In this document: positions 1 to 64,000 of the stretch, one piece after another
Layout of the letters: every line of letters begins with the position of its first letter
Numbering within the stretch: the first letter of the stretch is position 1
Assembly: GCA_963800295.1 (NCBI GenBank)
Contig: CAWDAJ010000004.1
Coordinates: forward strand, 60,953-124,952
Source: an uncultured Acidimicrobiaceae bacterium
GTDB taxonomy: Bacteria; Actinomycetota; Acidimicrobiia; Acidimicrobiales; Salinilacustritrichaceae
DNA: 64,000 nucleotides
Direction: 5' to 3'
Notes under the pieces: model-generated
What the model saw: only the letters and a program-made list of their open reading frames with translations
What the model was told of the DNA's origin: nothing
Databases searched by the model: none
Position numbers and translations under genes: made by a program

Positions 1-134
1 TCGCCCTGGCCGGCACGGCCATCGCCATCGCCGCGGTGCCCTTCACGCCGCCGGGGGTGCCCATCCTCCTGGCCGGGTTCGGCGTGCTCGCCGCCGGGCG
101 AGGGCCGCTGCCCGTGGGTGGTGACGTGGCATGA
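1..134 (+). CDS. azlC: AzlC-family branched-chain amino acid exporter subunit, C-terminal fragment (5' end outside window)
   Basis: Frame 3 reads ALAGTAIAIAAVPFTPPGVPILLAGFGVLAAG... to TGA at 132-134. The fragment is hydrophobic, and its stop overlaps the ATG of the downstream AzlD gene (ATGA), as in azlCD pairs. Confidence 0.55.
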   Translation, partial: ALAGTAIAIAAVPFTPPGVPILLAGFGVLAAGRGPLPVGGDVA

Positions 135-442
135 GCACCGCCTTCGTGGTGATCGCCGGCCTCGGCGTGGGCACCTACGTGCTGAAGGCCGCCGGACCGC
201 TGCTGCTCGGCGGGCGCCGACTCCCCGCCCCGGTCGAGCGCATCTCCCAGCAGGTTCCCGCCGCGCTGCTGGCATCGTTGGTGGTGGTGAGCACCGTTGC
301 CGGCGAACGCGAGCTGGTCGCCGACGCACGGATCGCCGGCCTGCTCGCCGCGGCGATCGCGCTCCGGCTGCGTGCTCCCTTCGTCATCGTGGTCGCGGTC
401 GCCGTCGCCACCACCGGCGTCGTGCGGGCGCTGGGCGCGTGA
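131..442 (+). CDS. azlD: AzlD-family branched-chain amino acid transport protein
   Basis: 103-aa very hydrophobic protein (MSTAFVVIAGLGVGTYVLKAAGPLLLGG...). Size and sequence style are typical of AzlD, and it is coupled to the upstream AzlC fragment. Confidence 0.8.
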   Translation: MSTAFVVIAGLGVGTYVLKAAGPLLLGGRRLPAPVERISQQVPAALLASLVVVSTVAGERELVADARIAGLLAAAIALRLRAPFVIVVAVAVATTGVVRALGA

Positions 443-933
443 GCGGCCGCTTCGCTCACCCGACGGTCGAGGTGCGGCCGCGACGGGCAGACTCGCGGTC
501 GTGGACGGGACGCCAGCTCGGAAGTCGGCCGGTTGCGACGGTCGCACCGTGGGCCGCCGGCGTCGCCGCCCTGGCGAGCACGGCACTGACGTTCCTCGGA
601 TGGGGGCGCAGCGGAGCGCGCATGCGGTCCAGCTACGAACTGGTCGACGTCGCCGAGCGGGCGGGCGTGCTCCCCGGCGACCTCGGTGTGCTGGCGCCGG
701 CCTGGTTCCTGGTGCCCGCACTGTGCGGCCTCGTGCTGGTGGCCCTCGCCCTCGATCGCCGGATGACGTTGGGTGTTGGATCGACTACGCTCGGTGTACT
801 CGTGGGGACGGGAGCCGTCCTCGTGATGCGTTCGCCGCTGGCCACCGCGCCGGCGGCGATCGGCGGGCTGCTGCTGGGGTGCTGCACCGCAGTCGGTGGT
901 CTGGCAGTGCTGGCCAGTGGGAGAACGGGATGA
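439..933 (+). CDS. Hypothetical integral membrane protein
   Basis: GTG at 439 overlaps the azlD stop (GTGA). The downstream part of ORF 118..933 has several hydrophobic helices (WAAGVAALASTALTFLGW, LAPAWFLVPALCGLVLVALAL, LGVLVGTGAVLVM, IGGLLLGCCTAVGGLAVLA). The N-terminal Arg-rich part of the track ORF is rejected. Confidence 0.55.
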   Translation: MSGRFAHPTVEVRPRRADSRSWTGRQLGSRPVATVAPWAAGVAALASTALTFLGWGRSGARMRSSYELVDVAERAGVLPGDLGVLAPAWFLVPALCGLVLVALALDRRMTLGVGSTTLGVLVGTGAVLVMRSPLATAPAAIGGLLLGCCTAVGGLAVLASGRTG

Positions 934-2387
934 ACGACGAACAGATGTGGGGACGCAGCTCCGAGGAGCCGCCCGAGCAGAGCGACGCCGGCGGCGTACC
1001 GACGGTGTCACTCGAGTCGTCGGCCGAGGTCCGCCGGCGGGGCATCGGGGCACGGGCCGTCGCCGCCGTGCTCGGCGTGGTGCTGCTCCTCGGTGGGGTC
1101 GGGTTCGCCGCGGCGCAGCTCGGCGCCGACGACCGGACGCCCGAGGAGGCGGTCGGCGAGTTCTTCCAGGCGCTGTCCGACGAGGATGTGCTCGGCGTCC
1201 TGGCCACGCTCGATCCCGGCGAGCGCGATGCGCTGGCCCAACCCGTGCAGGACCTCTTCGACGAGCTCGAGCGGCTCGAGGTCCTCGATGGCTCCTTCGA
1301 CCCGAGCGCCGTGGGCGGCGTCGACCTGAACTTCGACGGCATGACCTACGAGCAGGAACCCGTGCGCGACGACCTGGCGCGGGTTCGCATCCTCGGCGGT
1401 CAGGTCTCGTACACGGTGGACGGTGCCTCGCTTCCCCTCGGCGACTTCGTCCGCGACACGCTCGACCGGTTCGGCGTCGACCTCTCTGACGCGTCCGGAT
1501 CCGACAGCAGCACCATCGACGCCGGCTCGGAGGACTTCCTCGCCGTGCGCCGCGGTCCCGACGGCTGGCGGGTGAGCATCGCCTACACCGTCGCCGAGGC
1601 CGCCCGGCTCGACGCCGGCGCACCGGTGCCCGACCCGGCCGCCGCGCTCACCCCGATCGGTGCCGATTCCCCCGAAGCCGCGGTCGACGGCGTGGTGCGC
1701 GCCATGGCCGCCCTCGACCTGCCCGGTGTGGTCGCCCGGTTCTCCCCCGACGAGCTCCGTGCCCTGCAGGAGTACTGGCCGCTGGTCGGTGCCGATGCTC
1801 TGCCCGATGCCTCCGAGCTCGGCATGCAGGTGGACGTGCGCAGCCTCGATCTGCGCTCCGAGACCGACGGCGACCGGGCCCGCGTGTACGTCGACGGCTT
1901 CGACGTCGGCATGACCGTCGACGGTTCGCATCTCGACCTCACCTACGCCGACGGCTGCGTCACCTACGAAGGCGACCTCGATCGGCTCGGCCTCGACCCC
2001 TCCAAGGCCGGCGAACCGGTGTGCCCCGACGACATGGACTCGTTCTTCCAGGACTCGATGGGAACCAGCGGGCTCGACGGCCTCGGGATCGATCCGCCCT
2101 CGTTCGGGCCCGTCCGGACGCCCGACGGCTACGTGGTCGCCGACAAGGTCGACGGCACGTGGTACGTGGCACCGGTGAACACGGTGGCCAACGGCATGGT
2201 CGAACTGCTGCGGGCGATCGATCGCAGCCACCTCGACGCCGTCGTCGACATGGTCGACGGGTTCTTCACGTCGTTCGAGAACGCGATGACCTTCGACGGT
2301 CAGGGCACACCGTTGCTCGACCCCAACGCGTACGACGACACGACGACCTTCGTCCCGGAGAGCGTGCCGACCACCACGACCGGCTGA
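930..2387 (+). CDS. Hypothetical membrane-anchored extracytoplasmic protein
   Basis: ATG at 930 overlaps the previous stop (ATGA). MNDEQMWGRSS... is followed by one TM helix (AVAAVLGVVLLLGGVGFAAAQL) and a long acidic soluble domain. I recognise no family. Confidence 0.6.
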   Translation: MNDEQMWGRSSEEPPEQSDAGGVPTVSLESSAEVRRRGIGARAVAAVLGVVLLLGGVGFAAAQLGADDRTPEEAVGEFFQALSDEDVLGVLATLDPGERDALAQPVQDLFDELERLEVLDGSFDPSAVGGVDLNFDGMTYEQEPVRDDLARVRILGGQVSYTVDGASLPLGDFVRDTLDRFGVDLSDASGSDSSTIDAGSEDFLAVRRGPDGWRVSIAYTVAEAARLDAGAPVPDPAAALTPIGADSPEAAVDGVVRAMAALDLPGVVARFSPDELRALQEYWPLVGADALPDASELGMQVDVRSLDLRSETDGDRARVYVDGFDVGMTVDGSHLDLTYADGCVTYEGDLDRLGLDPSKAGEPVCPDDMDSFFQDSMGTSGLDGLGIDPPSFGPVRTPDGYVVADKVDGTWYVAPVNTVANGMVELLRAIDRSHLDAVVDMVDGFFTSFENAMTFDGQGTPLLDPNAYDDTTTFVPESVPTTTTG

Positions 2388-2446
2388 CCGCCTGCCCCGT
2401 GACACCGGCTCCGGAACCGGGTCGGTGTCCTGCCAGACTCCCCGGC

Positions 2447-3592
2447 ATGCAGCTCCCCGCCGGCTTCCGCGTGCACACGGCCAGCATCGGCATCAAGGAC
2501 GACAGCCGCGACTTCGCGGTGATCGCGGCCGACCGTCCGTGCACGGCGTCGGCCGTGTTCACCAAGTCGCGCTTCGCCGGTCCCAGCGTCACCTTGTCAC
2601 GGGGCAACGTGGCCGACGGGCAGCTGCAGGCCGTCGTCGTGGTGTCGAAGAACGCCAACGTCGCCACCGGCCCCGAGGGCGACGCCGACGCGCTCGAGCT
2701 GGTCGAGGGCGTCGCCCGGGCGGTGGGATGCGAACCGGCGGACGTGCTCGTGGCCTCCACCGGCGTGATCGGCCGGCGCTACCCGATGGACCGGATCCGC
2801 TCCCACCTGGCGACCATGCCTGCGCCCGGCGACACCGAGATCGACGGGTTCGCCGCGGCCATCATGACCACCGACACCCATCCCAAGACGGCACGCGCCA
2901 GCGTGGGCGACGCGACCATCGTGGGCGTCGCCAAGGGCGTGGGCATGATCGAGCCCGACATGGCCACCATGCTCGCCTTCGTCCTCACCGACGCCGCCGT
3001 CGACCGCCCGACGCTCGATCGGCTGTTCCGCGCCGCGGTGGACCGGACGTTCAACTGCCTCTCGGTCGACACCGACACCTCGACCTCCGACACTGCCGTC
3101 GTCCTGGCCAGCGGCGCCGCCGGCCCGGTCGACGAGCTCGCCTTGGCCACCTCGCTCGAGGCCGTGTGCCTCGACCTCACCCGCCAGCTGGCCGCCGACG
3201 GCGAGGGCGCCGAGACCCTGCTGGTGGTCACCGTCGACGGCGCACGCGACGACGACCAGGCCAAGCGGGTCGCCAAGGCCATCGTCAACTCGCCCCTGGT
3301 GAAGACCGCGGTGCACGGCGCCGACCCCAACTGGGGTCGCATCGCCATGGCCGTCGGCAAGTGCAGCGACGACACCGACATCGACCAGCGGGCGGTCACC
3401 ATCCGCATCGGCGACCAGGAGCTGTATCCCGCCCCGGCCGGCGCCGACGAGTTGGGCCGACTCACCGAGTACCTGCACGGCGACGAGGTGCTGATCCACG
3501 TCTCGCTCGGCATCGGCGACGGGCTCTCCACCGTCTACGGCTGCGACCTGACCGACGGCTACGTCCGCATCAACGCCGACTACACGACCTGA
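2447..3592 (+). CDS. argJ: Bifunctional ornithine acetyltransferase / N-acetylglutamate synthase ArgJ
   Basis: MQLPAGFRVHTASIGIK..., the autoprocessing region IEPDMATMLAFVLTDAAV, NSPLVKTAVHGADPNWGRI, and the C-terminal GYVRINADYTT are all typical of ArgJ. Confidence 0.9.
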   Translation: MQLPAGFRVHTASIGIKDDSRDFAVIAADRPCTASAVFTKSRFAGPSVTLSRGNVADGQLQAVVVVSKNANVATGPEGDADALELVEGVARAVGCEPADVLVASTGVIGRRYPMDRIRSHLATMPAPGDTEIDGFAAAIMTTDTHPKTARASVGDATIVGVAKGVGMIEPDMATMLAFVLTDAAVDRPTLDRLFRAAVDRTFNCLSVDTDTSTSDTAVVLASGAAGPVDELALATSLEAVCLDLTRQLAADGEGAETLLVVTVDGARDDDQAKRVAKAIVNSPLVKTAVHGADPNWGRIAMAVGKCSDDTDIDQRAVTIRIGDQELYPAPAGADELGRLTEYLHGDEVLIHVSLGIGDGLSTVYGCDLTDGYVRINADYTT

Positions 3593-3595
3593 CCC

Positions 3596-3717
3596 GGAAT
3601 CTGGCAGCTGCTGGCGATGCGACCTGGGCCGCTCCTCGCACGCGCCGCCGCTCGACAGCTACTGCGACGCAGCAGCTGTCAGATTCCCCGCGTTACGCAG
3701 CAGCTGCCAGATTCCCC
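3596..3717. repeat. REP-like palindromic intergenic repeat cluster (3 copies of the ~20-nt unit CAGCAGCTG[C/T]CAGATTCC, one inverted)
   Basis: ggaatctggcagctgctg at 3596-3613 is the reverse complement of gcagcagctgtcagattcccc (3671-3689) and gcagcagctgccagattcccc (3698-3717). It sits in the convergent argJ / hlyIII spacer. The same unit recurs at 44245-44299. Confidence 0.8.
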
Positions 3718-4410
3718 TCAGGCGACGATGAGCCAGACCATGGCGAAGTGGCAGGCGGCGGCGATCACCGTGCAGGCATGCCAGATCTCGTGGTAGCCGA
3801 ACGTGTCGGGCCGGGGGTCGGGGTGCTTGAACAGCAGCACCATGGCGCCGACGGCGTAGGCGAGACCGCCGCCGATCAGCAACAGGAGCGGCCCGAGCTC
3901 CAGGTTGGAGACGATGGCGGGCAGCGCCAGCAGGGCGGCGCCACCCATGAGGCCGTACACGGTGTTGCTGGACCGTGGGAAGCGGTCGATGCCGCGGAGC
4001 TTGAGCAGGATGCCGATCGACGCCGCGGCGAGGACGCCGGTGAGGAACCGCTGCCCCGATGCATCCGGGAGGACCAGGAGACAGATCGGGACCCAGGTGC
4101 CGGCGATGAGCAGGTAGATCATCGAGTGGTCGGCCATCTGCATCCGCCGCCGGGCGGTGGGTGTCTCGGCCAGGAGGTGGTAGCTAGCCGAGGTGGCGAA
4201 CACGATCAGCTGGGTCACGACGTAGACCGCGGCGGCCAGACGGGCCTCGCCCTCGGATGCCGCCGCGAGGAGCAGGGCACCCATGGGCAGCACCGCCAGG
4301 GCGCCGATGGCGTGCAGCACACCGCGGTACTTGGGACGCGGCCAGAGGTAGGAGGGCGCGTCGTAGCGCGGCTCGATGCGAAAGGCTTGTGGAACACCCA
4401 CTGGTCTCAT
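3718..4410 (-). CDS. Hemolysin III / PAQR family membrane protein
   Basis: 230 aa with 7 TM helices. Motifs: YRGVLHAIGA, SASYHL, DHSMIYLLIAGT, HEIWHACTV. Confidence 0.85.
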   Translation of the reverse strand: MRPVGVPQAFRIEPRYDAPSYLWPRPKYRGVLHAIGALAVLPMGALLLAAASEGEARLAAAVYVVTQLIVFATSASYHLLAETPTARRRMQMADHSMIYLLIAGTWVPICLLVLPDASGQRFLTGVLAAASIGILLKLRGIDRFPRSSNTVYGLMGGAALLALPAIVSNLELGPLLLLIGGGLAYAVGAMVLLFKHPDPRPDTFGYHEIWHACTVIAAACHFAMVWLIVA

Positions 4411-4462
4411 TGTCGCATCCGAGCGGGCCGCTTCCGAAGTAGGGCTGTCGGTGCGCCCGCGA

Positions 4463-5140
4463 TCAGCCGGCGAAGGGGTCCTGGTCGGTGAGCCCGCACC
4501 AGGCCGCCGCGAACGGGTACGGGTTCACCGAACCGCGTCCGGCACGCATGACCTCGAAGTGGAGGTGGGGGGCGCTGGCGCTGGCGTTGCCGGTCGAGCC
4601 CACGGTGCCGATCTGCGTGCCCGCCTCGACCCAACCGGTGCGGTCGAGCCGATCGAGGTGAGCGCCGAAGAAGGTGTTGCCGTCGACGTCGTCGAGGTAG
4701 AAGCCGATGCCACCCAACGCCGAGTTGCTGGGTCGCACGGTGCCGGCGACCGGGGCGATCACCGGCGTGCCCCGCGGCGCCATCATGTCGACGCCCTTGT
4801 GGTGACGGCCACCGGAACGGCCGAAGCCCCACGAGTCGATGAACTCCGAGCCGGGGGCCGGGCAGTACACGGGCGGAGGCGGCGGCGGGGTGGCGGCGGC
4901 GATCATCTGTGTCGTGGTGGCTGCCGCGACGCTGCGACCCTGCGCCACCATCACCGCAGCGGGGGCGAGCAGATCGCCCACGGCCACGTCGGCTGCGCCG
5001 TCGTCAGCGGCCGCAGAGCGCGGGTGCCCGGTCACGACCAGCGGCGTGAACACGGCCACCAGCGCGACGAAGCCGGCGGCGACGAGCCGCGACGGCCGCG
5101 TGGCGACGGTGCGTGAGCGGATCCACCGGAGCGTGGGCAT
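4463..5140 (-). CDS. M23 family (LytM-type) metallopeptidase, secreted
   Basis: HHKGVDMMAP (HxxxD) and APHLHFEV (HxH) zinc motifs. It has a signal-anchor N-terminus and a Pro-rich linker. The start is set at MPTLRW (5140); the track start at 5167 is an alternative. Confidence 0.85.
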   Translation of the reverse strand: MPTLRWIRSRTVATRPSRLVAAGFVALVAVFTPLVVTGHPRSAAADDGAADVAVGDLLAPAAVMVAQGRSVAAATTTQMIAAATPPPPPPVYCPAPGSEFIDSWGFGRSGGRHHKGVDMMAPRGTPVIAPVAGTVRPSNSALGGIGFYLDDVDGNTFFGAHLDRLDRTGWVEAGTQIGTVGSTGNASASAPHLHFEVMRAGRGSVNPYPFAAAWCGLTDQDPFAG

Positions 5141-5202
5141 CGCATGACGAAAGCATGACGAAACCATGACGCGGCAAGTCGCGGCGCCGTCACATACCCG
5201 GG

Positions 5203-5249
5203 GAATTTCGTCAGTTGGTCAGACCTGTCCTGACCAACTGACGAAATTC
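5203..5249 (-). terminator. Perfect 20-bp stem hairpin downstream of the thiolase gene (no U-tract)
   Basis: gaatttcgtcagttggtcag / ctgaccaactgacgaaattc flank a ~6-nt loop, 11 nt after the stop of the minus-strand thiolase. Confidence 0.6.
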
Positions 5250-5259
5250 TCGGCTGGGT

Positions 5260-6465
5260 TCAGCTGAGGCGCTGGACGATCATGGCCATGCCCTGGCCGC
5301 CGCCGACACACATGGTCTCGAGGCCGAACTCCTTGTCCTCGTCCTCGAGGGCGTTGAGCAGCGTGGTCATGATGCGGGCGCCGGTCATGCCGAACGGGTG
5401 GCCCAGGGCGATGGAACCGCCCTTGACGTTGAGCTTGTCGAGGTCGATGCCGAGGTACTTCGCCGAGGGCAGCACCTGGGCGGCGAACGCCTCGTTGATC
5501 TCGACCAGGTCGATGTCGTCCATCGTCATGCCGGCCCGCTCGAGCGCCTGCCGCGAGGCGGGCACCGGACCCATGCCCATGATCTCGGGGTTGAGACCCG
5601 ACACGCCCGAGGACACGATGCGGGCGATGGGCGTGATGCCCAGCTCCTTGGCCCTGGTGTCGCTCATGACGATGACGGCGGCGGCGCCGTCGTTGAGCGG
5701 GCACGCGTTGCCGGCGGTGACCGAACCGTCGGGACGGAACACCGGCTGCAGCTGCGAGACCTTCTCGTAGGTGGTGCCGGGCCGGGGGCCGTCGTCCTTG
5801 GAGACGACGGTGCCGTCGGGGAGCGTGTAGGGCGTGATCTCGCGGTCGAAGAAGCCGTTCTCCTGGCTCTGGACCGCCCGCTGCTGCGACCGGACGCCCC
5901 ACTCGTCCATCTCCTGGCGGGACACGCCCTCGGCCTGGACCACGTTCTCGGCGGTCTGACCCATGGCGATGTAGATGTCGGGCAGGCCCTTCGGCGGCTC
6001 CCACTTCGGGGCGCCGCCCTGGGCCCGCTCGGCCGTGCGGGCCTCGGCGTCGGCGAAGGCCTCGTGGTGCGGGCCGACGTCGGAGGCGCCGTTCTTGTAG
6101 CGGGACACGGCCTCGACGCCGGCGGCGATGAAGCAGTCGCCCTCGCCGGCCTTGATGGCGTGCGCGGCCATGCGGATGGTCTGCAGCGACGACGAGCAGT
6201 AGCGGTTGACCGTGACACCGGGGACGTCGTCGAGCCCGGCGAGCACGGCGGCGACGCGGCCGATGTTGTAGCCGGCCTCGCCGGCGGGCTGGCCACAGCC
6301 CATGAGCACGTCCTCGACCTGGTGGGGGTCGAGGGCGGGGACCTTCGACAACACGTCCTTGAGGACGAAGGCCGCCATGTCGTCGGGGCGGGCCTCGGCC
6401 AGCGACCCCTTGTTGGCTCGACCGATCGGGGTGCGCGACGTGGCGACGATCACGGCTTCAGGCAT
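5260..6465 (-). CDS. Acetyl-CoA C-acetyltransferase (thiolase II type)
   Basis: The active-site Cys context NRYCSSSLQ, GHPFGMTGARIM and the C-terminal CVGGGQGMAMIV are classic thiolase signatures. Confidence 0.92.
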   Translation of the reverse strand: MPEAVIVATSRTPIGRANKGSLAEARPDDMAAFVLKDVLSKVPALDPHQVEDVLMGCGQPAGEAGYNIGRVAAVLAGLDDVPGVTVNRYCSSSLQTIRMAAHAIKAGEGDCFIAAGVEAVSRYKNGASDVGPHHEAFADAEARTAERAQGGAPKWEPPKGLPDIYIAMGQTAENVVQAEGVSRQEMDEWGVRSQQRAVQSQENGFFDREITPYTLPDGTVVSKDDGPRPGTTYEKVSQLQPVFRPDGSVTAGNACPLNDGAAAVIVMSDTRAKELGITPIARIVSSGVSGLNPEIMGMGPVPASRQALERAGMTMDDIDLVEINEAFAAQVLPSAKYLGIDLDKLNVKGGSIALGHPFGMTGARIMTTLLNALEDEDKEFGLETMCVGGGQGMAMIVQRLS

Positions 6466-6504
6466 CTGGTGTCTCCTCTGGGAACGCGTCCGGACACCGT
6501 CGTT

Positions 6505-8667
6505 CTAGCCCGAGCCGGTCGTCGACACCACCCGACCGAGCACGCCGGGCAGCTCACCGGACGGCACGGCGGGGCTCACGAGGAAGCCCTGGGCCCGGTC
6601 GCAACCCAGCTCGCGCAGCAGCTGGAGCTGATGAGCCGTCTCCACGCCCTCGGCGGTGACGGTCATGCCGAGGCTGTGCCCGAGCGTCACGGCGGCGGCG
6701 ACGATGGCCCGTCCGGCGGCGTCGCCCTGATCCAGGTCGGCGACGAAGGACGAGTCGATCTTGAGGATGTCGGCGGCCGGGAACCGACGCAGGTGGTCGA
6801 GGCTGGAGTAGCCGGTGCCGAAGTCGTCGATGGCGATGCGGACCCCGAGCTGGTGGAGGTCGCGCACCACGGCGTCGGCGCCTTCCTGGGCCAGCGCCGT
6901 CTCGGTGATCTCCAGACACAGTCCGCTCGGTTCGAGCCCGGCGTCGGCGAGCGCCTCGGCGACCAGCCCCACGAGCTGATCGGTGAGTTGCCGCGGCGAC
7001 ACGTTCACCGATGCGAGGAGCTGCGGCCAGCCCCCGGCACGCAGCTCGGCGGCCGTCCGGATGGCCTGGCGGAGCACGTGCACGCCGACGGCTCCGATCA
7101 GGCCCGTGTCCTCGGCCACGCCGACGAAGTCGCCGGGGCTCAACAGCTCGGTGCGCCCGCCCCGGCGCCAGCGGACGAGCGCCTCGACGCCGGTGACCGA
7201 GAGCCCGTCGACCTGGAGGATGGGTTGGTAGTGGACCTCGAGCTCGTGCCGGTCGATGCCCGAGCGCAGGGCGGACTCGAGCGAGACCCGTTGGAGCATC
7301 TCCTCGCGGATCGTCTCGTCGAACAGGACCACCTGGTTGCGCCCGAGCCGCTTGGCGTGGTGCATGGCGGCGTCGGCGTCGCGGAGCAGCGTGTCGGGGT
7401 CGTCGGAGGGACCGGCGAGCACCACGCCGACGGAGGCAGCGGTGCGTACGTGCAGACCCGACACGACCACCGACGTGTCGAGCATCGCCCGGATCTGCTC
7501 GGCGCGGCCCACCGCCTGCTCGGGCGCGGCCACGTTGGTGACCAGCAGGAAGGTGTCGCCGCCGAAGCGACCGAGCGTCTCGCCGGGGCGGACCAACGGC
7601 TCCAGCGCGCTCGCCACCCACACCAGGACGCGATCGCCGGCGTCGTGGGACAGCGATTCGTTGGCGACCGTGAAGTCGTCGAGGTCGATCATGAGCACCG
7701 CCGTGTGCCCGAGATCTCGACGAGTCGCCGGGAGCAGCTGCTCGATGCGTTCGATCAGGAGGCGGCGGTTGGGCAGACCGGTGAGCGGATCGTGCAGCGA
7801 CGCATAGCGACGGGCGCGATCGGCCCGGTCGCGGGTGATGGCCGTGCCGGCGATGTCGGCGGCGTGGCGCAGCAGGTTGACCACGGGCCCGTCGGGTCGG
7901 GCGTCGGCGGACACGAACACGACGAGCAGGCCGAGCACGGCATCATCGTGCTGGACGCGCACGGTCCATGCCTGCTCCAGCCCGCAGCCGCGCAGCTCGT
8001 CGACGCCGAGGGGAAGCAGCTCGTCGAGCTCGTGGAAGACGACCAGGCCTGCTTCGCCGCGGGCGCGGACCGCCATGTCGTCGGTGGGCGCCATCTCGTC
8101 GAGCGCGCTGGCCACCGTCGCCGGCAGCGAGGTGGCGTGCCGGTGGCGGATGACGCCGTCGCTCTCCACCGCGCCGACCGAGCAGACCGAGCCCGGCAGT
8201 GCCCACTGGACGAACTGCACGACGTCGCGCACGACCGGGTCGAGTGCCTCGCCGGCTGCGACCCGGTCGAGGAGCGCGACCTCGAGCGCAGCCGTGCGCT
8301 CGTAGGGGTCGAGCAGCGACAGGTCGTGGCCCCGCAGCTCGAAGTGGCCGTCGACGGCCCCCACGACCCAGAAGCGGGCCGCCGCCGTGGCCCCGTCCGA
8401 ACGCTCGAACCACAGGTCGAGGGGACCGATCTCGACGCCGGTGGCGGCGGCGTCGGCGACGGCCCGGATCACGGTCCGGCGCCCTGCCCCCGAGGTCAGT
8501 TCGTCGACCGGACGTCCGATGAGTGCGTCCGGCCGCTCGCCTCCCACGAACGCGACGAAGCCCTCGGAGCAGCTGTGGATCCGTCCCCGTTCGTCGATCT
8601 CGGCGGACAGAGCACAGGGCACGACATCTGTGGGCATGGCCTCTGTGGGCATCGCGGTACCGTCCAT
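6505..8667 (-). CDS. Sensor-domain GGDEF/EAL protein (degenerate GGDTF cyclase motif, intact EAL phosphodiesterase motifs)
   Basis: PLTGLPNRR ... GRFGGDTFLL (encoded 7549-7563), then EVHYQPI, GVEALVRW (EAL encoded 7177-7185), DDFGTGYSSL, KIDSSFV, EGVET. The N-terminal part looks PAS/GAF-like. The start is placed at MDGTAMPTEA (8667) so that it does not overlap xseA. Confidence 0.88.
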   Translation of the reverse strand: MDGTAMPTEAMPTDVVPCALSAEIDERGRIHSCSEGFVAFVGGERPDALIGRPVDELTSGAGRRTVIRAVADAAATGVEIGPLDLWFERSDGATAAARFWVVGAVDGHFELRGHDLSLLDPYERTAALEVALLDRVAAGEALDPVVRDVVQFVQWALPGSVCSVGAVESDGVIRHRHATSLPATVASALDEMAPTDDMAVRARGEAGLVVFHELDELLPLGVDELRGCGLEQAWTVRVQHDDAVLGLLVVFVSADARPDGPVVNLLRHAADIAGTAITRDRADRARRYASLHDPLTGLPNRRLLIERIEQLLPATRRDLGHTAVLMIDLDDFTVANESLSHDAGDRVLVWVASALEPLVRPGETLGRFGGDTFLLVTNVAAPEQAVGRAEQIRAMLDTSVVVSGLHVRTAASVGVVLAGPSDDPDTLLRDADAAMHHAKRLGRNQVVLFDETIREEMLQRVSLESALRSGIDRHELEVHYQPILQVDGLSVTGVEALVRWRRGGRTELLSPGDFVGVAEDTGLIGAVGVHVLRQAIRTAAELRAGGWPQLLASVNVSPRQLTDQLVGLVAEALADAGLEPSGLCLEITETALAQEGADAVVRDLHQLGVRIAIDDFGTGYSSLDHLRRFPAADILKIDSSFVADLDQGDAAGRAIVAAAVTLGHSLGMTVTAEGVETAHQLQLLRELGCDRAQGFLVSPAVPSGELPGVLGRVVSTTGSG

Positions 8668-8707
8668 CCCGTGAGCGAACGGTATCGGCTGCCGGCGGCG
8701 TGCGCCC

Positions 8708-10075
8708 GTGAGCGACGGTCCTGATCCGGCATCGACCACGTCGGCGACTCCGACGTGGTCGGTGCGTGACCTCTCCGACGCCATCGGTGACCGACTGCGG
8801 TCTGCGTTCCCGTCGGAGGTGTGGGTCCGTGGCGAGATCCAGAACCTCAACCGGGCGAGGTCGGGCCACGTCTACTTCACCCTCTGCGACGACGGAGGCG
8901 ACGCCGGCGACCCGGCCCAGCTGTCGGTCATGCTCTCCGCCACGGCACGCACCCGGGTCAACCGGCTGCTGCTCCGCAGCGGCGGACGGGTCCGGATGAC
9001 CGACGGGACCGACGTGCGGATCCGTGGCCGGCTCGACTGGTACGGGCCGCGCGGACAGCTGCAGCTGCGCATGAGCTCCATCGATCCGTCCTTCACGCTC
9101 GGCCAGCTCGCCGCCGCACGAGCCGAGCTGCTGAGTCGTCTGCGCGACGAGGGCGTGCTCGACCGGAACCGCACCGTCGTCATGCCGTCGCTGCCTCTGC
9201 GCATCGGCATCGTCACCTCCACGGGAAGCGCTGCCGAGGCCGACGTGCTGCACGAGCTGCAACGATCCGGCTTCCGCTTCGAGGTCGTGGTGGCCGACGT
9301 GCGCGTGCAGGGTCCCGAGGCGCCCGCCACCATCGCAGCCGCTGTCGACGGTCTCGATCGCGAGCGCATCGACGTGATCCTGCTGGTGCGGGGCGGCGGC
9401 GCCGCCACCGACCTGGCTGCCTTCGACTCCGAGCTCGTCGCCCGGGCGATCACCCGGGCCCGGCGGCCAGTGGTCACCGGCGTCGGCCACGAGACCGACC
9501 GGTCGGTGGCCGACGAAGTGGCCCACACGGCGGCGAAGACGCCGACCGCCGCCGCCCAGCTGATCGCCGGCATCGTGGCCGCCGCGTTGGAGCGGGCCGA
9601 CCACGCCTGGCACGGCGTGACCGTCCGAGCCGAGCACGTCCTGACCCAGGCCGAGGACCGCCTGGCACGCCAGCGGGCCCGCGCCGTCGTCGCCGCCCGC
9701 TCGGCGACCCATCGCGAGACCGAACGCATCGATCACGCCGCCCGCCGGCTGGCGCGCACGGGCGGCACGGTCCTCCAACGCTCCGATCTGCGGTTGGACG
9801 AGGCCGGGCGCCGACTGGCCGCCTCGTCGGTCCGGTCGCTCCGTGACGCCGGCGCACGGCTCGACCTCGTCGAGGCGCGTGTTCGGGCGGTCGACCCGGC
9901 CCGGGCGCTCGAGCGCGGCTGGTCGCTCACCCGACGCGACGACGGCACGCTGGTACGGTCGGTCGCCGACCTGACACCGGGCACCACGTTGCACACGCGG
10001 GTCGTGGACGGCACCGTCACCACGACCGTGGTCGAGGTGGAGACCGCAGACCGGCCCGAGGACCACGGAACATGA
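8708..10075 (+). CDS. xseA: Exodeoxyribonuclease VII large subunit
   Basis: WSVRDLSDAIGDRLRSAFPSEVWVRGEIQNLNRARSGHVYFTLCDD (OB fold), VTSTGSAAEADV, VRGGGA, and a long coiled-coil C-terminus. It is followed by xseB. Confidence 0.92.
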   Translation: MSDGPDPASTTSATPTWSVRDLSDAIGDRLRSAFPSEVWVRGEIQNLNRARSGHVYFTLCDDGGDAGDPAQLSVMLSATARTRVNRLLLRSGGRVRMTDGTDVRIRGRLDWYGPRGQLQLRMSSIDPSFTLGQLAAARAELLSRLRDEGVLDRNRTVVMPSLPLRIGIVTSTGSAAEADVLHELQRSGFRFEVVVADVRVQGPEAPATIAAAVDGLDRERIDVILLVRGGGAATDLAAFDSELVARAITRARRPVVTGVGHETDRSVADEVAHTAAKTPTAAAQLIAGIVAAALERADHAWHGVTVRAEHVLTQAEDRLARQRARAVVAARSATHRETERIDHAARRLARTGGTVLQRSDLRLDEAGRRLAASSVRSLRDAGARLDLVEARVRAVDPARALERGWSLTRRDDGTLVRSVADLTPGTTLHTRVVDGTVTTTVVEVETADRPEDHGT

Positions 10076-10287
10076 GCGCCACGCCCGACCCTGAGCCCGC
10101 CGGCTACGCCGAGGCCATCACCGAGCTCGAGCAGATCCTGCGCGAGATCGAAGACGTCGAGGTCGACGTCGACGTCCTGGGCGAGCGGGTCACCCGTGCA
10201 GCTGCGCTCATCGAGTGGTGCCGGGCGCGCATCCTCGTCGCGCGCGAGGCGGTCGAGGAGGCCACCTCCGAGCTGACCGACGAGTAG
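10072..10287 (+). CDS. xseB: Exodeoxyribonuclease VII small subunit
   Basis: 71-aa acidic helical protein (YAEAITELEQILREIE...). Its ATGA start overlaps the xseA stop. Confidence 0.9.
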   Translation: MSATPDPEPAGYAEAITELEQILREIEDVEVDVDVLGERVTRAAALIEWCRARILVAREAVEEATSELTDE

Positions 10288-10318
10288 CCGGCGCTCTGGT
10301 GCGGGCGCCGGCGGCGCA

Positions 10319-11509
10319 TCAGCCCTGGCGCCGCCGGAGCTGGCCGAGCGACTCGAACAGGAACGCCACGTCGTGGTGGCGCAGCTCGACGAAGGAGCTG
10401 TCGGAGAGGCGGGCCCGCAGCAGCGAGTTGCGGAAGCCGGGCTCGAACCAGACCTCGTCCCAGCCGGGCACGTCGACGCGCACGGCGGCCGTGCTGCTGA
10501 GGTCGGCGTGGCGATCGACGAACTGCTCGGCCACCTCGAGCAGGTCGGGCCCGCTCGAGTAGAAGCGCACGATCTCCGAGCTGCTGCCGCCGCCCGGGGG
10601 GCTCCCGGCACGGAACACGGCGCCGTCATAGCTGTAGCCCGGCGGAGTGTCGAAGTCGGTCCCGAGCTGGGCCATGGTCTCCTCGTCGGCGGGCACGGCC
10701 ACCGTGCTGAAGGCGCCGGCCAGCTCGTCGGCGTCGTCGACCTCGGGCGTGGGGTCGAACATCGCCGGGTCGACGTCGATGCCGGTCTCGACGGCCGTGG
10801 CCGTCCGGTCGGTCACCGTGTTGCCGTCGATCTCCCAGTGCTCGCGGAGCAGGAGCCCGGCGTCGTCGATGCACAGGTCGGTGGTCTGGTCACTGCTGGG
10901 AGCGGTGGGTCCGCTGCCGTTGGTCGGCTCGCCGGTCCGGTAGACGGTGCACGGTCGCCCGGCCACCTCGTCGTCGCCGACCCGTTCGACCACGCCGAGC
11001 TGCTCCATGGCGCCGACGGCGCCGGCGGGGCGGAGGTCGAACGCAGCGCGATGCAGCTCCTTCTGCACGGTGAGCCACCCCGACTTGTCGGAGAGGTAGG
11101 TGCGCAGGTCGGTGCGCGACGTCGCCGTCCCCGACAGCTGCACGCCGTCTCGCGTCGACAGGACCAGCGACTCGTAGGGGCGGCGGACGGTGATGGTCTG
11201 CACGCTCGGCAAGCCGTTCTCCACCACGTCGTAGGTGATGCGGTACGTCAGCGGCGGGTCGGTGGCGGGCGGCGCGGCGAGCAGCGGCTCAAACGGCAAC
11301 GGGTCGGGAAGGGTCGTGGTGGTTGTGGTGATCTCGGGCAACGTCGTGGTCGTCGCTTGCGTGGTGACCGGGGCGGCCGCCGGCGAGCCGTCGCCGCCCG
11401 TCGTGCTCGCCACCACCGCCACCAGCACGATGCACACCACCACGGCGATGAGCGCCGGCACCAACGGATGGATGCGCGCCGCTCGCGACCGCGCCGTTCC
11501 CCGAGCCAT
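10319..11509 (-). CDS. Hypothetical membrane-anchored secreted protein (Thr/Pro-rich linker)
   Basis: The N-terminal TM helix LVPALIAVVVCIVLVAVVAS is followed by TTQATTTTLPEITTTTTTLPDP and a ~300-aa soluble domain. I recognise no family. Confidence 0.6.
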   Translation of the reverse strand: MARGTARSRAARIHPLVPALIAVVVCIVLVAVVASTTGGDGSPAAAPVTTQATTTTLPEITTTTTTLPDPLPFEPLLAAPPATDPPLTYRITYDVVENGLPSVQTITVRRPYESLVLSTRDGVQLSGTATSRTDLRTYLSDKSGWLTVQKELHRAAFDLRPAGAVGAMEQLGVVERVGDDEVAGRPCTVYRTGEPTNGSGPTAPSSDQTTDLCIDDAGLLLREHWEIDGNTVTDRTATAVETGIDVDPAMFDPTPEVDDADELAGAFSTVAVPADEETMAQLGTDFDTPPGYSYDGAVFRAGSPPGGGSSSEIVRFYSSGPDLLEVAEQFVDRHADLSSTAAVRVDVPGWDEVWFEPGFRNSLLRARLSDSSFVELRHHDVAFLFESLGQLRRRQG

Positions 11510-11598
11510 GTGACCAGCTTGCCAGCGGAGCGAAGACCGCTCGGCGTCGGGGCCCGCAGGGAGCGGTCCGCTGCCGGCACCCGTAGGCTGGAGGGCTC

Positions 11599-12681
11599 AT
11601 GGGACTTCCCACGCCGCCCCGCTCCGTCCCGGTCCCACCGAGCCTCGCCCAGGTCGCGCAACTGGTCGAGGACCGTCTCACCGAGGTGCTCGATGCCGAG
11701 GTCGACCGGTGGCGTGATCTCACCGAGGATCTCGTCGCGCCGCTCGACGCGCTTCGGCGCCTGGTCATGGCCGGGGGCAAGCGGCTGCGCCCTGCGTTCT
11801 GCTACTGGGGCTTCGTGGGGGCCGGCGGCACGGCCGACGATCCGTCCGTCGTCGATGCCGGCGCCGCCTTCGAACTGCTCCAGGCCTTCGCCCTGGTGCA
11901 CGACGACGTGATGGACGGCTCGGCCACGCGGCGGGGCTACCGCACAGCGCACCTCACGTTCTCCGATCGCCACCAGGCCGAGGTGTGGCGCGGCGAGCAG
12001 CGTCGCTTCGGCGAGGGCGTCGCCATCCTCATCGGTGACCTGGCCCACGTCTACGCCGACCTGCTGCTGCGAGACGCCCCGCGCGACGTGCTCGAGGTGT
12101 GGGACGAGCTCCGCATCGAGCTCAACGTGGGGCAGTACCTCGACATCCTCGGCACCGCCCGGGGCGACACCGACGTGGAGACCACGCGCCGCATCGCCCG
12201 GTACAAGTCGGGCAAGTACACCATCGAGCGGCCGCTGCACATCGGCGCCGCGCTGGTCGGCCGCTACCACGAGCTCGGTCCGCAGCTGTCGGCCTACGGC
12301 GACCCACTGGGCGAGGCCTTCCAGCTCCGCGACGACATCCTGGGCGCCTTCGGCGAGTCCGCCGTCACCGGCAAGCCCGTCGGCGACGACCTGCGCGAGG
12401 GCAAGCCCACGCCACTCGTTGCCGCCGCGTGCGCGCTGGCCGACTCCGGCCAGCAGGCCGTGCTCGACCGCATCGGTGCGGCCGACGGCGAGCTCAGCGA
12501 CGGCGACATCCTGGCCATCCAGCAGGTGCTCCGCGACACCGGCGCGCTGTCCGAGATCGAACGGCAGATCGAGCGCCTGGCGCTCGACGCCATCGATGCC
12601 ATCGGCGACGCAGACATCACCGCGCCCGCTCGCCAGGCACTGGTCGATCTCGCCCACTTCGTGGCCTGGCGCGAGACCTGA
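11599..12681 (+). CDS. crtE: Polyprenyl (geranylgeranyl) diphosphate synthase
   Basis: First Asp-rich motif LVHDDVMDGSATRRG and second FQLRDDILG. It sits directly upstream of crtI-crtB. Confidence 0.85.
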   Translation: MGLPTPPRSVPVPPSLAQVAQLVEDRLTEVLDAEVDRWRDLTEDLVAPLDALRRLVMAGGKRLRPAFCYWGFVGAGGTADDPSVVDAGAAFELLQAFALVHDDVMDGSATRRGYRTAHLTFSDRHQAEVWRGEQRRFGEGVAILIGDLAHVYADLLLRDAPRDVLEVWDELRIELNVGQYLDILGTARGDTDVETTRRIARYKSGKYTIERPLHIGAALVGRYHELGPQLSAYGDPLGEAFQLRDDILGAFGESAVTGKPVGDDLREGKPTPLVAAACALADSGQQAVLDRIGAADGELSDGDILAIQQVLRDTGALSEIERQIERLALDAIDAIGDADITAPARQALVDLAHFVAWRET

Positions 12682-12743
12682 CCTCGTCCGAGGTGCACTG
12701 GCCGCGACGTCATCCGGACGGCCGGCCGCTCCGTAGAAAGGGC

Positions 12744-14246
12744 GTGCGAGTCGTCATCATCGGCGCCGGCCTGGCCGGACTGTCCGCGGCCGCGCACCTG
12801 CGCGGCCGCGGGCACGACGTGCTGGTGCTCGAGCGGGCTCAGGTACCGGGCGGACGCAACGGGGTGCTGGAACTCGGCGGCTACCGATTCGACACCGGCC
12901 CCACCGTCTTCACCATGCCCGAGCTGCTGCGCGAACCGTTCACTGCGCTGGGGCAGGACATGGACGACTTCGTGCACCTGCACCCGGTCGACCCGATGTA
13001 CCGGGCCACGTTCCACGACGGCACGGAACTGCGGGTCTGGCACGGGCGCGAGCGCATGACGCGGGAGATCCGCGAGGTCGTCGGGCCCGACGCGGCACGG
13101 GAGTTCGGTCGCTTCGCCGACTGGCTCGGCTCGCTGCACGACGTCGAGCAGCCGAACTTCATCGACCGCAACTTCGATTCGCCGGTCGACCTGCTCCGTC
13201 CGATCGCACCGGCACTCCGCCTCCTGCGCCTCGGCGGCTTCGGCCGCCTGGCCAACCGCGTGGCCTCGCACTTCGACGACCACCGGCTCCAGAAGCTCTT
13301 CAGCTTCCAGTCGATGTACGCCGGTCTCGCTCCCTACGAGGCGCTCGCCCTGTACTGCGTGATCACCTACATGGACTCGATCGAGGGCGTCTACTTCCCC
13401 GAGGGCGGCATGCACGCCGTGCCCACCGGGCTCGCCGCCGCGGCGGAGAAGTGCGGCGTCGAGCTCCGCTACGGCGTCGACGTGGAGCGCATCGTCCTGG
13501 CCGAGGGCAGCACCGGGCGGGTGCGCGGCGTGCGCGTGCGCACCGCCACCGGCGACGAGTTCATCGAGGCCGACGCCGTGGTCTGCAACCCCGATCTGCC
13601 GGTGGCGTACCGCACGCTGCTGCCCGGGCTCCCCGAGCCCTTCGCCGTCCGGCACGGCCACTACTCGCCGTCGTGCGTCGTCTGGCACGTCGGCGTGGCC
13701 GGTCCCCTGCCGCCGGACACCGCGCACCACAACATCCACTTCGGCGAGCAGTGGGACGAAGCCTTCCGCGACCTGCTCGTCCGCGGCACCCGCATGCAGG
13801 ACCCGTCGGTGCTCGTGACCGTGCACAGCATCGACGAACCGTCGTTGGTGCCGGCGAAGGACGACGGACTCGAGCGCCACTCGCTCTACGTGTTGGAGCC
13901 GGTCCCCAACCTCGACGGACACCTCGACTGGACCACCGAGCGCCAGCGGCTGCACGACTCGCTGGCCCGCCGACTCGGTGCCATGGGCTACCCCGTCGAC
14001 CGCATCGAGGTCGAGGCCTTCGTCGACCCGACCGACTGGGAGCGCCAGGGCATGGAGCGGGGCACACCGTTCGCCCTTTCCCATCGCTTCCGCCAGACCG
14101 GCCCGTTCCGACCGAACAACGTGAACCGCCGCGCTCCGGGCCTGGTGTTCGCCGGCTCGGGCACGCTCCCCGGGGTCGGCGTGCCGATGGTGCTGCTTTC
14201 GGGCAAGCTCGCGGCACAGCGCGTCGACGCGTTGGGGGGACGATGA
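12744..14246 (+). CDS. crtI: Phytoene desaturase
   Basis: GTG start. VVIIGAGLAGLSAAAHLRGRGHDVLVLE (FAD fold), GGRNGVLELGGYRFDTGPTVFTMPEL, and the C-terminal GLVFAGSGTLPGVGVPMVLLSG. Confidence 0.9.
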   Translation: MRVVIIGAGLAGLSAAAHLRGRGHDVLVLERAQVPGGRNGVLELGGYRFDTGPTVFTMPELLREPFTALGQDMDDFVHLHPVDPMYRATFHDGTELRVWHGRERMTREIREVVGPDAAREFGRFADWLGSLHDVEQPNFIDRNFDSPVDLLRPIAPALRLLRLGGFGRLANRVASHFDDHRLQKLFSFQSMYAGLAPYEALALYCVITYMDSIEGVYFPEGGMHAVPTGLAAAAEKCGVELRYGVDVERIVLAEGSTGRVRGVRVRTATGDEFIEADAVVCNPDLPVAYRTLLPGLPEPFAVRHGHYSPSCVVWHVGVAGPLPPDTAHHNIHFGEQWDEAFRDLLVRGTRMQDPSVLVTVHSIDEPSLVPAKDDGLERHSLYVLEPVPNLDGHLDWTTERQRLHDSLARRLGAMGYPVDRIEVEAFVDPTDWERQGMERGTPFALSHRFRQTGPFRPNNVNRRAPGLVFAGSGTLPGVGVPMVLLSGKLAAQRVDALGGR

Positions 14247-15103
14247 CCCAGGTCACGCTCGAGCAGAGCTACGAGCACTGCCGGCAACTGAACAAGCGGT
14301 ACGGCACCACGTACTACTGGTCGGCCAACGTGCTGCCTTCGGTGAAGCGCCACCACGTGCACGCCCTGTACGGCTTCTGCCGGCACGCCGACGACATCGT
14401 CGACGACCTCGGCGACGTCTCGGTCGACGTGCGAGCCAAAGCGCTCGACGACTTCGGCGAACGGTTCTTCGAGGATCTCGACGCCGGCGCCAGCGACGAC
14501 CCGGTCCTCAAGGCGATGGTGCACACCGTCCAGGCGTTTCGCATCGACCCCGGCTGCGTCCGGCGCTTCCTGCGATCGATGACCATGGACCTCACGGTCG
14601 ACCGTTACGAGACCTACGACGACCTCCTCGACTACATGGACGGCTCGGCCGCCGTCGTGGGCGAGATGATGCTCCCCATCCTCGAGCCGACCGACCCGGC
14701 CGCCATCGGCGCCGCCCGGGCGCTCGGCAACGCCTTCCAGCTCACCAACTTCCTTCGCGACATCGACGAGGACCTCGATCGCGGCCGCGTGTACGTGCCG
14801 CAGGACGACATCCGTCGCTTCGGGGCCGAGCGGGCGTTCGAGACGCGCACCGCCACTCCTGAGTTCCGCGCCCTCATGCAGTTCGAGATCGCCCGCACCC
14901 GCGGTCTCTACCAGGAGGCGTGGGCGGGCTTCGATCACCTACCCGACCGGTCCGCCCGGTGCGTGCGCGCCGCCCACGTGCTCTACAGCCGGATCCTCGA
15001 CCGGATCGAAGCGCTCGACCACGACGTGTTCGCCGGTCGGGCCCGCGTGCCCACGTGGCAGAAGGTGGGCATCGCCGGACGGGCGTTGGTCGTCGGCCGC
15101 TGA
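14243..15103 (+). CDS. crtB: Phytoene synthase
   Basis: YEHCRQLNKRYGTTYYW, FCRHADDIVDD, YMDGSAAVVGEMM, NFLRDIDEDLDRGRVYVPQ. Its ATGA start overlaps the crtI stop. Confidence 0.92.
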   Translation: MTQVTLEQSYEHCRQLNKRYGTTYYWSANVLPSVKRHHVHALYGFCRHADDIVDDLGDVSVDVRAKALDDFGERFFEDLDAGASDDPVLKAMVHTVQAFRIDPGCVRRFLRSMTMDLTVDRYETYDDLLDYMDGSAAVVGEMMLPILEPTDPAAIGAARALGNAFQLTNFLRDIDEDLDRGRVYVPQDDIRRFGAERAFETRTATPEFRALMQFEIARTRGLYQEAWAGFDHLPDRSARCVRAAHVLYSRILDRIEALDHDVFAGRARVPTWQKVGIAGRALVVGR

Positions 15104-15105
15104 TC

Positions 15106-15921
15106 GTGCGCCCGGCCGAGCTCCTGACGCGATCGCGGCAGTCGGACGCTGCGCCGGCGCGCGGCGCCTCGCCGGCGTGGGCAACAGGGGCGGCGCTCCT
15201 CGGCTTCGCCGTGCTGGCGCTGTCGCAGGTGTCGCTCGCGCTGGTCGACGATCGCGCCACCGAGGAGTGGCTGGCCTCGGTGGTCGTGGTGAGCTTCGCC
15301 GTGACGGTCGCCCTCGTCATCGGTGCGCGGTGGGGCGCATCCCGCGCTGCGGGCGCGGTGGCCGTCGTGACGACGCTGACGCTCGCCGTCGAGTGGGCCG
15401 GCCACTCCACCGGGTACCCCTTCGGGGAGTACGACTACACCGGAGCGCTGGCACCCACGCTCGCCGGCGTGCCCGTCATCGTGCCGCTCGCCTGGTTCGC
15501 CATGGGCGTCGCCGCCCTCGAGGTCGGCCACCACATCGCCCGGTCGCGAGTCGGCGCCGTGGCGATCGGGGCGCTGGCGCTGACGGCGTGGGACCTGTTC
15601 CTCGACCCGCAGATGGTCGACGCCGGCTACTGGCAGTGGGCCACGCAGGGGTCGTACCACGGCATCCCCTGGACCAACTACGTCGGCTGGCTGGCCACCG
15701 GCGCCGTGGTGCTGGGCCTCGTCGAGCGGCTCCGACCACCGACGCCGCCTCCTTCCACCGGTCTCCTCGCCCTCTACAGCTGGTGGGCGGTGTCGTACGC
15801 GTTTGCGTTCGTCGTGTTCTTCGGCGCACCGGGTGTGGCGGTCGTCGGTGGGGCGGCGATGGGGGCGATCTCGCTGCTGGCGTGGACCGCTCGGGCAGCC
15901 AGGCGTCGGGTGGTGACCTGA
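15106..15921 (+). CDS. cruF: Carotenoid biosynthesis membrane protein (DUF422 / CruF-type carotenoid 1,2-hydratase family)
   Basis: Polytopic membrane protein with GYPFGEYDY, VPLAWFAMG, AWDLFLDPQMV and IPWTNYVGW, motifs I associate with the CruF family. It lies inside the crt operon. The start is uncertain. Confidence 0.7.
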   Translation: MRPAELLTRSRQSDAAPARGASPAWATGAALLGFAVLALSQVSLALVDDRATEEWLASVVVVSFAVTVALVIGARWGASRAAGAVAVVTTLTLAVEWAGHSTGYPFGEYDYTGALAPTLAGVPVIVPLAWFAMGVAALEVGHHIARSRVGAVAIGALALTAWDLFLDPQMVDAGYWQWATQGSYHGIPWTNYVGWLATGAVVLGLVERLRPPTPPPSTGLLALYSWWAVSYAFAFVVFFGAPGVAVVGGAAMGAISLLAWTARAARRRVVT

Positions 15922-15923
15922 CC

Positions 15924-17372
15924 GTGGCCTCGGTCGTCGTCGTGGGTGCCGGGGTCGGCGGGCTGGCCGCGGCCATCCGCATCGGCGCGGCCGGCCACGA
16001 CGTCACCGTGCTCGACCGCCTCGACCGGGCGGGCGGCAAGCTGGCCGAGCACCACGCCGACGGGTTCACGTGGGAGACCGGGCCGTCGCTGCTCACGGTG
16101 CCCGAGGTGTTCGCCGAGCTCGCCGCCGTGGCCGGCCGCGACCTCGACGACCTGGTCACGCTCCGCCGGCTCGACCCCATCTGCCGGTACCGCTTCCCCG
16201 ACGGTTCGGGCTTCGACCACCGCGCCGACCCCGCCGATGCGATCCGGGAGATCGAGACCTTCTCCCCTGGGCAGGGCGAGGCGTGGCGCGCGTTCATGGA
16301 GCGGGCCCGCACGATCTGGGACGTCTCCCAGCGCTCGTTCCTGGCGGGCGCGATGGCGTCGCCGCTCGACCTGGCCAGCCGCTCGGGGCGGCCCCGCGAC
16401 CTGCTCGACATCGACCCGTTCCGGACGCTGCACGGCCGGGCCAGCGCAACCTTCGACGACGAGCGCCTGGTGCGCTACGCCGACCGGTACGCCACCTACT
16501 CGGGGTCGTCGCCGTACCGGGCGCCGGCGACGCTGGCCTGCATCGCCCACGTCGAGCAGGATCTGGGCGCCTGGTACGTCGACGGCGGCCTCGGCCGCCT
16601 GGCCGACGCGCTCGTCGAGCTCGCCGCCGGCGTCGGCGTGGACATCCGCACCGGCACCGACGTGGCGTCGATCATCCAGGAGGGCGAGCGGGTGGCCGGC
16701 GTGCGGACGGCGGACGGCGAGCGCATCGCCGCGGACGCCGTGGTGGCCAACGTCGACGCGCTGCACCTGTACGGCGATCTGCTCCCCGGCACCCGCGGGC
16801 TACGGCGGGCGCGAGCCGCGCCCCGGTCGTCGTCGGGCTTCGTGCTGCTGCTCGGCGTGCGAGGTGCCACCGAAGGACTCGCCCACCACAACATCTCCTT
16901 CAGCGCCGACTACCAGGCCGAGTTCGCCGCGCTCTTCGACGACGGCCCGCCGCCGCTCGACCCCACCGTCTACGTCTGCGCCTCGTCGGTCACCGACCCC
17001 ACCCAGGCACCCGAGGGGCACGAGAACTGGTTCGTCCTCGTCAACGCGCCCACCGGCGCCGGCGACATGCCCGGATACGGAGACCACCTGCTCGACGTGC
17101 TGGCCGCCCGCGGCTGGGACCTGGCCGGCCGGATCGTGTACCGCGAGCAGATCACGCCCGCCGACATCGAGGCGCGCTACCGGGCGCCCGGCGGCTCGAT
17201 CTACGGGACCTCGTCCAACGGCCCGCTGGCTGCGTTCCTGCGACCGGGCAACCGCGGTCCGCTCGACCGTCTGTACCTGTGCGGTGGCAGCAGCCACCCC
17301 GGTGGCGGGCTCCCGCTGGTGGCGCTCAGCGGCCGCAATGCCGCCGACCTCTGCCTGGCCGACCTGGCCTGA
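15924..17372 (+). CDS. crtD: CrtI-family carotenoid desaturase (CrtD-like 3,4-desaturase)
   Basis: VVVVGAGVGGLAAAIRIGAAGHDVTVLD, AGGKLAEHHADGFTWETGPSLLT, and the C-terminal LYLCGGSSHPGGGLPLVALSG. This is a second CrtI paralogue following cruF. Confidence 0.75.
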   Translation: MASVVVVGAGVGGLAAAIRIGAAGHDVTVLDRLDRAGGKLAEHHADGFTWETGPSLLTVPEVFAELAAVAGRDLDDLVTLRRLDPICRYRFPDGSGFDHRADPADAIREIETFSPGQGEAWRAFMERARTIWDVSQRSFLAGAMASPLDLASRSGRPRDLLDIDPFRTLHGRASATFDDERLVRYADRYATYSGSSPYRAPATLACIAHVEQDLGAWYVDGGLGRLADALVELAAGVGVDIRTGTDVASIIQEGERVAGVRTADGERIAADAVVANVDALHLYGDLLPGTRGLRRARAAPRSSSGFVLLLGVRGATEGLAHHNISFSADYQAEFAALFDDGPPPLDPTVYVCASSVTDPTQAPEGHENWFVLVNAPTGAGDMPGYGDHLLDVLAARGWDLAGRIVYREQITPADIEARYRAPGGSIYGTSSNGPLAAFLRPGNRGPLDRLYLCGGSSHPGGGLPLVALSGRNAADLCLADLA

Positions 17373-17392
17373 GCCACCCCCCTCACAACTCG

Positions 17393-17440
17393 TTCACACG
17401 ACCAGAACGGACCCGAATCGGTCCGTTCTGGTCGTGTGAA
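17393..17440. terminator. Perfect 21-bp stem hairpin between convergent crtD and lacZ (bidirectional terminator candidate)
   Basis: ttcacacgaccagaacggacc - cgaatc - ggtccgttctggtcgtgtgaa, flanked by a C-run (17377-17384) and a G-run (17444-17452). Confidence 0.65.
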
Positions 17441-17452
17441 GCAGAAGGGGGG

Positions 17453-21780
<4,328 letters not shown>

Positions 21781-21790
<10 letters not shown>

Positions 21791-22377
21791 TTGGGCCGGC
21801 GCCGGTCTGCCCACGCCGCCTGGGCGAACCGCAACCCGATGATCGTCATCAGGGCGCCGGTGGCGGCCACGTGCGTGACCGGGTCGAAGACCAGCTGCAC
21901 GACCGGGAAGCCGAACACGCCGATCCGCGCACCGTAGGCGAACGAGCTCGCCAGCCAGACCAGCACGACCGCCGCGATGGCGACGGCTGCCGGCAGCGGC
22001 GCCACCACCGCCATGCCGCCGGCGAAGGTCAGCACCGACCGGCCGCCCCGGAACCCGGCGAACACAGGGTAGGCGTGGCCGATCATCGCTGCGGCCACGG
22101 CCAGGTACGCGATCCACCACGTCGGCCCGTCCAGGAGCACGCCGACGCCGGCGGCGGCCGCGCCCTTGGCGACGTCGCCGACGAACACGGGCAGCGACCC
22201 GGAGCGCCCGAGCTGGTCCTTCACGTTCCAGTAGCCGGGGTTCCGGTCGCCGACGTGCCGGGGGTCGAACCCGTGCGACCGGGCCACCAGCACGGCCACC
22301 GGGATCGAACCGAGCAGGTACCCGACCGCCGTCGAACCAACGGCGGCAGCGACGTCGACGGCGACCAGCACGGACAC
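21781..22377 (-). CDS. plsY: Glycerol-3-phosphate acyltransferase PlsY family
   Basis: 198-aa polytopic protein. GYLLGSIPVAVLV, GDRNPGYWNV, FKGGRSV-like FRGGRSV. Its 3' end overlaps the GT2 gene by 10 nt (convergent). Confidence 0.8.
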
Positions 22378-22409
22378 GAGTCTGCCGACGCCAATAGGTT
22401 CGTTGCCGC

Positions 22410-23102
22410 ATGGTCGTCGCCTCGTTCCACCTGGCCCGCTTGGCGACCGGAGGCGCCGGCCACCAGTTCCGGCGCATCCCGTTCGACCGCCGGGCGCTCC
22501 GGACGGTCCCCGGCCTGCGGTTCGGCCGCCTGCTGGGCACGGCCCGGGGGCAGGCCATGGCGCTGTCCGCCGACCTGCGCCGGTGGGCGCTGTTCGCCGT
22601 GTGGGAGGACGACGAGGCCCGCCGACGGTTCCTCGCCGATCACCCGCTCCCCCGCCGCTGGGACGACAACGGTGCCGAGCGCTTCGACGTGGTCCTCGAA
22701 CCCGCCGGCGCGCACGGCAGCTGGGACGGGGTCGACCCCATCGCCGGGGCCGTACCGGTCGACCTGTCCGGGGATCCGGTCGCCGTCATCACCCGGGCCA
22801 CCGTCCGCTGGCGGAAGGTCCCGACGTTCCTCCGAGCCGTGCCGCCGGTGGAGGGCACGCTCCACGGCGCCCCAGGGCTGCTCGCCGCCGTCGGGATCGG
22901 CGAGTTGCCGATCGGACGGCAGGCCACGTTCAGCCTGTGGTCCGACGCCGAGCAGATGGAGCGCTTCGCCTACCGCGACGACCGGCACGCCGGGGTCGTG
23001 CAACGCACCCGCGACGAAGGGTGGTACGGCGAGGAGTGGTTCGCCCGGTTCCGGCCCCGGGAGTGGTCGGGGACCTGGGACGGCGAACGTCCGCTCGGTT
23101 GA
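22410..23102 (+). CDS. Spheroidene monooxygenase (CrtA)-like protein
   Basis: 230 aa. The pattern MVVASFHLARL...GLRFGRLLGT...WALFAVWEDDEARRRF...GSWDGVDP...TFSLWSD...FAY...H...WYGEEWFARFRP matches my memory of the CrtA family layout. It lies next to the crt genes. Confidence 0.6.
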   Translation: MVVASFHLARLATGGAGHQFRRIPFDRRALRTVPGLRFGRLLGTARGQAMALSADLRRWALFAVWEDDEARRRFLADHPLPRRWDDNGAERFDVVLEPAGAHGSWDGVDPIAGAVPVDLSGDPVAVITRATVRWRKVPTFLRAVPPVEGTLHGAPGLLAAVGIGELPIGRQATFSLWSDAEQMERFAYRDDRHAGVVQRTRDEGWYGEEWFARFRPREWSGTWDGERPLG

Positions 23103-23109
23103 GCGCCCG

Positions 23110-23757
23110 TCAACCGGCGAACAGCTGCAAGGCGGTGGGCAGGTCGGCCTCGACCACGCCGGGTTGGGCGGCGACCTCGGCCAGCCACGGTGGGCGGTTC
23201 ACCGCCGCAACGGCGATGGCCGAGTCGAGGCCCGACAGGGCGCTGGCCTGCCAGGCGAAGGTCCGGGCGTAGTCCGGCGGGCGCACGTCCTGCGACAGTT
23301 CGACCAGCGCCACCGGATCGGGCGTGGTGCCGTCCTGGCCGGGCCGGTACAGGCTGGTGGTGCTCGGTGCCGGTCCGCCGCCGAGCAGCCCGGGTCCGTC
23401 GCAGATCACGGCGCCGCGCACCTGCTGGGGTCGGGCGCCGGCGATGAGCAGGGCGATGTAGCCACCCAGGCCGCGACCGGCGACGGTGACCTCGCCCAGC
23501 TCCTGCACGGCGGCATCGGCGTCGGCCATGAGGACCTCGCAGTAGTAGCCACCGCCGGCGGGCACCGACGAGGCGCCGTGCCCGGTGAAGTCGAGACCGT
23601 GGACGGGGCCCGGCCAGCCGGTCACGGTGTCGAGCAGCCAGGACGCCGACCGCTCACCCAACCCGTGGAGCAGCAGCAGCGGCCGGCCGGTGCCGCCCCG
23701 CAGCTCCCACAGCGCCAGGTCGACGCGGTTGTGACGCAGCATCGTCGGCCCGCTCAT
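23110..23757 (-). CDS. Alpha/beta hydrolase fold protein
   Basis: MSGPTML... LLLLHGLGERS, and a nucleophile-elbow-like GRGLGG. Its ATGA start overlaps the upstream hydrolase stop. The Arg-rich N-terminal part of the track ORF is rejected. Confidence 0.65.
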   Translation of the reverse strand: MSGPTMLRHNRVDLALWELRGGTGRPLLLLHGLGERSASWLLDTVTGWPGPVHGLDFTGHGASSVPAGGGYYCEVLMADADAAVQELGEVTVAGRGLGGYIALLIAGARPQQVRGAVICDGPGLLGGGPAPSTTSLYRPGQDGTTPDPVALVELSQDVRPPDYARTFAWQASALSGLDSAIAVAAVNRPPWLAEVAAQPGVVEADLPTALQLFAG

Positions 23758-24698
23758 CGCCGCACCACCGTCCGGTCGAGGTGCTCGAGCACCAAGGCGG
23801 CCACCTCGTGTGGCTTCTCGATGTGCACGAAGTGCCCGGCGCCTTCGACCTCGACCGCCCGGCCGCCCGGCGGCAGGTAGGGCTCGACGTCGGCGATCCG
23901 GGTGCCCGAACCCATCATCTCGGGTTCGGTGGCGAGCACGGCCAGGAACGGCGCCGACACGTCGAGCAGGCGCAACAGGGCCCACTCCGGCCGCCAGGGA
24001 CCGAAGCCACCCATGCGCAGACTGGGATCGATCTTCCAGCGCCAGCCGTCCTCGTCGCGCCGGCCGCCGACCGTCACCAGGTACTCGAGCCACGACCGCT
24101 CGAGCCGCGGGTTCATCCGTGCCCGCCGCGCCGCCAGCTCCTCGATGGTGCCGGGCTTGCGGACGTTGGTGGCCGTCCGGCGTCGGTGATCCAGCCAGTC
24201 GGCGAGGTCGGCCGCCAGCAGCTTGGTGCGGTCGTGGTCCTGCACGTCGGGCATGGAGCCCCGGCTGGGGATGCCGTCGATGTTCACCAGACTGGCGACG
24301 CAGTGGGGCATCGTCGCCGCCAGCGAGGTCATCAGCGAACCTCCCTTGGAGTGGCCCACCACCGGCAGCGGGTCGGAGGAGACCGACGCGAAGACGGCGG
24401 CGGCGTCGCGGGTGTCGGCCTCCCACTGGTACAGCGCCGTGCGATCGGAGTCACCGTGGCCGCGCTGGTCCCAGGCCACGACGCGCCACCCGGCATCGGC
24501 CAGCAGCGGCGCGAACACGTCGAACGTGCCGGCGAAGTCGAAGCCGCCGTGGGCCAGCATCACCGGCGGCGCCCCCTGGTCACCCCACTCGTAGACGGCC
24601 AACTCCACGCCGGACGCGTCGACGCGGTGCGTGCGATCGGGTCGACGCGCTCCCGGATAGGTGCGCTCGTCTCCCGCGTCGGTGCCCGTGCTGTTCAC
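23754..24698 (-). CDS. Alpha/beta hydrolase
   Basis: VMLAHGGFDFAGTFD, WDQRGHGDS, the nucleophile elbow VVGHSKGG, and the C-terminal GAGHFVHIEKP. Confidence 0.8.
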   Translation of the reverse strand: MNSTGTDAGDERTYPGARRPDRTHRVDASGVELAVYEWGDQGAPPVMLAHGGFDFAGTFDVFAPLLADAGWRVVAWDQRGHGDSDRTALYQWEADTRDAAAVFASVSSDPLPVVGHSKGGSLMTSLAATMPHCVASLVNIDGIPSRGSMPDVQDHDRTKLLAADLADWLDHRRRTATNVRKPGTIEELAARRARMNPRLERSWLEYLVTVGGRRDEDGWRWKIDPSLRMGGFGPWRPEWALLRLLDVSAPFLAVLATEPEMMGSGTRIADVEPYLPPGGRAVEVEGAGHFVHIEKPHEVAALVLEHLDRTVVRR

Positions 24699-24836
24699 GG
24701 CCCGACGATAGGCGGCCGCTCGGGAGCGGCACCGGTGTGGCGGATGTCATCTGGACATCCTGATGCGGAGATGGTGTTTTGGTCCGGAATGGACGGTACG
24801 CGCAGTTCTGTCCGCCAGCCGCACGAAGGGGTCTTC

Positions 24837-27230
24837 ATGCTGGGACGTCTCGCCCGCTTCACCGTCGAACGCCGGCGCCTCACCCTGGTCGCCGCGGTCA
24901 TCGTCTTCCTGGTCTCCGGAGCGCTCGGTGGCGACGTCGCCGCCCATCTGTCCACCGGCGGCTTCGAGGACCCGACCTCCGAGTCGTTCCAGGCCGATCA
25001 GGCGCTGCTCGACAGGTTCGGCGTCGGTGTGCCCAACGTGGTCCTGCTCGTGACCGCCGACGATCCCGGCACGGGCGACCAGCCGGCGGTGAACCGCCCC
25101 GACGTCGCCGATGCCGGCTCGGCGCTGACCGCTCGCCTCGCCGCCGAACCGGGGGTCACCGACGTGGCGTCGTACTGGTCGCTCGGTCAGCTGCCCCCAC
25201 TGCGCAACGACGACGGCACCCGCGCCCTGGTCCTGGCTCGCCTCACCGGCAGCGAGGACGAGGTCGACGCCCGCATCGACGAGCTCGTCGCCGAGTACGA
25301 GGGCGACCACGGGGTCGTCGACGTGCAGTTCAGCGGCTTCGCCCACATCTTCAGCCAGGTCAGCGACACCATCGAGCACGACCTGGTCCGGGCCGAGCTC
25401 ATCGCCATCCCCATCACCTTGATCCTGCTGCTGTTCATCTTCCGCAGCGTGGTCGCCGCCGCACTCCCCCTGGCCATCGGCGCCCTCTCGGTGGTGTCGA
25501 CCTTCCTGGTCCTGCGGATACTGGCCTCGTTCACCGACGTGTCGGTGTTCGCCCTGAACCTGGTGACCGCCATGGGCCTGGGTCTGGCCATCGACTACGC
25601 GCTGTTCGTCGTCAACCGCTACCGCGAGGAGCTGGCCGGCGGGCACGACCACGACCAGGCCGTCGCCCGGACGGTCCGCACCGCGGGCCGGACCGTGGCG
25701 TTCTCCGCCGGCACCGTCGCCGCCTCGCTGCTGGCCCTGCTCGTGTTCCCGATCGGCTTCCTGAAGTCGTTCGCCTACGCCGGTGTGGCGGTCGCCGCCC
25801 TGGCCGGTCTGTTCTCGGTCACCGTGCTGCCGGCGCTGATGGCCGCGCTCGGCCCACGCATCGATGCGCTCGCCATCCGGAACACGCGGTCCAGCAAGCC
25901 GGTGGAGGCGGGCGCCTGGTACCGCGTCGCCCGAGGCGTCATGCGCCGACCGATCCCCATCGCCACCGTCGTCGTGATCGTGCTCCTGTTCCTCGGCACC
26001 CCGTTCCGGCACATCGAGCTCGGCCTTCCCGACGACCGGGTCCTGCCACCCGACGCCGACGCCCGGGTCGCCACCGACGTCATCCGCGACGAGTTCAGCT
26101 CCAACGAGGCCGGCGCCGCCTCGGTCGTCGCCACCGACATCGGCGACCCCACCTCACCGCAACTCGCCGCCGCCATCGATGACTACGCCCGCCGGCTGTC
26201 CCTGCTCCCGGACGTCGCCCGCGTCGACTCGTCGGCCGGCGTGTACGCCGACGGCGCCGAGGTGATCGACAGCATCCCGTTCCTCGTCGACCGCTTCGCC
26301 CGACCCCACGCCACCTACCTGTCCGTCGTGCCCGACGTGGAACCGAACTCGCTCGAGGGCGAGGCGTTCGTCAACGGCGTGCGCGCCGAGCCCGCCCCGT
26401 TCGACGTGCAGGTCACCGGGACCTCGGCCCAGCTCGCCGACTCGAAGTCGGCGCTGCTCGACGCCATGCCGCTCGCCCTGGCGATCATCGCCGCCATCAC
26501 CTTCGTGCTGCTCTTCCTGCTGTTCGGCTCGGTCGTCGTGCCGCTCAAGGCGCTCGTGCTGAACGTGCTCAGCCTGTCGGCGACCTTCGGCGCCATCGTC
26601 TACGTGTTCCAGGAGGGCCACTTCTCCGGGCCCCTCGGCTTCACCGCCGTGGGCAGCACCGATGCCACGGCGCCCATCCTCATGTTCTGCACGGCGTTCG
26701 GCCTGTCGATGGACTACGAGGTCTTCCTGCTGTCGCGGATCAAGGAGGAGTACGACCGCACCGGCGACAACCGGCAGGCCGTCGCCGTCGGGCTCGAGAA
26801 GACCGGGCGCATCGTCACCGCCGCCGCCGTGCTCATCTCCGTCGTCTTCTTGTCCTTCGGCACCAGCGACGTCCGGTTCATCAAGCTGTTCGGCCTCGGC
26901 TTGGCCCTGGCCGTCGTCGTCGACGCCTTCGTCATCCGGGGCACGCTGGTGCCGGCGTTCATGCGCCTGGCCGACAAGGCGAACTGGTGGGCCCCCGCAC
27001 CGCTGCGTCGCCTCCACGACCGGATCGGCATCAGCGAGCACGCCATCCTCGACGACGAATCCGGCCACCGCACCGTCGCCGACCCCGTGCTGGTCGAACC
27101 GGGCGACGGTGACTCCGCTCGTGGCGACGGGGCCGAGCGCCCGGCGGCGCCGCGCCGCCGGCGCGACCGGCCTCTCGTCGCCGCCGGCCGGCAGCCACCG
27201 CCGAGCCGCTCGTCCGACCCCGCCAACTGA
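24837..27230 (+). CDS. MMPL family (RND superfamily) transporter
   Basis: 797 aa. Two 6-TM bundles each follow a soluble loop (two-fold RND repeat), with LAIDYALFVVNRYREE and GLSMDYEVFLLSRIKEEY. It has an Arg/Pro-rich C-terminal tail. Confidence 0.88.
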   Translation: MLGRLARFTVERRRLTLVAAVIVFLVSGALGGDVAAHLSTGGFEDPTSESFQADQALLDRFGVGVPNVVLLVTADDPGTGDQPAVNRPDVADAGSALTARLAAEPGVTDVASYWSLGQLPPLRNDDGTRALVLARLTGSEDEVDARIDELVAEYEGDHGVVDVQFSGFAHIFSQVSDTIEHDLVRAELIAIPITLILLLFIFRSVVAAALPLAIGALSVVSTFLVLRILASFTDVSVFALNLVTAMGLGLAIDYALFVVNRYREELAGGHDHDQAVARTVRTAGRTVAFSAGTVAASLLALLVFPIGFLKSFAYAGVAVAALAGLFSVTVLPALMAALGPRIDALAIRNTRSSKPVEAGAWYRVARGVMRRPIPIATVVVIVLLFLGTPFRHIELGLPDDRVLPPDADARVATDVIRDEFSSNEAGAASVVATDIGDPTSPQLAAAIDDYARRLSLLPDVARVDSSAGVYADGAEVIDSIPFLVDRFARPHATYLSVVPDVEPNSLEGEAFVNGVRAEPAPFDVQVTGTSAQLADSKSALLDAMPLALAIIAAITFVLLFLLFGSVVVPLKALVLNVLSLSATFGAIVYVFQEGHFSGPLGFTAVGSTDATAPILMFCTAFGLSMDYEVFLLSRIKEEYDRTGDNRQAVAVGLEKTGRIVTAAAVLISVVFLSFGTSDVRFIKLFGLGLALAVVVDAFVIRGTLVPAFMRLADKANWWAPAPLRRLHDRIGISEHAILDDESGHRTVADPVLVEPGDGDSARGDGAERPAAPRRRRDRPLVAAGRQPPPSRSSDPAN

Positions 27231-27278
27231 CCACGGGCAACCGCAGACGGCGGCGGGACGCGGGATAGCCTCCCGCCG

Positions 27279-28625
27279 ATGGCCGCCGACGCCGCCGCCG
27301 GGGCGGCTCCCGACACCGCACGCCCGCGCTTCGGGCGGGGCGGAGACCACCACCACCTGCTCGCCGGCTCGGCGGCGCTCGTGGTGGGTGCTGCCGTGCA
27401 GGCGGTCACCGGCGCCGTCTTCTGGCTGGTCGCCGCCCGCATCGACACCACCGACGACGTGGGCCGGGCCACCGCCCTGTTCACGTCCATCCTCTTCATC
27501 GCCTACCTGGCCGGACTCGGCCTGCAGGTGTCGCTCGCCCGGTACGCGCCGGGACGAGACCACGACTCCCACGCCGTCTTCGCCTGGGGCGTGGTCGGTA
27601 CCTGCGTCTCGGCCACGCTCGTCGCCGCCGGCTACCTGCTGCTCGTCGACACCGAGGCCACCAGGGCCCTCACCCACTGGCATCCCATCGGGGGCCCGCT
27701 GCTGTTCACTGCCGCGGCGGTCGGTGCGGCACTGACCCTGATCGTCGATGTCCGGTGGATGACCGTGCGTCGCTGGCGCCTGGTGCTCACCCGCATCGTC
27801 ATCGTCGGTCTGGCCCGGTTCCCGCTGCTGCTCATCCCGGCCGGCGACAGCCAGACCGTGCACCTGTTCGCCGTCGCCGCCCTGCCGCTGATCGTGACGG
27901 GAGTCGGCGGGGTGCTGCTGATGCCGCGCATCAGCGGCGACCGGCACCGACTGTTCCCCCTGCCGTCGACGCGCTGGGCGGCGCTGCGCTACTCGGCCGT
28001 CAACTACGTCTCGACCCTGGCCTACCAGGCGCCGCAGTTCGTCCTGCCGGTCATCGTCCTGCTCAACGTCGACCCCGACCGCAACGCGGCGTTCTACGTG
28101 GCGTGGGGCATCACCAGCATCGCCTTCTACGTACCCATGGCCATCGGGCAGGCGCTGCTGGCCGAGGGCGGCAAGGACGGGGCGTCACTGCGCAGCCAGG
28201 TGCGCGTCGCCCTGCTGGGCACCACCGCGCTCATGGCCATCGCTGCGGTCGCGTCGGCCGTCGGCCGCGACCTGGTGACCACGGTGTACGGCACCGACTA
28301 CGCCGACGCCGCCCGCATCCTGCCCCTGCTGGTGGCGGCGGGCGTGCCGTGGGCGGTGACCTCGGTGTTCCTCACCGAGGCTCGCGTGCTGCACCGGCAC
28401 CTGTTCACCGTGGTGATCACCGGCGCCCTGACGTTGGCCATCCTGGTGCCGGCCGCCACCTTCGTCCCCGACGACGGACTCGACGGCGCCACGCGATCGT
28501 TCCTGGTCGGCAACGTCGTCGCCGCCGTCGTCGCGTGCGGATGTCACCTGGCCATGCGGCGCCGGCACACCCGCGCGGTCCCAGGGGTGGACCCGGTCAC
28601 CGAGGACCTGGCCCTGCACCCCTGA
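27279..28625 (+). CDS. Polysaccharide/lipid-linked oligosaccharide flippase-like membrane protein (MOP/Wzx-type)
   Basis: 448 aa with about 12-14 TM helices and a layout like polysaccharide biosynthesis (Wzx) proteins. No catalytic motifs. Confidence 0.55.
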   Translation: MAADAAAGAAPDTARPRFGRGGDHHHLLAGSAALVVGAAVQAVTGAVFWLVAARIDTTDDVGRATALFTSILFIAYLAGLGLQVSLARYAPGRDHDSHAVFAWGVVGTCVSATLVAAGYLLLVDTEATRALTHWHPIGGPLLFTAAAVGAALTLIVDVRWMTVRRWRLVLTRIVIVGLARFPLLLIPAGDSQTVHLFAVAALPLIVTGVGGVLLMPRISGDRHRLFPLPSTRWAALRYSAVNYVSTLAYQAPQFVLPVIVLLNVDPDRNAAFYVAWGITSIAFYVPMAIGQALLAEGGKDGASLRSQVRVALLGTTALMAIAAVASAVGRDLVTTVYGTDYADAARILPLLVAAGVPWAVTSVFLTEARVLHRHLFTVVITGALTLAILVPAATFVPDDGLDGATRSFLVGNVVAAVVACGCHLAMRRRHTRAVPGVDPVTEDLALHP

Positions 28626-28641
28626 GGCGGCGGTCGATGGC

Positions 28642-28899
28642 TCAGCCCTCGCCGGTCGAACCCTCCTCGGCGCCCTCGTCGACCTGCTGCTGGATCTCGT
28701 CGGTGCCCTGGTCGACCTCGTCCTGCAGGTCTTCGGTGCCCTGATCGACCTGGTTCTCGACGTCCTGCACGTCGTCCTGCAGGTTGACGCCGTCGTCGTC
28801 GTCGTCGGAGCACGCGGGGACCGCGACGACCAGGGCGCTGGCGAGCACGCCGGCGGCGATGCGACGCGACATCGGGCGAGAAGCGGTGCGGATGGACAT
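28642..28899 (-). CDS. Small highly acidic lipoprotein with internal repeats
   Basis: Signal peptide plus lipobox (LVVAVPAC), followed by SDDDDDGVNLQDDVQDVENQVDQGTEDLQDEVDQGTDEIQQQVDEGAEEG. Confidence 0.6.
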   Translation of the reverse strand: MSIRTASRPMSRRIAAGVLASALVVAVPACSDDDDDGVNLQDDVQDVENQVDQGTEDLQDEVDQGTDEIQQQVDEGAEEGSTGEG

Positions 28900-28982
28900 G
28901 GCTCTGGGACCTCCATGTGGTTCGGCTGGTTCGTGGGGCAGTACCCAGCCGAGCCGGACCGCAGACCGGCCGTCAGCGTCGC

Positions 28983-31900
28983 TCAGTCAGCGGCCAGCCG
29001 GAGGGTCACGAGCTGGAAGGGCCGCAGCTCCCAGTCGACGCCACCGTCCACGACGTCGAACGCGTCGCCGACCGGTTGCTCGAGCAGGTCGCACGGCGTG
29101 GCTCGTGCCCACTCGCCGGCGACGGTCAACCGGAACCGGGCCCGTCCGCCGAAGGCCTCGTGGCATCGGACCACCAGGTCACCGGAGCCGTCGTCGGCCG
29201 TCTTGAGGGCCGTCACCACGACACCGGGGTGGTCGACGGAGACCAGCGACGGAGCGGGCGCCGCGTCGACGAACCGGACCGGGAGGTTCAGCGCCCACGA
29301 CTCCGACAGCACGCCGGCGAGCGACGGGCCGTGCGGGAGCAGCGAGTACGTGAAGCGGTGGTGGCCACGATCGGCATCGGGGTCGGGGTAGTTCGGTGCC
29401 CGCAACAGGCTGAGCCGCAGGGTCGTGCCGCGGTCGTCGCCCAGGCAGTCGTGGCCGTACTTGCCGTCGTTCAGCAGGGCGACGCCGAAGTCGGGTTCGG
29501 ACACGTCGGCCCAGAAGTGGCCGCACACCTCGAAGCGGGCGGCATCCCAGGAGGTGTTGCGGTGCGTGGGCCGGCGCACGTGGCCGTACTGCACCTCGAA
29601 CCGCGCATCGTCGGCTCGCACGTCGAGGGGGAACGCCGCCTTCAGCAGCTTCTCGTCCTCGTGCCAGTCGATCTCGGTGACGACGTCCAGTCGCGCGCTG
29701 GCCGCCCGGAGCACGTAGGTCTGCTCGACGCGGGAGTCGCCGAAGCTCCGCCGCACGCGGACCCCTGCTCGGAGCGGGCCCTGCTCGACGGCGGTGATCT
29801 CGTCGACGTCGTCGAGCTCGACCGGGTCGAGCCGGAGGGTGTGCTGGTCGAGGTCCCAGGCGTCGTAGGTGTTGGGCGTGTCGGGGAACAGCTGGAGGAC
29901 GTTGGCCCGACCCAGTAGACACTCGCGCGCCGCGTGCAGATCGACGAGCGACACGATGGTGCCGTCGGCACCGATGGTGGCGCGCACCAGGTCGTTCTCG
30001 AGGACGAAGGCGCCGCCTGCTTCGGCAACGGTCACGGGGGTGACGCCGGCCGGCGGGTCGGCGGCGACGGTGCCGACACCGTGCGCCGGCGCCTCGACCC
30101 ACACCGGCTCACCCTGGCGGTCGGCCACGCCGACCACGTCGAAGGGGCCGGCGTTGGCCGCCCCGGCGCCCGCCCCTGACCCGTTCCGGGGTACGAGATC
30201 TGTTCCAGACGACGAACCCGGTATCCCAGAATCGCCGCCCATCCCGTTCTGGGGTACGAGGTCTGTTCCAGACGACAGATCCGGTGTCCCGGAACGGGAG
30301 GCGTGGTCGGCGAGCGCAGCGGTGATGGCCGCCTCGGCCTCGCCGAGCAGGGCGCCATGGGCGGCTTCGGTGTCGTCGTGGACCCAGGCGATGGACGACC
30401 CCGGGATGATGTCGTGGAACTGGTGCAGCAGCAGAACCTTCCAGAGCCGCTCGAGCGTCTCCAGCGCCTCGGCGCGCGCCTCGCCGGCGACCGTGGCCGT
30501 CCACACCTCGAGCTCGCGCAGCGCCAGCTCGCCCCGCCGGTTCCCCCACTTGGTGCGGGCCTGCGACGTGTACGTGCCACGGTGCATCTCGAAGTACAGC
30601 TCGCCCCGCCACACGGGGGCGTCGGCGTACTCGGCACGGGCGGCGTCGAAGAACACGTCGGGCGACTCGATGGCGAACCGCGGGAGACCGTCGAGACCCT
30701 GTCCGTCGGCACCTCCGATGCGGCGAGCCCGCTCGAGCATCTCGCGCGTGGGGCCGCCGCCACCGTCGCCGTGACCGAACAGGTACGCCGACCGCGTGGA
30801 GTCGCCCTTGTCGCGGAAGTTCCGGACGGCGTAGGCCAGCTCGGACGGGAGGACCTCGCCGTTGTAGGTGTCGGCGGGCGGGAAGTGGGTGAAGATGCGG
30901 GTGCCGTCGATGCCCTCCCACCAGAACGTGTGGTGCGGGAACGGGTTGGTCTGGTTCCACGACAGCTTCTGGGTCAGGAAGTACTCGCAGCCCGCCTCGG
31001 CCATGATCTGGGGCAGGTTGCCGGCGTAGCCGAAGACGTCGGGGATCCAGACGATGCGGTTGCCCGGCAGGGTGTTTCCGGAACCGGTGCCCGCACCGAA
31101 GTGGTCGTCGAACCAGCGCCGCCCCCACACGAACTGGCGGGCCAGCGACTCGCCCGAGGGCAGGTTGGCGTCGGCCTCGACCCACATCGAACCGACCGGC
31201 ACGAACTGCCCGTCGGCGACCTTGGCACGGATGCGCTCGAAGAGCTCGGGGTGGTCGTGTTCGATCCAGTCGTACTGGGCGGCCTGCGAGCACACGAACC
31301 GGTACTCGGGGTACTGCTCCATGAGCGTGACCGCGGACGAGAAGGTGCGGGCACACTTCCGGCGCGTCTCGCGCAACGGCCACAACCACGCCGAGTCGAT
31401 GTGGGCGTGACCGGCGGCCGAGATCCGGTGCGCCGAGTCCGAGGCGTGCCGAGCCAGCAGCGGGACGAGCAGCTGACGCACAAGCGCAGCCGTGCCGGGG
31501 ACGTCGTGGGGATCGAGCGCGTCGACGGCCCGGTCGAGCCCAGACAGCAGCTCGTGGCGACGCGGGTCGTCGAGGGCCAGCTCGCGCATGGTTCCGGTGA
31601 GCACCTGCAGGTCGAGGTCGAGGTGCCAGACGTCGTCGTTGCGCACCGCGAGGTCGGCCCGGTTGAGGCGGTACTGCGGCTGGTCCCCGGCGGTGGCCGG
31701 ATCGCCCAGCGGGGTGGGGCGGTAGCTGGCGGCGACCATCGGGTTGGCCGCCGCTTCGAGCAGCACGTCGATGCAGCCGTCGTCGTCGGCAACCAGCTCG
31801 ACCGGTACCGCCTGGTGCCGTGGGTGGATGCCGCGGATCGGCCCGCCGCCCTGCGTGCGGTACAGGAGTCCCTCGGACTGGAACCCGGGGCCCGGCCCCG

Positions 31901-32180
31901 AGAACAGGTCGAGGCGCAGCTCGACGGTGCGGCCCGTCCACTCATCGGGCACCTGTCCCTGGAGGCGGAACCACGTGGTGCCCCACGGCTTGCCCCAACG
32001 CCCGCCGACCTCGAACGGGGCGAAGTCGGCCGACCGGGCATCGGCCACCGGCACCGGCTCTCCGGGCACCTCCCACGCCGACACCTCCAACGGCGCCGCG
32101 GCGCCGTACACCGTTGGTCGGATGCGGTCGCTGATCGTGCGTCGGAGGCGGGTCTCGGCGAGCTCTCGGCGGTCGTGCAT
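28983..32180 (-). CDS. Alpha-mannosidase, glycoside hydrolase family 38
   Basis: [63 protein letters not shown]. The start is placed at [12 protein letters not shown] (32180). It contains an in-frame tandem repeat at 30181-30300. Confidence 0.9.
   Translation of the reverse strand: [1065 protein letters not shown]
30181..30300. repeat. Two tandem 63-bp imperfectly palindromic units inside the GH38 coding sequence
   Basis: ccgttccggggtacgagatctgttccagacgacgaacccggtatcccagaa (30181-) matches ccgttctggggtacgaggtctgttccagacgacagatccggtgtcccggaa (30244-) with a 63-nt period. The units are translated as [10 protein letters not shown]... and [10 protein letters not shown].... Confidence 0.85.
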
Positions 32181-32227
32181 CGTCGCCGACCATAGGGCGG
32201 ACCGGGCACGTCGTCTCGCCCCACCCC

Positions 32228-32263
32228 TTGTCAACGTACCGCTCGATAACTATCGTTATTATC
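32228..32263 (+). promoter_or_regulatory. Candidate promoter (TTGTCA-17 nt-TATCGT) overlapped by an AT-rich Fur-box-like operator GATAACTATCGTTATTATC
   Basis: A 19-nt AT-rich segment stands out in a ~70% GC genome. It matches the classical Fur box GATAATGATAATCATTATC at 13/19 positions and contains the ATAAC-N4-GTTAT inverted repeat. It lies 84 nt upstream of the diiron gene. Confidence 0.45.
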
Positions 32264-32346
32264 ACGCGCCGCGACCGGACCTTCTGCCGTCCGGTCCACG
32301 CACGGATCCGCCACCGCCCGCGACCCACCCCTGGGGGAGATACGAC

Positions 32347-33489
32347 ATGGCCCGCACCGACTCCGAGATCCTCGGACGTGACGACGTCAACGACCTCGAC
32401 GCCATCCTCGAGATGACCAACACCGAGAAGGACGAGGTCATCCACACCGTCCAGGACAACGCCGATGCGCTGTTCACCTGGGACTACGAGCGTTCGCGCA
32501 CGCCGCTGATCAAGCTGTACGAGAAGGCCAAGTCCTCGCAGTGGAACGGCGAGACCGACCTCGACTGGTCCATCGACGTCGACCAGTACAAGCTGGCCGC
32601 CGAGAGCCCGATGACCCCCACGGTCGAGGGTTGGGCGGCGCTCGGCGCCGACTTCACCGGTACCTCGTTCGAGAAGTGGACGAACAAGGAGTGGCTCGAC
32701 TTCCAGGTCGAGACGCAGAACTGGAGCCTGTCGCAGTTCATGCACGGCGAGCAGGGCGCTCTGATCTGCACGGCCAAGATCGTCGAGACCGTGCCGTGGA
32801 TCGACGCCAAGTACTACGCCGCCACGCAGGTGATGGACGAGGCCCGCCACGTCGAGGTCTTCGCGAAGTACCTCGACACCAAGCTGTCGGGCCACTACCC
32901 CATCAACCACCACCTCAAGATGCTCCTGGACGACATCATCCAGGACAGCCGGTGGGACATGACCTACCTGGGCATGCAGATCATGGTCGAGGGCCTGGCC
33001 CTGGCCGCGTTCGGCATGGCCATGCAGACCACCGACGACCCGCTGCTCAAGCAGCTGCTCCGCTACGTCATGTCCGACGAGGCCCGCCACGTGGCCTTCG
33101 GCGTCCTGTCGCTCAAGGAGTACTACGAGGGTCTCTCCGACAAGGAGATGCTCGACCGCCAGGAGTTCGCCTTCGAGGCCGCCGTCCGCATGCGCGACCG
33201 CTTCCTCCAGCAGGAGGTCTGGGACCGCCTGGGCGTCCCGGTGAAGGAAGCCATCTCGATCTTCAAGCAGGACGATCCCGAGCTCAAGAACCAGGACCCG
33301 TTCCAGCAGCTCCTGTTCTCCAAGATCGTCCCCAACTGCAAGAAGCTCGGTCTGCTCGACGCCAACGACGGCTGGTTGCGCAAGCGCTTCGACACGCTCG
33401 GCGTCACCCAGTTCGAGGACTGGGTCGACACCGGCGAGGAGTACGAGATGCTCGACGAGGTGGCCAAGGACCGCGCCGAAGGCGCCTGA
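32347..33489 (+). CDS. Ferritin-like diiron-carboxylate protein (R2/AurF-like oxygenase fold)
   Basis: Two EXXH motifs (VMDEARHVEVF and MSDEARHVAFG), with additional Glu in HGEQGALI and IMVEGLALAAF, give a four-helix-bundle diiron ligand set. Confidence 0.75.
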   Translation: MARTDSEILGRDDVNDLDAILEMTNTEKDEVIHTVQDNADALFTWDYERSRTPLIKLYEKAKSSQWNGETDLDWSIDVDQYKLAAESPMTPTVEGWAALGADFTGTSFEKWTNKEWLDFQVETQNWSLSQFMHGEQGALICTAKIVETVPWIDAKYYAATQVMDEARHVEVFAKYLDTKLSGHYPINHHLKMLLDDIIQDSRWDMTYLGMQIMVEGLALAAFGMAMQTTDDPLLKQLLRYVMSDEARHVAFGVLSLKEYYEGLSDKEMLDRQEFAFEAAVRMRDRFLQQEVWDRLGVPVKEAISIFKQDDPELKNQDPFQQLLFSKIVPNCKKLGLLDANDGWLRKRFDTLGVTQFEDWVDTGEEYEMLDEVAKDRAEGA

Positions 33490-33497
33490 GTCTGATG

Positions 33498-33530
33498 CGG
33501 CTGCGTCTCGGGAGTTCCGAGGCGCAGCCG
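33498..33530 (+). terminator. GC-rich hairpin downstream of the diiron gene
   Basis: cggctgcgtctcgg-gagtt-ccgaggcgcagccg (13/14 paired) begins 9 nt after the stop. A second small hairpin, ggcccctccggggcc, follows. Confidence 0.55.
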
Positions 33531-33615
33531 AGGCAACTCCAGAAGTGAGGAGGCCCCTCCGGGGCCGACGAACGACGCGCCCCGTCGTCGCGTCGTCGCA
33601 GGTACCGTCGCCGGG

Positions 33616-34299
33616 GTGGGGTATCGGGTGCGACGCCGGCGGCGATGGGGGGCGATGCTCCTCGCCGCCATCGCGCTGACCGCCTGTGGGGGCGACGACG
33701 GTTCCGCACCGCCCACCACCACGGAAGCGCCGGCCACCACCGCGCCGGCGACCACGACCACCGAGGCGTCGTCGGTCGACGTCATGGCGGCGCTGGTGAA
33801 GGCGGGCGACCTCCCCGAGACCTGGCGTGCCGCCGACGACGAGGTCGGACAGGTCGACCTGGCCACCGGCTTCTGCGGGCGGTTCGTGTCGGTCCGGCAC
33901 CTCGAGTCGGTGCGCACCCGCCCCTTCGCGGCCAGCGACACCGGCCCCTGGATCGTGTCCGGGGTGGCGGTGTTCGACACCGGCGGCGCCGCCGGCGACT
34001 ACCTCGATGCGGTGGCGAACACCGCTGACTGTCCCGAGTGGACCGACGACTCCGGCGCGCACAACGCCGTGCAGTCCGCGCCGGAACCGGACGAGTCCGG
34101 CGTCGACCAGGCACGTGCCTTCCGACAGACCGTCGCGGTCGACACCGCGTCGTTCGCCATCGACATCGCCTACCTCCGCTCCGACCGCGCGATCGCGTTC
34201 CTCACCCGGACGGCGCGGACCGACGCACCGACCGACGTCGACTGGGGTGCGCTCATATCGCTGGCGGCGACGCGTCTCCCCGGCGCGGTCGAGCAGTGA
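33616..34299 (+). CDS. Hypothetical lipoprotein
   Basis: Lipobox LLAAIALTACGG, then a Thr/Pro/Ala linker and a ~170-aa domain with two Cys. I recognise no family. Confidence 0.6.
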   Translation: MGYRVRRRRRWGAMLLAAIALTACGGDDGSAPPTTTEAPATTAPATTTTEASSVDVMAALVKAGDLPETWRAADDEVGQVDLATGFCGRFVSVRHLESVRTRPFAASDTGPWIVSGVAVFDTGGAAGDYLDAVANTADCPEWTDDSGAHNAVQSAPEPDESGVDQARAFRQTVAVDTASFAIDIAYLRSDRAIAFLTRTARTDAPTDVDWGALISLAATRLPGAVEQ

Positions 34300-35576
34300 T
34301 CTCGTCCGGGCCACGGTTCGAGCTGCGCGCCCGGCGCGGTCATCCCGACTTCCTCGACCTGCCGTGGGACCGACCCCTGGAAGCGTGGACCGTCGGGTCC
34401 ACAGGCGGGCGCTTGGCCCGCATGGCGCACGGCGTCTCCCGTCACGTGGTGCGCTTCGTGGCCTACGACGACCGGGTGTACGCCCTCAAGTCCACCGCGG
34501 AGCGGGCGGCCCGGCGCGAGTACGGGCTCCTGCGCGAGCTCGCCGAGGTGGGTCTGCCGGTGGTCGAGGCGGTCGGCGTGGTGACCGGCCGGACCGGTGC
34601 GAACGGCGACGAGCTGGGGGCGGTGCTCATCACCCGCTACCTCGACTTCGCCCTGCCGTACCGCTACCTGTTCGGCAACCCGAACGGGCTCGACCTGCGG
34701 TCACGGCTCGTGGACGCCGGCGTGATCCTGCTCGCCCGGCTGCACCTCGAGGGCTTCTTCTGGGGCGACTGCTCGCTCAACAACATCCTGTTCCGGCGCG
34801 ACGCCGGGGCCCTGATGGCGTACCTGGTCGACGCCGAGACCGGCGAGCGCCACGCCACGATCACCGATGCCTTGCGTGAGCACGACCTGGAGATCGCCGG
34901 CACCAACATCGCTGGCGACCTCAGCGACCTGATCGCCGCCGGCCGCATCCCCGAGATCGACGTGGCCTCGGCCGTCGACGAGTTCACCGCCCGCTACCGG
35001 CAGCTCTGGGACGAGCTGACCCGGCCCGAGGAGTACGCCGCCGACGACCGCCACCGGATCGAGGAGCGCATCCGCCGGCTGGAGGACCTCGGCTTCGACG
35101 TCGCCGAGGTCACCCTGAGCCCCGAGCGAGGCGGGTCGACCATTCGCATGCAGCCCGCGCTGCTGGAGGAGGGTCATCACTCGCGCGAGCTCGAGCGGTT
35201 GACCGGGTTGTCGGTGCAGGAGAACCAGGCTCGCCGCCTCCTGGGGGACATCACCTCGTGGCGCGCCCACCTGGAGCGGGTCGACGGGAAGCCGGTGCCG
35301 CTCGCAGTGGCGGCCGCCCGCTGGCTGACCGAGGTCTACGCACCGCAGATCGACGCCGTCCCCGCCGACCTCGCCGATCGCCTCGAGCCGGCCGAGCTGT
35401 TCCACGAGCTGCTCGAGCACCGCTGGTTCCTCTCCGAGCAGCGCGGCGACGCCGTGAGCACCGAGGACGCGCTCGCCGACTACCTCGCCCTGCTGGAGAC
35501 CAGACCGGTCGAGCGGGTGGTCGGCGAAGCCGACGGTGGCTCGCCGGTGTCCGACGAGGGCCGGGGGCCGCCCTGA
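34296..35576 (+). CDS. DUF4032 domain protein (kinase-like fold)
   Basis: GTGA overlap with the upstream stop. SRHVVRFVAYDDRVYALK, EYGLLRELAEVGLPVVE, HLEGFFWGDCSLNNILFRRDAG, YLVDAETGE. This layout is characteristic of actinobacterial DUF4032 proteins. Confidence 0.7.
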   Translation: MISSGPRFELRARRGHPDFLDLPWDRPLEAWTVGSTGGRLARMAHGVSRHVVRFVAYDDRVYALKSTAERAARREYGLLRELAEVGLPVVEAVGVVTGRTGANGDELGAVLITRYLDFALPYRYLFGNPNGLDLRSRLVDAGVILLARLHLEGFFWGDCSLNNILFRRDAGALMAYLVDAETGERHATITDALREHDLEIAGTNIAGDLSDLIAAGRIPEIDVASAVDEFTARYRQLWDELTRPEEYAADDRHRIEERIRRLEDLGFDVAEVTLSPERGGSTIRMQPALLEEGHHSRELERLTGLSVQENQARRLLGDITSWRAHLERVDGKPVPLAVAAARWLTEVYAPQIDAVPADLADRLEPAELFHELLEHRWFLSEQRGDAVSTEDALADYLALLETRPVERVVGEADGGSPVSDEGRGPP

Positions 35577-35606
35577 GTGCCTCGCCACGGGCCGGCGTGG
35601 GCCACG

Positions 35607-35888
35607 ATGGTGACCATGGAAGACGAACTCGAGGTCCTGCGTCGACAGATCGACGCCGTCGACGAGCGCTTCGTCGCGCTGCTCGCCGAGCGCTTCCGGA
35701 TCACCCGCAAGGTCGGTCGCATCAAGGCCGACCGCGGCCTACCGGCGCAGGACGCCGTGCGCGAAGCCCAGATCGACGCCAAGGTCCGCCGCCTCGCCGC
35801 CGAGTACGAGCTGGACGAGGGCCTGGTCTCCGACGTGCTGCGCGCCGTGATCGACCGGGTCGTCGCCGAACACCGCGAGCTGCGCTGA
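35607..35888 (+). CDS. Chorismate mutase (AroQ class)
   Basis: LEVLRRQIDAVDERFVALLAERFRITRKVGRIKADRGLPAQDAVREAQ is the typical AroQ helix 1-2 signature. The start could be as early as GTG 35577. Confidence 0.85.
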   Translation: MVTMEDELEVLRRQIDAVDERFVALLAERFRITRKVGRIKADRGLPAQDAVREAQIDAKVRRLAAEYELDEGLVSDVLRAVIDRVVAEHRELR

Positions 35889-35941
35889 CCAGGTCCGGAT
35901 ACTCGCTGGACCGCGCCGCCGGCGGCGAGCACGCTCGTGCC

Positions 35942-36508
35942 ATGCCGCACCGCACCACTGCCGAGCTCGAGGCCGCGCTGGAGCACTTCCGGGCCTCACC
36001 CACCGACGCCGGCACGCTCGAGCTGGTGGTGCGCCGGCCCGGCGAAGGACTGCGCGAGGTGCTCGGCGTCGGCGAGCTGTCGACCGGCGAGGGACTGGTG
36101 GGCGACACGTGGTCGCAGCGATCGAGCCGGCGTACCCCCGACGGCTCGCCGCACCCCGACATGCAGCTCAACATCATGAACGTGCGGGTGGCGCGATTCC
36201 TGGCCGGCGCCGACGAGCGCATCCCGCTCGCCGGCGACCAGCTCTTCGTCGATCTGGACATCTCGGCCGCCAACCTGCCAGCGGGCACCCATCTCGCCAT
36301 CGGCAGAGCGGTCATCGAGATCACGGACCAGCCGCACACCGGATGTGCCAAGTTCGCGGAACGCTTCGGTCGCGAGGCGTTGCGCTTCGTGAACTCGCCC
36401 GTGGGCAAGGAGCTGCACCTGCGTGGGATCAACGCGCGAGTCGTCGTCGCGGGTGCCGTTCGCCCTGGCGACCGCATCACCAAGCAACCGGTGATCGTGG
36501 CCCGCTGA
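35942..36508 (+). CDS. MOSC domain-containing protein
   Basis: 188 aa. GLVGDTW, QLNIMN, LFVDLDIS, and the conserved Cys context ITDQPHTGCAKFAERFG. Confidence 0.75.
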   Translation: MPHRTTAELEAALEHFRASPTDAGTLELVVRRPGEGLREVLGVGELSTGEGLVGDTWSQRSSRRTPDGSPHPDMQLNIMNVRVARFLAGADERIPLAGDQLFVDLDISAANLPAGTHLAIGRAVIEITDQPHTGCAKFAERFGREALRFVNSPVGKELHLRGINARVVVAGAVRPGDRITKQPVIVAR

Positions 36509-36549
36509 CGCACCGGTTGGCCGCTGAGCCCACGGGGTATGGGACAGCG

Positions 36550-37443
36550 ATGTCCCCCTCCTCGTACCTCGTACTCGCCAACGCCCAGGCCGGGAGCACC
36601 GAGCGCGACGTGGTGGCGACCGCGGTGGCCCGACTGGCCGAGGACGCACCGGTCCGGCTTCGCTGGACGGGCGATCCCGACGAGTTCCGCGACGCTGTGA
36701 CCCACGCAGGCCAGGGGACGCGCGTCGTCGTTGCCGGTGGCGACGGGTCGATCCACCTCGCCCTGCAGACGGTCGACGCGCTGGGCCGGGCCGACGATCC
36801 GATCGGCATCGTGCCCCTCGGCACGGGCAACGACTTCGCCCGCAACCACGACCTGCCGCTGGACCCGGCGAACGCGGCGGAGATCATCATCGACGGTTCG
36901 CCGACCCGGGTGGCGGCCATCGGGCTGCGGTGCGGGGACAGCTCCTCTCAGCTGGTGGCCAACAACATGCACGTCGGTCTCGGCGTCGACGCCGCCCGCA
37001 CAGCCAAGCGACTCAAGAGCGCGCTCGGACGCATGGCCTACCCGGTCGGCACCGCGATGGAAGGCGTGCGCAGCACCGGGGAAGAGCTCACCATCGTCGT
37101 CGACGGCGAACACGTGTGGGACGGCCCGCTGCTGGCGGTGCTGGTCCTCCTGGGCCCCAGCATGGGCGGCGGGAACGAGCTCGCTCCGACCACCGACGGC
37201 TGCGTCGACGTGGTCGTCATCGGCCCGGCCGCACCCCGTGAGCGCATCTCGCTGGTGCGCAGCGCCATCCGGTCGCAGCTGCCCGACGACGAGCACGTGC
37301 AGCGCTGGACCGGCGCGGCCGTGACCATCTCACGCCGCGGTGGCGTCGATGCCAACGTCGACGGCGAGCTGGTGCACCTCGAGAACCCGGTGGAGCTGAC
37401 CTACCACCCGGATGCGTGGTGCGTGCTGACCGGCGCCCGTTGA
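36550..37443 (+). CDS. Diacylglycerol kinase-family lipid kinase
   Basis: VVVAGGDGSIHLAL, IVPLGTGNDFAR, and the C-terminal DGELV motif. Confidence 0.85.
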   Translation: MSPSSYLVLANAQAGSTERDVVATAVARLAEDAPVRLRWTGDPDEFRDAVTHAGQGTRVVVAGGDGSIHLALQTVDALGRADDPIGIVPLGTGNDFARNHDLPLDPANAAEIIIDGSPTRVAAIGLRCGDSSSQLVANNMHVGLGVDAARTAKRLKSALGRMAYPVGTAMEGVRSTGEELTIVVDGEHVWDGPLLAVLVLLGPSMGGGNELAPTTDGCVDVVVIGPAAPRERISLVRSAIRSQLPDDEHVQRWTGAAVTISRRGGVDANVDGELVHLENPVELTYHPDAWCVLTGAR

Positions 37444-37456
37444 GCAGCGCCGGCGC

Positions 37457-38611
37457 TCAGAGCACGCCGTCGATGACCTGGATGGCCTTCTCCTCCATGC
37501 GCTGCAACAGGCCCCGGTCCTTCCAGCGCTCGGGATCGAGCTTCTCCGAGCGCCGGAGGTCCTCGTCCATCTGCGCGTCGAGCGTGGCCGTCAGGCCCTC
37601 GTCGCACACGACGAGGGCCACCTCGTCGTCGTATTCGGTGGAGCGCTGGTTGAAGTTGGCCGAGCCGATGGCGCTGATGGCGCCGTCGACGGTCACCACC
37701 TTGGTGTGGAGCATCGACGGCTGGAACGCGCACGTCGTCACGCCGGCATCGAGGACCTGCTCGTAGTCGGCCTCGCTGGCGATCTGGACGAACCGCTTGT
37801 CCATGTGCGGACCGGGCACGAGGATCTGCACGTCGACGCCCCGTTCGGAGGCTTCGCACAGCCGGCGGCTGATCTCCTCGTCGGGCGTGAAGTAGGCGGT
37901 GCTGATCCGCAGTTGTCGCTGTGCGGCATCGATGAGCACACGGAACAGGTTCCAGATGTCGCTGTTCCCTGCCTGGGCGACGCCCTTCACGACCTGGATG
38001 TCGATGTCGCCGTCGTGGGGCTGCTCGGGGAAGCGGTCGATGTCGACGTCGATGAGGTCGCGGCCGGTCTCCGCCCAGTTGTCGAGGAACGCGGCACGCA
38101 GGCCGTCGGTGGCGGGCCCGGTGATCCGGAAGTGGGTGTCACGCCACTCGGTCTCGTCGCGGGCGTCACCGTTCCACTCGTCGGCGATGCCGACGCCGCC
38201 GGTGAAGCTGACGACCTCGTCGCAGATCAGGACCTTGCGGTGCGTCCGGTTGTTGGCCTGGAGCACCTCCTCGGAGGTGATCGGCCGGAAGTAGCGAGCG
38301 TCGCATCCGGCGTCACGCATGAAGTCGACGATCTCCTCGTCGAGGTTCCATGCGCCGGCGGCATCGAGCAGGACGCGCACCCGCACGCCCTGCTCGGCGC
38401 GCGCGGCCAGCCTGCGGGCGAACTCCCAGGCGATGTCTCCGTTCCAGTAGATGAACGTGAGCAGATCGATCGACCGCTCGGCGGCGTCGATCGCCTCGAG
38501 CATGGCCGGGAAGATCTCGTTCCCGTTGTGCAACACGTCGACCGTGTTGCCGGACGTGAACGGCGAGCCGAGCACGGTTTCGAGGGTCCGGCGCGTACGG
38601 GCGAGGTCCAT
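37457..38611 (-). CDS. Phospholipase D-family protein (cardiolipin synthase ClsB-like, no TM helices)
   Basis: Two HKD motifs: NRTHRKVLICDEVVSFTGGVGIADEW and LHTKVVTVDGAISAIGSANFNQRS. Confidence 0.85.
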   Translation of the reverse strand: MDLARTRRTLETVLGSPFTSGNTVDVLHNGNEIFPAMLEAIDAAERSIDLLTFIYWNGDIAWEFARRLAARAEQGVRVRVLLDAAGAWNLDEEIVDFMRDAGCDARYFRPITSEEVLQANNRTHRKVLICDEVVSFTGGVGIADEWNGDARDETEWRDTHFRITGPATDGLRAAFLDNWAETGRDLIDVDIDRFPEQPHDGDIDIQVVKGVAQAGNSDIWNLFRVLIDAAQRQLRISTAYFTPDEEISRRLCEASERGVDVQILVPGPHMDKRFVQIASEADYEQVLDAGVTTCAFQPSMLHTKVVTVDGAISAIGSANFNQRSTEYDDEVALVVCDEGLTATLDAQMDEDLRRSEKLDPERWKDRGLLQRMEEKAIQVIDGVL

Positions 38612-38654
38612 GGCCGTCCCCTACCCGCCGCCAGTCGTCAGGATGCCTGGACGG

Positions 38655-39506
38655 TCAGTGGGCGTCGACGCGGGCGAGGCGTGCCCGGCCGCGCACGCCG
38701 GTGGCCGCCAATGCCACGGCGAAGCAGGCGCCTCCGACCAGCACGATGGTGGGTCCGGAGGCCACGTCGAGGTGGTAGCTCAGGTTCATCCCGACGAAGC
38801 CGCAGAACGCGCCGATCAGGGCCGACAGCCACAACATGGCGGCGAACGACGAGGTGAGCATGCGGGCGACCACGGCAGGCACCACCAGTGCGGCGGCGAT
38901 GAGGGTGACCCCCATGACGTTCATCGTCGCCAGGATCGACGCCGCCAGGACCAGCATCAGCAGGGCGTCGATGCGAGCCACGGGGACGCCCGACGCCTCG
39001 GCCACCTCGGGGTCGAACGTGACGAACAGCATCGCCCGGTAGCGCAGCACCACCACGGCGACGGCGAAGACCGTGACGCCGACGATGATCCACACGTCGG
39101 CCTGCGACACGCCCAGCACGTTGCCGAACAGGGCGGCCTCGGCGTCGACGTTGGCGCCACCGCCCAGCTGCAGCACGGCGAGGCCGAAGGCGAACGATGC
39201 GGTGGTGATCACGCCGATGGCGGCGTCGGACCCGATGGGCCGACGGCGGGTCACCGAGGACACCGCCATGGCCGAGGCAAGGCCCCACAGGCCGGCGCCC
39301 ACGAACAGGTTCACACCGGCCAGCGCCGAGACGGCGAACCCTCCGAAGATGGCGTGGCTGAGCCCGTGGCCGATGTAGCTCATCGATCGGAGCACGACGT
39401 ACACGCCGATGAGGCCACACAACGCACCGGCGATGGTGGCCACCAGCAGCCCGTTCCGGAAGAACTCGAACTGGAAGGGACGGACGAGCTCGCTCAGGCT
39501 GATCAT
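38655..39506 (-). CDS. Metal (Zn/Mn) ABC transporter permease
   Basis: MISLSELVRPFQFEFFRNGLLVATIAG..., SYIGHGLSHAIFGG; a ZnuB/MntB-type 8-9 TM protein. Its ATGA start overlaps the ATPase stop. Confidence 0.85.
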   Translation of the reverse strand: MISLSELVRPFQFEFFRNGLLVATIAGALCGLIGVYVVLRSMSYIGHGLSHAIFGGFAVSALAGVNLFVGAGLWGLASAMAVSSVTRRRPIGSDAAIGVITTASFAFGLAVLQLGGGANVDAEAALFGNVLGVSQADVWIIVGVTVFAVAVVVLRYRAMLFVTFDPEVAEASGVPVARIDALLMLVLAASILATMNVMGVTLIAAALVVPAVVARMLTSSFAAMLWLSALIGAFCGFVGMNLSYHLDVASGPTIVLVGGACFAVALAATGVRGRARLARVDAH

Positions 39507-40303
39507 GCCGACCGGTCCCTGCGGCTGCGCAGATCGAGCACGTCGGCATCGACGGGGACGTCGACCACCACGCGCATCCCGCCGTGCTCCAGGACCTCCA
39601 TCGGCGACCCGTAGGTGCGCTCGAGCACCTCGGGCACGAGGACCTCGTGTGGTTCGCCGACGCCGAGCACGGTCCCGTTCAGGCACACGAGCTCGGGCAG
39701 GTGGGCGGCGATCCCGTTGAGGTCGTGCGTGGTCAGCACGATGGTGAGTCCTCGCCGGTGGAGATCGCCGAGCAGGTGCAGGATCTCGTGACGGGTGCGG
39801 ACGTCGACGCCGGAGGTCGGCTCGTCGAGGAGCAGCAGGTCGGGTTCGGACAGCAGGGCACGGGCCAGGAACACCCGTTGTTGCTGGCCACCGGACAGCG
39901 CTCGGATGTGGCGACCGGCCAGCTCACCGATGCCCAGCTGGTCGAGCACCCGTTGCACGTCGGCCTTCTCCTGCTTGGAGGCCCACGGAAGGATGCGACC
40001 GCGAACGCGGGACATGAGCACGCACTCGGCCACGGTGACGGGAAAGTCCCAGTTGATCTGCTCGACCTGCGGCACGTAGGCGATCCGTGTGGCGGGCGAT
40101 CGTTCGACCGAGCCCGCCGCGGGCGCGACCGCACCCAGCAGCACCCGCAGAAGCGTGGACTTGCCCGAACCCGAGGGACCGACGATGCCGACGAAGTCAC
40201 CGCGGGCGACGTGCAGGTCGATGTCGTGGAGCACGGTGGTCCGGTCGTAGGCGGCGGACACTCCGTCGAGGGACAGCAACAGCTGCGGGAGCGTGCGGCT
40301 CAT
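39503..40303 (-). CDS. Metal ABC transporter ATP-binding protein
   Basis: Walker A GPSGSGKST, signature LSGGQQQRVFLARAL, Walker B LLLLDEPTSGVD. Confidence 0.9.
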   Translation of the reverse strand: MSRTLPQLLLSLDGVSAAYDRTTVLHDIDLHVARGDFVGIVGPSGSGKSTLLRVLLGAVAPAAGSVERSPATRIAYVPQVEQINWDFPVTVAECVLMSRVRGRILPWASKQEKADVQRVLDQLGIGELAGRHIRALSGGQQQRVFLARALLSEPDLLLLDEPTSGVDVRTRHEILHLLGDLHRRGLTIVLTTHDLNGIAAHLPELVCLNGTVLGVGEPHEVLVPEVLERTYGSPMEVLEHGGMRVVVDVPVDADVLDLRSRRDRSA

Positions 40304-41313
40304 TGTGGGTACTCGACGTCGCCGGCGGAGGTGTCGGGCGGCTCGAACGCCCGGAGCGCGGCGGCGTCGCCTCCCAGCGCCTCGACGATGGTCACGTAGT
40401 CGAACTTCATCAGGCCCAGGTAGCTGTGGTCGGGATCTCCCGGAGCCCCCGGCAGGTCGTCGTCACGCAGATCGGCCACGTACCGCGCCCCGGTCTCCGC
40501 GGCCACCTGCTCGAGCACCGACGACGGGAAGACCTCCGAGCCGAAGATGGCGGGCACGCGCTCCGCTTTGATCTGGTCGATGAGGGCGGCGACGGCCTTG
40601 GGCGAGGGGTCCCCGAAGCTGTTGGGCTGGGCGGCGCCGACGATCTTCCAGCCGTAGGTCCGGGCCCAGTAGCCGTAGGCGTCGTGGTAGGTCACGAGCT
40701 TGCGGTTCTGCTCGGGCACGGTGTCGAGCGCGGTCCGCAGGGCGGTGTCGAAGGCGTCGAGCTGCTGTTCGTACGCCCTGGCGTTGGCGCGGTAGGCGTC
40801 GGCGTGGTCGGGATCGACCTCGGCCATCGTGTCGGCGATGTGCCGGGCGTACTGCGTGGCCAGGGTCGGGTCGGTCCACAGGTGGGGGTTGGGCTTGCCC
40901 TCGTCCTTCGGGAACGAGAAGTCGTACACGTACTGGTCGGGCGACACGATGAGATCGCCGAGCTCGACGATCCGGGCGTCGCCGACCTTGCGGGCCAGGT
41001 TGAGGGTCGGCTCCTCGAGCTGGAGCCCGTTGGCGAGGACGACATCCGCCCGCTCCAGCACCTCGGACGCGCTGGGCGGAGGCTGGAAGGTGTGGGAGTT
41101 GGTGCCCTCGGGAACGATCCCGCGGATCCTGGCCAGGTCGCCGATGACGTTGGCGGCGATGGAGGTGATGGGGCTCACCGTGGTGACCACGAGCGGCCGG
41201 CCGTCGTCGGCGGCGTCGGCGGTACCGCTGCCGCTGCCGCCGCAACCGGCGAGCACCAGGGAGACGGCGAGGCCGGCGACGAGGACAGCCAGGATGCGTC
41301 GGAGGCGGGCCAC
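40300..41313 (-). CDS. Metal ABC transporter substrate-binding lipoprotein (TroA/ZnuA cluster 9)
   Basis: Lipobox LVLAGCGG, NSHTFQPPPS, NPHLWTDP, TYHDAYGYWA. The GTG start at 41313 is preferred over the track ATG at 41349. Confidence 0.85.
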   Translation of the reverse strand: MARLRRILAVLVAGLAVSLVLAGCGGSGSGTADAADDGRPLVVTTVSPITSIAANVIGDLARIRGIVPEGTNSHTFQPPPSASEVLERADVVLANGLQLEEPTLNLARKVGDARIVELGDLIVSPDQYVYDFSFPKDEGKPNPHLWTDPTLATQYARHIADTMAEVDPDHADAYRANARAYEQQLDAFDTALRTALDTVPEQNRKLVTYHDAYGYWARTYGWKIVGAAQPNSFGDPSPKAVAALIDQIKAERVPAIFGSEVFPSSVLEQVAAETGARYVADLRDDDLPGAPGDPDHSYLGLMKFDYVTIVEALGGDAAALRAFEPPDTSAGDVEYPQ

Positions 41314-41414
41314 CTCGGGGAAGCTATCGCCAACGCCTTCCAGTTGCACCCAGCTCGCAACAACGATCGACGTGCACCTGGAACGGGGTCGATCCGTCGC
41401 TACTGTCCTGGGCG

Positions 41415-41864
41415 ATGGGCGGACTGAGCGTGGACGAACTGGTCATGCGCCTGCGCCGGCGAGGCGTGCGGATGACCGCACCCCGGCGAGCGGTGCTGAC
41501 CGTGCTGACCGAGACCGGCTCGCACGTGACCGCCGACGAGATCCACCGGCGCGTGCTCGAACGCCACCCCGACATCAGCGCATCGAGCGTCTACCGCACG
41601 ATGGACCTGCTCGCCGAGCACGGCATCGTCGACCACGTGCACCTCGGTCACGGCCCAGCCGAGTACCACCTGACCGACGAGCGCCACGTGCACCTCGTGT
41701 GCGACGGCTGCGGGGCCGTCGTCGAGCTCGAACCCGAGCTGACGAGGCCCTTCGTCGAACGCATCGGCGACCGGCTGGGCTTCCGGGTCGACCTCGGCCA
41801 CTTCGCGCTCACCGGGTGGTGTCGAGCCTGCCGCCCGCCGCACGGCGAACCGGGCGGCTGCTGA
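41415..41864 (+). CDS. Fur-family metalloregulator (Zur/Mur-like), divergent from the metal ABC operon
   Basis: RMTAPRRAVLTVL (wHTH), SVYRTMDLLAEHGIV, HLVCDGCG and WCRAC (two CxxC pairs). Confidence 0.85.
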   Translation: MGGLSVDELVMRLRRRGVRMTAPRRAVLTVLTETGSHVTADEIHRRVLERHPDISASSVYRTMDLLAEHGIVDHVHLGHGPAEYHLTDERHVHLVCDGCGAVVELEPELTRPFVERIGDRLGFRVDLGHFALTGWCRACRPPHGEPGGC

Positions 41865-41914
41865 GCCGGAGGCGGGATCTGCTGCCACCGCCCGGCAGCA
41901 TGCAGGATGGTCGC

Positions 41915-42139
41915 ATGACCTCGAACGACCCCGATCGCACGGCCACCGAGTGGCTGACCGCGTTCGCCGCCCGCCTCGACACGCAGCCGCCCGACCAGGA
42001 CACCATCGACACGCTCCTGGCGCTGGCCGGCGTGGCGGCCCACGCCTCCGAGCGCGTCGCCGCCCCCATCGCCTGCTGGATGGTCGGTCGGGCCGGCGTC
42101 GATGCCGCCGCCGCCCTCGACGCGGCCCGGGAGGTCTGA
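41915..42139 (+). CDS. Small DUF6457-like protein
   Basis: 74 aa: TEWLTAFAARLDTQPPDQDTIDTLLALAGVAAHASERVAAPIACWMVG. Coupled (TGATG) to the downstream gamma-CA gene. Confidence 0.5.
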   Translation: MTSNDPDRTATEWLTAFAARLDTQPPDQDTIDTLLALAGVAAHASERVAAPIACWMVGRAGVDAAAALDAAREV

Positions 42140-42657
42140 TGCCGATCTACGCACTCGGCGACCTCGAGCCGACCATCGCCGGCGACGCCTACATCCACCC
42201 CGACGCCGTGGTCATCGGCGAGGTCACCATCGGTTCGGAGTCCACCGTGTGGCCCGGCGCCGTCCTGCGGGGTGACACGGGGTCGATCACCATCGGCGCC
42301 CGCACGTCGATCCAGGACGGCTCGGTGGTCCACACGACCGAGCACGCACAGACGCAGGTGGGAGACGACTGCGTGATCGGCCACATCGTGCACCTCGAAG
42401 GATGCGTGATCGAGGACGAGGTTCTCATCGGATCGGGCAGCGTCGTGCTCCACAACGTGATCGTGCGCAGCGGCGCGCTGGTGGGCGCCAACGCGGTGTG
42501 CAGCAACGGGTTCGAGGTGCCCAGCGGGGCCATGGCGCTCGGCGTGCCGGCCAAGCTCCGGCACGACGCGGTCGACATCGCCATGATCCGTCACGGCGCC
42601 GCGTTCTACCGCGAGCGCGGCCATCGCTACCGCCGGGAGCTCCGCCGTCTCGACTGA
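42139..42657 (+). CDS. Gamma-class carbonic anhydrase family / left-handed beta-helix protein
   Basis: MPIYALGDLEPTIAGDAYIHPDAVVIGEVTIG..., hexapeptide repeats, the His triad context VVHTTEH...IGHIVHLEG. Confidence 0.85.
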   Translation: MPIYALGDLEPTIAGDAYIHPDAVVIGEVTIGSESTVWPGAVLRGDTGSITIGARTSIQDGSVVHTTEHAQTQVGDDCVIGHIVHLEGCVIEDEVLIGSGSVVLHNVIVRSGALVGANAVCSNGFEVPSGAMALGVPAKLRHDAVDIAMIRHGAAFYRERGHRYRRELRRLD

Positions 42658-42679
42658 CTGATACCGGTACGAAACGGGT

Positions 42680-44242
42680 ATGTCCGCCGACATGCCGAAC
42701 GACCTGCCCGACGCCCGATCCGTCAGCCGCAACCCATCCCAGCAGCAGCTCCGCGAGTGGACGCTCGACCATCTCGTGCGGGTCCAGGAGACCGAGCACG
42801 GCAACCTCAACTACACCGCGATGGTCACCGCTCGCATGGCGCCGTCCACGTTCTTCGTCTCCGACGAGCCCACCGGCAAGCCGACGATGCCGTGGTCCGA
42901 GTACGAGCGATGGGCCCGTGCGCAGGACGCCTTCATCGCCGACCAGGACATGGTGCTCATCGAGGGCTACATCGGTCCGGACCCCGAGTTCCGCACGGCG
43001 GTGCGGCTGTACATCGAGCGCAAGCAGTCGAACATCCCGGCCATGCAGCAGCAGCTCTACTTCCCCCGCGACGACGCCTGGGACGACGCCTTCGAGCACG
43101 ACGGCTTCACGGTGATCTACACGCCGGGCCTGCTGGCGCCGGGGAAGCCGAACGACCGACTGATCACCGTCGACCTCGACCACTACGTGACGCGGGTCTT
43201 CGGCTCCGACTACTTCGGCGAGTCCAAGATGGGCGGCCTGCGCATGTGGAACCACCTGGTCTACGAGCGCGGCGGGCTGGCCATGCACTCGGGCGCCAAG
43301 GTCTTCCCCGCAGAGCAGACGGCCTCGGGCGAGGAGGAGCTGGCCCTCATCATCGGCCTGTCGGGCACCGGCAAGACCACCACCACCTTCCGCGAGGTGA
43401 AGGGCTCGCTGCCGGTCCAGGACGACTTCATCGGTCTCATGCCCGACGGCACCGTGCACGCCACCGAGAACGGCTGCTTCGCCAAGACCTACGGCCTCGA
43501 TGCCGCCGACGAGCCCACCATCCACGGCGGGGCGATCTCCGCCGATGCCTGGCTCGAGAACACCTACGTCGACCCGGTCACCAAGAAGATCGACTTCTTC
43601 CACGACGGGTACACCCGCAACGGACGCGTCACCTTCGAGTTGGCCGACATCCGGCACCGCCGCCCGGACGACCTGCCCAAGGCCAAGTACCTGTTCATCC
43701 TGAACCGCAACGAGAACATCATGCCCGCCGTCGCCCGGCTCAAGCCCGAACAGGCCGCCCACTACTTCATGCTCGGCGAGACGAAGGGCACCAGCGCCGG
43801 CGGTGCGGCCGAGGCGGGCAAGAACCTGCGGGTGCCCGGCACCAACCCGTTCTGGTTCGAGGACGACGCCTCGCAGGCCAACCGGCTGCTCGAGATCCTC
43901 GAGCAGCACGACCTGCAGGTGTTCCTGCTCAACACCGGGTGCGTCGGTGGCGGCGAGGACGACGACCGGTCCAAGAAGGTCGAGATCGGGCACTCGGCGG
44001 CCGTGCAGGCCGGCATCGTCGACGGCACGATCGAGTGGGAGGCCGATCCCGACTTCGGCTACGACGTCGCCGCGTCCATCCCCGACTTCGACGATCCCGA
44101 GCTGCTGCAACCCCGCCGGCTCTACGAGCGCCAGGGGCGAGCGGACGAGTACCGCCAGCTCGTCGAGCAGCTCGAGGCCGAGCGCTCGGAGTACCTGGCC
44201 GGCTACCCCCGCCTCAAGGACGAGGTGCGCGACGCCGCCTGA
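42680..44242 (+). CDS. pckA: Phosphoenolpyruvate carboxykinase (ATP-dependent type)
   Basis: Kinase-1a motif IIGLSGTGKTTTT, DDFIGL, NGCFAKT, YFMLGETKGTSAGG. At about 520 aa it fits the ATP-type enzyme. Confidence 0.85.
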   Translation: MSADMPNDLPDARSVSRNPSQQQLREWTLDHLVRVQETEHGNLNYTAMVTARMAPSTFFVSDEPTGKPTMPWSEYERWARAQDAFIADQDMVLIEGYIGPDPEFRTAVRLYIERKQSNIPAMQQQLYFPRDDAWDDAFEHDGFTVIYTPGLLAPGKPNDRLITVDLDHYVTRVFGSDYFGESKMGGLRMWNHLVYERGGLAMHSGAKVFPAEQTASGEEELALIIGLSGTGKTTTTFREVKGSLPVQDDFIGLMPDGTVHATENGCFAKTYGLDAADEPTIHGGAISADAWLENTYVDPVTKKIDFFHDGYTRNGRVTFELADIRHRRPDDLPKAKYLFILNRNENIMPAVARLKPEQAAHYFMLGETKGTSAGGAAEAGKNLRVPGTNPFWFEDDASQANRLLEILEQHDLQVFLLNTGCVGGGEDDDRSKKVEIGHSAAVQAGIVDGTIEWEADPDFGYDVAASIPDFDDPELLQPRRLYERQGRADEYRQLVEQLEAERSEYLAGYPRLKDEVRDAA

Positions 44243-44244
44243 CC

Positions 44245-44299
44245 GAACTGGCAGGCGCTGCGTAACGCGTCGGCGTGACGCAGCGGCTGCCAGATCCTC
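44245..44299. repeat. REP-like palindrome, same family as 3596-3717
   Basis: gaactggcaggcgctgcgtaacg / cgtgacgcagcggctgccagatc: the arms are 20/23 complementary and share GAATCTGGCAGC.GCTGCGTAACG with the argJ-hlyIII spacer copies. Again in a convergent spacer. Confidence 0.75.
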
Positions 44300-44309
44300 T
44301 CGAGGTGGC

Positions 44310-44573
44310 TCAGTTGGCGCCGGCGCTGCGGATCCGGCTCATCGCCTCTTTGCAGGCCGGGCACACCGGGTACCGGTCGGGGTCCCGCGTCGGCACCCAC
44401 TTCTTGCCGCACAGCGCCTCGATGGCCTCACCGGTGATGTAGGCGCGGGTCACGTCTTCCTTGCGGCAGATGTGCGCGTAGCGATCGTGATCGCCGTCGC
44501 CGGTGGTGGGGTCGACCGTGGTGTCCGGCGTGATCGTCGGTGTGGGCGACGTAGACGGGTCGGAGGCGGGCAC
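44310..44573 (-). CDS. DUF3039 domain protein
   Basis: DHDRYAHICRKEDVTRAYITGEAIEALCGKKWVPTRDPDRYPVCPACKE. The GTG start at 44573 avoids the 65-nt overlap with the P450 gene implied by the track ATG (44648). Confidence 0.7.
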   Translation of the reverse strand: MPASDPSTSPTPTITPDTTVDPTTGDGDHDRYAHICRKEDVTRAYITGEAIEALCGKKWVPTRDPDRYPVCPACKEAMSRIRSAGAN

Positions 44574-44583
44574 GGGTGCCAGG

Positions 44584-45789
44584 CTACCGGCGATCGAAGG
44601 CAAGCCCGAACGACCGGACGGCGGGGGCGAAGATGTTGGGCTCGACATCGATCTCGTCCTCGATGCGCAGGTTGGTCCACTCGCGGGTGAGCTTGCCGAA
44701 CAGGATCTCGAGCTCGCGGCGGGCGAAGTTGGCTCCGAGGCAGAAATGGGTGCCGTAGCCGAAGGCGACGTGCGGGTTGGGGCTGCGGGTGACGTCGAAG
44801 GTGAAGGGATCGTCGAACACCGTCTCGTCGCGGTTGGCGGATGGGTAGATCAGCGCCACCCGGTCGCCGGCGGCCAGCTGCTTGCCGGCCAGCTCGGTGT
44901 CCTTGGTGACCTTGCGGAACATGTTGTTCAGCGGCGTCACCCAGCGGATGACCTCGTCGACGGCGGTGGGGATGAGCTCGGGCTGGTCGTGCAGCAGCTC
45001 CCACTGGTCGTTGTGATCGCAGAAGGTGCGCAGGCCATGGGCGATGGCGGTGCGGGTGGTTTCGGCACCGCCGGCAACGAACAGACCGGTCTCGTGGAAG
45101 ACCGTCTCGAGGTCGAGCTGCTCGCCGTCGATCTCGGCGTGGGACCACTTCGACAGCAGCCCGTCGCTCATCGGGCAGCCACGCAGCTCGGGCACCTTGG
45201 TCATCACCATCTGGTACAGCTCCTGGGTGACCTCCATGAGGCCCATCATCACGTCGTTGTCGTAGGCCATGGAGTCGATGCGCATGAGCCGCTCGGACCA
45301 GCCCTTGACCTTGCGCCAGTTCTCCTCCGGCAACCCGAGGAGGTTGCAGGTGAAGCGAGCCGGGAGCTGGCCGGCGATGGCGTCGACCACCTCGCAGCGG
45401 CCCTCGGGCGTGACCGGGTCGACCAGGCCGTCGATCATGTCCTCGAACCGGGCGGACTGCTCGCGCACCGCCTTGGGTGTGAAGCCCCGGTTGACCAGCC
45501 GGCGCTGCTGGAGGTGCCGCGGGTCGTCGTTGGCGATCATGTTCGACTCGGTCGGCGTCTCGTTCAACCGGTAGGCGCGGTAGGACGAGAAGATCTCCGG
45601 GTTCCGCTCGACGTACTGCACGTCGGCGTGCCGCGTGATCGCCCAGAAGCCGTTCTTCTCGTCGCGGTGCACCGGATCGTTGACACGGGCCCAACGCCAC
45701 GCCTCGTGCTGGCGGGTCCGCCAGAACTCGCGGTCGAGGAAGTCGATGGCAGGAGCGTCGGTCACCGCCCCATCCTGCCAAGTTGGCAA
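44584..45789 (-). CDS. Cytochrome P450
   Basis: I-helix AGGETT, EXXR (DEVIRW), and the heme loop FGYGTHFCLGANFARRE. Confidence 0.92.
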   Translation of the reverse strand: MPTWQDGAVTDAPAIDFLDREFWRTRQHEAWRWARVNDPVHRDEKNGFWAITRHADVQYVERNPEIFSSYRAYRLNETPTESNMIANDDPRHLQQRRLVNRGFTPKAVREQSARFEDMIDGLVDPVTPEGRCEVVDAIAGQLPARFTCNLLGLPEENWRKVKGWSERLMRIDSMAYDNDVMMGLMEVTQELYQMVMTKVPELRGCPMSDGLLSKWSHAEIDGEQLDLETVFHETGLFVAGGAETTRTAIAHGLRTFCDHNDQWELLHDQPELIPTAVDEVIRWVTPLNNMFRKVTKDTELAGKQLAAGDRVALIYPSANRDETVFDDPFTFDVTRSPNPHVAFGYGTHFCLGANFARRELEILFGKLTREWTNLRIEDEIDVEPNIFAPAVRSFGLAFDRR

Positions 45790-45807
45790 CAGGCGTAGCA
45801 GGAACGC

Positions 45808-46122
45808 TCAGGTGATCTGCTGCAGGCCGACGAGCACGGCCATCCCCACGACCAGGGTCAGGGCGATGTTGCGGGTCCGCCAGCTCACGGCTGCAGCCAC
45901 CACGCCGGCCAGCAGCTCGGGCTGCCAGAGGTCGAACGTGCCCTGCGGGCGGACCAGAGCCGGGACGACCAAGGCGGCGAGCACGGCGGGCGGGATCTGG
46001 CGCAGGACGCGCGTGACCATGGGCGGCAGGTCGACCAGGCGGTGGGCGAACGCGAGGAACGACGCCCGGATGGCGTACGTACCGGCACCGGCCAGGACGA
46101 TGGCGGTCCAGGTGCCGCTCAC
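45808..46122 (-). CDS. azlD: AzlD-family protein (second copy in window)
   Basis: VSGTWTAIVLAGAGTYAIRASFLAF..., a 104-aa hydrophobic protein. Its GTGA start overlaps the azlC stop. Confidence 0.75.
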   Translation of the reverse strand: MSGTWTAIVLAGAGTYAIRASFLAFAHRLVDLPPMVTRVLRQIPPAVLAALVVPALVRPQGTFDLWQPELLAGVVAAAVSWRTRNIALTLVVGMAVLVGLQQIT

Positions 46123-46832
46123 CGGGTGCCTCCGGTGCGCCGGTCGCGCAGGACCTCGGCGAGCGTGCCGGCGACGATCCCGCAGACACCGCCGAGGACG
46201 ATGGCCAGGCGGGCCTGTCCGAGCTCGGCGGCCACGACCGCGCCGGCCCCACCGACCGCGGCGGCCACCACCGCCGGCCAGTGCGCGAGCACGGGCACGA
46301 GCAGCACGAGGAACACCAGGGGGACGGCGAACTCGAGCGGGATGTCGTCGGGGACCGCCGAGCCGGCGACCGCCCCGATCACCGTGGTGAGCTGCCACGA
46401 GAGCCACAGGGTGAGGCCGATCCCGAAGAAGTAGGGCATCCGGCTCCGCCGGTCGTCGGTGCCGTCCCAGCGGACGATCGAGAGCGCGTAGACCTGATCG
46501 ACCAGGAAGTAGCTGGCCCGCAGGCGGCGGCCGACGGGTTCGTCGCCGAGGGCGGGCGCCAGCGACGCCGAGTACAACGCCATGCGCAGGTTGATGGTGA
46601 GCGCGGTGACCACCGCGACCGCGACCCCGCCGCCGTCGCCGAGGACGTCGGTGACGGCGAGCTGGCTGGCGCCGGCGAAGATGGCGACCGACATGCCCAC
46701 GGCGTGGGCCAGACTCAGGCCCGCGGCCACCGGCGCCGCGCCGGCGACCAGGCCGAAGGGCATGACGCCGATCAGCATCGGAGCGACGTCGCGGGCGCCG
46801 GTCAGCATCGCCTGCCGGCGCGAACCGCTCAC
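46119..46832 (-). CDS. azlC: AzlC-family branched-chain amino acid exporter subunit (second copy)
   Basis: GARDVAPMLIGVMPFGLVAGA, AIFAGASQLA, LTINLRMALYSASL, YFLVDQVYA. Its GTGA start overlaps the upstream MFS stop. Confidence 0.8.
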   Translation of the reverse strand: MSGSRRQAMLTGARDVAPMLIGVMPFGLVAGAAPVAAGLSLAHAVGMSVAIFAGASQLAVTDVLGDGGGVAVAVVTALTINLRMALYSASLAPALGDEPVGRRLRASYFLVDQVYALSIVRWDGTDDRRSRMPYFFGIGLTLWLSWQLTTVIGAVAGSAVPDDIPLEFAVPLVFLVLLVPVLAHWPAVVAAAVGGAGAVVAAELGQARLAIVLGGVCGIVAGTLAEVLRDRRTGGTR

Positions 46833-48208
46833 CGCTTCGGCGGACGGCGCTTGAACACCGACTTCGTCGGCAGCAGGCGGCGGCGCCGGCGCAGCTCGCC
46901 CAGGTCGACGCCCGACACCTCGGAGCCGAGGTCCTCGAGCACGGCAACGGTGGACGAGGTGGCCACCGGCGTGTAGTGGGCTCGCCGCTCCTCGCTGACC
47001 GCCGGCCGCACGGCCAGACGGCAACAGACCAGGAAGGCGAAGGCGAACGACACCACTGCGAGCAGCACGAACAGACCCTCGGGGCCCATGGCGCCGACCG
47101 CTGACGAGGCCAGGAACGGGCCGGCGGCGGCGGCCATGCCGTTCACCATGATGATGCGGGCACCGGTGGCCGTGATGGCGCTGGGCGCCAGGTAGTCGGC
47201 GACGTGAGCGAAGGACAGCCCGTACAGCGAGAAGGAACCGGCACCGACGAGCACGCCGGCCCCGAGTGCCACCGGGAAGCTCGACTCGATGGTGGCCAGG
47301 ACACCGAGCCCGGAACCGGCCAGGATGAGCAGTCCGGCGGCACCCATGACGTACCTGCGGTCGGTGCGGTCGGACCAACGACCGAGGGGGATCTGACCGA
47401 CGATGGCGCCGACCAGAAGGGAGACGACGAACTGGGACGCTCCGCTGACGCCGAAGCCGGCACGGGTGGCGTACACCGCACCGAAGCCGACGGCGGCGCC
47501 GACCGAGAAACCGGAGGTGGCCGCACCGGTGACGCCGAGCGGCGCTGAACGCAGCACGTCCTTGAGCGATCGGGGTTCGTACCACTGCGGTGCCGGCGCT
47601 TCGTTCGGTGCCAGCGCCACCGGGACGGCGGCGAGGGAGACCAGCACCGAACCGAGCACGAACAGCACGAACCCGGCAGCGTCAGCCGCGTTGAGCAACA
47701 GCGTCCCGCCGGCCAGGCCGACGGTCACCACGGTGTTGTAGACGGCGAGCAGGCTGCCGCGGGTGCTCGACGTGGCCACGTCGTTGATCCACGACTCGGT
47801 GGTGATGAACAGCCCCGACACACACAGCCCGGTGAGGAAGCGCAGGAGCATCCACGGCAGCGGGAAGATCCAGACGCCGTGCACGACCACGGCCGCCGAG
47901 GCGATCGAGGTCAGTGCGGTGAACACCCGGATGTGCCCCACGCTGCGGATGAGACCCGGGACCCACATCGACCCCGCCACGTAACCGAGGTAGTAGAGGC
48001 CGAGCACCGAACCGGTGACGGTGGCGTTGAACCGAGCGAGGTCGGCGCGGACACCGAGCAGCGAGCCCTGCAGGCCGCTGCCCATCATCAACAGGAGGAC
48101 GGACGCGAGCAGGGGCCAGGCGCGCGCCACGACCTTGACCACATCCGGTCCTTGCGTCGTGGTGGCGTCTGCCGTCGAGACGTCGAGCACCGAGTCGGTT
48201 GCCACCAA
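46829..48208 (-). CDS. MFS transporter
   Basis: 459 aa, 12 predicted TM helices, an MFS loop 2-3 like motif (GRWSDRTDRR), and a basic C-terminal tail. Confidence 0.8.
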   Translation of the reverse strand: MVATDSVLDVSTADATTTQGPDVVKVVARAWPLLASVLLLMMGSGLQGSLLGVRADLARFNATVTGSVLGLYYLGYVAGSMWVPGLIRSVGHIRVFTALTSIASAAVVVHGVWIFPLPWMLLRFLTGLCVSGLFITTESWINDVATSSTRGSLLAVYNTVVTVGLAGGTLLLNAADAAGFVLFVLGSVLVSLAAVPVALAPNEAPAPQWYEPRSLKDVLRSAPLGVTGAATSGFSVGAAVGFGAVYATRAGFGVSGASQFVVSLLVGAIVGQIPLGRWSDRTDRRYVMGAAGLLILAGSGLGVLATIESSFPVALGAGVLVGAGSFSLYGLSFAHVADYLAPSAITATGARIIMVNGMAAAAGPFLASSAVGAMGPEGLFVLLAVVSFAFAFLVCCRLAVRPAVSEERRAHYTPVATSSTVAVLEDLGSEVSGVDLGELRRRRRLLPTKSVFKRRPPKR

Positions 48209-48259
48209 GGGTCCACTCTGCAGGAAGCGGCCCCGTCCGACAACTCGATAGCGGCGACC

Positions 48260-49030
48260 TCAGCGAGCCGAGGCCAGGCGTTCCAACAGCGGGATGGCGG
48301 CGATCTTGTCCGCGGTGAGCTGGTCCCAGTGGATGCGGGGCGTCGGCCGGTCGGGCCGGCGTTCAGCTCGGCAGTCGATGACCCGTTCGGGGGTGACGAT
48401 CAGGTCGAGACGGAAGTCGTGGTCGGTCACGGGGATGTCGCCGGCGGGGACCACCTGCAGCTCGTGGACGGTGGTGACCACCACCGTGTCGGGACCGAGC
48501 AGTCCGGCTTCCCACGCCAGCGCGTACTCCAGGTCGGAGAAGCCGCCGCCCTTGCCGAGCCGGGCACCGGTCTCGTCGACGGCGACGCAGCCGGTCACGA
48601 CCAGGTCGACCGGTTCGAGCTCGTCCACCTGGACGGTGCGGGCGTTGCGAGACGCACCGGCGATCGACGACGCCTTCCGGGGGGTCTCGGACAGGTCGTC
48701 GGGGTCGAGGAGGAAGAACGGGTCGTTTTCGGCCAGGCGGGGCACCGCCATGTAGACGACCTTGCCGTCCAAGAGCGCGCGCTGGCGCACCGGCCACTGG
48801 GGCGAGTCGGGGTTGGACTTGACCGTGCTCGCTGCCTGCCACTCGTCGAGGGCGCGCAGCCGTTCGGCGGCGTCCTCGGCCCCCACGAAGTTCGGGATGC
48901 GACCGGTCGGTGCCGGGAACCGGCCGACGCCGGCGGCCACGATGCGGTCCCACGTCGCTTCGCGCAGCGCCCGCTTGGCGCCGAGCGTGGCGGCATCGCC
49001 ACCGGCGTCGTGGTCGTGACGGCGAGCCAC
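48260..49030 (-). CDS. 5-formyltetrahydrofolate cyclo-ligase family protein
   Basis: LGAKRALREATW, VAVDETGARLGKGGGFSDLEYA, VTTVHELQVV. The GTG start at 49030 lies right after the tesB stop. The Arg-rich N-terminal extension in the track ORF is rejected. Confidence 0.7.
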   Translation of the reverse strand: MARRHDHDAGGDAATLGAKRALREATWDRIVAAGVGRFPAPTGRIPNFVGAEDAAERLRALDEWQAASTVKSNPDSPQWPVRQRALLDGKVVYMAVPRLAENDPFFLLDPDDLSETPRKASSIAGASRNARTVQVDELEPVDLVVTGCVAVDETGARLGKGGGFSDLEYALAWEAGLLGPDTVVVTTVHELQVVPAGDIPVTDHDFRLDLIVTPERVIDCRAERRPDRPTPRIHWDQLTADKIAAIPLLERLASAR

Positions 49031-49032
49031 GG

Positions 49033-49848
49033 TCAGCGCCGGCCGGCGTCGCGGGCGAGGATCTCCTGGGCGACCGTGGCCACCCGGCGGCCGGCGCCGT
49101 CGAGGATGCGGCCCGACGTGAGCACCCGATCGTCGCGGTGGGTCACCGCCTCGATGTCGTAGAGCAGCCAGTCGTCGAAGCGCGGCGGGCGGTGGAACCA
49201 GATGGCGTGGTCGAGGCTGGCCCGGAACAGCGTGTTGAACAGGCCGGCGCCGCCACCGTCGACCACCCGCCGGGCGGCGCCGAACGGTCCGTGGTCGGTG
49301 GCGTAGGCGATGCCGGCGGCGTGCATGCGCGGGTCGGGCAGCTCGCAGTCGGCTCGGATCCACAGCCGCCGGTTGACGCCGAGCGGCTGGTCGTAGCTGG
49401 CGTCGCGGGTCTGCATGACTCGGGGCCGAGCGAACCCGGTGGCGGGGAGGTGCTCGGGGCCGGGGATGCCCGCCGGCGCCGGCGGCTCGTAGTCACCGCC
49501 GGGTCCGCCGACGTGGAACGACGCCGAGAGCACGAGGATGGCGCCGTCGGCCTGGCGTGCCGTGACACGGCGGAAGGTGAACGACCGACCGTCGCGGAGC
49601 CGCTCGACGATGAAGGCGATCGGCGTGGCCACGTCTCCGCCGCGGAGGAAGTAGGCGTGCAACGAGTGGACGTGGTGCTCCTCGGGCACGGTGCGGGTCG
49701 CCGCCATCAGGGCCTGTCCCACGACCTGACCGCCGAAGACCCGGGCGCGCTGCTCGGCCGGGCTGTGACCGACGAAGCGGTCAGGGTCGGTCTGATCGGC
49801 GTCGAGCGTGAGGATCTCGGCGAGGGTCGGCGACGGAGCGTCGGGCAC
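49033..49848 (-). CDS. tesB: Acyl-CoA thioesterase II
   Basis: RVFGGQVVGQALMAA, HSLHAYFLRGGD, VERLRDGRSFTFRRV, LDHAIWFH; the double hot-dog TesB pattern. Confidence 0.85.
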   Translation of the reverse strand: MPDAPSPTLAEILTLDADQTDPDRFVGHSPAEQRARVFGGQVVGQALMAATRTVPEEHHVHSLHAYFLRGGDVATPIAFIVERLRDGRSFTFRRVTARQADGAILVLSASFHVGGPGGDYEPPAPAGIPGPEHLPATGFARPRVMQTRDASYDQPLGVNRRLWIRADCELPDPRMHAAGIAYATDHGPFGAARRVVDGGGAGLFNTLFRASLDHAIWFHRPPRFDDWLLYDIEAVTHRDDRVLTSGRILDGAGRRVATVAQEILARDAGRR

Positions 49849-49884
49849 CCGCCGATGGTGCCACCCCGGTTACCGTCGGCACCC

Positions 49885-51114
49885 ATGGGGGAACCGGTCA
49901 CCGCGTCCACGCTGCGCATCCCCGAGCACGCCGACACGAAGCTGGCGTGGCGCGTCGCGGTCGGTGCTGCCATCGCGTCGGGAACGGGCTTCGGGACCGC
50001 GTACACGTTCGGTGCGTTCTTCGACGCCATGTCCGACGACTTCGGCAGCGGCCGGGGTGCCACGGCGCTGGTGTTCGGCATCACGTTGCTGCTGTTCTTC
50101 GGGCTCGGTGTCATCTCGGGTCCGCTGTCGGATCGCGCCGGGCCACGGCGGTTGGTCGTGACCGGCGCCATCCTCGTCGCGTCGGGCCTGATGCTCACGT
50201 CCCGGGTCGACAACGTCTTCGTCGGCTACCTCACCTACGGCCTCGGCGTGGGTGTCGGCGGGGGGTTGATCGTCACCCCCATGTACGCCACCGCCGGCGG
50301 CTGGTTCGTGCGCCACCGCGCCGTCGCCATGGGCCTGGTCGCCTCCGGGAACGGGTTGGGGACGCTCCTACTGGTGCCGTTCGCCGAGTCGCTCATCGAC
50401 GCCCACGGCTGGCGCACCGCCTACCTGCTGCTCGGTCTGGTGGACCTTTGCCTGTTCTCCGTGGCCGCCCTTGCGCTCGCCAAGCCTCCGATCCACGCCG
50501 CTCCTCCACCGGCGCTGGCTCACATGCGAGCGATCCTGCGCATCCCCGCCTTCCGACTCATGTTCGCCACCGGTCTGCTGTTCTCGGTGTCGTTGTTCAT
50601 CGCATTCGCGTTCATCGTCGACTTCGCCACCGACGAGGGCATCAGCTCGAGCCGTGCGGCGCTGCTGGTCGGCATCATCGGCGCGACCAGCATCGTCGGT
50701 CGCCTGGGCATCACCGCCCTGAGCAGCCGGGTCAAGGCGGTCCGCCTGCTGCAGGGGTGCCTGGCCGCGCAGCCCGTCGCGTTCGTGCTCTGGTACCTCT
50801 CCGACGGGTCCTATCCGGTGCTCGTCGCCTTCGCCCTCACCATGGGGATCGCCTACGGCGGGTTCGTGGCGCTGGGTCCCGAGGTCGCCGCCGTGCTCTT
50901 CGGTGTCGTCGGCCTGGGCGGGATCATCGGCCTGCAGTTCCTCGGTGCCGGGCTGGGTGGTCTCCTGGGGCCGACGACCGCCGGGTTCCTCGCCGACGCC
51001 AGCGACGGCCAGACCGTGCCGATCCTGTTCGCCCTGGGGGCGTCAGTGGTCACCGTGCTGCTGTCACTCGGCCTGCCCACCGAGCAGGTGATGACGGCCG
51101 CCGACCTCGACTGA
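49885..51114 (+). CDS. MFS transporter (oxalate/formate antiporter / MCT-like subfamily)
   Basis: WRVAVGAAIASGTGFGTAYTFGAFF, GPLSDRAGPRRL, and 12 TM helices. Confidence 0.8.
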   Translation: MGEPVTASTLRIPEHADTKLAWRVAVGAAIASGTGFGTAYTFGAFFDAMSDDFGSGRGATALVFGITLLLFFGLGVISGPLSDRAGPRRLVVTGAILVASGLMLTSRVDNVFVGYLTYGLGVGVGGGLIVTPMYATAGGWFVRHRAVAMGLVASGNGLGTLLLVPFAESLIDAHGWRTAYLLLGLVDLCLFSVAALALAKPPIHAAPPPALAHMRAILRIPAFRLMFATGLLFSVSLFIAFAFIVDFATDEGISSSRAALLVGIIGATSIVGRLGITALSSRVKAVRLLQGCLAAQPVAFVLWYLSDGSYPVLVAFALTMGIAYGGFVALGPEVAAVLFGVVGLGGIIGLQFLGAGLGGLLGPTTAGFLADASDGQTVPILFALGASVVTVLLSLGLPTEQVMTAADLD

Positions 51115-51119
51115 CGCTG

Positions 51120-51629
51120 CTACGACGCCGCCGCCAGATGGCGGACCGGTGTGCCCGTTCGGCTCTCCGGTGCCCCCATGAAGATGGAGAAGACCGTGCC
51201 GTCGTCGAGGTGCCGGATCGACACGGCGTCGGCGAGCTCGTGGATCAGGTGCACACCGAGGCCGGACTCGTGCTGGAGCCGCTCGGGGTCGGACGGGTCA
51301 GGCAGCTCGGGGACGGCATTCGGGTCGAAGCCCGGCCCCCAGTCGCGGACGTCGACCCGCACGCAGCGGTCGGCACCGATCTCGCAGCGGACGACGATCC
51401 GCTTGCCCACGGCATCGGCCCGGTGGACCTTGGCTGCGTTGCTGCACGCCTCGGTGACCGCCAACCGCAGGTCGTGCAAGCGACCCTGGCGCAGCGGTGG
51501 CGTGAGGGTGGCCGCCGCCGCGACCACGACCTTCACGACCGGCCGGTAGTCGTCCTCGGGACGGAAGCGGGCGACCACGTGGAGCGGCCGTTCGGTTGGT
51601 GCGGGAGCGAGGATCGCACTCGGTTCCAT
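51120..51629 (-). CDS. Anti-sigma regulatory factor-type Ser/Thr kinase (HATPase_c, RsbW/SpoIIAB-like)
   Basis: LRLAVTEACSNAAKH-like N-box (TEACSNAAKVH), the G1 box DWGPGF, and GLGVHLIHELAD. The start is placed at MEPSAIL (51629). Confidence 0.7.
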   Translation of the reverse strand: MEPSAILAPAPTERPLHVVARFRPEDDYRPVVKVVVAAAATLTPPLRQGRLHDLRLAVTEACSNAAKVHRADAVGKRIVVRCEIGADRCVRVDVRDWGPGFDPNAVPELPDPSDPERLQHESGLGVHLIHELADAVSIRHLDDGTVFSIFMGAPESRTGTPVRHLAAAS

Positions 51630-51766
51630 GGTGTCCCCCTGGGTCAAGGATCGGTGATGCTCGGTCCCTATCCCACCTTCATGACGACTAGAGCGGATTT
51701 CGTCATCTTTTCGTAACACATTGGGGACGAAGCGGACGTGCCGGCACCTCGCCGTACCCGAACGCC

Positions 51767-54589
51767 TCAGGCACGCACCCGCGCGCTGACGTAGCGGTCG
51801 TCGTCCGTGCGCTCGATGCGCCCTTCGTCGAGGGCGGTGCGCAGGGCCCGCTTGAACCGGCCCGGACCCCAGCGGCGGCCGGCGACGTGGTCGTGGAGCT
51901 CGTCGCTGGTCAGCGGTCCGGCGTCGAGGGCGTTCACGATCTGCTCGATCTCGCCGTCGATGTCCACGTCGACGGACGGGATCCGGGCAGAGGACATCAG
52001 TCCGGCCCGCATCGACCGTCGAGGGTACGGGTGGCGGTGCCGGCGTCGGAGGCCGTCCCGTCGGCTGCCGGCGCCCACGGCTCGCAGCGCCACCTGGGTC
52101 CGGTGCCCGATGACGCCATCGGGCTCCAGGCCGTGCTCGCGCTGGAACTCTTCGATCGAGGCGGCGTCCGCCGGGTCGATCGACACGGCGCCGGCGCCGT
52201 CGTTCTCGGCCAGCGGTCCGTACCGGGCTTCGCGCTCGTCGTCGTCGGTGGCCTCGCGCTCGTTGCGCACCGCCGCCATGGCCCCCTGGGTCTCGGGTCC
52301 GAGGATCCCGTCGACCTCGAGGCCGTGCTCGCGCTGGAAGCGTCGGATCGACGTGGGGTCGCTCGGGTCGACGCCCAGGTGATGGTCGGCTTCGTAGCGC
52401 AACGCCTGGGCCGTGGGCGCATCGATGTCGCCGGTCTCGTCCAGGTCGTAGCGCCGTTGGAAGGCGCGCACGGCCTCGGTGTCGACCGGGTCGAGGTAGG
52501 GCAACGCTCCCGCCGGACGACCGTCCTCGGCGGCCGAACGGTCGGATGCGATCGGCGAGCGACGCCGGTGCGCCCGCATGGCCAGCAACGCGCCGCGCGT
52601 CGCCGGCCCGACGACCCCGTCGTCCTCCAGACCCAGGGCGGCCTGGAACGCCTCGACGCTCGAGCTCGACCGAGGATCGACGTCGTCAGGAAGCTCGTCG
52701 TCGCCGGCGAGCTCGGCCTCGACGGCTCGCACGGCCGTGCGCGTGTCGTCGTCCATCACGCCGGTCACTGGAAGGCCACGCTCGTGCTGGAAGCGCCGCA
52801 CCTCGTCGGTGTCGGCCGGGTCCACGTCCGCCACACGGCGTGCGTAGCGCAGGGCACCACGAGTGACCGGTCCGATCACGGCGTCGACGGTCAGCCCGAA
52901 GCGACGCTGGAAGCGGCGGATGTCGTCCGGGTCGGTCGGATCGATCAGCTCGAGCTCGTCGTCGTCCAGGTCGTCGGCGGCCGCCCGCTCGGCCTTCAGG
53001 GCGCCCCGGGTCTGGTCGCCGATGGCGCCGTCGACCGTGAGTCCCTGGTCCTCCTGGAAGGAGCGGACATCGTCGGCGTCGGCAGGGTCGATGCCGAGGG
53101 GACCTGTCCGCCGGGCCGAGCTGGCGTCGGCGTCTCCGCTGTCGCCTGCGTCGGCGGCCGACAGAGGCTTGGCGATGTCCTCGAGGCTGCGCTGCTCGGC
53201 CTTGACGCCCCAGAGCAGCTCGGCGACACCACCGAGCATCATCAGCCCGGCACCGATGAGGTAGCCGATGTACACCGACCCGCGGCTGTTGCCCTCGCCG
53301 ATCAGCGTGCCGAAGAGCCACGGGCCGACGATGCCGCCGGCGCCGGTGGCGATGGCGTAGAAGAACGCGATCGCCATGGCCCGGATCTCCAGCGGGAAGG
53401 TCTCGCTCACGGTGAGGTAGCCCGCGCTGGCACCCGCCGAGGCGAAGAAGAAGATCACGACCCAACCGGCGGTGAGGGTCATCGTGCTGAGGACGTCCTG
53501 GGTGAACAGGTAGCCGATGCCGGCGGTGAGGATGCCCGCGGTGAAGTAGCACCCCGAGATCAATGGCTTGCGGCCGACGGTGTCGAAGAAGCGGCCGAGC
53601 AGGATGGGGCCGAGCAGGTTCCCGATGGCGAAGGGGATGATGTACAGCCCGACGCTCTTGGTACTGACGCCGTAGAAGGTGGTGAGGATGAGTCCGTACG
53701 TGAAGAAGATGGCGTTGTACAGGAACGCCTGCGTCGCCATGAGGGAGAAGCTCACCACAGACCGCTTGGGGTAGAGGCGGAACATCGTGCGGCCGAGCTC
53801 GAGGAAGCCGAGCGATCGCCGTTCGCGGAGCTCGATCGCTTCGTCGTCGGGCGGCTCCTCCAGGGTGAGGTCGTCACCTTCGTCCTGCCGGACGGCGTCC
53901 TCGATCTCCTGCACCACCGCTTCGGCCTCCTCCTCGCGGCCGTGGGTCATCAGCCAGCGGGGGCTCTCGGGCACCGAGCGCCGGAGCAGCAGGATGCCGA
54001 CGGCCAACACGCCGCCGGTGGCGAAGGCCGCTCGCCACCCGTAGGCGTCGGGCAACAGGTTCAAGAAGACGAGTGACAGGCCGCCGGCGATGGCGGCGCC
54101 GCCCCAGTAGCTGCCGTTGATGGCGAGATCGGCCCAGCCGCGCGCTCGGGCGGGGATCAGTTCGTCGATGGCCGAGTTGATGGCGGCGTACTCCCCGCCG
54201 ATGCCGAAGCCGGTGACGAACCGGAAGATGGCGAAGCTCCAGAACCCCCACGCCAGAGTCGTCATGATCACGCCGAGCATGTACACGCCGAGAGTGGCGA
54301 GGAAGAGCTTCTTCCGACCCATCCGGTCGGTGAGGTAGCCCCAGAACAGGGCACCGGAGATGGCGCCGAACACGTAGATGGATGCCACCAGGCCGACCTG
54401 GCCACTGGTCATCCCGAGGCTGTCGCGCAGGGAGGGCCCAACCGCGCCCTTCATCGTCACCTCGAGCCCGTCGAGGATCCACACCGTGCCGAGCGAAGCC
54501 ACCACGTACCAGTGCCACTTCGACCACGGGAGTCGGTCCAGACGCGCCGGGATCTTCGTGCTGATGACCTTCCTCGTCACGGACGCCAC
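51767..54589 (-). CDS. MFS (sugar-porter-like) transporter fused to a ~470-aa C-terminal tail carrying 7 peptidoglycan-binding-domain-like repeats and a terminal winged-helix-like module
   Basis: N-terminal 12-TM MFS domain (GYLTDRMGRKK, GFGIGGEYAA, PESPRWL). The tail then has seven copies of D(P)xDxxx[VI]RxFQxxxGLxxDGxxGxxTxxAL (for example VRSFQEDQGLTVDGAIGDQTRGAL and IRRFQREHGLEVDGILGPETQGAM). The protein ends with LTSDELHDHVAGRRWGPGRFKRALRTALDEGRIERTDDDRYV. Confidence 0.85.
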   Translation of the reverse strand: MASVTRKVISTKIPARLDRLPWSKWHWYVVASLGTVWILDGLEVTMKGAVGPSLRDSLGMTSGQVGLVASIYVFGAISGALFWGYLTDRMGRKKLFLATLGVYMLGVIMTTLAWGFWSFAIFRFVTGFGIGGEYAAINSAIDELIPARARGWADLAINGSYWGGAAIAGGLSLVFLNLLPDAYGWRAAFATGGVLAVGILLLRRSVPESPRWLMTHGREEEAEAVVQEIEDAVRQDEGDDLTLEEPPDDEAIELRERRSLGFLELGRTMFRLYPKRSVVSFSLMATQAFLYNAIFFTYGLILTTFYGVSTKSVGLYIIPFAIGNLLGPILLGRFFDTVGRKPLISGCYFTAGILTAGIGYLFTQDVLSTMTLTAGWVVIFFFASAGASAGYLTVSETFPLEIRAMAIAFFYAIATGAGGIVGPWLFGTLIGEGNSRGSVYIGYLIGAGLMMLGGVAELLWGVKAEQRSLEDIAKPLSAADAGDSGDADASSARRTGPLGIDPADADDVRSFQEDQGLTVDGAIGDQTRGALKAERAAADDLDDDELELIDPTDPDDIRRFQRRFGLTVDAVIGPVTRGALRYARRVADVDPADTDEVRRFQHERGLPVTGVMDDDTRTAVRAVEAELAGDDELPDDVDPRSSSSVEAFQAALGLEDDGVVGPATRGALLAMRAHRRRSPIASDRSAAEDGRPAGALPYLDPVDTEAVRAFQRRYDLDETGDIDAPTAQALRYEADHHLGVDPSDPTSIRRFQREHGLEVDGILGPETQGAMAAVRNEREATDDDEREARYGPLAENDGAGAVSIDPADAASIEEFQREHGLEPDGVIGHRTQVALRAVGAGSRRDGLRRRHRHPYPRRSMRAGLMSSARIPSVDVDIDGEIEQIVNALDAGPLTSDELHDHVAGRRWGPGRFKRALRTALDEGRIERTDDDRYVSARVRA

Positions 54590-54775
54590 CTGTCGCTCCT
54601 TCTTCTCGCTGGCTGAGGACCCACCGTCCGTGGCGAACGGAGGCTGCCGAAGGCGCCTACCCAGCCGGCGAGGTTTTCAGCCCTCTTCGCCCGATCGACG
54701 CGACCAGCCGGTTGGGAGCGGACCGCGACAGGCGGTCTATGCTGTCCCCTCCGACCAGCCGGCCCGCCGGCGCCA

Positions 54776-54849
54776 GCGCCCGTAGCTCAATTGGATAGAG
54801 CATCTGACTACGGATCAGAAGGTTGGGGGTTCGAGTCCCTCCGGGCGCG
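54776..54849 (+). tRNA. tRNA-Arg (anticodon ACG)
   Basis: Cloverleaf readable by eye: acceptor GCGCCCG/CGGGCGC, D arm GCTC-AATTGGATA-GAGC, anticodon arm TCTGA-CTACGGA-TCAGA, T arm GGGGG-TTCGAGT-CCCTC. Confidence 0.9.
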
Positions 54850-54962
54850 CGGAAAGCAGCAGGTCAGAGCACCTGCCGTTTGCGTTGAGGGGTCACTGAG
54901 ACCCTCTTGGCAATCCGTTGGCAATCTGCCGGCGGCGTCGAGCCGAGAGGAGTCGATGAGAC

Positions 54963-56156
54963 ATGCAGGGTCATCTGCAACGACGGGGCGACGATTCGTG
55001 GCGGTGCAAGGTCTTCCTGGGCCGCTCCGCCGACGGCAAGCGCCGGTACCTCGAGCGCACCGTCCGGGGGTCGCGCAAGGAGGCCGAGCACGAGCTGGCC
55101 GTGATGGTGGTCGAGGCCGGCGAGGGTCGGTGGGTTCCGACGGCGCCGATGACGATGGCCGAGCTGCTCGAGCGCTGGCTGACGCTGAAGGCGACGACCG
55201 TGGAGCCGACCACGGTCAACGGCTACCGGTGGATCGCGAAGCAGTACGTGCTGCCGGCGTTCGGCGACCGGAAGGTGGCGACGATCCGGACCCTGGAGCT
55301 GGACGACTTCTACGCCCAGCTCCGCTCTCACGGCCGCACGGTCGGCGCCCACGCCGGCTCTCAGGACGATGAGAGCGCGCTCTCCGGCCGCACGGTCCGG
55401 ATCTGCCACACCGTGTTGCGCCAGTCGCTCGAGCAGGCCCGCAAGTGGGGCGTGATCTCCCGCAACCCGGCCCGGGACGCCACTCCCCCATCCGTCGGCC
55501 ACCACGAGATCTCGCCGCCGTCGGTGACCCAGGTCCGGGCCCTGGTCGAGCGGGCCCTCGACGACGAGTTCCCCGACTTCGGCGTCTACCTGTGGCTGCT
55601 CGCCGTCACCGGCTGCCGGCGGGGCGAGGGCTGCGCGCTGCGGTGGCGTGACGTCTCGTGGGGCACCAGCGATCTGTTGATCCGTCGGTCGATCGCCCAC
55701 GTCGGCTCGGAGATCGTCGAGAAGGGGACGAAGACCCACCAGGCCCGTCGGGTCGCGCTCGACGCCGGCACGCTCGATCTGCTCCGCCAGCACCAGCTGC
55801 GGTGCCAGGAGCTGGCGTTGCGGGTCGGCGTCCGGCTCGACGACGAGGCGTTCCTGTTCAGCGAGGATCCCGATTTCGCCACGCCGTGGCGTCCCGACGT
55901 CTGCACCAACCGCTTCGGCCGGCTCCGAGGCACGCTCGGGTTCGATTCGGTCCGGCTCCACGATTTGCGCCACTTCACAGCGACAGAGCTCGGCCAGTCC
56001 GGCACGCCGGTGGCGACGATCAGCGCCCGCCTCGGCCACCGCGACAAGGCCACCACCCTGAACATCTACAGCCACACCCTGCCGGCCAGCGACGCCCAGG
56101 CCGCCGAGACGATGAGTCGACTGCTCGGCACGCCCGCTCTCGAGCACCGTGCGTAG
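54963..56156 (+). CDS. Tyrosine-type site-specific recombinase (phage integrase family)
   Basis: An N-terminal SAM-like/arm-binding region. The catalytic residues have recognisable contexts: TGCRRGEGCALRW (Arg), LHDLRHF (His-x-x-Arg), RLGHRDKATTLNIYSH (His ... Tyr). Confidence 0.9.
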   Translation: MQGHLQRRGDDSWRCKVFLGRSADGKRRYLERTVRGSRKEAEHELAVMVVEAGEGRWVPTAPMTMAELLERWLTLKATTVEPTTVNGYRWIAKQYVLPAFGDRKVATIRTLELDDFYAQLRSHGRTVGAHAGSQDDESALSGRTVRICHTVLRQSLEQARKWGVISRNPARDATPPSVGHHEISPPSVTQVRALVERALDDEFPDFGVYLWLLAVTGCRRGEGCALRWRDVSWGTSDLLIRRSIAHVGSEIVEKGTKTHQARRVALDAGTLDLLRQHQLRCQELALRVGVRLDDEAFLFSEDPDFATPWRPDVCTNRFGRLRGTLGFDSVRLHDLRHFTATELGQSGTPVATISARLGHRDKATTLNIYSHTLPASDAQAAETMSRLLGTPALEHRA

Positions 56157-56226
56157 CCGCTCTCACGACAGCGGATCTCCATCCGAACGCGCCCCGAGCT
56201 CCACCCCTCCGAGCAGACACACCCTT

Positions 56227-56253
56227 GCAGGTTCCCCCCGAGGGGGAACCTGC
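56227..56253 (+). terminator. 12-bp perfect GC-rich hairpin after the integrase gene
   Basis: gcaggttccccc-cga-gggggaacctgc, 71 nt downstream of the int stop. Confidence 0.55.
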
Positions 56254-56358
56254 GGCGCCTCACCCCGCTTCCGCCGCACCACGCTCAGGGGCCGGATCGG
56301 ACGAGGGCGGATTTGAGACGAATCGCCCCCGATGAGGGCGATGTGAGATGTGAACACC

Positions 56359-56667
56359 ATGCGACCCCTCACCCTCACCGTCGAAGAAGCCGGCCGACTC
56401 CTCGGCGTCAGCCGCTCCACCGCCTACGAGCTCGTCCGCACCGGCGAACTCGAGTCGATCCGGCTGCGCCGTCGAGTCGTCGTACCGGTGGCGGGCCTCG
56501 CGCAGCGGCTGCACCTCACCGTCCCGGACGTGTGGCTCGCCCTCGGCCGGCACGGCGACGATGCGGACCGGAGGTCAACATCGACGATCGAGTCCAGCGC
56601 GACCGTCGGAGAGGACCGAGGAAATCGACCCACCGGCGACCATAACCCAGTGCTGCTATCACCTTGA
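56359..56667 (+). CDS. Excisionase-family helix-turn-helix DNA-binding protein
   Basis: MRPLTLTVEEAGRLLGVSRSTAYELVRTGELESIRLRRRVVVP is the typical MerR-like excisionase HTH. It lies directly after int. Confidence 0.75.
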   Translation: MRPLTLTVEEAGRLLGVSRSTAYELVRTGELESIRLRRRVVVPVAGLAQRLHLTVPDVWLALGRHGDDADRRSTSTIESSATVGEDRGNRPTGDHNPVLLSP

Positions 56668-56712
56668 CAAAGCTACGATCAATAGCCAAAATGCTATGTA
56701 TGCTCGCTATTG
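56664..56712 (+). promoter_or_regulatory. AT-rich promoter/operator region upstream of the TetR gene (TTGACA -35; nested ATAGC/GCTAT inverted repeats)
   Basis: ttgacaaagctacgatCAATAGCcaaaatGCTATgtatgctcGCTATTG. CAATAGC (56680-86) pairs with GCTATTG (56706-12), and the inner ATAGC-N6-GCTAT sits between them. Confidence 0.5.
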
Positions 56713-56785
56713 AACGTAGCCGTCGGGCTACACCGCATTGCCTCATTCACCTCCCGGCCGCCACCTCGACCACGGGGCGGCGCTG

Positions 56786-57367
56786 ATGCCTCGGGCCGGG
56801 TTGAGTCCGGACGCGGTCGTGTCGGCGGCGGCAGAACTGGCCGACGAGGTCGGTCTGGACCAGGTCACCTTGGCGGCGCTGGCCCAGCGGGTCGGGGTGG
56901 CGGCGCCGAGCCTGTACAAGCACGTGGCCGGCCTCGACGACCTCCGCGACCGCCTGGCCGCTCGAGCCCTACGCGAACTGGGCGAAGGGCTCGCGACAGC
57001 CGCGGTCGGACGGGCCGGCGCTGACGCTCTCGCCGGCATCGCGCACGCCTACCGCGACTACGCGTCGGCCCATCCCGGCCGGTACGCCGCCACGCTGGGA
57101 GCGCCGACCGAGGACCAGGTCGAACACACCGAGGCGGCCCGTGCCGTGCTGACGACGGTGTTCGCCGTCCTGTCCGGCTATGGCCTCGACGGCGACGACC
57201 TCATCGACGCCACCCGGGCCGTGCACGCCGCGTTGCACGGCTTCGTGGCCCTCGAAGCCGCGGGCAGCTTCGGCATGCCGCAAGACGTCGACCGGTCCTT
57301 CGCCCGCCTCGTCATCGGGCTCGACACCGCCCTCGCCCACTGGCCGCGCGACGAGAACGAGCCCTGA
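56786..57367 (+). CDS. TetR/AcrR family transcriptional regulator (WHG-type C-terminal domain)
   Basis: LDQVTLAALAQRVGVAAPSLYKHVAGLDDL (HTH) and ALHGFVALEAAGSFGMP (WHG-like). The start is placed at MPRAGLSP. Confidence 0.85.
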   Translation: MPRAGLSPDAVVSAAAELADEVGLDQVTLAALAQRVGVAAPSLYKHVAGLDDLRDRLAARALRELGEGLATAAVGRAGADALAGIAHAYRDYASAHPGRYAATLGAPTEDQVEHTEAARAVLTTVFAVLSGYGLDGDDLIDATRAVHAALHGFVALEAAGSFGMPQDVDRSFARLVIGLDTALAHWPRDENEP

Positions 57368-57410
57368 ACCCCACTCCCGTCACACCCAGCAATCCACCAG
57401 GAGGCATCCC

Positions 57411-58160
57411 GTGCACACCACCGCTCACCACCACACCCACCACGTCGACCCCTCGAGCCCCCGGGTGTCGCGGGCCACCGCCGCCGCGTTCGCGGCCGCC
57501 GGCGTGTTGTTCGTCGCCTACCCGGCCCTCCGGCCCTTCTCCGACGAGAAGACCCTCGACGGGGCGGCGGCGTTCGCGTCGACGTCGTGGCTGGTCGCCC
57601 ACTCCCTGGCCATGGTCGCCTTCGTGCTCGTCGCACTCGGGTTCTTCGGCGTGGTCCGCCGGCTCCATTCGTCGCCCACCGGTCGGCTGGCGGGGCGCGC
57701 CGCCGTGGTCACAGCGGTCGGGGTCGGGCTGACCTTGCCGTTCTACGGGGCGGAAGCCTTCGGACTGCACGCCCTCGGCCAGGAAGCGATCGACCGCAAC
57801 GACCCGACCCTGGTGTCGATGTCGGACTCCATCCGATTCGGCTTCGGGATCGTCTTCATCACCGTCGGGCTCCTCGCCCTCGCCGTCGGAGCCATCATGA
57901 TGGCCCGCGCCATCTGGCGTTCCGGCGTCCTCGACCGGGCAAGCGGAGTGACGTTCGCCGTCGCCTTCGCCCTCTATCTGCCGCAGTTCTCCGCCCCCCA
58001 GCCCGTCCGCGTCGCCCACGGTCTCGTCGTCCTCGCCGGCTGCGTCGCCATCGCCCGCGCCCTTCACCGGGCCGACACCACAGCCTCGCCCGCCACCGCG
58101 TCGCCAGCCCACAGCTTCGAGCGAGACGACGCCGCTTTCATGGTCGGCGCGGCCCACTGA
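57411..58160 (+). CDS. Hypothetical membrane protein with His-rich N-terminus
   Basis: GTG start preceded by a GGAGG RBS. VHTTAHHHTHHVD is followed by about 6 TM helices. Confidence 0.6.
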   Translation: MHTTAHHHTHHVDPSSPRVSRATAAAFAAAGVLFVAYPALRPFSDEKTLDGAAAFASTSWLVAHSLAMVAFVLVALGFFGVVRRLHSSPTGRLAGRAAVVTAVGVGLTLPFYGAEAFGLHALGQEAIDRNDPTLVSMSDSIRFGFGIVFITVGLLALAVGAIMMARAIWRSGVLDRASGVTFAVAFALYLPQFSAPQPVRVAHGLVVLAGCVAIARALHRADTTASPATASPAHSFERDDAAFMVGAAH

Positions 58161-58314
58161 CCACTCGCTCCGGTCCCGGCCCGTGACGGGCCGGGACCAG
58201 CCAACCCGGAGAGGAGTCTCCGAATGTCTGCCCGTCTCGCCACCCCACCCCGCACGCCGCCGCCCGGCTTCCCCACGCCAGCTCCTCTCCCATCGCCCGG
58301 CAGGTCGGCAGCCG

Positions 58315-58890
58315 ATGACCGGGCTCCAGACCCGATCCCTGGTCGGCAGCACGTTCGGCCTGATCTTCGTCGTCGCCAACGCCGGGGCGCTCCCCGAACC
58401 GGTCAGCGCCCCCCTCCGGATCGCCGCCATCGCCACCTTCGTGGCCGAGATCACCGCACTCCGACACCTCGAGACGGACCAACCGCACGTCCAGGCCCGG
58501 GGAACGATGGACGCCGGCTACTTCCGAATCGTGGCCGCAGAGGCGATCGCAGGCGTCACCGGCGCGGCGCTGATCACCGGACCCCTCCGCACCCCCGATG
58601 CCGCCGTGGCATGGATCTCATTGGTCGTCGGCGTGCACTTCATGGCCCTCGCCGCCCACTGGCACCAACCCCTCCACCGCCACGTCGGCACCCTCATCGC
58701 AGGCGCGGGGCTTCTCGGCCTGCTCGCCGCCGGGCTCGGAGCCGCCCGCCCCGTCATCGCCACAGTCGCCGGAATCACGCCCGGCATCGTCCTGCTCGTC
58801 GCCGCCGCCCTCCCCATGCTCGGTGCCCAGATTCCCCGGGCGGCGGCCCGGACCACCACGACGAACCCCACGAAAGGAACGACACCATGA
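58315..58890 (+). CDS. Hypothetical membrane protein
   Basis: MTGLQTRSLVGSTFGLIFVVANAG..., 5-6 TM helices, in an operon with the flanking membrane genes. Confidence 0.55.
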   Translation: MTGLQTRSLVGSTFGLIFVVANAGALPEPVSAPLRIAAIATFVAEITALRHLETDQPHVQARGTMDAGYFRIVAAEAIAGVTGAALITGPLRTPDAAVAWISLVVGVHFMALAAHWHQPLHRHVGTLIAGAGLLGLLAAGLGAARPVIATVAGITPGIVLLVAAALPMLGAQIPRAAARTTTTNPTKGTTP

Positions 58891-59309
58891 CTCCGCGTCA
58901 ACTGACCACGCTCATACTGCGAGTCACGATGGAGATCGGCGTCGTCGCCGGCTTCTGTCTCTGGGGCGTCCACACCGCCGACACCACGCTCACGAAGATC
59001 GCCCTCGGCATCGGCGCACCGCTCGTCGGCTTCGGCATCTGGGGCGCAGTCGACTTCCACCACGCCGGCCGTCTCGCCGAGCCACTCCGCCTCGTCGAGG
59101 AGCTCGTCATCTCACTCAGCGCCGCACTGGCTCTCACCGATGCCGGCGCACCCACCGGCGGAATCGCCCTCGCAGTCCTGTCGATCACTTACCACGGCGT
59201 CGTCTACGCCACCGGCCAGGCACTCCTCCAGCACGGCAACTCCCACAACTCCGGGGACGCCAGCGACACGGTTCGATGTGCGCGAGCGGAGAGCGTCAGC
59301 CCTGGGTGA
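58887..59309 (+). CDS. YrdB/DUF2568-like small membrane protein
   Basis: Its ATGA start overlaps the upstream stop. LILRVTMEIGVVAGFCLWG... IGAPLVGFGIWGAVDF, with 4 TM helices. Confidence 0.55.
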   Translation: MTPRQLTTLILRVTMEIGVVAGFCLWGVHTADTTLTKIALGIGAPLVGFGIWGAVDFHHAGRLAEPLRLVEELVISLSAALALTDAGAPTGGIALAVLSITYHGVVYATGQALLQHGNSHNSGDASDTVRCARAESVSPG

Positions 59310-60753
59310 CGCGTAGCCACGGGTCGTTGAGCGTCAACGACGTGTCAGACGGCTGCTCGTCCTCGTCTGGCGTCGCACCCTTGGGTCCCTCGGTGTCCTC
59401 GTCTCGGTCCTCGATCGTTGGTGAGCGCTTCATCTCGATACGGCCTGGAGCCGAGTCGGGTTCCGACACTGGCTCTGTCCGCGTGATCTGTGGCGCCTTC
59501 GGAGTCCAGGGCGTGAGGTTCTGCACGACGGTTCCGTAGAACTCGTTGATCAAGCTCAGAACCGAGTCGATGAAACCTGCCGACTTCCGGCCCGTCTTGC
59601 GCGCGACTCCCATCTCCCTGGTGAGGGTGATCCGGAAGCGTGCCGGGTCCTTCTTGTCCTCGCCCAGCAGGCAGTCCTTGTCATCCCGGACTTGTTCGAG
59701 CGTGGCCGTAGTCGGGGTGCGTGCGTTTTTCGCATACGCCTCGATCACCGTGCGACGGTCGACGTCGGCGGACAGCTGTCCTGCCAGCCACGTGCATCGG
59801 GCCTTGCCGCCCCGGTCATCGGGAGCCGAGACAGTCACCGAAGCCGACACGCGTCGTGCCCTCAGGTCGACATGCAGGTCCAGGTCGCCGACCGTGTTCG
59901 GGATCCGCAACGAGCCATCGACGACTCCGTCGGAGGTCAGCGTGTCGACGAGGTGCTGCAGTCGCTTCGATCCGTCGCGCTGTGCTGCCGGAACCTGCTG
60001 GGTCACGGTGTGGCCGATGTCGGCCTCGAGCCGCAGCGCGGCGTAGCGGAGAAGTTGGTCCCAGCGTTGGGCGACGTCACGGACCGCAGGGTCGTTCTTC
60101 CGGAGAGCGTGGTCCCGCGCGCCATCGCGAACGGCGACCCACTCGCCGCCCATGTCGTCGAACGCATTCGCACCCGAGTTCGGGTGGCGCAGATAGCGGA
60201 CGAGCTCGCCCAGGATCCATGCCTGTTCAGGATCGTCGACCCCGTGGTGGTTCTTGATGACCTCGCACATCGACTGGATCGCGGTCCACGAGAAGTGGTG
60301 AACCTTGACCTTCGAGTTCGAACGAACCTTCAGCCCGTCGGTCGGGTGCGTGTCCTTGGAGGCGGCGATCTCGTTGGAGATCGTGATCACCGCATCGAAG
60401 TCCTGCTCTCGTGCGATGTCCCAGTAGCCGTTCACCTGCTCAGCGTTGAGACTGTTGTCGCCCGTCTTGACCTCGACCAGCGCTGTCCATGTCGCCTTGC
60501 CGTAGGCGGCCTGGATCAGACCATCGGGCCGGGTCGCGGTCTTGCCGCCGCCGAGCTTGAACGGCACCTCCGTGTAGCTGCGCACCTCAGCCTTCTGTGC
60601 CTTGCTGGCGCCGAGTGGCGACAGCATCTCGATCGACAGATCGCGTACCGCCTCGATCACCGCCAGAAGCGCGGACGTGGCCCTCATCTCGGCCTCGATC
60701 TCCGACCCGATCCCCGAGACAGGGATCAGTCGCGCGCGTTGCCATTCCGCCAT
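59296..60753 (-). CDS. Orphan 485-aa protein with an N-terminal PD-(D/E)xK nuclease-like core and an unknown C-terminal region (candidate defence/restriction-type nuclease)
   Basis: Helix with Glu (SEIEAEMRATSALLAVIEAV), then TRPDGLI ... WTALVEVKTG, an exact PD...(E)xK spacing. The next ~250 aa match no family I recognise, and the tail is acidic and probably disordered. GC is lower than in flanking genes. It lies in the tRNA/integrase island. Confidence 0.6.
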   Translation of the reverse strand: MAEWQRARLIPVSGIGSEIEAEMRATSALLAVIEAVRDLSIEMLSPLGASKAQKAEVRSYTEVPFKLGGGKTATRPDGLIQAAYGKATWTALVEVKTGDNSLNAEQVNGYWDIAREQDFDAVITISNEIAASKDTHPTDGLKVRSNSKVKVHHFSWTAIQSMCEVIKNHHGVDDPEQAWILGELVRYLRHPNSGANAFDDMGGEWVAVRDGARDHALRKNDPAVRDVAQRWDQLLRYAALRLEADIGHTVTQQVPAAQRDGSKRLQHLVDTLTSDGVVDGSLRIPNTVGDLDLHVDLRARRVSASVTVSAPDDRGGKARCTWLAGQLSADVDRRTVIEAYAKNARTPTTATLEQVRDDKDCLLGEDKKDPARFRITLTREMGVARKTGRKSAGFIDSVLSLINEFYGTVVQNLTPWTPKAPQITRTEPVSEPDSAPGRIEMKRSPTIEDRDEDTEGPKGATPDEDEQPSDTSLTLNDPWLRVTQG

Positions 60754-61142
60754 GTCATCCCCCGAAACATTGCCGCCGTTCGCAGCGACAGTACGTCACG
60801 GACATCGCAACCCGGCGACGGAGCACACCTCTGAGGGCCCACGGATTGAGTGCGAGGCCGTCCGCGAAGCGCCGATAGCTGGCGCCCGAAGCGTGGTCTG
60901 GGACGCGAATAGGTGGCACCTGATCTGTGCGGGCCTACCGGCACCTTGGTGACGATGCCCGGCGCAGACTTCCCCCTGCGATAGGGGGCGGTTCACGTTG
61001 GCCCGATCGGCAGCACGGCGCGCGTGGAGAGCCGGGCCAAACCCCGCTGGGTGGGGCCATGGCGAGCGCAGCCACGAGCAAGAGGCTCCGGGCGTGCGCG
61101 ACACTGCCGTCCATCAGTCGAACGCTGGGGGGAAGAACCGCA

Positions 61143-61505
61143 ATGCCGAATCCCGTCGTGCACTTCGAGATCATGGGTCGTCCAGGATCCGATCTTCCGG
61201 ACTTCTACAACGCGCTGTTCGACTGGCCGGTCGATGTCGGCGGTCCTGTGAACACGTATACGCAACACGCCCATCTGCCGCCACAGGGTGGTGGAATCGG
61301 GGGCGGGATAGGAGCCACGGATGGCTCGGCTTTCGTGACGGTGTACGTCGAGGTCGAGGACCTTGAGGACACGTGTGACAGGGTTCGATCTCTCGGCGGA
61401 GAGATCGCCTTTCCCCCTACCACGATTCCGGAGATCAACGATCTGCGCATCGCCCGCATTCGCGATCCTCAAGGGAATCTCGTAGGAGTCGTGCAACGCA
61501 GGTAG
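61143..61505 (+). CDS. VOC (glyoxalase/bleomycin-resistance) family protein
   Basis: MPNPVVHFEIMG...FYNALFDW...VYVEVEDLEDTCDRVRSLGGEI...IARIRDPQGNLVGV is a typical single-domain VOC. Confidence 0.8.
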   Translation: MPNPVVHFEIMGRPGSDLPDFYNALFDWPVDVGGPVNTYTQHAHLPPQGGGIGGGIGATDGSAFVTVYVEVEDLEDTCDRVRSLGGEIAFPPTTIPEINDLRIARIRDPQGNLVGVVQRR

Positions 61506-61519
61506 TACCCGGACGACCC

Positions 61520-62506
61520 CTATGGCGCGCCCCGATTGATACTGCTTGGCGGATCGGGACGCCTTCTCCACACCCGATATTGCGCCGGTCGGGGGCGACG
61601 TTTCCGGACACCGCAGATGTCGCGCCTCGTGCGGCACTTCGAGGTCACGCCCCGGATCGACCTGCGCTGTGGATAGGGGACGGACCTTCGGTCAGGCAGG
61701 ATTCCGCGGACCTGAAGGAGCGGTTGGAGGAGGTCGTCTGCGCCCGTAGTGGTGATCGCCTCGTCCGGGACGGGCAGGCCGGTGAGCAGTCGCCATGCCA
61801 TGGATGCCTCGACACTCATCGCCGCCGCGGGACGTTCAGCGACGCCTGCCTCGAGGATCCATCTCTCGCCTTCCCGTCGAAGGTGCCAGGTGCCGCCGGC
61901 GCCAAGGTTGACCCGCACCGTGGTGTCGTCGGCGGCATCGGGTGAGTACTGGTGCGGGAACGCCCAGACGAACGTGCCGAGAACATCAGGCAGGTATCGG
62001 TCGTGCGCTCCGGGTTGTCCGACTGCGTCTCGGATGTGCTGCTGGTGCACCCACCTCTCGGTCAGGTCTCGGCACAGGTCGAACCACCGGGGTACGGGGC
62101 TGCCCGACGCCCAGATGACCCCGCTCGGGCCTTCGAGGTCGATCTTGGCGAAGTACGAGTTGGTCTGCTCTCCAGACCAGCGCAAGAGATCAACGACCAC
62201 TCGCCGGCTGAGACCCGCAGCTCCAACGACCCAGCGTTCGTTCTTTGCGTCCAGCGAGCGAACAAAGTCGCGGTAGTCCCCGTCGGTTGGCAGGAGTCCG
62301 GCCAAGTCGCCGTCTCGACCGCGGGAGAGCCAGCCGAGATCGTCGTCGAGCAGATGCAACGCGACGTCCTTCACGCGCCAGTGCCCCGCCTCGGTTGCAG
62401 CCAGCCACTCGTCGTCGGTGAGATGGTCGAGAAGTTCGATCAGCTCCTCGCGTTCGACGGCGATCGCTGGGCGAACGTCCTGAGTCGGCAGGTCGGCGAG
62501 CTCCAT
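61520..62506 (-). CDS. DinB/mycothiol-dependent maleylpyruvate isomerase-like (TIGR03083-type) protein with an odd Arg-rich C-terminal tail
   Basis: ERELIELLDHLTDDEWLAATEAGHWRVKDVALHLLDDDLGWL and RWVHQQHIRDA (the DinB-fold His pattern). The last ~60 aa (PDRRSVPYPQRRSIRG...) look non-native. Confidence 0.65.
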   Translation of the reverse strand: MELADLPTQDVRPAIAVEREELIELLDHLTDDEWLAATEAGHWRVKDVALHLLDDDLGWLSRGRDGDLAGLLPTDGDYRDFVRSLDAKNERWVVGAAGLSRRVVVDLLRWSGEQTNSYFAKIDLEGPSGVIWASGSPVPRWFDLCRDLTERWVHQQHIRDAVGQPGAHDRYLPDVLGTFVWAFPHQYSPDAADDTTVRVNLGAGGTWHLRREGERWILEAGVAERPAAAMSVEASMAWRLLTGLPVPDEAITTTGADDLLQPLLQVRGILPDRRSVPYPQRRSIRGVTSKCRTRRDICGVRKRRPRPAQYRVWRRRPDPPSSINRGAP

Positions 62507-62756
62507 CAGGGAATTGTCTCCCAGTACGTGACTCAAGGTCGACGGCATTGGGCTCGAGCAAGCTGGGCTTCGGCGACCGAGGACGCGGAAGTCTGGTGGT
62601 ACGTCGCCGGGAATTTGCGGACGCTCTTCTGGGGCGGCTGCCACCCCTCGCCCAGTGCGGCACTTCCGGGCACATGTCCCGGTCGGATATGTCCCGCGCG
62701 ATAGGAGGCGCTCCACCTACGCGCGATCGGCGATCACCTCAAAGCGGACGACTCCA

Positions 62757-63014
62757 CTATGGCCGGCCCGGGTGGGGGACCTCGTCGACAGCACTGGAGT
62801 CGGGGTGACACTCCCACGGCTCGACGATGAAGGTGTCAGGGTTCCCGCCTTGGTCGAGCGAGAAGACGATCAGCTCCCATCGGGACGGCGGCTCCGGCGC
62901 GTAGTCCTGCACGGTCATCACGACCGCAGGGCGGCCATCGGCGAGCCGGACGCCGTCACCGGCCCGAAAGCGCCTCGGCCAGTCGTGCTGAGGGTCATTC
63001 GGCCACTCGCTCAT
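62757..63014 (-). CDS. Hypothetical small protein (85 aa)
   Basis: The ORF has genome-typical G/C-ending codons and normal amino-acid composition (MSEWPNDPQHDWPRRFRAGDGVRLADGRPAVVMTV...). I recognise no family. Confidence 0.45.
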   Translation of the reverse strand: MSEWPNDPQHDWPRRFRAGDGVRLADGRPAVVMTVQDYAPEPPSRWELIVFSLDQGGNPDTFIVEPWECHPDSSAVDEVPHPGRP

Positions 63015-63173
63015 GGCTGCGACGATACGGAGAGCCCGACGACGGGACCAGCGCTCTGAAGACTGCCGGGCATTGCGGTCGGCTCAGCAGCGCGAACGGA
63101 TGATCGGCGCCTTGGCCACGATCGACCGCAACGCTGATGACGCAGGAGATGTATCTCGGTAAGGCTGTGCATC

Positions 63174-63644
63174 GTGCGCATGGGCAGCTGGGCCGAGGCG
63201 ATTCAGCATGACGGCTACTTCGTCGTGCGGCTTCGCGTCTTCACAGTCGAAGAGGGTGGACAGAACCGCCACGTCCAGTCCGGGATGAAAGCGTCCTGGA
63301 CCGGCCCCGATCGTCGCCCCCTGCCCGGCTTGCTCAAGCTGCCTAACGAGGCCGTGCGCAGCATCGCTCCAGGGACCGAGGCGGTCATTCACGTGCGCCC
63401 GCTCGAACCCTCGTCGTGGAAAGACGTTGAAGTAGGGACGAGGATCGGTCTCTGCAAGAACTGGCCAAGGGAGCTCGGCGAGGGCGTCGTCATCAAGCGG
63501 GTGTCCGTCCCAGAGGAGGGCATCCCGCCGCAGTTTCCGCTGCCGCGCAACGGCACGTCGGCCGTTGCGATGCTGCGGTGCCGCCCGACACTCGCGGAAC
63601 GAATCCGGAGCGCGTTCCGACGCCGTCAGAACCGTGGAAGGTAG
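63174..63644 (+). CDS. Hypothetical protein (156 aa)
   Basis: Strong G/C third-position bias in this frame and a balanced composition (HDGYFVVRLRVFTVEEGGQNRHVQSG ... IGLCKNWPRELGEGVVIKRV). Preferred over the overlapping minus ORF 63084..63392. Confidence 0.45.
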   Translation: MRMGSWAEAIQHDGYFVVRLRVFTVEEGGQNRHVQSGMKASWTGPDRRPLPGLLKLPNEAVRSIAPGTEAVIHVRPLEPSSWKDVEVGTRIGLCKNWPRELGEGVVIKRVSVPEEGIPPQFPLPRNGTSAVAMLRCRPTLAERIRSAFRRRQNRGR

Positions 63645-63849
63645 CGAACTCTCGGACCGCAGCCGACACCCGACCGCCCGCGAAGGTCGGGCGCGGACTG
63701 TTGCCGGATCGCGCGCAAGTCTGCACGCCAGATATCACTGCGGTCGGTGCCGGGCCTTCGGGGGACACCCCGCCAGCGCGTCATCCACCGGCACATCGGT
63801 GGCGTCGCCGCGGGTCGCGTCGGCCGCGGGATTGGGCGGAGGGTAGTCC

Positions 63850-64000
63850 CTACCTGTTCCACCGGAAGTGCCGGGTGGCGACCAGCATTCCGATGGCCGA
63901 CCAGACGGCGAGCACCGCGAGATCGGCAGCGGGGACTCCGTTCTGGGCGGGGTCGTAGCCCGCGGTGAGTACGTCGGTGAGCGCCTTGATGGGGAACGCC
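63850..64000 (-). CDS. ABC-2-type transporter permease, C-terminal fragment (5' end outside window)
   Basis: The minus strand reads AFPIKALTDVLTAGYDPAQNGVPAADLAVLAVWSAIGMLVATRHFRWNR*, the typical C-terminal helix and tail of ABC-2 permeases. It is absent from the ORF track because no start codon lies in the window. Confidence 0.5.
   Translation of the reverse strand, partial: AFPIKALTDVLTAGYDPAQNGVPAADLAVLAVWSAIGMLVATRHFRWNR

Follow-up and report, generated by a model that had tools for sequence, protein, structure and literature searches.

A seven-unit half-PG_binding_1 array on the predicted cytoplasmic side of an MFS transporter that ends in a winged helix

Transporters with appended cytoplasmic regulatory domains include those carrying CBS domains (OpuA and MgtE), STAS domains (SulP/SLC26) and, among K+ channels, RCK domains, as well as MFS osmosensors of the ProP type, with the ProP coiled coil. 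Outside the proteins described below, PG_binding_1 domains are extracytoplasmic; a match to the family is taken to indicate an extracytoplasmic protein associated with the wall, and surface-proteome prediction uses it in this way. Canonical members (PF01471) occur in L,D-transpeptidases (4lpq and YcbB 7aj9/6ntw), SleB (6tci), EpsAB (4g54), the phiKZ gp144 endolysin and the prodomains of proMMPs. Published surveys treat these domains as surface-display domains.

Here we analysed a 64,000-nt stretch of DNA from an uncultured Acidimicrobiaceae bacterium (the window), in which one gene joins an MFS transporter to seven PG_binding_1-like units and a winged helix. The architecture is undescribed: no account of an MFS domain with a half-PG_binding_1 array and a winged helix was found in the literature searched, in line with an earlier note on this DNA whose author knew of none. 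The gene and its transporter part are laid out as follows.

51767..54589 (minus strand): whole coding sequence, 940 aa, GTG start, stop codon at 51767-51769, a single open reading frame; its parts run in the order MFS, acidic linker, seven-unit half-domain array, basic motif, winged helix
53195..54589 (minus strand): MFS transporter domain, aa 1-465, with Sugar_tr and MFS_1 Pfam matches
aa 28-46, 65-83, 95-113, 119-137, 161-179, 184-202, 278-296, 313-331, 343-361, 366-384, 404-422 and 444-462: the 12 transmembrane (TM) segments
aa 84-94: motif A, GYLTDRMGRKK, read from the translation
aa 203-277: central cytoplasmic loop of the MFS domain, 75 aa

The gene is real and conserved, not a chimera. 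Its product aligns with orthologues from residue 1, and orthologues with seven or eight repeats plus the winged helix are single intact reading frames in L003 (Acidimicrobiaceae), L004, L006 (Thermoleophilia) and L011 (Iamiaceae). The 946-aa database protein P0097 carries the fusion undivided as well, so that it is found whole in at least four independent MAGs and in this protein. GC3 is uniform along the gene (0.89-0.94), and the repeat units are old, given that their mean nucleotide identity is only 58%. Frameshifts do split the orthologue in several MAG assemblies, whose contig names suggest long-read data, and this would fit an assembly or gene-calling artefact that joins two reading frames, an outcome that the earlier note had itself named. 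However, a split copy (L002) and an intact one (L004) come from the same species, which points to an assembly error in L002. With five intact full-length copies from different lineages, even GC3 and an end-piece kept in the same frame downstream of the array, we regard a chimera as effectively refuted.

The first half of the protein is an MFS transporter of the sugar-porter type, as the earlier note had read it. Sugar_tr (PF00083) matches aa 61-457 with E 6e-46 (157.7 bits against a cut-off of 22.3) and MFS_1 matches with E 1e-33 (117 bits against 33.4). By rule-based topology the 12 TM segments fall into two sets of six around a long central loop, with both termini inside, and the motif A consensus G-x-L-x-D-R-x-G-R-K/R lies between TM2 and TM3. 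Searching the PDB by sequence, we found the closest solved relatives to be SV2A (E 1.5e-18 over the N-terminal half), SLC22/OCT (SLC22A3, 2e-10) and XylE/GlcP. The best NCBIfam models represent aromatic-acid, sugar-porter, organic-cation, MhpT and similar families, and AmpG is absent among the best 25. Judged by these similarities, the transporter is kin to SV2, SLC22 and sugar porters, not to AmpG. A genome scan returned 529 relatives, 80 of which were kept; 64 of these 80 have no tail of any kind, and the tail-less relatives, about 500 in all, come from many phyla, including an archaeon.

Beyond TM12 the protein continues with an acidic linker and the array.

53090..53194 (minus strand): acidic low-confidence linker after TM12, aa 466-500, with pLDDT mostly below 50 (about aa 465-493)
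52055..53089 (minus strand): seven-unit array, aa 501-845, net charge -37, pI 4.4
52997..53068 (minus strand): repeat 1 core, aa 508-531, VRSFQEDQGLTVDGAIGDQTRGAL
52850..52921 (minus strand): repeat 2 core, aa 557-580, IRRFQRRFGLTVDAVIGPVTRGAL
52730..52801 (minus strand): repeat 3 core, aa 597-620, VRRFQHERGLPVTGVMDDDTRTAV
52586..52657 (minus strand): repeat 4 core, aa 645-668, VEAFQAALGLEDDGVVGPATRGAL
52400..52471 (minus strand): repeat 5 core, aa 707-730, VRAFQRRYDLDETGDIDAPTAQAL
52277..52348 (minus strand): repeat 6 core, aa 748-771, IRRFQREHGLEVDGILGPETQGAM
52085..52156 (minus strand): repeat 7 core, aa 812-835, IEEFQREHGLEPDGVIGHRTQVAL

The consensus [VI]xxFQxxxGLxxDGxxGxxTxxAL finds seven matches (aa 508-835, nt 52085-53068), in agreement with the seven repeats that the earlier note had placed at about 52090-53080. 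Pfam assigns the tail to PG_binding_1 over seven stretches (E 2e-46, 156 bits against a cut-off of 23), a strong match, contrary to the absence of profile support that the note had proposed as a refutation. Its description of the repeats as bearing the PG_binding_1 hallmark stands in part only, because the match is to the second half of the domain and not to whole domains. In the window protein and its relatives, the alignments, where reported, span only profile positions ~27/34-57 of 57, and every 24-aa unit core corresponds to the second-half, helix-loop-helix motif. Similarly, PDB sequence matches of the array cover ~30-60 aa and structural matches 27-50 aa. Each unit thus appears by sequence to be the C-terminal half of a PG_binding_1 domain only, in place of the complete ~57-residue three-helix domain. 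The first helix is missing in every unit and the canonical three-helix bundle is therefore not formed.

In the predicted structure, the seven units come together as a single rigid all-alpha body of strongly acidic character. AF2 models the array alone with pLDDT 89.9 and pTM 0.85 (0.71 for the whole tail), confidence values that could be inflated by repeat self-similarity in the 44-sequence alignment used. Foldseek returned no global match to the array model in the PDB (TM at most 0.18); local matches to the true PG_binding_1 domains 4g54 and 5tv7 superpose within 0.5-1.2 A over 27-29 aa. The array forms a family of its own, whose members reach 360-534 bits where ordinary PG_binding_1 proteins stay below 110 bits. 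Each unit retains the canonical FQ..GL..DG..G..T signature, with the Gln, Thr and Asp-cap positions near-invariant in all units across 44 sequences. This retention is compatible with a purely structural core and equally with preserved binding of a PG-like ligand.

The same array occurs on two further permease scaffolds, as a cytoplasmic tail or in the central cytoplasmic loop. One scaffold (P0003, P0006 and P0021) resembles the OFeT_1 (PF16955) iron/lead permeases. Its Pfam match is marginal, at 26-28.5 bits for a cut-off of 26.9 that P0006 alone (26.1) does not reach. The other scaffold (P0002, P0026 and P0038) has 3+3 TM segments. Their arrays are 33-45% identical to that of the window protein, and the units, seven in the same order, are positionally orthologous between scaffolds. 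The comparison indicates that the array has been passed, as a cassette, among no fewer than three transporter scaffolds of soil Actinomycetota.

All three scaffolds place the array on the same side of the membrane. In the window MFS domain, Lys and Arg number 26 on the side of the N- and C-termini and 4 on the other, and the 478-aa tail holds no hydrophobic segment after aa 462 (maximum Kyte-Doolittle 0.69). The cytoplasmic C-terminus of the earlier note, and its observation that no extra TM helix could flip the tail, are borne out by these figures. In the OFeT_1-like proteins, which have seven TM segments, Lys and Arg number 0-1 on one side and 10-11 on the other, and it is the positive side that bears the array. 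The 3+3-TM proteins have the array in place of the central loop, a position that by parity shares its side with the post-TM7 tail. In one further protein (P0032) the array is fused to a cytoplasmic methylpurine-DNA glycosylase (MPG) domain, and in the window protein it precedes a winged helix. Since the positive-inside rule and all three membrane scaffolds, which are independent of one another, agree, the array is predicted to be cytoplasmic and to depart from the extracytoplasmic placement next to peptidoglycan that typifies PG_binding_1. A tail that gets outside through atypical topology or is exported after translation, and there attaches to the wall, would bring the protein into line with the rest of the family. 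Yet it would have to reconcile an even number of TM segments, the strong charge bias, the hydrophilic tail, the concordant scaffolds, the MPG fusion and sister proteins that hold a 300-aa highly charged helical region or the winged helix at this place, and we consider it extremely improbable.

Within the MFS clade, the linker between TM12 and the end-piece comes in three forms. It is short and acidic, or an Ala/Glu/Arg-rich helical region of 250-350 aa, or, in the window protein, the 345-aa module of seven half-PG_binding_1 units. Array and short-linker forms are interleaved in the MFS tree. A sister gene whose MFS part is 85% identical to that of the window protein has the array cleanly deleted, and in L008 a remnant of the last repeat survives. 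Linker length ranges from ~60 to 350 aa, which argues against the role of a simple fixed-distance spacer. The array thus appears, from this distribution, to be dispensable for the core MFS-winged-helix protein and evolutionarily labile. The earlier note had proposed a sensing tail, and the notion that such a tail is essential sits poorly with one of three alternative linkers that a close sister has lost.

The neighbourhood offers little guidance to a partner or ligand.

51120-51719 (minus strand): RsbW-like HATPase_c_2 gene, 47 nt downstream of the transporter gene, same strand

No conserved gene neighbour that would indicate a partner or ligand was found at related loci, and no conserved cell-wall gene was found near array genes at the loci examined; among neighbours of the MFS form, a cation-efflux (CDF) gene alone recurs, in three genomes. 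The anti-sigma-type kinase noted earlier does lie directly downstream, with no terminator-like site in the 47 nt between the two genes. From this and from PG_binding_1-like repeats on a predicted cytoplasmic side came a model of an AmpG-like importer of muropeptides or cell-wall fragments, whose tail captures fragments and relays the signal, possibly to the kinase. However, a tblastn search (E < 1e-6) detected no kinase homologue at 82 related loci (the 80 of the genome scan, searched within 8 kb, plus L001 and L002), and the gene linkage expected of an RsbW partner-switching association is not conserved. The nearest transporter kin are not AmpG, most kept relatives lack any tail, unrelated permeases carry the same array and a sister gene has lost it. 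The parts named in the note were confirmed and its anatomy was therefore right; the story of a muropeptide importer with a kinase relay is unsupported, and we hold it to be very unlikely.

The constant element of the clade is the end-piece.

51965..52054 (minus strand): basic segment, largely predicted disordered, aa 846-875, pI 12, 8 Arg in 30 aa, pLDDT below 50 at aa 856-872
51770..51964 (minus strand): terminal winged-helix module, aa 876-940, with a near-invariant W-G-P-G-R at the start of helix 3

The basic segment holds a motif, H-P-Y-x-R-R-x-M-x-x-G-L-x-S, conserved in L003, L004, L008, L011, L012, L014, L017 and database proteins; other clade members have the version F-R-P-G-P-G..F-Y-S-P-G-M. 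In the AF2 model the last 65 aa show the winged-helix topology H1-b1-H2-H3-b2-b3 (in tail numbering, H411-424, a bridge, H431-437, H440-457, E461-464 and E468-471). Foldseek matches to cullin WHB, ZBP1 Z-alpha and the Rpa2 winged helix reach TM-scores of 0.7-0.81 on the target, with E ~1. The basic, winged-helix-like ending of ~70 aa in the earlier note is upheld as to fold but not as to charge, the module itself being slightly acidic (pI 5.2) and the preceding 30 aa basic. Among 1.84 billion proteins the module has 536 representatives, nearly all of which close a protein of this MFS clade or sit on short fragments; by this sequence census it is the constant C-terminal feature that defines one MFS clade, with the array optional.

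The AlkZ-like/HTH_42 DNA-glycosylase family is built from tandem winged-helix motifs (PMC9040887, PMC7367128). The family model (PF06224) matches 24 of 61 members of the winged-helix family at E <= 0.01 (best E 9.4e-7), over profile positions ~76-144, which correspond to one winged-helix unit. Among the members whose scores were seen, only P0096 exceeds the cut-off (29.2 against 25.9), P0092 falling just below (25.7). The window copy has no Pfam match, PF06224 included, and no PDB sequence match; hhalign gave a weak match between the module and one AlkZ-like protein. These profile matches make the winged helix, it seems, distantly kin to the winged-helix units of AlkZ/YcaQ. Such kinship, the fold, an Arg-rich helix 3 (GPGRFKRALR) and the very basic segment ahead of the module would suit a DNA- or RNA-binding end-piece. 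The protein would then act as a transporter-linked one-component regulator or a membrane-nucleoid tether, with the array, coiled-coil-like region or short linker as a mere leash. We find this unlikely, since the module is itself net acidic, its best Foldseek matches include the protein-interaction winged helices of cullin WHB and Rpa2, the window copy has no Pfam match and the same array on permeases without a winged helix is left unexplained.

Alternatively, the array may keep the ligand specificity of PG_binding_1 and act as an intracellular sensor of PG precursors or muropeptides. It would bind UDP-MurNAc-pentapeptide, lipid I/II head groups or recycled anhydro-muropeptides, and couple transporter activity or localization to wall synthesis. 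The canonical signature in each of seven units, the near-invariant Gln, Thr and Asp-cap positions and the close local superposition on true PG_binding_1 domains are consistent with this idea. Moreover, the array is always membrane-tethered, where lipid-linked precursors sit, and seven units would suit multivalent binding. Against it, every unit lacks the first helix, and the conserved residues form the structural core of a fold that also serves non-PG roles (as in proMMP prodomains). Cell-wall genes are not conserved in the neighbourhood, the array is lost in a close relative, and a strongly acidic surface (net -37) would be an unexpected partner for anionic ligands of the nucleotide-sugar or pyrophosphate type. 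The one positive argument for PG-fragment binding would be the ancestry of the fold, and we judge the sensor unlikely. Its boldest form is somewhat less likely still: an unrecognized intracellular receptor domain for lipid II, UDP-MurNAc-pentapeptide or recycled muropeptides, evolved from extracellular PG_binding_1 and grafted onto several Actinomycetota transporter families, where it would gate or position solute transport by the state of wall synthesis. If true, bacteria would have an equivalent, in logic, of cytosolic muropeptide receptors.

We lean modestly towards a wall-binding fold that was co-opted as a portable module with a regulatory or interaction role inside the cell. The protein belongs to an uncharacterized MFS clade, kin to SV2, SLC22 and sugar porters, whose defining extra feature is a cytoplasmic C-terminal end-piece made of a short conserved basic motif in a disordered stretch and a 65-aa winged helix. 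The linker between TM12 and this end-piece tolerates insertions and is here filled by the half-PG_binding_1 array, which may serve as an accessory regulatory or interaction platform on transporters, inside the cell. By binding a small ligand or a partner in the cytoplasm, the array would modulate the transporter or the availability of the basic motif and winged helix; it would make no contact with the cell wall and be dispensable for the core protein. Our analysis establishes the anatomy of the protein, the cytoplasmic site of the array by topology rules, its modularity, predicted rigidity and evolutionary lability, and we infer for the array a regulatory or interaction role.

A derivative of the PG_binding_1 fold is thus predicted to be used inside the cell, rebuilt from half-domains into a large rigid body, and a PF01471 match alone is a poor guide to location or function. 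Two unannotated domain families are defined here, the seven-unit array and the WGPGR winged-helix end-piece (536 cluster representatives), and a whole MFS clade with a tethered winged helix is identified. Should the array prove to bind a ligand in the cytoplasm, it would represent a new class of transporter-regulatory domain.

Compared with canonical PG_binding_1 proteins, the array shares the signature xxVxxFQxxxGLxxDGxxGxxTxxAL and the local helix-loop-helix geometry. It differs in that its units are second halves only, seven of them are predicted to make up a single body of 345 aa that as a whole resembles no solved structure, the predicted site is cytoplasmic and no wall-acting catalytic partner domain is attached. 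The OFeT_1-like and 3+3-TM proteins carry the same array, predicted on the same side, on another membrane scaffold and without the winged-helix end-piece. SV2A/SV2B and SLC22 (OCT/OAT), the closest solved relatives of the transporter domain, are eukaryotic, have another loop and luminal-domain organization and lack both array and winged helix; identity to them is too low for substrate transfer. AmpG and the window protein are both secondary transporters of the MFS superfamily, but no specific similarity between them was found, and AmpG is not known to carry a tail of this kind. In the terminal module one can recognize a winged-helix unit like those of AlkZ/YcaQ, with a single unit of ~65 aa in place of the tandem arrangement and without the catalytic region. 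By analogy, the closest functional parallels may be ProP and the CBS, STAS and RCK transporters, where a cytoplasmic accessory domain likewise sits at the C-terminus or in a loop of a secondary transporter; as with CBS, STAS and RCK, it would not be needed for the permease fold and is present on several transporter families. Set beside these systems, the accessory domain described here, a half-PG_binding_1 array with a winged helix, is of a different and undescribed kind.

A single minus-strand ORF (window 51767-54589) encodes the 940-aa protein, whose translation matches three Pfam models.

Pfam matches in the 940-aa protein
aa 61-457, Sugar_tr, E 6e-46
MFS_1, E 1e-33
seven stretches of the tail, PG_binding_1 (the peptidoglycan-binding domain, PGBD), E 2e-46, 156 bits against a cut-off of 23

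A hydropathy scan found 12 transmembrane (TM) segments, their two halves joined by the customary long central loop, and no hydrophobic segment beyond aa 462 (maximum Kyte-Doolittle value in the tail, 0.69), in keeping with the earlier note's reading of a 12-TM MFS transporter with no additional TM helix in its tail. Its count of seven PG_binding_1-like repeats also held, both by Pfam score and by a regular expression for its motif, which matched exactly seven times (aa 508, 557, 597, 645, 707, 748 and 812; nt 52085-53068). With mean identities of only 58% (nucleotide) and 48% (amino acid), the units are old repeats, neither a recent duplication nor an assembly artefact. GC3 along the gene is even (0.94, 0.89 and 0.94), and the array is strongly acidic (net charge -37, pI 4.4).

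The nature of each repeat required revision. PG_binding_1 is canonically a three-helix domain. In the window protein and all relatives, the Pfam profile was covered only at positions about 27/34-57 of 57, and a tail profile searched against the PDB matched L,D-transpeptidases and an endolysin in their PG-binding domains, over mostly ~30-40 residues, at most ~60. We therefore read each unit as a helix-loop-helix, the latter half of the canonical domain; the profile match on which the earlier claim of PG_binding_1 domains stood is significant, but only half a domain is present per unit. AlphaFold2 modelled the tail (aa 465-940, 43-sequence alignment) with mean pLDDT 84 and pTM 0.71, and the array alone (aa 495-855) with 89.9 and 0.85. 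Given the latter scores, the seven units are predicted to pack as a single rigid all-alpha body, not as beads on a string. Foldseek found no global structural counterpart of the array in the PDB (TM <= 0.18, probability <= 0.08), and local superpositions only on genuine PG_binding_1 domains (4g54, 5tv7, SleB and proMMP prodomains), with 4g54 fitting at 0.5 A over 27 residues at 37% identity. Such an array could still bind wall building blocks, on the cytoplasmic side, which we consider possible but doubtful.

Scanning one genome per species, we found 529 relatives of the transporter; the best matches of the window copy were in Acidimicrobiaceae MAGs (70-83% identity), which makes a member of the Acidimicrobiia the probable source of the window. 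Below, L numbers are related genomic loci and P numbers related database or metagenome proteins; the end-piece is a basic motif plus a C-terminal winged helix (WH).

Tails among relatives of the transporter
Tail-less, ~480 aa: most relatives (Actinomycetota, Chloroflexota, Dormibacterota, Verrucomicrobiota, a haloarchaeon)
Intact single ORF, 7-8 repeats and the same end-piece: L003 (Acidimicrobiaceae, 940 aa), L004 (984 aa), L006 (Thermoleophilia, 995 aa), L011 (Iamiaceae, 984 aa), P0097 (946 aa)
MFS-array fusion split by frameshifts: L001/L009, L002, L005, L007, L010 (MAG assemblies whose contig names suggest long-read data)
Short acidic linker and the same end-piece, without repeats: L008, L012, Streptomyces sp. 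JJ36 (L014), Pseudonocardia asaccharolytica DSM 44247 (L017)
Third linker class, 250-350 aa, Ala/Glu/Arg-rich and helical, from the end-piece profile search: P0143, P0148, P0152, P0218

The same architecture thus recurs elsewhere in five intact copies. Their recurrence rules out an assembly chimera of two ORFs, a reading with next to no probability given also the even GC3 and the age of the units. Among the split copies, L002 belongs to the same species as the intact L004, which points to assembly error, not pseudogenes. In L011, the TM12 region reads as an Arg/Pro-rich, out-of-frame-looking stretch inside an otherwise continuous ORF, which suggests compensating indel errors in that MAG.

In a tree of MFS domains, end-piece bearers formed one clade, separate from tail-less proteins, within which array and short-linker forms were interleaved, the short-linker L008 and L012 pairing as sisters with the array-bearing L003 (85% identity) and P0097, respectively. 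The L008 linker keeps a degenerate remnant of the last repeat, indicating a clean deletion of the array. Interleaving and remnant together identify the array as an accessory insertion in a tolerant linker. The MFS-linker-WH architecture is conserved; its constant part is the end-piece and its variable part the array, which is dispensable in close relatives. Because linker length in the clade spans ~60 to 350 aa, a role as fixed-length spacer is unlikely. The Ala/Glu/Arg-rich linker, which replaces the array in P0144, P0222 and P0237 as well, is apparently helical, coiled-coil or single-alpha-helix-like, and the motif before the terminal module in these proteins is FRPGPG..FYSPGM.

The end of the protein had been described as a basic winged-helix-like module. 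A winged-helix fold is indeed predicted, but the last 65 aa are mildly acidic (pI 5.2) and the basic stretch is the preceding 30 aa (8 Arg, pI 12). AlphaFold2 predicted disorder for aa 856-872, within the basic conserved-motif segment, and the order H-b-H-H-b-b for aa 875-939. The latter superpose on cullin WHB, ZBP1 Z-alpha, Rpa2 WH and a methyltransferase WH with target TM-scores of 0.7-0.81, but with E-values close to 1, the domain being so small. One WH unit of PF06224 (AlkZ-like/HTH_42) was matched by 24 of the 61 end-piece family members (best E 9.4e-7), while the window's own copy gave no score against this model. AlkZ/YcaQ proteins are built on tandem WH motifs (PMC9040887, PMC7367128), whereas the end-piece matches a single unit, and we treat the resemblance as distant fold homology, not family membership. 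By hhalign, the WH family aligned weakly with one AlkZ-like protein (E 0.07); its profile found no match in the PDB. A word-indexed homology search with the 92-aa end-piece returned no match, and family size was taken from an exhaustive profile search: 536 cluster representatives, 137 of them at E <= 1e-10, placed essentially always at the C-terminus of the MFS clade or in short fragments. Were the WH to bind nucleic acid, the protein would act as a regulator tethered to the membrane and the array would be no more than its leash, a rather improbable reading in our judgement.

Searches with the tail or an array-only profile retrieved ~40 further array-bearing proteins, from Solirubrobacteraceae or unclassified Actinomycetota MAGs where the source is named.

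The array on other membrane scaffolds
C-terminal in 7-TM proteins that match OFeT_1 marginally: P0003, P0006, P0021
In the central loop of 3+3-TM proteins: P0002, P0026, P0038
After a methylpurine-DNA glycosylase domain (PF02245, E 1e-50) and before 3 TM helices: P0032 (675 aa, one 4.7-kb metagenome contig)

Alignment holds unit by unit across these scaffolds; conserved features include RYE.DHHLGVDP where units 5 and 6 meet and RYG ahead of unit 7. The array family scores 360-534 bits against <110 bits for ordinary multi-PGBD wall proteins. Judged by these comparisons, the array is a discrete family whose units keep a fixed order, unlike a variable tandem repeat, and it is portable between transporter scaffolds. 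Three loose links to DNA glycosylases, which may be coincidence, are the P0032 fusion, the AlkZ-like flavour of the WH and an AlkZ-like gene beside the L083 array gene. Array genes of the OFeT_1-like and 3+3-TM types have two genes after them, one for a conserved 75-aa 2-TM peptide and the other a DJ-1/PfpI gene (L083 7900-8703; L087 8007-8838); a DJ-1/PfpI-like fragment occupies that place at L085 (7790-7987). We rejected the small gene after OFeT-array genes as a detached WH module, since it is the 2-TM peptide or the DJ-1/PfpI-like fragment.

On which side of the membrane does the array lie? MFS transporters have a standard N-in/C-in arrangement. In the window protein, Lys and Arg number 26 on the side of the termini and 4 on the opposite side, and motif A lies between TM2 and TM3, so topology rules uphold the cytoplasmic C-terminus proposed earlier. 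In the 7-TM array proteins, Lys and Arg number 10-11 on the side of the array against 0-1 on the N-terminal side; by TM parity, the 3+3-TM central loop shares a side with the post-TM7 tail, and Lys/Arg-rich residues flank the array in the 3+3-TM proteins. A winged helix follows the array, a cytoplasmic DNA-repair domain precedes it once, and in sister proteins its position is filled by a highly charged 300-aa helical region. By these rules, all lines of evidence agree on a cytoplasmic array. An extracytoplasmic tail is extremely unlikely, as charge bias, TM parity and the array's neighbours on several scaffolds favour the cytoplasm.

The earlier note had proposed an AmpG-like muropeptide importer whose tail senses peptidoglycan fragments and relays to the downstream kinase. 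The nearest solved relatives of the transporter are SV2A (E 1.5e-18, N-terminal half), SLC22 and XylE/GlcP, and its best NCBIfam models are aromatic-acid, sugar-porter and organic-cation families, all far below cut-offs; neither set includes a link to AmpG. The kinase does lie immediately downstream.

Features flanking the MFS-array gene in the window
48260-49363, minus strand, 5-formyltetrahydrofolate cyclo-ligase
49033-49848, minus strand, acyl-CoA thioesterase
49900-51114, plus strand, second MFS_1 transporter, convergent with the kinase gene
51120-51719, minus strand, RsbW-like anti-sigma-type kinase (HATPase_c_2), 199 aa, co-oriented with the MFS gene and 47 nt downstream of it
54776-54850, plus strand, tRNA-Arg(ACG), only 187 nt upstream of the MFS gene start
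54859-54876, terminator-like hairpin after tRNA-Arg
54963-56156, plus strand, tyrosine integrase
56350-56667, plus strand, HTH_17 excisionase-like gene

The 47-nt gap contains no terminator-like site, and no STAS partner was seen near the kinase. When the window neighbours (kinase, thioesterase, 5-FTHF ligase, second MFS, TetR, integrase) were sought at 82 related loci, the only match, a partial one, was to the integrase, at L003. With no kinase homologue near any orthologue and nothing tying the transporter to AmpG, importer and relay together are very unlikely.

All-against-all clustering of flanking ORFs yielded a sole recurrent neighbour, a CDF cation-efflux gene, which directly precedes the MFS-array gene in 3 independent genomes (L001/L009 4854-5825; L002 6859-7827; L004, L007) and is absent from the window. 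CorA and Na/Ca-exchanger genes also lie nearby in L002; together with the CDF gene and the iron/lead-permease-like scaffold, they give a faint metal-ion theme. Window 54776-56667 has the look of an integrated element's left end, with the element extending rightwards; its other end was not found, since the tRNA-Arg 3' end (att) occurs only once in the window. A tRNA lies ~0.2-1.3 kb upstream of the MFS gene at four loci (L006 7518-7591, L011 7656-7751, L012 6649-6722, window 54776-54850), differing each time (Val, Ala, Lys and Arg). Gene neighbours point to no function for the MFS-array gene.

The module of half-PGBD units is cytoplasmic by topology rules, rigid by prediction and acidic. We lean towards reading the array as an intracellular accessory platform for regulation or interaction. 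In this role it would engage a partner or ligand in the cytoplasm and modulate the transporter, the tethered basic-motif/WH end-piece, or both. Our literature search found no description of this transporter-array-WH architecture, in line with the earlier impression that it is undescribed, and neither array nor end-piece has its own Pfam family. The PG_binding_1 fold counts as a hallmark of wall-binding proteins outside the cytoplasm. We class the protein with a known kind, secondary transporters to which a cytoplasmic accessory domain is appended; the unusual point is that a wall-binding fold has been rebuilt as that domain. CBS, STAS and RCK domains and the ProP coiled coil are appended to other transporters, and the array resembles them in logic.
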